Below are positions 1 to 30,162 of a stretch of DNA of 30,162 nucleotides, one piece after another; positions within the stretch are counted from its first letter, which is position 1; each line of letters starts with the position of its first letter. A program made the position numbers and the translations under genes. Source of the stretch: Octopus sinensis (taxonomy: Eukaryota); the NCBI RefSeq assembly GCF_006345805.1, contig NW_021832518.1, positions 1 to 30,162 of the forward strand, given 5' to 3'. The notes beneath the pieces are model-generated. The model worked only from the letters and a program-made list of their open reading frames with translations, was not told the DNA's origin and did not search any database.

Positions 1-420
1 TATATATATATATACTCCACACCACACATATGTCACAAACCACACACACACACACAATATACACATATACACACTGCATATTCACACCACACCATACACT
101 CCTCACACATACACAAATACATCCACACAATGGTCATGAACAAGAGACAGGGTTTCTATCTACCTCATGAAACACTCACTTTACACACACATACTCTAAT
201 ATATATTCTAATACATGCCCTAATAATACTCTAGTGCTGTCTTAAGACATAAGGACCTCAAGGCAGTTGATTGGGGGCCTTGCGTGTCTAGGGACCTAAT
301 TGTGATCTATGCATTTTGTGGCTTGCTTAAAGTAGGGGCCAATGAACTGATTTGCCTGGGAAGGCCTATAATGCTGCTTAAACAGCCATGAATACATGTC
401 ATCTCATGTAGGTATATAAA

Positions 421-1123
421 ACTGGCATTCTGCCAGTTATGTCAACAGGGGTTCCAGTTGGTTTAATCATTGGAACTGTCTCATCAATAGAACTGTCTCA
501 TCAACAGAACTGTCTGATCAACGGAACCGTCTGATAAAATGAATAATCTGATCAACCGAACTGTCTGATCAACGGAACCGTTTGATCAATGGAACCGTCT
601 GATCAATGGAACTGTCTGATCAACGGAACTGTCTGATAAAATGAATCATCTGATCAATGGAACCGTCTGATTAACGGAACTGTCTGATCAATGGAATCAT
701 CTGATCAATGGAACTGTCTGATCAACGGAACCATCTGATCAACCGAACCGTCTGATCAACGGAACTGTCTGATCAATGGAACCGTCTGATCAACGGAACC
801 GTCTGATCAGTGGAACTGTCTGATCAACGGAACTGTCTGATCAATGGAACCATCTGATCAACGGAACTGTCTGATTAACCGAACTGTCTGATCAATGGAA
901 CCGTCTGATCAACGGAACCATCTGATCAACCAAACCGTCTGATCAATGGAACCGTCTGATTATGAAGTTAATGTACAAGTGGCTGGGTACTCCACAGACA
1001 TGCGTACACTTGAAGTAGTTCTCAGGGAGATTCAGCATGACAAAGAATGTGATAAAGCTGGCCCTTCGGATTACAGGTACAACTCGTATTTGCCAGCTGA
1101 GTGGACTGTGGCAAGGTGAAATA
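421..1123 (-). mobile_element. SINE family A body (head-less copy) interrupted by a minisatellite
   Basis: Collinear similarity with 1124-1442, 18110-18490 and 27415-28112 (e.g. AAGTGGCTGRGYACTCCACAGACA, GTAGTTCTCAGGGAGATTCAGC). It abuts a second copy in tandem. Confidence 0.8.
466..960. repeat. 17-bp minisatellite, about 29 copies (ATCAACGGAACTGTCTG)
   Basis: Direct reading of the repeat units. The unit matches the single GATCCGAATCAACGGAACAG segment of SINE A at about 18153-18172. Confidence 0.95.
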
Positions 1124-1442
1124 ACTGGTAATCTGTCAATTACAATGACAGGTGTTCCACTTCATCCAATCAATTGAATAGGCTGCTGATGAAATTAACA
1201 TGCAAGTGGTTGAGCACTCCACAGACATGCATACTCTTAATGTAGTTCTGAAGGAGATTCAGCATGGCACAGAATGTGACAAAACTGGTGCCCTTTGAAT
1301 TACTCATGCAACTCATTTTTGCCATCTGAGTGGACTGAGGCACAGCGTGAAATAAAGTGTCTTGATCAAGGACTCAATACACCATTGAGAATTGAACTCA
1401 CAACCTTGTGATCAGTAGCCGAATACCCTAACCATTAAGCTT
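1124..1442 (-). mobile_element. tRNA-derived SINE family A, near full length
   Basis: The minus strand starts GCTTAATGGTTAGGGTATTCGG (A-box-like), then GAGTTCAATTC (B-box-like) and CORE-like TCCTTGATCAAGACACTT, followed by the family A body. Confidence 0.8.
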
Positions 1443-1536
1443 GTGTCAGGGCTGACAGACGTGAGACTAACAACTACAACAGCAGCAACAACAGGAACCA
1501 CCACCACCACCACTATCATTAATATCAGTTTCAATA

Positions 1537-1757
1537 TGGCGAGCTGGCAGAATCGTTTGCATGCTGGGTGAAATGCTTAGTGGTATTTTGCTCATCGCTA
1601 CATTCTGAGTTCAAATTCCACCAAGGACAACTTTACCTTTCATCCTTTTGGGGGGGTCAATGAATTAAGTGCCAGTTGAGTACTGGGGTCGATGTAATCA
1701 ACACATGCCCACCTCCCCCGAATTCCAGGCCTTGCGCCTGTAATAGAAAGGATTATT
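1537..1757 (+). mobile_element. tRNA-derived SINE family B
   Basis: GGCGAGCTGGCAGAA head, B-box GAGTTCAAATTCC and central CCTTTCATCCTTT..GGGGTC..ATTAAGT.CCAG. Homologous to 21095-21325. Confidence 0.85.
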
Positions 1758-1764
1758 GATATCA

Positions 1765-1950
1765 GTTTCAAATTTCAGCACAGGACCAGCAATTTCAAAG
1801 GAGGGATCAAGTCACTTACATTGACCCCCCAGTACTCGACTGGTGTTTATTTTGTCGACCTCGAAAGGATACAAGCAGAGTTGACCTTAGTGGCATTTGA
1901 ACTCAGAATGTAAAAATGGACAAAAAGCTCAGCAGCATTTTTCCCAACTC
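1765..1950 (-). mobile_element. SINE family B, diverged, tail-to-tail with the previous copy
   Basis: Reverse-complement similarity (GAAAGGAT, TTTGAACTCAGAATGTAA). Confidence 0.75.
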
Positions 1951-1957
1951 CATAACT

Positions 1958-2196
1958 ATTCTTATTTCTTAATTGTCCACAAGGGGCTAAACACAGAGGG
2001 GACAAACAAGGACAGACAAAGGGATTAAGTCGATTACATCGACCCCCAGTACATAACTGGTACTTAATTTATCGACCCCGAAAGGATGAAAGGCACAGTT
2101 GGCCTTGGCGGAATTTGAACTCAGAATGTAACGGCAGACAAAATACCACTAAGCATTTCGCCCTGTGTGCTAACGGTTCTGCCAGCTCACCTCCTT
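1958..2196 (-). mobile_element. SINE family B, full length
   Basis: High reverse-complement identity to 21095-21325 over the whole length. Confidence 0.9.
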
Positions 2197-2200
2197 ACTC

Positions 2201-2337
2201 ATAATAAGCAATTGGTTTCAAATTTTGACACAAGGCCAGCAATTTTAGGGAGGTGATTAAGACAATTACATCAACCCCAGTGTGTAACTGGTACTTAGTT
2301 AATCGACCAACAAAAGGATGAAAGTCAAAGTCAAACT
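2201..2337 (-). mobile_element. SINE family B, 3' fragment
   Basis: TTACATCAACCCCAGT..AACTGGTACTTA..AAGGATGAAAG matches the other B copies. Confidence 0.7.
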
Positions 2338-2448
2338 TTGCTTAAACATATGTCATTTTAAACCCACTTTTACCTCTGGAAAGGGATGGTCCCTATTTGT
2401 CGACCTCAGGCCTGGCCAATTCAAATTACATTGCGGGCCACTTTAATC

Positions 2449-2585
2449 CAGGGCTGTGGAGTCAAAACGAAAACTTTGACTCCAACTCTGACTCTTCTAC
2501 GTAATTAAGTGATTGTGGTCTGTTTTACTGACTCAAGCTACTCCTTAATTGTCTCTGATTCCGACTCCACGACTCCACGGCCCTG
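2449..2585. mobile_element. 137-bp hAT-type MITE with 8-bp TSD
   Basis: TIRs CAGGGCTGTGGAGTC / GACTCCACGGCCCTG (14/15). Exact flanking direct repeat CTTTAATC at 2441-2448 and 2586-2593. Confidence 0.9.
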
Positions 2586-2629
2586 CTTTAATCACAGAAA
2601 GTTTTTTGAGGGCCGCTTGTTCTTTCACT

Positions 2630-2801
2630 TTATATATACACATATACAATGGACTTCTTTCTGTTTCCGTCTACCAAATCCACCGATAAGGCTTTGGTTG
2701 CCCCAAGGCTATAGTAGAAGACACTTGCCTCAAGGTGCCACGCTGTGAGACTGAACCCAGAACCATGTGGTTGGGAAGCAAGCTACTTACCACACAACCA
2801 C
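2630..2801 (-). mobile_element. SINE family C, 5' part (tRNA-like head plus CORE-like region)
   Basis: Minus strand GTGGTTGTGTGGTAAG...GGTTCAGTCTC...CCTTGAGGCAAGTGTCTT. Matches 5075-5236 and 25808-25960. Confidence 0.85.
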
Positions 2802-2844
2802 ACATATATATTTACATACATACATACATATATATATATATATA

Positions 2845-3105
2845 TCGTCGTCGTCATCGTCATTTAACGTCCGTTCTCCATTTTAGCATGGGTTGGACGG
2901 TTCGACCGGGAATCTGGGAAGCCAGAAGGCTGCACCAGGCTCCAGTCTGATCTGGCAGTGTTTCTACAGCTGGATGCCCTTCCTAACGCCAACCACTCCG
3001 TGAGTGTAGTGGGTGCTTTTTACGTGCCATCGGCACAGAAGCCAGTCAAGGCGGCGCTGGCATCGGCCACATTAGGATGGTGCTTTTTATGTTCCACCGG
3101 CCCAG
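2845..3105 (-). mobile_element. Retroposon family D, (GAT)n-tailed, probably RTE-related and non-autonomous
   Basis: Near identical to 7096-7300. The minus strand has GGCGTTAGGAAGGGCATCCAGCTGTAGAAAC and ends in GACGTTAAA followed by a (GAT/GAC)n tail. Confidence 0.75.
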
Positions 3106-3396
3106 GGATCACAACTAGTTTCCATTGATTTTTGGATAAAATTAACTCATTAAGCTAATGTTTGGAATATAAATTAACATTTAAAAGATTTTAATTTAGA
3201 TCACAGAAAATATATATAGAAGCTACCTCAGGTAAGTTGGTACCAAAAAGAGTTATATATTAATAATAAACTTTTAAAATATCTACTAAGTTACTATAAC
3301 AAAGCTCATCATTCCTAATACAGTTTATATATATATATATAGTATATAATATATATATATTAATATATATTATATCTATATATATATATATATATA

Positions 3397-3430
<34 letters not shown>

Positions 3431-3629
3431 TGTATGTGTGTATGTATAGCATATATTGTATATGTTTGTTCTCAAACTCATGCACACACACACACACACA
3501 TGCACGCACACCACACACACACAGAGTCAGTCACATGAACATATATATTGATCACTCGTCATTCATACTGAGACAGAGTCTTAGCCATCAGATGTTGTTG
3601 ACTCATTAAAGCTGCTGCTGCTGCTGTCA

Positions 3630-3857
3630 TTGCTCTGTCTGTCTATCTGTCTATCTATCACTCTGCCTGTCTGTCTGTCTGTCTATCTATCTGTCTATCT
3701 ATCTGTCCGTCTGTCTGTCTGTCTGTCTATCTGTCTATCTATCTATCTGTCCGTCTGTCTGTCTGTCTGTCTATCTGTCTGTCTGTCTATCTATCTGTCT
3801 GTCTGTCTGTCTGTCTATCTGTCTGTCTGTCTGTCTATCTATCTGTCTGTCTGTCTA

Positions 3858-3932
<75 letters not shown>

Positions 3933-4093
3933 GTCCGTCTGTCTGTCTGTCTGTCTATCTGTCTGTCTGTCTATCTATCTGTCTGTCTGTCTGTCTGTCT
4001 ATCTGTCTGTCTGTCTGTCTATCTATCTGTCCGTCTGTCTGTCTGTCTGTCTATCTGTCTGTCTGTCTGTCTATCTATCTGTCTGTCTGTCTA

Positions 4094-4161
<68 letters not shown>

Positions 4162-4468
4162 CTTATCACTCTGCCTGTCTGTGTTGACCTTACTTAATTT
4201 ACAGGGAAATAGATATTTACAAACATACACGTATATACTCCCATATAACCATCCATCCATCCATACATACATACATGCATGCATACATCCATCCATCCAT
4301 ACATACATACATACATACATACATACATACATACATACAGACATACATACATACATACATACATACAGACATGCATGCATACATCCATCCATACATACAT
4401 CCATCCATACATACATACATACATACATACATACAGACATACATACATACATACAGACATACATACAT
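3630..4468. repeat. Compound (TCTG/TCTA)n followed by (CATA/CATC)n microsatellites
   Basis: Direct reading. Confidence 0.95.
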
Positions 4469-4677
4469 ATGATGGAGATACTGAAAAGTTCCTGGCTTTG
4501 GAGTTTAAAAAATACAGGAGAATCAGTTGATTATGGTTTTATTCAACATATTCTCCTCTCAGGTTCACACACTTATTGCAGCAGCCCTTCAGTTTTCCTA
4601 AGCCCTGTAAAAGAACTCGGAAGGTTGGGGCCTCCAACCAGGCCTTTTGCAAAACCCTTAAAGCCAGGACCTTTTTT
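4468..4677 (-). mobile_element. Mariner-derived MITE (deletion derivative)
   Basis: TIR core AAAAGTTCCTGGCTTT / AAAGCCAGGACCTTTT. Minus strand at about 4540-4581 translates CNKCVNLRGEYVE*, like a mariner transposase C-terminus. A second copy lies at 6421-6628. Confidence 0.75.
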
Positions 4678-4825
4678 TTATCCGGTGCTTCAGATCTGTA
4701 AATGTATTCTTGTTTTGCATTTCATATAACAGTATGTATTAATTGCTTATAGCAATTAGCCAAGCTGCAGACCCTGGGAGCTAAAGAATTGCCTGATTTT
4801 CAAACAGAACATTTTGTGGGTCAGC

Positions 4826-5236
4826 TTACTCATTTACTCTTTTACTTGTTTCAGTCATTTGACTGCGGCCATGCTGGAGCACCGCCTTTAATCGAGCAAC
4901 TCGACCGCGGGACTTATGCTTTTGTAAGCCCAGTACTTATTCTATCGGTCTCTTTTGCTGAACCGCTAAGTGGTTAGTGACGTAAACACACCAGCATCGG
5001 TTGTCAAGCAATGCTAGGGGGACAAACACAGACATACAAACATACACGCACACATATATATATACATATATACGACAGGCTTCTTTCAGTTTCCGTCTAC
5101 CAAATCCACTCACAGCACATTGGTCGGCCCGGGGCTATAGCAGAAGACACTTGCCCAAGATGCCACGCAGTGGGACTGAACCCTGAACCATGTGATTGGT
5201 TAGCAAGCTACTTACCACACAGCCACTCCTGTGCCT
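4826..5236 (-). mobile_element. SINE family C, full length
   Basis: Head GGCACAGGAGTGGCTGTGTGGTAAG, B-box-like GGTTCAGTCCC, CORE-like CTTGGGCAAGTGTCTT, internal (TA)(TG) tract and tail GACTGAAACAAGTAAAAGAGTAAA. Confidence 0.9.
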
Positions 5237-5939
5237 TGAGGAAATTGAATTCATAATGTTATGTTCATGAGGTTGCATACCCTGACCACTAAGCTAACAG
5301 AAGAAGAGAACAAGAGAACATCTTTGGGGAGGACTTAAATCTAGGTTATACATGTCCATTTGTACCGTTTATCATAAGGCACTGGGCTATGTTATATCAG
5401 ACTTGCATAACATGCTGGGATTTTCGAAACAAAGAACAAAATAAATTGACTCACGTCGTCCAAATCTGACCGATTACGAAAACAATAAAGATTTGTAAAA
5501 CATTCCTTCCTGTAATTCTTCATTTGAGTTTCCTCGAATGAACCTATGTACACAATGATGTGTGTACATATGAGCACGGTAATGAAAGGGCAATGAAAAC
5601 ACACACACACACACACACACACATGCATACACACATATGCGCAAACACAAACATGAACACGCACACACAAACACACACATACATAGTATAAAGAGCATTG
5701 TACACCTATTGTATAAATACAAGTGTATCCACACACACACACACCTTTGCATTTATGAACAGACTCACACATTCACAAAATGCCAGAAGTGTTGTGACGA
5801 GAACAAAGGAGATTGTTCCTAGGTTAGTGACCAGCGGCTTTGATTCTACAAAGAACTTAAACCTCAAAGACACACACACACACACTCACACACACACACA
5901 CACAAATACACACACACACACACACATTTACATACATAG

Positions 5940-6207
5940 TCATCGTCATCATCATCATCGTCATTTAACGTCCATTCTTCCATGCTGGCATGGGTTGGAT
6001 GGTTTGATAGGAGCTGGCAAGGCTGGGAGCTGCATCAAATTCCATTGTCCATTGTTTTGGAATTGGTTTCTACAGTTTGTTGCCCTTCATAATGTCAACT
6101 ACTTTACAGGGTGTTCTGGGTGCTTTCTTGCATGGCACCAACATCCGTGCTTCTTACGTGGCACCGTCACCAATGCCTTTTAAGTGGTACCAGCACCGGC
6201 AGGGTCA
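5940..6207 (-). mobile_element. Retroposon family D, old diverged copy
   Basis: (CAT)n-TTTAACGTCC..CATGCTGGCATGGGTTGGA..TTTCTACAG..GCCCTTC is collinear with the other D copies. Confidence 0.7.
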
Positions 6208-6420
6208 GCAGATAGATAGGTAGACAGATAGGTAGATAGATAGATAGATACATATAGATAGATAGATAGATAGATAGATAGCTAGATAATAGATAGATAG
6301 ACAGATGGATAGACAGTATACATAATTGCACAGATGCTTGTACAGGCATACATATATAAGTCTACATATGTACATATACACAACTTACATACGTATATTT
6401 ATGTATGTATGTATGTATGG

Positions 6421-6628
6421 AAGTTTTTTCCTGGCTTTGAGTAAAAGAAAATACTGGAGGATCAGTTAATTATGATTTTATTCAACATATTCCCCTCTCA
6501 GATTCATTCACTTTTTGCAGCCGTCCTTCAGTTTTTCTAAGCCCTGTAAATGAACTCTGAAGGTTGGGTTTTGAATGAGGCCTTTTGCAATACTCTTAAA
6601 GCCAGGAATCTTTCAGCCACACCTCGTA
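6421..6628 (-). mobile_element. Mariner-derived MITE, second copy
   Basis: Collinear with 4468-4677. The right end AAAGCCAGGAATCTTTCAGCCACACCTCGTA gives a TACGAGG mariner-type terminus. Confidence 0.75.
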
Positions 6629-6631
6629 GAC

Positions 6632-6669
<38 letters not shown>

Positions 6670-6811
6670 CGATGATAATCTGGTGCTTGACTGAGGATAG
6701 AGGGCTTTGAATGACCTGTCCTTGTTTTTTTGTTTTGTCTATCTGGATGTTTTGTTGTCCCTTTTTGTATCACCTAGCTGTCTGGATGTTTTGCGTTCTT
6801 GTCCCATTTTG

Positions 6812-6856
<45 letters not shown>

Positions 6857-6858
<2 letters not shown>

Positions 6859-7016
6859 TCATCATCATCATCGTTGTTTAACGTCTGCTTTCCATGCTAG
6901 CATGGGTTGGACGATTTTGACTGAGGGCTGGCGAACCAGATGGCTGCACCAGGCTTCAATCTTGATCAGGCAGAGTTTCTACAGCTGGATGCCCTTCCTA
7001 ACGCCAACCACTCCGA
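6857..7016 (-). mobile_element. Retroposon family D, 3' fragment
   Basis: Same (CAT)n tail and CAGCTGGATGCCCTTCCTAACGCCAACC motif as the other copies. Confidence 0.75.
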
Positions 7017-7095
7017 AAAATTACTTGTAAGAGGATGCATGGCATTCAATCATATACTAATATATAGATGCATATATACATATGTATATATACAC

Positions 7096-7470
7096 ATCAT
7101 CATCATCGTTTAACGTCCGTTCTCCATGCTAGCATGGGTTGGACGGTTCGACCGGGGATCTGGGAAGCCAGAAGGCTGCACCAGGCTCCGGTCTTATCTG
7201 GCAAAGTTTCTACAGCTGGATGCCCTTTCTAACGCCAACCACTCCGAGAGTGTAGTGGGTGCTTTTTACGTGCCACCTGCACTGGTGCCAGGCGAGGCTG
7301 GCATCGGCCACAGTCGGATTGGTGCATTTTATGTGCCACCTGCACGGAAGCCAGTCGAGGCGGCACTGGCTTCGGCCACGATTCGGATGGTGCTTTTTAC
7401 GTGCCACCGACACGGAAACCAGTCGAAGCGGCGCTGGCATCGGCCACGATTCGGATAGTGCTTTTTATGT
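7096..7470 (-). mobile_element. Retroposon family D with three internal tandem units of about 63-68 bp
   Basis: Units beginning GTGC(T/A)TTTTAYGTGCCACC at about 7259, 7322 and 7390, plus a partial unit at about 7458. Confidence 0.8.
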
Positions 7471-7502
7471 ATCTCTTTTTACGTATCTTTACACACTTAC
7501 AT

Positions 7503-7870
7503 CTATACATATATATATATATATGCATATGTGGGCACAGGACGTCACGAAACGTGTACACCAACAAAAATACGAAGTACGAGTACATGGAATATGAACT
7601 ATTTTTTCGAACAACAAAAGACACAAACAGAAAACAAGACAAGCAACATAAAAAACGACCCTTCATCAGTTGTCGGCTGTTTTTCTTCTCTCGTGTCACA
7701 GCAGCCAACAAATGATGAGGCTCCCTCTTTATGTTGTTTGTCTTGTTTTCCATTTGTGTCTTTCGTTGTTCGAAAAAATAGTTCATACTCTATTGTACTT
7801 TGTATTTTTTTTTTGGTGTAAACGTTTTGTGATGTCCTGTGCCCACATATGCATATATATATACGTATAG
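7503..7870. repeat. Imperfect fold-back inverted repeat, arms of about 175 bp, spacer of about 20 bp
   Basis: TGCATATGTGGGCACAGGAC...CCTTCATCAGTTGTCGGCTG is mirrored by CAGCCAACAAATGATGAGG...GTCCTGTGCCCACATATGCA. Confidence 0.9.
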
Positions 7871-7954
7871 ACATTAGTATGTACATATACGTATGTATAT
7901 ATGCATATATATTATTTATACTCCTTGTTTCTTTCTGTGTTTCTTTTCTGTGTA

Positions 7955-7992
7955 TCTTTCTGTTGAAGAGCGTAGGCTCGAAACGTAAAAGA
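7955..7992 (+). ncRNA. Minimal type I hammerhead-ribozyme-like motif (A6 mutated)
   Basis: Stem I TCTTT/AAAGA; core CTGTTGA (consensus CUGANGA) plus an extra A; stem II GAG-CGTAGG-CTC; GAAA; palindromic stem III ACGT; cleavage triplet GUA. Confidence 0.65.
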
Positions 7993-8121
7993 CTTGTTTT
8001 ATTTCTATTCCTGAGCGCCATACTAATACAATTGTTTGTTTGTATTCCACCTGCCTTCGTCTTTTGTTTATTTTCATAAAGCTTCCCGTTATATATATAT
8101 ATATTATATATATATACAATT

Positions 8122-8171
8122 TTTGTCAGTGAACAGGTCGCGGTCTTAAAGTGACGAAATATTTTGACAAA
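8122..8171 (+). ncRNA. Degenerate hammerhead-like motif
   Basis: Stem I TTTGTCA/TGACAAA; core position reads GTGAACA (two mismatches); stem II GTCGC/GTGAC; GAAA; palindromic ATAT. Confidence 0.4.
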
Positions 8172-8497
8172 TTAAACTTAAATGTTGATTGAAGTGAATC
8201 GAACGGCTTTTGTTGTGTTTCTTAAATGGTTTACAAACACCTTCCACGCTGCAATGTTTTCGTTTCAGCACACCGTCTCAGATCAGGTCACTTGTTATGC
8301 AAGTACATCTCCGTATTATATATATCTATATATTATATATAATATATATACATACACAAATACAAGCATTACACGCATACACATTGTGCTTTTAGTACAC
8401 CAATGTTGTTTGTGGATGAATGCCACAAACTCACATTGTTCTAAAACCCTTACCCCCACCCTAACGCCAACCTCTCTCTCTCTTTCTTTCTCTCTCC

Positions 8498-8537
<40 letters not shown>

Positions 8538-8611
8538 CTCTGTAAAGAAACCAGATAGATATGTATTGATGAAGAAGTACACGCATCACATCGAAGAGAC
8601 ACACATGGAAC

Positions 8612-10560
8612 ATGATGATGATGATGATGGTGACGGTGGTAGTGGTGGTTATGGTTGTGGTGGTGGTGGTGTTGATGGTGATGACGATGATAAAGGGGTG
8701 AGGGCAATGATGATGGTGGTTGTGATGATGAGAATGGGGGCACAGGCGATGATAATGATGGTGGTGGCGGTGGTGGTGATGACGCTGACAACGGAGGCGG
8801 CAGGGGAGGTAATGATGATTTCGATGATGATGGTAGTGGTGATGGTGGTGGTGATGACAATGATGATGATAACGAAGCAAGGGGGTCGATGATGATGACA
8901 ATAATTGTAATTGTGATGGTGGTGGTGGTGGTGGTGGTGATGAGGAAGAGGCCGATGATGGTGCCGATGACAACAACGATGAAGATGGGCAACAGCGATG
9001 GTGGTGGTGATGGTGATGATGGTAGTAGAAGTGGTGGTGGTGGTGGTGGCGGTGGTGGCGGTATTGACAGCGATGGTGGTGGTAGTGATGCCGAAGGTGG
9101 CAGTGATGTCAGTGGCAGTGGTGGCATGATGGTGATGAAAATGGCAGTCAAGACGGTGGTATGTTGTATAATGTATGATGGTAGTGCCAGATGGGTGGGT
9201 GGTTGGGTGGATGGTGCAGTGTAGGTGTTATGTGAAGGTGGCACTGGCAGTAGTAGTAGTGATAGTAGTAGTTGTAGTAGTGGTGGTGGCAGCAATGGTT
9301 GTGTTGGTGAAGGCAGTAGTAGTGGTAGTTGTAGTAGTAGTAGTGGTGGTGGTGGTGTGCTTGTAGTAGTAGTAGTAGTAGTAGTAGTAGCAATAGTAGT
9401 GGTGGTGGTGGTGGTGGCAATGGTCATATTGGCGAAGGCAGTGGTGGTAGTAGTGGTGGTGGCGGCAATGGTTGTGTTGGTGAAGGCAGTAGTAGTAGTG
9501 GTGGTGGTGGTGCTTGTAGTAGTAGTAGTAGCAGCAATAGTAGTAGTGGTGGTGGTGGTGGTGCTTGTAGTAGTAGTGGTGGTAATAGTGGTGGTGGTGG
9601 TGGCAATGGTCAGATTGGTGAAGGCAGGCAGTAGTGTAGTGGTGGTGGTGGTGGTAAGACATTGCTCATGGGAAAGTGAAAGTAACCGGGCCTCAGGTAA
9701 ACGTTTCATGTTGTATAGACAGGATCCCATTGTGCAGTATAGGTGGTAGTATCTATGCTGGTTGTGCATTTTTGTTGGAGATAGCGTGAGCTGTAGTTGT
9801 CGTTGTTGTTGTTGGTGGTGGTAGTGGTGGTGATGATGATGATGATTGTGATGACGTATGTGCGTTGTAGTAGTAGTGGTAGTTTAGTCTTGGTCATGTA
9901 ATGTTGGTAACAGTATGTGTTGTAGTGGTTGTTGGTAGTGTTGTATGTGTGTCTTTTGCAGTAGAAGTGGTAGTGGTGGTGGTGGTGGTGGTGGTTTTGG
10001 TAGCAGTGATGATAGAAGTAGTAGTAGTAGTGGTGGTGGTGGTGGTGGTTGTGGTGATGGTAGTAGTAGTAGTGGTGGTGGTTTTGGTAGTAGTGATGAT
10101 AGAAGTAGTAGTAGTAGTGGTGGTGGTGGTGGTGATGGTATTGATAATAGTGGTGATGGTTGTAGCAGTAGTAGCGGTGGTGGTTTTGATCGTGCTGAAG
10201 GTAGTAGTAGTAGTAGTAGTTGGTCATGTACCAGTGTTGACAATAGTATGTGTTGTAGTGGTGGTTGGTGGTGGTAGTTGTGTATGTGTGTATGTATGTG
10301 CGTGTTGTAGCAGTAGTAGTAGTGGTAGTAGTAATAGTAGTGGTTGTGCTTGTAGTAGTAGTAGAGTAGCAATAGTAGTAGTGTGTGTGTGTGTGCGTTT
10401 GTGTTGTAGTAGTAGTAGTGGTGGTGGTGGTGGTGGTGGTAGTGTCGATCATGTACAGTGTTGGTAACAGTATGCGTGGTAGTTGTAGTGGCGAGTGTTG
10501 TGTATGTTGCAGTAGTAACTGTAGTCTTGCTCACGTATAGGGTTAATAATTGTGATAGTG
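8612..10560. repeat. About 2-kb mosaic trinucleotide array (TGG/TAG/TGA/TTG)n with embedded higher-order units
   Basis: Direct reading. A unit resembling GCAATGGT(TGTG)TTGGTGAAGGCAG recurs four times in 9290-9630, and GTTTTGGTAGYAGTGATGATAGAAG recurs twice. Confidence 0.9.
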
Positions 10561-10701
10561 CGTGTATATGCATGTGTGCGTATAGGCATGTTTGTGTGTG
10601 TGTATATGTCTCCGTGTGTATGTGTGTGGGTGTATGTTTGTATGTGCGTGCATGTGTATGTGTATGATTATATATATGCATGTTTATGTGTGTGAGTGTG
10701 T

Positions 10702-10738
<37 letters not shown>

Positions 10739-10742
10739 TATA

Positions 10743-10769
<27 letters not shown>

Positions 10770-10777
<8 letters not shown>

Positions 10778-10989
10778 CCAATTAAGGACTGAACACGAAA
10801 AGTGGACAGTCAACATGCTAGATATAGACGTCAAATCGCCATTCACCACAAAAGATTATGTTCTCAGATCAAACTCAGCACTGAGTTTGATCTGAGAACA
10901 TAATCTTTTGTGGTGAATGGCGATTTGACGTCTATATCTAGCATGTTGACTGTCCACTTTTCGTGTTCAGTCCTTAATTGGTATATATA
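10770..10989. repeat. Perfect palindrome, 109-bp arms, 2-nt spacer
   Basis: 10770-10878 is the exact reverse complement of 10881-10989. The centre is ...AAACTCAG-CA-CTGAGTTT... Confidence 0.97.
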
Positions 10990-11165
10990 AATATTTTAAT
11001 CTTCGGATTCTTTTTTAATATGCTAGACCACTGGTCCTAATTGATAAATATCAATTTCTACCCTTAATTAATTTTATATAAATTATATATATATATATAT
11101 ATTTTACTCTGCTATGTATTGAGTACCTTATTTACTGTGGTTAACCCCGAATCAACCCGGGACCT

Positions 11166-11207
<42 letters not shown>

Positions 11208-11329
11208 GCATGTTTGTGTGCACGAGTGTGTGTGTGTGTGTGGTGTGCGTATGTAAATAAACAACGGTAGACAAAGCCGCTGTGAGAACTGGACATACAT
11301 CGGTCGTCGTCGAAAGAATTGGAGCAAAG

Positions 11330-11800
11330 AAGCGGGGTGGAGGAGTGGGAGAGAGAGAGAGAGAGGGTAGGAGGGAAAGAGAAAAAAAATGAGCGAAAGG
11401 GAGTAGGAGTGAAAGACAAAAGACGAAAGGAGGGGGTGACAGGGAGGAAGAAAGCGAGAGAGATAGAGAGAGAGAGAGAGAGAGGGAAGAAGGACAATGA
11501 AAAAGAGACCAAGAGAGAGATAACGGGAGAAAGGTAGGAGAGGTAAAGAGAGAAAGGGGAGAGGAGAGAGAGGGAAGAAGGGACAACGAAAAAGAGAGCA
11601 AGAGAGAGATAAAGAGAGAAAGGTAGGAGAGGTAAAGGAGAGAAAGAGGAGAGGAGAGAGAGAGAAGTGGATAGAGGGTAGGAGGGCTCAAGAAAGAAAG
11701 AAAGAAAGAAAGAAAGAGATTGGAAGGAAGAGGGACAGTGAACAAGGAGGAGAAGAGAGAGGAATGAAAAGACAGCAAAAGGTGAGGAGGAGGGATATTA
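11330..11800. repeat. Polypurine (GA-rich) tract with an internal duplication of about 90 bp
   Basis: GGACAAYGAAAAAGAGA..AAGAGAGA..GAGAAAGGTAGGAGAGGTAAAG occurs at about 11492 and 11581. Confidence 0.85.
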
Positions 11801-12324
11801 GAAGGCGAAGTAAAGGGGTCGATTGATACCGCGATGACGGTGGCGCCGACGGAGATGGGGGGTCAGGACGATGATGATGATGGCGGCGGCGGAGATGCTC
11901 GAGGGAGGTTGAATGGTGTTGATGGCGGCGGCGGTGGGTTTTACTTGGGCTTGATGTATGGTGTAGCGAAGGAGTTTCTGTGTGGTCCTGTGTATGGTAT
12001 TGTAAGGTATGGCGTAACGTAGTACAGTACGGCATGGTATGGTATGGTATAACACAGCGTGGTATGGGTTTTATGTGGTATAACGGAGTATATAGAATCG
12101 TGTAGTATGGTGGTGGTGGGGGGGTTATAACGTGGTGTGATGTAGTACAGTGTGGTATGGTGTGGTATGGTATGGTATGGTGTAGGGTGGTGTCGTACAG
12201 TGTTTGTGGTGTAGCGCAGGTCTGGTTAAAGACGATGGTAATTGAAGATGCTGTGTTGGATATATTTGTGTCACTGAGTGGAAAATGATGTCACACACAT
12301 TTGATTCATCGTTTGATTCACGGC

Positions 12325-12770
12325 CATGACGACGACGAGGAGGTTAGTGATGGTGGTGATGGTGGTGGTGGTGGTGGTGATGAGGATGATCGTGGTGATC
12401 GTGATGATGGTGATGATGGTGATGATAGTGGTGTTGGTGGTGGTGGTGGTCGTGATGATGATGATTATGATGATGATGATGATGATGGCGGTGGTGATGA
12501 TTGTGACGACGATGATAACGATGATGATGATGATGATGATGGCGGTGGTGATGATTGTGACGACGATGATAACGATGATGATGATGATGATGACCATCAT
12601 CATTCCCATGATGGTCGTGGTAGTCGCAGTGGTAGTGATGAATGGTGATCACGATGATGATGATGATGTTGGCTGCGCTGGCGATGATAATGATGATGAT
12701 GATGATGATGAAAACGATGACGTCGACAACGAAGAGAGAAAGACGATGACGGTGTGGCGGTGATGATGGC
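12325..12770. repeat. (GAT/GGT/GAC)n trinucleotide array with a 54-bp duplication
   Basis: GGCGGTGGTGATGATTGTGACGACGATGATAAC occurs at 12487 and 12541. Confidence 0.9.
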
Positions 12771-13130
12771 AATTCTTGTTTTTGTTTAAACCCCCCCCAA
12801 CCCCGGCCCCCACCACTAGGCCGCCCTAGTTCGATCTGTGATCGAAGACACACAAACTGTAAAACATCCCGTTATTTTTGAATTTTATTCTTTTTATTTA
12901 ACCCAGACATAGAGATGATATATGTACCTAGGAATGCATCATCCAATGTGTTCTTTAATTTAATTTAATTTAATTTAATTTAATTTAATTTTATTTTATT
13001 ATATTTTGTAAGGCAGTTTTTTTGTGGAGGGAGATGGGTTTTTTTGCTTCATTTTTTGTATATTGGTGCTGATAAATTTCGCTGCTATTTCTAGCTTATC
13101 GAATGACCTGTTAGAGGATCAATCGTTGTC

Positions 13131-13167
<37 letters not shown>

Positions 13168-13374
13168 GTGGTGGTGACGGCGATGATGATGACAATGATG
13201 ATGATGAAGAGCGGTGGTGGAAGAGGAGAGTGAAACAAAGAAATAAAGAAATAAAGAGAGAGAGAGGGGGAGAGAGAGAGAGAGAGAGAGAGAGACATGG
13301 AGAAAAGAAATAAAAAAGACAGCTCGAGATAGAGAGAAAGAATGAGTATGAAAGCAGACGAATGTGATTCTTAC

Positions 13375-13539
13375 CTCATGTCATGTGTAAAAATAGGTGG
13401 TCTTCCACTGAGGCTGCTTCACGTTATTTGTTCTTCTCTGGCTTCTTTCTTCCTTCCTTCTTTGTCTCTTCGCTATTCTCTTTCTCTCTTTCTTTCATTT
13501 AATTGAAGACAAATCCCTTGTCAGGTGAACTGCAACCAC
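13375..13539 (-). other. Candidate non-coding/5'UTR exon
   Basis: Unique sequence island. Minus strand has the acceptor TATAG|GTG and a strong donor ATGAG|GTAAGA, with stops in all three frames. Confidence 0.3.
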
Positions 13540-13608
13540 CTATACCGATACAATACAATATATATATACACATATAATATACACACACATGTATATACAC
13601 ACCTATAC

Positions 13609-13645
<37 letters not shown>

Positions 13646-13756
13646 AGTGGGTCTATATGAGCGCATATGTATGAATGTATGTATGTGATATGAACTTTTC
13701 CTGATCGATCACTATAGATCGCTCTCTTTCTCTCTTTATATATATAAATGTTTGTA

Positions 13757-13846
<90 letters not shown>

Positions 13847-14869
13847 CACACACACACACACACATGTTTATTTATTTATTTATCTTTAGCAGAAGCATCA
13901 GAGTGACCCGAGGTCGAGAGTTTCGTGCGTCTGATAAGTGCCAACGCACGCAAACTCAAGGACCTTGATTCCCTGTGGCACGAAATGATGTCCATTCGGT
14001 TATTTCTGCTCAATATTAATAAGAACATACATATGCTCATATTTTCAGTTCTAATTTCCCCCTGTTTGCATCAACACACCTGTGTATATGATGTATGTAT
14101 GTTTGTATGTATGTATGTATATATATATACAAGCGAATCGTCTAAGAGACCATTAGTCAGGGAAAAGATGCACTAATTATACATGTCGGATTATATATAT
14201 ATATTTATATAAACATGTCCGTCTGTCTCCCTTATATACACAAGCTTACATACATAGAAACATACCATTTTACATACGCACATATATACATACATACATA
14301 CAAACATACATACATACATACATACAGATATATATACATACACACATACTACATACAGTTATACATACTTAGAAACATACATGTATTCATATATATTATA
14401 TATATATACATACAAACGCACAAACTTATATATACACGCTCTACCTATATCTAACGCAATTGCTATAGAAATATATACACACGCATATGTTTATATATAC
14501 TTCTATATAATAATAATAATAATAATATAAATACGTTATCTCTGATTCCCTGGCCTTTCTCTCTCTCTCTCTCTCTTTCATTCTATACATCACCTCTATA
14601 TAATCTTCCCTCGTTCTTGTATATACATCTATCAGCATGTATATGTATATATATATTACATATGCATACATATATAATATATATATATATATGTATTACA
14701 TATGCATACATATATACATATTACATATTTATATATAATATATACCTTTAAAGATACGCACATAAATATATATTTATATATGGTTATACAAGTATATATA
14801 CCTCTTTTTAATTATATATGTTGTCTCTGTTTCGTTTTTCTCTCGGAATATTATATTTTCCCTCTTTCC

Positions 14870-15199
14870 GTGCGCTTTCTCTCCTTTGTATCCAGGTCTC
14901 GTCTCTCTTGTATTTATTCTCTTTGTTCGCACTCTCTCTCTCTCTCTCCCTAATTCTCCCTCTCTCTCTCACTCTCTCTCTCTCTCTCCGTGTCTATTAC
15001 TGTTTCTCTTTTTTTTACTTTGTTCTCCCTCTTCTTTTATAGCCTATCTTTCTCTCTTACTATCAATCTATCGAACAAGATCAACCCAATGATGATGATG
15101 ATCTATCGATCTGTTTATCTACCTATCAGTCACTCTCTCTCTCTCCCTCTCTGTATATATGCATATGTGTGTGTGTGTGTGTGTGTGTCTGTCTGTCTG

Positions 15200-15247
<48 letters not shown>

Positions 15248-15699
15248 TCACCCTACGCCGTTCTATTTCTTTGTCTCTAATTCTTTCAGCATCTTTCTTT
15301 CTCCGCCAGTCTATCTCTTTCTATATTTTTCTTTCGCTCTCTCCTTTCATTTTCTCTATATGTCTGTCTATCACTCTGTATCTCTCTCTTTCTCTTCCTC
15401 TATATGTCTCTCTCTCTCTCTCTGCACTCCTTTCTCTCGCCCCTTCACTCGTCTCCTATCCAGGTTTAACCTCCATTTGCTCACACACGCACTCGACCTC
15501 CCTGTCTTACCTTTTGTCTTATATCCCCTGCCCCTGTCCCCTGTCCCCAGTCCTGTCTTTTTATAAATACCCTATTAGCCCCTTAATCTTCGTATAACAA
15601 TGCCCCTCTCTCATACTTCCTCAATATACCACCTCACTCTCCCTTATTCTCCTCTTAAAATATTCCTTTCGCTCACCGTCTCTGTCGGTCTATGTCTCA

Positions 15700-15743
<44 letters not shown>

Positions 15744-15761
15744 CTACCTACCTATCTATCC

Positions 15762-15802
<41 letters not shown>

Positions 15803-15815
15803 CCTACCTACCTAC

Positions 15816-15855
<40 letters not shown>

Positions 15856-16092
15856 TTTTAAAATTTTATTTTATCCCCCCCTTTTTTATCCTCTTTCTTT
15901 CCATTTACGATCCCTTTTGATCGAAAACCAAACCCCCTTCTTTTACCCCCAATATAAAAGCTCTACCTTGTAATTTTGTCCTGTCTGTGTGCAGCCCTGT
16001 GTGGCTAATAAAGAAACATATCTATCTATCTATCTATCTGTCAACCAGTTTCTGTCTCACTGTCGGTCTGTCAGCCTCTTTCTCTCTCTCTT

Positions 16093-16142
<50 letters not shown>

Positions 16143-16296
16143 ATATATATATATATATATCTTCTTGTGCTAATTTGTCTGTTGTTCTGTCTGTCTCTCT
16201 GTCTATCTATCTGTCTATCTATCTTTCTTTTACTTCCATTCCAGAAACCAGATCTCGTCCCCCGTTCGCTCTTTCTTTTCCCCTCTCGCTTCATTC

Positions 16297-16327
<31 letters not shown>

Positions 16328-16450
16328 TTCTTAATCCTGGCTTCTTTTTTACGCTTCTCTCTTTCGATTCCAACATTCTTACCCTGCGATTCATTCAATT
16401 ATCTCTCTCTCCTTTAAAATCTCTCTCTCACCCCCCTCTCTCTCTCTCTT
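14870..16450. repeat. Pyrimidine-rich (CT)n/(CTAT)n low-complexity domain
   Basis: Direct reading. Confidence 0.9.
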
Positions 16451-16855
16451 TGAGCGTGTGTGTACGAGTATGTATATGTATGTAAGTCTGTGTTTAATAT
16501 ATATATATATATGTATATGTATATGTATGTAAATCTGTGTTTATAATGTCATCTTCCTCTGTTTCTCTCTCCTCCCTTTCTCTCTCTCTCTCTTTGTCCC
16601 GGTATACATAAGTGTGCGTGCGTGCGTGTGTGAACGTATGTTTCAAAATGCGTATCTGTCGAGTGTCCCAGGAGACAAATTTAAACATCAATATAATGCT
16701 TTAACACAAACTTACTCAGTGACACCTGGTATACGTTCATGTAAATAAACATGTATGTATGTATGTATGTATGTATGTATGTATGTATGTATGTATGCAT
16801 GCATGCATGTGTCTATGTATGTATGTACACACTCACATGTATGTATGTTTGTATG

Positions 16856-17181
16856 AGAGCTCAAAATCTCTCGTGGAAGCGCCATCCAACCAAAATGCAA
16901 ATATATGGGAAACTACCACCTGTGTCATCTCTTGTGAAAGGTAAGAGAGTCCAGTTTGCTGGACATTGTTGTAGAGCTGAAAAAGAGGTAATTTCTACTC
17001 TTCTCCTCTGGAAGCCATCTACTCGCAATGCCAGAGGGCGCACACTCTCCTACCCTGATGTAATCTCCAGGGATACAGGCATCCAGCAACAGGACCTCCG
17101 TAATGCCATGATGGACCGTGAAGTCTGGCGTAGCATGGTAAATTCCATTGTCTCGACCACGGTCGAACAATGATGATGATG
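16856..17181 (+). mobile_element. 5'-truncated RTE/RTE-X-type LINE 3' end with TSD
   Basis: Open frame RAQNLSWKRHPT..IYGKLP..KRVQFAGHCCR..LLWKP..GR..AMMDREVWR, a typical RTE ORF2 C-terminus. (TGA)n tail; direct repeat ATGTTTGTATG at 16845-16855 and 17182-17192. Confidence 0.9.
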
Positions 17182-17282
17182 ATGTTTGTATGTATGTAGT
17201 CAACAAATAAGATCCACAGATTCTCGGTATTAGAAGACATCTAGTAAAAGTCCAAAAGTTTCAAACTAAGACACTGATGTCT

Positions 17283-17444
17283 TTACAGGGGATCAATTCT
17301 ACGGGGTAAAGAATGACTTTACATGGGATCAATTCTACGGGATAAAGAATGGCTTAACATGGGATCAATTCTACGGGATAAAGAATGGCTTAACATGGGA
17401 TCAATTCTACGGGGTAAAGAATGGCTTAACATGGGATCAATTCT
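17283..17444. repeat. 36-bp tandem repeat, 4.5 copies
   Basis: Unit TAACATGGGATCAATTCTACGGGRTAAAGAATGGCT. Confidence 0.95.
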
Positions 17445-18109
17445 TTGGACGGTTTAAGTTGCTTTGGTGGTATTTTTTTCACCAAATAATTGAATTGCCA
17501 AGAAGATTTATGAGTAGCACGGCAGTCTATGTTTCCGATTAAGATAGGAACAGAAAACCAAATTCAAGGCTGGTTATTGTGGATGTCATTGCACTTTAAT
17601 GATCATAGAACATTTAAGTTTGCAAGCGATGCAAAGTAGAGCTACTGAAGTGTTTTGGAAGTAGATTATGAATAGTGACTACAAAATATCGTTGTTTTAC
17701 CTGAAAGAGAAATTTCTTGTCAGAAACAGCCGCATAAATGGTGTAATGAACTTGAAAGAAGACGTTGAAACTTCCCCTCTTTGAGTTTATTTCATTCAAC
17801 AGCAAAGGGAGCTATTTTTTCGGAGAGATAAGCTAACAAAAACCCCTTTATTCTGTCTCCCACATAGCCTATGCATAAACAGCTAATGCTGCATAAAGTT
17901 AAATTGGTATGGAACTTTTTGAAAGATACGTATAACTTTCGCTGGTGGAAGCAAAACTCGCTTTTCCTTGTAATCTCACTGTCCAGCGTCCTAGTAAAAT
18001 ATATGTAACGCATGAACAGAACCTGAAAGATTGCTTGGAGACACATGGCGTATATTATGAATATAACTAGTTAAATTATCAAAATTAAAAAACAAAAAAA
18101 GATGAAACT

Positions 18110-18490
18110 GTATGGAAGCACTCCGTCGGTTATGACGACGAGGGTTCCGGTTGATCCGAATCAACGGAACAGACTGCTCGTGAAATTAACGTGTAAGTGG
18201 CTGAGCACTCCACAGACACAGGCACCCTTAACGTAGTTCTCGGGGATATTCAGCGTGACACAGAGTGACAAGGCCGGTCCTTTGAAATACAGGTACAACA
18301 GAAACAGGAAGTAAGAGAAAGTTGTAGTGAAAGAGTACAGCAGGGATCACCACTATCCCCTGCCGGAGCCTCGTGGAGCTTTAGGTGTTTTCGCTCAATA
18401 AACACTCACAACGCCCGGTCTGGGAATCGAAACCGCGATCCTATGACCGCGAGTCCGCTGCCCTAACCACTGGGCCATTGCGCCTCCACT
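18110..18490 (-). mobile_element. tRNA-derived SINE, family A body with an alternative 5' half, full length with TSD
   Basis: Head GGCGCAATGGCCCAGTGGTTAGGGCAGCGGACTCGCGGTC...GGTTTCGATTCCC. TSD AAGATGAAACT at 18099-18109 and 18491-18501. Confidence 0.9.
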
Positions 18491-18544
18491 AAGATGAAAC
18501 TATTAGCAGCCTTAAGGCCGAAACGTGTAAAAGGATAAAAGAAT

Positions 18545-18770
18545 GTGTGTGTGTGTGTGTGAGAGTGTTTATCGTTGTATCCTCTTACTTAACAACTGGT
18601 GTTGGTTTGTTTATGTTCTCGTAACGTAGCGGTTCGGCAAAAACAACTGATAAAGTATGAGAGTTAAAAATTAAGTCCTGGGGGTCGATATTGTTAGGCT
18701 AAACCCTCTAAGGTTGTGCCCCAGCATGGCCACATTCCAGTGACTGAAACGGGTAGAAGAAATAAATGAA
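18545..18770 (+). mobile_element. SINE family C, old 3' half
   Basis: TAGCGGTTCGGCAAAA..AAGTCCTGGGGGTCGAT..CCAGCATGGCCAC..TGACTGAAAC. Confidence 0.75.
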
Positions 18771-19312
18771 AAAGAGACAGACACATGTGTATAGGGAAGG
18801 GTACGAGGTGGAGGGGAGCGGGGTAAAGATGGAGAAGGGAAAACGTGTCTCACGGAATGAGAGGGAAAGAAAGGCGAATGCACGGAGACATCACTAATAG
18901 AAAGAGTATGGGTATGAGACGGAGAGAAAGAAGGAGAGAGAGTGAGTGCGTGAGAGGGAAAGGGAGAAAGAGAGTGAGAGCAGAGAGAGAGAGAGTAGAA
19001 GTAGAAGTGAGAGAGAGGGGAGAATGGAAGTAGGAAAGTAGGGGATGTGTGTATGTATATGTGCGTGTGTGTGTGCGTGTGCGAGAGAATAACATAAGAG
19101 GAACACGTGTGTGAGTGTGTGGTGTGGTGTGTGTGTGTGTGTGTAAGAGATAGAGAGGGAGAAAGGGAGGGAGAGCTATAGAAGTAGATGGACGTGTGAG
19201 AAAGAGATAGATAGACAAGCAGATGTAGAGGGACGTGAGTAAGAAAGACAGGGAGAAAGAGAAAGAGAGAGAGAGAGTAGCAGAAGTAGAAAGTCGTGTG
19301 TGTATGTGTGTA

Positions 19313-19385
<73 letters not shown>

Positions 19386-19548
19386 TAGGAATGTCGGGAA
19401 TGGACGAGAAAAAAATAAGCGAGAAGCGAGTGATGGTCGTCTGCAATAACGATTGCTGGAATGACGGGGAGGAAAAAGTATTTTTGGTTTTAATGTTTAC
19501 AACTTGACTGGGAAACGAAAATCAGAAAAAAATAATGCAACAGGTGTA

Positions 19549-20716
19549 AAAAAAAAATGGCTAGGAAATGAATATGAAAAAAAAAAATTAAAAAGCGCGT
19601 AGAGCAACGGGAGGGTGGGGAGAGGACCTCGGAAAATTCACAAAATCCGAGTTTTTCCCTCATAACTTTTAGGAAAATGAGGGTTTTTTTCAATGAAATC
19701 TTAAAGAAATACCTTTCAAACGGCATACATTACGATTATAAAAAAAAGTTATGAGGGAAAATCTTGAAGTGGGGAGAGGACTTTCGGAAAATCCCAAAGA
19801 TTCGAATTTTTCCTCGTTATATTCCGAAATCACATTGAAACCCTAGCGTAGTACTACCAAACTATGTGGTGTTTATCTTAAATTATTTTTACGCTTCTTT
19901 AACCCTTATCTCTCTCTCTCTCTCTCTCTTTTTTTCTTTATATATATGTATATATATATATATATATATAGTAAGAGTGGCTGTGTGGTGAGTAGCTTGC
20001 TAACCAACCACATGGTTCCAGGTTCAGTCCCACTGCGTGGCATCTTGGGCAAGTGTCTTCTGCTATAGCCCCGGGCCGACCAATGCCTTGTGAGTGGATT
20101 TGGTAGACGGAAACTGAAAGAAGCCTGTCGTATATATGTATATATATATGTGTGTGTATGCGTTTGTGTGTCTGTGTTTGTCCCCCTAGAATTGCTTGAC
20201 AACCGATGCTGGTGTGTTTACGTCACTAACCACTTAGCGGTTCGGCAAAAGAGACCGATAGAATAAGTACTGGGCTTACAAAGAATAAGTCCCGGGGTCG
20301 ATTTGCTCGACTAAAGGCGGTGCTCCAGCATGGCCGCAGTCAAATGACTGAAACAAGTAAAAGTAAAAGAATATATATAGATAGAGAGATACATACATAT
20401 ATATATATCATATACATATATATATACACACATATATTTACACACATACACACACACACACCAACACACACACACACACACAACAATATATATATGTATA
20501 TATATATATATATATATGCACAGACACATGTATACACACACATATGTATACACACACATATATACACACACACACATATATACACATACACACCCACATA
20601 TATATATATACATAATAATAATAATAATAATATACGTAATATGTAATTTTTCTAAATGGTGTATAATTTAATTTTTCATTATTGAATTTATAAAAGGTGT
20701 TTTTTTTTTCTAATTC

Positions 20717-20757
<41 letters not shown>

Positions 20758-21048
20758 ATATATATAATATATATATATATATATATTCCAGTTATGAGGG
20801 AAAAACTCGGATCTTGTGAATTTTCCGAAGTCCTCTCCCCACCCCTTGGAAAAGATTTTACTTTATAATTGTAATGTAAGCCGTTTGAAAGGTTTTTCTC
20901 TAAAATTTCATTGAAAAACCCCCATTTTCCTAAAATTTACGAGGGAAAAACTCGGATCTTGTGAATTTTCCGAGGTCATCTCCGCACCCTCCCGTTGCTT
21001 TGCGCGCATTTTTTTTTTCATATTCGTTTTCTATGAATTTTTTTTCAA
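19549..21048. mobile_element. Putative fold-back element: inverted arms of about 270 bp with internal sub-repeats
   Basis: 19549-19820 is the diverged reverse complement of about 20790-21048. Each arm has two copies resembling GGGGAGAGGACYTCGGAAAATTCACAARATCCGAGTTTTTCCCTC. Confidence 0.65.
19975..20370 (+). mobile_element. SINE family C, near full length
   Basis: Same structure as 4826-5236, including the diagnostic GTCACTAACCACTTAGC variant. Confidence 0.9.
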
Positions 21049-21094
21049 TGAAGTTTAAAGGTGGAGGGAAACTATGGAGGTATTATTGTATGTA

Positions 21095-21325
21095 AGGCGG
21101 CAGGCTGGCAGAAACGTTAGCACGCCGGGCGAAGTGCTTAGCGGTATTTCGTCTGTCTTTACGTTCTGAGTTCAAATTCCGCCGTGGTCAACTTCGCCTT
21201 TCATCCTTTCGGGGTCGATAAATTAAGTACCAGTTACGCTCTGGGGTCGATGTAATCGGCTTAATCCGTTTGTCTGTCCTTGTTTGTCCTCTCTGTGTTT
21301 AGCCCCTTGTGGGTAGTAAAGAAAT
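21095..21325 (+). mobile_element. SINE family B, full length with TSD
   Basis: Head GGCGGCAGGCTGGCAGAAACG, B-box GAGTTCAAATTCC. Direct repeat AGGTATTATTGTATGTA at 21078-21094 and 21326-21342. Confidence 0.92.
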
Positions 21326-21735
21326 AGGTATTATTGTATGTAGTTTGTAGATGGTTGACTGATTCACTGACATAAGTCACATTTTAAACGGTAGATGGAA
21401 CTTTTCTTGATGGAACCATGACACAGCAGTAGGACGAGCAGTGAGGCGGGGTATTTGTAGTTGTAAGATAATTAATAAATATCCTGGAAACAGCTGTAAG
21501 ACCTTCTATCTATGAATGTTCTAATATCTACACAGCCTTGGTTTCTTTATCTCATTACGCTAACAATTCTTATATATATGTATGTATGTATTATATATAT
21601 ATATTATATATATAATATATATATAATAGATATATATATTATATATATATATAAATTCAACAATTGAGGGTAAAATTAATTAATTATTAATCAATTTCAC
21701 CAAGTATTCAGTATGTAAAGGGACCATTTAAGAAA

Positions 21736-21915
21736 ATATTACATTTTATAAAGGGCTTTGTAAAATAAATTACTCTGGAATTTTGAGTAAACACTATCTG
21801 AGAGAAATTTTCTTTAAGTATTGGAAATGGCTAAAAAAATTTTTTTGGCTGCTATTTCTAATGAGTTCAGTATGTGGCAAAGTAATTTATTTTACTAAGC
21901 CCTTTATAAAATGTA

Positions 21916-21919
<4 letters not shown>
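21736..21919. repeat. 39-bp inverted repeat (38/39) with 106-bp spacer
   Basis: ATATTACATTTTATAAAGGGCTTTGTAAAATAAATTACT at 21736-21774 against its reverse complement at 21881-21919. Confidence 0.9.
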
Positions 21920-21960
<41 letters not shown>

Positions 21961-21963
<3 letters not shown>

Positions 21964-22036
21964 CAAAATAAGAAAATGGAGAAATACATCTAAAATCAAA
22001 TATCGAGATGTATTTCTCCATTTTCTTATTTTGTAT
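21961..22036. repeat. Perfect 31-bp hairpin with 14-nt loop
   Basis: ATACAAAATAAGAAAATGGAGAAATACATCT at 21961-21991 is mirrored at 22006-22036. Confidence 0.92.
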
Positions 22037-22454
22037 TATGAATTTGTGGTAAAACATTTTACCTTTGCCCATATAATACAGTAAGTGAATTAATTGCATC
22101 GCAATTATTAACATTTATGTATTAACTTTGTTGGGTACTTTACTAGCGGTAGATTGGATATATGTTATCCCATGGAGGGTTGCATTTACAACCCCTATCT
22201 CAATTTGTATATATATTATATATATATATACATATATATATCGTCAGTAGTTCATATATCTAAAACATAAACATGCACTAAATCATTAGAGCGGTAATAT
22301 ACTTTTTTCTGAAGTTGAAAGTTATGGCTTGTCGTGTAAGACAGTTAAAACTGCCTCACCTAAAAAAAATTTTAAAAAACAAACAAAAGAAAGTCTTAAA
22401 CCTTCTGGAATGTACTTTTAACTTTCTGAATATCTTGCAAGCTAGATAACTCGG

Positions 22455-22559
<105 letters not shown>

Positions 22560-22604
22560 GTCTGTCTGTTTATCCATCCATCTGTCTGTCTATCTATCCA
22601 TCAA

Positions 22605-22640
<36 letters not shown>

Positions 22641-22670
22641 TAAATACACACATATATATAGAGAGAGGCA

Positions 22671-22724
<54 letters not shown>

Positions 22725-22893
22725 AATAGATATATAGGTACATACATACATTAATATATATACATAATGCGATGGGAAAATTATCGCCATTATATATTTT
22801 TTATTTCAAGCATGCGCATTGCTTGTTTTGGATTTTGTCGACTACACGGTAGAGTAGGGTCAGTTCGGCACCGTTTCTGAGAAAAACAATACC

Positions 22894-23465
22894 ATGAGGC
22901 AATTCACTCTGGCAGAAATTTGGAAACGACATGCTGTACTGATTGGCAGTCATGCTGGAAGCTCCAATACGAACATTTCAGAGTGTTTGGGTATCAATGT
23001 GACGACAGAGTAATCTAAGACATTTACAGTGAGTGGTAAAGATCAAACATCCGGTCAACATCATGGTGTTTGGAGTGATCACTAGTGATGGCGACGTTAT
23101 GCCTCCATTCATCATCCCACACGGCCTTATACTCAACACGGAGGCCTTCATCAAGTGCCTGGAGGAGGTAGGACTGCACTGGGGGTAGAGGGTGGCTGCT
23201 GGAAGACCCTACGTCTGGCAATAGGATCTGCACTACACCACACCAGCAGGAGAACCCAGTTATGACTGTCCAACAATTTCTGCGACCACATCTCCCCTAA
23301 CATCTGGCCCAGACTGCAATTCTCTTGATTATTATGTGTGGGGCACAGTTGAGCGAGAAACCATCAAGACTCCTTGTAACACCAAAGATGAACTGAAGGC
23401 AGCTTTATGGCAGCATTCACCAACTTAAACAAGGAGACCGTCCAGAAAAGTTGCAGGAGATTCTA
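22894..23465 (+). pseudogene. Decayed Tc1/mariner-superfamily transposase, DD37D (maT)-like, internally deleted
   Basis: N-terminus MRQFTLAEIWKRHAVLIG..NISECLGIN, then KHPVNIMVFGVITSDGDVMPPFI..RPYVWQ*D..HTSRRTQ..NIW/PDCNSLDYYVWGTVER with frameshifts and stops. Confidence 0.88.
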
Positions 23466-23529
23466 TACAATATCTGTACACCACTTCAAACATTCTATAC
23501 ACACATACATACGCGCGCGCCCCCACATA

Positions 23530-23690
23530 TATGACGGGCTTCTCTCAGTTTCCATCTACTAAATCCACTCACAATCCTCTGGTCGGTCCGAGGCTATTAA
23601 GACACTTGCCCAAGATGTCACACAGTGAGATTGAACCCAGAACCATACGGCTAGGAAAGCAAGCTTCTTATCACACAACCACGCCTGCGC
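23530..23690 (-). mobile_element. SINE family C, 5' part, diverged
   Basis: CAGTTTCCATCTACTAAATCCACTCACAA..GACACTTGCCCAAG..GAACCCAGAACCAT. Confidence 0.8.
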
Positions 23691-23768
23691 TGATCTCGTA
23701 AATTTTATACAAACAAATCTTATAAGACTTCTATGGGCCATAAGGACCTCGGTTGAGAACCACAAATT

Positions 23769-24101
23769 TACAGGGACAGAATTTCAAACTCTGAAGTCTT
23801 GAGAAGAGCCAACCTGCGCAGCCTGCTGGAGATTATGGCAGAACGAAAGAGTGAGATTTTCAGGCCATGCTTTTCGGCTGCCAGAAGGACGAATACCCAA
23901 GAAAGCTGTACAGTGAATACCACCAGAAGGACGAAGAAAGAGAGGGAGAGATCCAAGAAGACTTGGTGCGCCCCTTTCAAAGAAGAACCGAAGCAATTTA
24001 GCATCACCTGTGAAGGTGCTGGCGACTATGCTTAAAACTGGGATTATTGGGGACATCTCGCTGTTCAGGCCGACTGTAAGGGAGGAACTAAAACTAAAAC
24101 T
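23769..24101 (+). mobile_element. Decayed RTE-type LINE 3' end
   Basis: YRDRISNSEVLRRANL..IMAERK/RFSGHAFRLPEGRIPKKAV..PEGRRKR/RSKKTW with frameshifts. Short (AACTAA)n tail. Confidence 0.82.
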
Positions 24102-24536
24102 CGTCATCTCCATCATTTTAATTCAATAATGATATGCTTAAAAATTTACACGTCTCTGACGGTTTGATTTGACGATGTATCTTGGTTATGTGATTTGCAC
24201 TTGGCAATTAATAATCACTTTATGTTCATGAAATGTACGTAAGATACCGTAACTGAATACCTTGTAAACAAACTCATAGGTTTTGTTTTGTTTTGCTACC
24301 TACATATACCCTATGTAATCCGGATTTTATAACAGAGTATACAATTACAATACATGAAAGGGAATAGGCCTGCAGTCCAACATACAGGTTATTTGTCTCG
24401 TGGTTTAAGGTTTCAAATGCATTGGACAAATATAATATTATATAACACACACACACAAACACACACGCATACACGATCGCGAGCATACACACATTTGTTC
24501 ACATGTGTGTATATATGTTCTAATATCTGCATACAT

Positions 24537-24567
<31 letters not shown>

Positions 24568-24573
<6 letters not shown>

Positions 24574-24945
24574 GGTAAGTCAAAATCAATATTCACGTTT
24601 GTTTTTTTTTTGGGGGGGGGATTTCTCAAATCAATAGTAGAGGTTCAACTATTACATGATTACCGTTTTCGATCTTGTTTTTTCGATCGGCGAAAAAGGT
24701 CTTCGGCCGGTCAAGCCGAAGAACTTGGTAGCAAATTTGCGAAGAACTTTGATGTTTTGCAAACAACTTGCACATGCAAGTGCTACCAGTCGAAAGCTCC
24801 GCATACCGGAAGCCAGCAAGTGTATGGGGTCATCAGGAGAGAATGCGCGCCGTTTCAGGATCTAACTCTAGACGGCATCAATGCGCACCGAGCCTCCTCA
24901 CTGATATTAAGGCCCCGCTTGCTAGATCAACTGGTTATCAAATAA
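24568..24945 (+). mobile_element. Highly decayed mariner-like element (left end plus transposase remnants)
   Basis: Starts TACGAGGGTAAGTCAAAA (mariner-type terminus after TA). Remnant peptides FDVLQTT, YRKPASVW, ENARRFRI, CAPSLL and LLDQLVI recall the WVPHEL..C.SLL..FLD.IVT region. Confidence 0.45.
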
Positions 24946-25122
24946 AACTCAATATTCTTCTTGCCATCGCTCATCGTCTCTTTTAAACCGAATCCAGTGG
25001 CTAGCCTTTTCCACTGTAGTTTGGATATCGGTCATGGTGGTATCTACTTTATGATGAGTTGGGCCTAACGATTTTACCCTTAAATTTAAGTGAGATATAT
25101 ATAAATATATCTTTTGAGATAC

Positions 25123-25371
25123 TCTTACTCTTTAATCTTTTACTTGTTTCAGTCATTTGACTGCGGCCATGCTGGAGCACCGCCTTTAATCGAGCAACTT
25201 GACCCCGGGACTTATTCTTTTGTAAGCCCAGTACTTATTCTATCGGTCTGTTTTGCCGAACCGCTAAGTGACGGGGACATAAACACACCAGCATCGGTTG
25301 TCAAGCAAGGCTAGAGGGACAAACACAGACACACAAACACACACATATACACATACATATATATATATACA
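25123..25371 (-). mobile_element. SINE family C 3' half (inverted duplicate of 25969-26213)
   Basis: Reverse complement of the downstream copy, including its 3' flank. Confidence 0.9.
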
Positions 25372-25507
25372 GTCGCTTGACACTGTGTCCAACAAACCCT
25401 CTACATCCGACTTCGATCGGAAAATGCTCCGCTTTCCAGCCTGCGTCTTCACATTCCTCGAAGTGGTTTACATAACGGTCAGTCTTTCGAGCATTAACAG
25501 CTTCGTT
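25370..25507 (-). pseudogene. Fragment of the restriction-like endonuclease region of an RLE non-LTR retrotransposon (HERO-like)
   Basis: NARKTDRY..EECEDAGWKAEHFPIEVGCRGFVGHSVKRL matches the RK..KY...GW...P.EVG.RGF motif. Confidence 0.75.
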
Positions 25508-25807
25508 TCTGACTTTAGAATTTCGGCCTGTGAAGAATACAAACCTTACGTATGATCTTGATCTATAATATATAAATATACTGAACCACAAATGAGACGT
25601 TGCACTGTAAAAGATTATGTTTCCCTCACGATATTGAGATCATACGGATTTTATTACATTTCTAGGTAATCTGACATCAGGAAGATGTCACTGACCCACA
25701 ACGCCACTCTCTTTTGAAAACACAAGGATTGCATGTAGGGTTCGAACTCTCTCACTTTTCGTGAATACGGTAATGCTCGCGAGCGCATCTTTAGGAAAAG
25801 ATATATT

Positions 25808-26213
25808 TGTGGCTGTGTGGTAAGTAACTTGTTTACCAACCACATGGTTCCGGGTTCAGTCCCACTGCGTAGCACCTTGGGCAAGTGTCTTCTACTATAG
25901 CCTCAGGCCGGCCAAAGCCTTGTGAGTGGATTTGGTAGACGGAAACTGAAAGAAGCCCGTCGTATATATGTATATATATATGTATGTGTATGTGTGTGTG
26001 TTTGTGTGTCTGTGTTTGTCCCTCTAGCATTGCTTGACAACCGATGCTGGTGTGTTTATGTCCCCGTCACTTAGCGGTTCGGCAAAAGAGACCGATAGAA
26101 TAAGTACTGGGCTTACAAAGAATAAGTCCCGGGGTCGAGTTGCTCGATTAAAGGCGGTGCTCCGGCATGGCCGCAGTCAAATGACTGAAACAAGTAAAAG
26201 AGTAAAGAGTAAG
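25808..26213 (+). mobile_element. SINE family C, near full length
   Basis: GTGGCTGTGTGGTAAG head, CCTTGGGCAAGTGTCTT and (AGAGTAA)n tail. Confidence 0.9.
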
Positions 26214-26430
26214 AGTATCTCAAAAGATATATTTATATATATCTCACTTAAATTTAAGGGTAAAATCTATATAAGATTTTATCAAGTAGCCAGGGGGTAA
26301 ACCAATTAAGGTAAAAATTAACACGAAATATATAATTTTATATATATAAAATTATAGTAAGGGCAATTACGAGAGGTAATGCCACATGCTGGAATAAGAC
26401 ACCAATGGTCCTAATCTACTTTATCAAATA

Positions 26431-26828
26431 CTAGCAGTATCGCCCGGCGTTGCTCGGGGTTGTAAGGGAAATAACTATATAAACATTTTTAGAGAGTTAT
26501 AGCCAAAAAATAGAAAAAAAATGCATTAAAATGGAAAAAAAAAATGATGGTAAATTTTTTAAAAATCGTTGACTCATCTTAGACATTTTTAGAGAGTTAC
26601 TTCCCTTATATAATAGCGAAAAAATGCATTAAAATGGAAAAAAATGATGGTAAATTTTTTTTTAAATCGTAGACTCATCGTAGACGCGCGCTAATACCCA
26701 GAAGGGCTCGATATGAATCACGACTATAAGATACCCGGTTTTGGTTAAACTGCACCGCAAAATGTGGGAGTAGTTAGGAATCTAAATCGTAGGAGACAGA
26801 CACACAACTTCACTTTTATATATAAAGC
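26431..26828 (-). mobile_element. Non-autonomous Helitron
   Basis: The minus strand ends in a hairpin CCCGAGCAACGCCGGG, 8 nt, then CTAG|T. The 5' end is CTTTATATATAAAAG (expected TC start changed to GC). Internal tandem duplication of about 100 bp. Confidence 0.85.
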
Positions 26829-26965
26829 TATACACGTGCTGAAATCGAGGGAATTCTTCTCTGGTGTTAACGGTTTTATTTCTTACTAAGGGCTTTCTTT
26901 TCAAACCTTACAAAAGATCATGATCCCTCGATCAATTCTGCTATCCGTTATTTTTTTCTTCTATG

Positions 26966-27125
26966 TTTTACTTGTTTCAGTCATTAGACTGTGGCCATGC
27001 TGGGGCACCGCCTTGAAGAATGTTTCCTACTTATTTTTAAAGGCTGGTGCTTATCCTATCGGTCTCTTAAACTGAACCGTTAAATTACGGGGACGTAAAC
27101 ACACTAACATCGGTTGTCAAGCGGT
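26966..27125 (-). mobile_element. SINE family C, old 3' fragment
   Basis: TTTTACTTGTTTCAGTCATTAGACTGTGGCCATGCTGGGGCACCGCC. Confidence 0.75.
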
Positions 27126-27414
27126 AGTGGTGGTGGTGGTGGGGCAAATACACACACGAAGACTCACACACACACATACAAGCAGACACGCACACATACT
27201 CACACGTACGCATGCACACGCACACACACGCACGCACACACACGCACGCACACATATACATACACACGCGCACACACACGCACGCACACATAAACACGCA
27301 CACATACACGCACACACACACACAGACACCGCCCACCCTTAGCTATGCACGTGCCTTTGAATAAAAAGGAAGACTTATCTTTGCCAGCTTAGTAGACTGG
27401 GGCAATGATTGGAA

Positions 27415-28112
27415 AAACTGGCACTCCGTCGTTAACGACGACGAGAGTTTCCATTGATCCAATAAACTGAACAGCCTGCTCATGAAATTAGCATGCAAGT
27501 GGCTGAGTACTCCACAGACATACTCTTTACTCTTTTACTTGTTTCAGTCATTTGACTGCGACCATGCTGGAGCACCGCCTTTAGTCGAGCAAATCGACCC
27601 CGGAACTTATTCTTTGTAAGCCCAGTACTTATTCTATCGGTCTCTTTTACCGAACCGCTAAGTAACGGGGACGTAAACACACCAGCATCGGTTGTCAAGC
27701 AATGTTAGGGAGACAAACACAGACACACAAACACATACACACACATACATATATATATACATATATACTTTGGGCCTCTTTCAGTTTCCGTCTACCAAAT
27801 CGACTCACAAGGCTTTGGTCGACCCGAGGCTATAGAAGAAGACACTTGCCCAAGGTGCCACGCAGTGGGACTGAACCGAGAACCATGTGGTTGGTAAACA
27901 AGCTACTTACCACACAGCCACTACCCTTAACGTAGTTCTCAAGGAGATTCAGTGTGATGCAAATGCGACAAGGCTGGTCTCTTTGAAATACAGGTACGAC
28001 TCATTTTCGCCAGCTGAGTGGACTGGAGCCACATGAAATAAAGTGTCTTGCTCAAAGGACACATCGTGCCGCTGGGCACCGATCTCGCGATTTTACGATC
28101 GGGAGCCGAACG
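27415..28112 (-). mobile_element. SINE family A split by a nested family C insertion
   Basis: The family A body breaks at ...CCACAGACA (27520) and resumes at TACCCTTAACGTAGTTCTC (27922). Confidence 0.85.
27522..27922 (-). mobile_element. SINE family C nested in SINE A
   Basis: Full collinearity with 4826-5230. Confidence 0.9.
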
Positions 28113-28669
28113 TGTAAAAAATAAAATTACAAGATGTCAACAGATGTCAACGTTCGTGATGAATGGCTGTGATGCTCGCGGTCATTCAAGCGAGAACGAC
28201 AAATTGAAAATGTCATCGAGACAATCCCCCCTTGCTGCTGCTTCTGCCGCTGCTGCTGCTGCTGTTGTTGTTGTTGTTGTTGTTGCAGTTGCTGCTGCTG
28301 TTGCTGTTATCGGTTTATCTTTCTCTTTGTTGTAAGGGGCCGTATAGAATGTCGTCTCCGGTTTATCTTGCGATCTCTAATCTCGCTGATGGCGTAGCGA
28401 TATTATGATATGGCCATGTCATTTCGTTCGGTTCTGTCGTATCTGTTCTGTCGTGTGAACGTGTAATTGCGTGCGTGTAATGTATTCGTGTATGTGTGTG
28501 TGTGTGAGTGTATGTGTGTGTGTATACATATATGTATATATGTATATATATGTCTCCATGTGTATATATATGCATACATATATATCTCTGTATACACACA
28601 TATAGGTACAAGCACACGCATTATATATATATACACAGACACAAACATATGTACATATATGTATATTAC

Positions 28670-28701
<32 letters not shown>

Positions 28702-29384
28702 ATATATATATATATATATAACATCACATATATATAGGCAGTATATATATAGCATATATATTTACTGTAATATATATATACATATATATATACAGTATAT
28801 ATATATGCATATATATATGTATATATATATGTATGTATGTATATATATATATATATATTAGCATGTGTGTGTGGATGGGTTGTGTGTGTGTGTGTGTGTT
28901 GTATACATATACATTTACAAAGGTGATACATTTCACCTTTGCTACTCAGTTTTCCCGCTTAATTTTCACCTGAAAGAAAAGAAAACAACAACATCCAAAA
29001 CAGCTGTTTCACCGATGACATGGACAATAATCAGAACGATACTGACAAGCGCCTCAGCAATAACAACAACAACAACAACAACAACAATTGATGTAACCAC
29101 GACGACGGCAGCAGCATGAGGCACCACTACCACCACCACTACAACCACAGCAATAACAAGCACAAAACAACAATAGGCTCTACAGAAGTTTCTCTGTAGT
29201 TGACACATAAGTTTTGGTAAATAAAGGACGGAGACACATACATAAATACACGCACGCATGCATACACACGGATACATGGACACATACACACATGCATACA
29301 CACACACACATACACACACACACACACACACACGCACACACACACACACAAGTGAGCGCATAAGCTGCAAAATTATCACAGAAC

Positions 29385-29420
29385 TGTTACTCAGAGTTTC
29401 ACGCTCCCGTTCATCAGACA
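29385..29420 (-). ncRNA. Type I hammerhead ribozyme with intact catalytic core
   Basis: Minus strand: UGU-CUGAUGA-ACG(GGAG)CGU-GAAA-CUCUGAG-UA-ACA. Stem I extends via AUCACA/UGUGAU, and a 15-bp perfect inverted repeat (29366-29380/29438-29452) flanks the motif. Predicted cleavage after GUA, between 29388 and 29387. Confidence 0.82.
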
Positions 29421-29476
29421 TTGTGATGAATCAGAGGTGTGATAATTTTGCATCTTTTAATGTATGTATATATATA

Positions 29477-29555
<79 letters not shown>

Positions 29556-29639
29556 ATGTGTATATATATATATAGTTATATTATATATATAAATTTATAT
29601 ACATATAAATATATGTATGTATATATATATATATACATT

Positions 29640-29687
<48 letters not shown>

Positions 29688-29735
29688 GATATATATATAC
29701 TAATATATGTATTATATACATAAAATATATCTCTG

Positions 29736-29772
<37 letters not shown>

Positions 29773-29865
29773 TTATCTATATATATATCTATCTATCTTT
29801 ATTAAACACTAACGTACGCACAAACAGAATACATAACATGCTTATATATATATATATATAATATA

Positions 29866-29906
<41 letters not shown>

Positions 29907-29974
29907 TTATATATATATATATAATATATATATATATATTATATATATATTATATATAGTTATCAGTAATAATA

Positions 29975-30162
29975 TAGGGTGAAATTAATTAATTGGAATA
30001 ATCATTAATTTCACCAAGTAGATTTCGGCATTGTAAAGCCCCATTTGAGGAAAGTTTAAGAAGTAAGTAAATACTAAGTAATTAATGGTTAGCAACGATT
30101 GCCCACACCACACACCGAATTTAGAAATAGCAGTCAAAGAGTTATAGCTATTCTTTCTACTA
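29975..30162 (+). repeat. AT-rich interspersed module related to 21660-21860
   Basis: Shares GGGTRAAATTAATTAATT..AATTTCACCAAGTA..CCATTTRAG with 21667-21732. TTAGAAATAGCAGYCAA occurs inverted at about 21845-21861. Confidence 0.55.

What the first reader, a model, noticed from the sequence alone, without database searches (positions are those of the whole stretch)
29366..29452. Intact hammerhead ribozyme hidden between microsatellites (minus strand)
Seen: every conserved core nucleotide is present in the correct topology (C3U4G5A6U7G8A9; 3-bp stem II with a GGAG tetraloop; G12A13A14; A15.1-U16.1; cleavage triplet GUA). Stem I is UGU/ACA, then an internal loop, then AUCACA/UGUGAU, and a perfect 15-bp inverted repeat encloses the whole. 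Stem III (ACUC-U-GAGU) is almost palindromic with a 1-nt loop. Known: such minimal type I hammerheads with palindromic stem III are typical of Penelope-like elements and animal retrozymes and cleave as dimers. Inference: this roughly 110-bp island between (CA)n and (TA)n is a self-cleaving mobile RNA module. The outer 15-bp arm competes with the proximal AUCACA for the same 3' strand, which could act as a conformational switch.
Basis: partly seen in the sequence, partly recalled or inferred. Interest (0 to 1): 0.82.

Follow-up and report, generated by a model that had tools for sequence, protein, structure and literature searches.

The report
Decayed Penelope retrotransposon hammerhead remnant
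This is a real hammerhead-ribozyme motif, but it is the short, damaged 3' end of a Penelope-like retrotransposon family with roughly a thousand copies in the genome, and this copy likely no longer cleaves, so it is an ordinary example of a published kind of element.

Summary
A type I hammerhead lies at 29375-29427 on the minus strand. It is the only descriptor hit in the window, against 1 of 300 shuffles. It is not a stand-alone RNA module. It is the 5'-truncated 3' end of a Hydra-clade Penelope-like element (PLE): 945 exact matches to a family core pattern, and longer copies join this end to RT and GIY-YIG remnants carrying the Hydra CxCX5C linker. The published Hydra-2_aMil hammerhead has the same stem I, stem III arms and cut site. 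The 15-bp inverted repeat is the usual inverted truncated PLE arm (45 of 70 copies, 18-167 nt), not a switch. The 'intact' core is probably accidental: positions 4-5 read CG 572, TG 155, CA 160, the signature of CpG decay from a non-canonical C4 core. This copy also lost a stem I base and 65 nt of its 3' end, and it misfolds in the model. No earlier scan note matched. Verdict: new member of a known kind, low interest.

The parts
29438..29461 (-). Inverted, 5'-truncated second arm of the same PLE 3' end (24 nt, short-end type).
   Evidence: Reverse complement of the family's 3' flank up to the short end; 45 of 70 family copies were called with such an arm, 18-167 nt
29431..29437 (-). 7-nt junction between the inverted arm and the sense copy; origin not resolved
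   Evidence: Does not align to natural family copy L029; coordinates
29418..29430 (-). Start of the sense copy (5' truncation at -44 from the cut) and 5' strand of stem I; one C of the family's stem I is missing
   Evidence: 30 of 70 family copies start between -50 and -40
29411..29417 (-). Core C3-A9, here CUGAUGA; the commonest family form has C at positions 4 and 7
   Evidence: CG 572 / TG 155 / CA 160 of 945 at positions 4-5
29401..29410 (-). Stem II, 3 bp (A-U at 10.1-11.1) with GGAG loop; most family copies have GGAA
29388..29400 (-). G12-A14, palindromic stem III with 1-nt loop, and A17; predicted cut at 29388/29387
   Evidence: same stem III arms and cut-site A as published Hydra-2_aMil and Hydra-2_aJap
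29375..29387 (-). 3' strand of stem I (proximal and distal parts)
29352..29374 (-). 3' flank and the last 10 nt of the PLE tail, joined by a 65-nt deletion at 29362/29361 between two near-identical 10-11-nt repeats; the AATAAA-like short end is lost
   Evidence: Alignment to natural copy L029
29280..29350 (.). (AC)n microsatellite abutting the long 3' end; likely insertion target
   Evidence: long ends of family copies run into (TG)n-rich sequence
29463..29958 (.). (TA)n-rich microsatellite abutting the inverted arm; likely insertion target
   Evidence: 27 of 34 short-end copies are followed by TA-rich sequence; (TA)n is the published Hydra target

Best explanation
The island is the 5'-truncated 3' end of a Hydra-clade Penelope-like retrotransposon, likely inserted into a microsatellite and since decayed, and its hammerhead likely no longer cleaves. 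Shown: the sequence family, its link to RT and GIY-YIG remnants, the variable inverted arm, two alternative 3' ends about 66 nt apart, symmetric CpG decay, and two deletions in this copy. Inferred mechanism: the PLE protein nicks an AT-rich repeat and starts reverse transcription at two sites 3' of the ribozyme on uncut RNA. It makes two cDNAs, one with the tail and one without, that stop early and are joined head to head. That gives the long sense copy and the short inverted arm seen here. In the parent element the ribozyme probably worked as a slow, dimer- or protein-assisted cutter of tandem transcripts. After insertion, CpG deamination likely turned the family's C4 and C7 into U4 and U7, producing a textbook-looking core by chance.
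For: Copy number: 558 first-look candidates for the island, 40 scored; 945 exact matches to a 35-place core pattern with a reversed-pattern control of 0 (several related subfamilies pooled). Link to a PLE ORF: L199 and L208 carry RT and endonuclease remnants on the same strand, 1.3 and about 2.1 kb upstream of this subfamily's 3' end. They match a young sister ORF mostly at 30-49% identity. That ORF has RWK, DKT, CxCX5C, CxxC and CxH, the Hydra features in PMC8557442 section 11. Published Hydra hammerheads share stem I, stem III and the cut site. Arms: 45 of 70 copies, 18-167 nt, 22 covering the core. In the young sister family 18 of 18 close inverted pairs have exactly one tail, and the window copy fits that rule. 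Decay: CG 572, TG 155, CA 160 (TG vs CA p=0.82). In the window's own subfamily CG 16, TG 11, CA 12 of 48, like the stem II CpGs. Folding of this copy is unfavourable. In a Poseidon PLE the ribozyme needs the protein and is dispensable for insertion in vitro (PMC11167929).
Against: The window holds no PLE ORF (tblastn), so the link rests on other loci. Only 2 of the 12 endonuclease-bearing old loci tested show a clear subfamily-type end at the expected place; L210 and L215 show divergent ends. No phylogeny was built, and Pfam returned nothing for the sister ORF. The young sister family has the canonical U4 core (58 of 59 readable arms), so a small U4 sublineage of the window's subfamily cannot be excluded. 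ViennaRNA ignores tertiary contacts and also disfavours the young sister's ribozyme (ensemble fraction 1e-4). Cleavage was not measured. About 4 of the 45 arm calls are weak or mismapped and may be spurious.
Confidence: 0.9

Rival explanations
1. It is a PLE remnant, but this copy still cleaves slowly, in trans with another family transcript or helped by PLE protein, because CpG decay gave it a canonical core.
For: Full canonical core and a palindromic stem III able to form 8 bp with a second molecule. PLE minimal hammerheads cleave weakly as dimers (PMC4209133) and with protein (PMC11167929).
Against: Proximal stem I is cut to 3 bp. The U-rich core pairs with the upstream strand in a 7-bp hairpin with or without the arm (ensemble fraction 5e-11 with, 3e-7 without). 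No second hammerhead lies in the window.
Confidence: 0.12
2. It is a stand-alone non-autonomous retrozyme or SINE-like hammerhead unit amplified as a roughly 110-160-nt RNA.
For: Most copies are short, and their 5' ends cluster at -50 to -40 (30 of 70), which resembles a fixed unit length.
Against: 5' ends still range from +7 to -251, and longer copies run into the UTR and ORF. No 150-450-bp tandem units of this family were seen in the loci read. The same clustering occurs in the ORF-bearing sister family.
Confidence: 0.05
3. The outer arm is a selected conformational switch that gates cleavage.
For: The arm does compete for the same 3' strand and forms the lowest-energy helix.
Against: Arms are absent in 25 of 70 copies and vary from 18 to 167 nt. 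Inverted truncated pLTRs with the tail on one side are a published PLE insertion feature (PMC8557442; PMC3846280). The core is misfolded even without the arm.
Confidence: 0.02

Closest known systems
Hydra-clade PLE hammerheads, above all Hydra-2_aMil and Hydra-2_aJap (PMC8557442, File S2)
   Same: Type I fold near the element's 3' end; the same 4-bp proximal stem I in family copies; identical 4-bp stem III arms around a 1-nt loop; cut after A; (TA)n targets; ORF motifs RWK, DKT, CxCX5C in the sister family.
   Different: Stem II is shorter (3 bp, or 2 bp plus A-A in the young sister). The commonest core of the old subfamilies has C4, whereas every Hydra row shown in File S2 has U4. The unit is 3.33 kb against 'generally <3 kb', and the tail is about 66 nt against 30-40 nt. 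The published Hydra-1_oBim has a different hammerhead, and three family-specific strings were absent from the supplement.
PLE minimal hammerheads of metazoans (Cervera and de la Pena 2014, PMC4209133)
   Same: Thousands of dispersed single motifs from truncated PLEs; dual motifs close together on opposite strands; palindromic helix III; weak activity.
   Different: This family has a 4-bp palindromic helix III and a short helix II without the usual G10.1-C11.1 pair.
Poseidon element PAc of Anolis (PMC11167929)
   Same: Two RT start sites that define a tail; AT-rich targets; no sign that cut RNA is the template.
   Different: Different clade. In PAc the ORF starts inside the hammerhead; in the young sister here the first ATG of the next unit lies downstream of the tail.
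Non-LTR retrozymes (PMC7229834; bioRxiv 10.64898/2026.07.22.740005)
   Same: Type I hammerhead, PLE-related.
   Different: Those are non-coding 150-450-bp tandem repeats with a ribozyme in each unit; this is a solo truncated end of a coding element.

Membership tests
Type I hammerhead ribozyme | Core CUGANGA, GAA, A15.1-U16.1 and NUH in type I order with three helices | tested here: met
   Single descriptor hit in the window, 1 of 300 shuffles
Type I hammerhead ribozyme | Match to an Rfam hammerhead model | tested here: not met
   No hammerhead family listed at E<=1 in the window or E<=10 in the island
Type I hammerhead ribozyme | Covariation in the helices among homologues | tested here: inconclusive
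   0 of 11 core-proximal pairs change on both sides in 15 rows; 93.9% of cells paired. By eye, distal stem I shifts from C-G to A-U and from A-U to G-U between subfamilies. Published Hydra rows covary in stem III.
Type I hammerhead ribozyme | Active fold accessible in this copy | tested here: not met
   Hammerhead fold 13.9 kcal/mol above the minimum, stem I and II probabilities 0.0; the model omits tertiary contacts
Type I hammerhead ribozyme | Self-cleavage | not testable with these tools
   Needs an in vitro assay
Hydra-clade Penelope-like element | RT followed by a C-terminal GIY-YIG-type endonuclease upstream of this 3' end | tested here: met
   L199 and L208; absent from the window itself, which is truncated
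Hydra-clade Penelope-like element | RWK, DKT, CxCX5C linker, CxxC and CxH; no CCHH in the endonuclease | tested here: met
   Young sister ORFs (lack of CCHH by eye); CxCX5C also in the L130/L199 remnant; definition
Hydra-clade Penelope-like element | Hammerhead of Hydra architecture near the 3' end | tested here: met
Hydra-clade Penelope-like element | Insertion into (TA)n | tested here: met
   27 of 34 short-end copies followed by TA-rich sequence; young sister ends run into (TA)n
Hydra-clade Penelope-like element | Inverted 5'-truncated copy, tail at one end, partial tandems | tested here: met
   45 of 70 with arm; 18 of 18 pairs with one tail; 3.33-kb tandem units in L217
Hydra-clade Penelope-like element | Placement in the Hydra clade on an RT tree | not tested
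   No named reference proteins were held; 1373 unnamed homologues found, the best at 58% identity
Non-LTR retrozyme | 150-450-bp tandem repeats with a hammerhead in each unit | tested here: not met
   One hammerhead in the window; no such repeat at the site
Non-LTR retrozyme | Non-coding, with no ORF in the full element | tested here: not met
   Longer copies carry ORF remnants
Non-LTR retrozyme | Abundant linear and circular monomer RNA | not testable with these tools
   Needs raw RNA reads or a northern blot

The most novel reading that the evidence does not exclude
These PLE lineages use the hammerhead fold as a structural stop-and-join signal for reverse transcription, not mainly as a nuclease. 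A lineage with a weakened U4C core still spread to about a thousand copies. cDNAs stop at the base of stem I whichever 3' start was used (30 of 70 old copies at -50 to -40; 23 of 82 young arms at -47 to -38, then almost none until -59), and few start at the cut site. Most short insertions would then be ribozyme-sized units set by RNA structure, and the genome would hold a natural U4C versus U4 comparison for testing what PLE hammerheads are for.
Probability: 0.2. Interest if true: 0.55.

Novelty: new member of a known kind. Interest (0 to 1): 0.2.

Why it matters
By itself it matters little. Hammerheads at PLE ends, inverted truncated arms and (TA)n targeting are all published, including for the Hydra clade. 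Two points are of modest use. First, it is a caution for motif scans: CpG decay can manufacture a perfect CUGAUGA core in dead copies (6 of 48 subfamily copies read CTGANGA), so a canonical core is no evidence of activity. Second, the genome holds an old C4-core lineage and a young U4-core sister with near-intact ORFs and thousands of ends (2218 exact matches). That makes the open question of what PLE hammerheads do testable side by side.

Tried and rejected
Rfam scans gave only microsatellite-driven miRNA hits below their gathering scores and no hammerhead. A PLE ORF found 3.3 kb upstream of a family copy in L091 looked like the parent. It was rejected because it has its own different hammerhead and 3' end, with unrelated DNA in between. 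Pfam found nothing on the Hydra-type ORFs. A test for cut RNA as the template was negative: 1 of 70 old copies and 4 of 82 young arms start within 3 nt of the cut, and most of those are explained by internal deletion or microhomology. Sequencing-run search with the young sister's 3' end: no RNA holder listed. The four runs laid were contigs, which cannot show RNA ends; no conclusion on expression is drawn. Pair counting showed no double-sided change in the core-proximal helices. Literature searches for a natural C4 core in PLE hammerheads: 'hammerhead ribozyme' + 'U4C' gave one paper; a search on four C4 core spellings gave nothing relevant among the 20 listed of 197. Searches with 'octopus' or 'cephalopod' rested on my guess from the repeat landscape; the host was not identified. 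Earlier scan notes: one unrelated bacterial leader by sequence, none by words or place.

Full report
Observation. A descriptor requiring the two core boxes, NUH and three helices finds this one site in the window, with C3 at 29417 and A17 at 29388; 1 of 300 dinucleotide shuffles gave any hit. Rfam lists no hammerhead here. The island folds better than its shuffles (z -3.1), but that fold is the inverted repeat plus a hairpin that buries the core, not the hammerhead.

It is a dispersed repeat. The window is G000:C8989:1-30162, in a 2.72-Gb genome. The island gave 558 first-look candidates, of which 40 were scored, yielding 54 matches. A 35-place core pattern with N at the four CpG sites has 945 exact matches and its reversed control has 0. 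These pool at least three related subfamilies that differ in distal stem I. The window copy belongs to the one I call A. Copies share the hammerhead, then an AATAAA-like short end, then an optional tail of about 65 nt, then microsatellite. Of 70 subfamily A anchors, 36 have the tail and 34 do not. The 70 come from 71 of the 73 matches to a 3' pattern; two places were not fetched and one duplicate was dropped.

The parent is a Hydra-clade PLE. Walking upstream led through an AT-rich UTR to L130/L199, where a decayed endonuclease with a CxCX5C linker lies about 1.3 kb before a subfamily A end. L208 shows the same order. Of 12 old endonuclease-bearing loci tested, these 2 have a clear subfamily-type end, L210 and L215 have divergent ends, and the rest show none in the stretch fetched. 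The same search found a young sister family: 3.33-kb tandem units, a 643-aa open stretch in L216, and a 3' end about 80% identical to subfamily A. Its ORFs carry RWK, DKT, CxCX5C, CxxC and CxH and by eye no CCHH, which is the Hydra definition (PMC8557442 section 11, read in full). L199 matches it over RT and endonuclease, mostly at 30-49% identity. The same paper's File S2 (part 2 of the supplement read) lists Hydra-2_aMil and Hydra-2_aJap with the same proximal stem I, stem III arms and cut-site A. Its Hydra-1_oBim has a different ribozyme, and three strings of this family were not found in the supplement. No tree was built.

The 15-bp inverted repeat. It is the first part of a 24-nt inverted copy of the element's own short 3' end. 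Arms were called in 45 of 70 copies, 18-167 nt long, 22 covering the whole core; about 4 calls are weak or mismapped. In the young sister (2218 exact matches; 82 arms from 70 loci, all on contig C1), 18 of 18 close inverted pairs have one tailed and one untailed arm. The window fits this rule: an untailed arm and a tailed sense copy. Inverted 5'-truncated pLTRs, palindromic junctions and a one-sided tail are published (PMC8557442 passages; PMC3846280 passages). The tail as the gap between two RT start sites was shown in vitro for a Poseidon element (PMC11167929, passages and part 2 of the main text). A conserved switch would not vary in this way.

The core is probably canonical by accident. 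At positions 4-5 the 945 matches read CG 572, TG 155, CA 160, other 58. TG and CA are equal (p=0.82), as expected for deamination of a CpG on either strand, although TG gives the canonical U4 and CA destroys G5. In subfamily A alone, 48 of 70 anchors had the core aligned: CG 16, TG 11, CA 12 at 4-5, and CG 16, TG 12, CA 14 at 7-8, like the two stem II CpGs; 6 of 48 read CTGANGA. I infer a source element with C4 and C7, and neutral decay afterwards. U4C is known to lower activity considerably in vitro yet permit viroid infectivity (PMC3088659 passage). Against this reading: the young sister has U4 in 58 of 59 readable arms, so a minor U4 branch of subfamily A is possible.

This copy is damaged. 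Against natural copy L029 it lacks one stem I base and 65 nt between two near-identical short repeats. Its U-rich core can pair with the upstream strand. The forced hammerhead fold lies 13.9 kcal/mol above the minimum with the arm and 8.9 without it, against 1.0 for L002, 4.9 for L006 and 4.7 for the young sister. These energies omit tertiary contacts, so they rank copies but do not prove inactivity. Stem III can pair between two molecules (8 bp, -9.9 kcal/mol), which fits the dimer model and the weak activity reported for PLE minimal hammerheads (PMC4209133, parts 1-2 of 4 read). The window has no second copy.

How it likely works. Both 3' ends lie downstream of the cut, about +40 and +106, so any copy that contains the core was copied from uncut RNA (inference). 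Only 1 of 70 old copies and 4 of 82 young arms start within 3 nt of the cut. This agrees with the finding that ribozyme mutants of PAc insert normally and that its ribozyme needs the protein. 5' ends cluster instead at the base of stem I: 30 of 70 at -50 to -40, the window copy at -44, and 23 of 82 young arms at -47 to -38, with none between -48 and -58. Joints in a public run of unrecorded kind fall at the same place. In the young family many of these junctions centre on a short palindrome at -44, so microhomology can explain part of the peak; a structural stop is untested. I did not see this clustering in the passages read, but the supplements of PMC4209133 and PMC11167929 were not read, and of the 2026 bioRxiv preprint only part 1 of 5 and of PMC7229834 only passages. 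A C4 core or this clustering could be reported there.

Verdict. It is a decayed solo end of a Hydra-clade PLE, not an intact stand-alone ribozyme with a switch. New member of a known kind; interest 0.2.

Noticed in passing
L216, L217, L218, L220, L221, L223 (for example G000:C8:54558000-54571000): Young Hydra-clade PLE family in 3.33-kb head-to-tail units with near-intact ORFs (643 aa open in L216) and 2218 exact 3'-end matches. Its hammerhead has U4 but an A-A mismatch at the base of a 2-bp stem II. Not found in the PMC8557442 supplement by the string tested.
   Followed up: partly
L091:3000-5480 (minus) and L099-L128: A second, very abundant young PLE family (15,652 first-look candidates; open frames up to 789 aa) with a CxxC-type linker, Neptune- or Nematis-like by my reading. 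Its own hammerhead has the U3-A8 core covariation reported for Schistosoma PLEs.
   Followed up: partly
L294-L363: All 18 close inverted pairs of the young family have exactly one tailed and one untailed arm, and many junctions centre on a short palindrome 44 nt upstream of the cut site.
   Followed up: partly
L201:5454-6713: Open frame holding another Hydra-type endonuclease half (CxCX5C linker), lying next to several subfamily hammerhead ends.
   Followed up: no
window 472-960: 17-bp tandem repeat, 28.8 copies, 82% matches; origin not examined.
   Followed up: no
window 17277-17444: 36-bp tandem repeat, 4.7 copies, 95% matches.
   Followed up: no
window 16830-17173 (+): Non-repetitive reading frame that resembles the C-terminal end of an RTE-type LINE protein (resemblance recalled, not tested).
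   Followed up: no
L094:1884-2939 (minus): 352-aa open frame that looks like a leucine-rich-repeat membrane protein (by eye), about 6 kb from a family copy.
   Followed up: no
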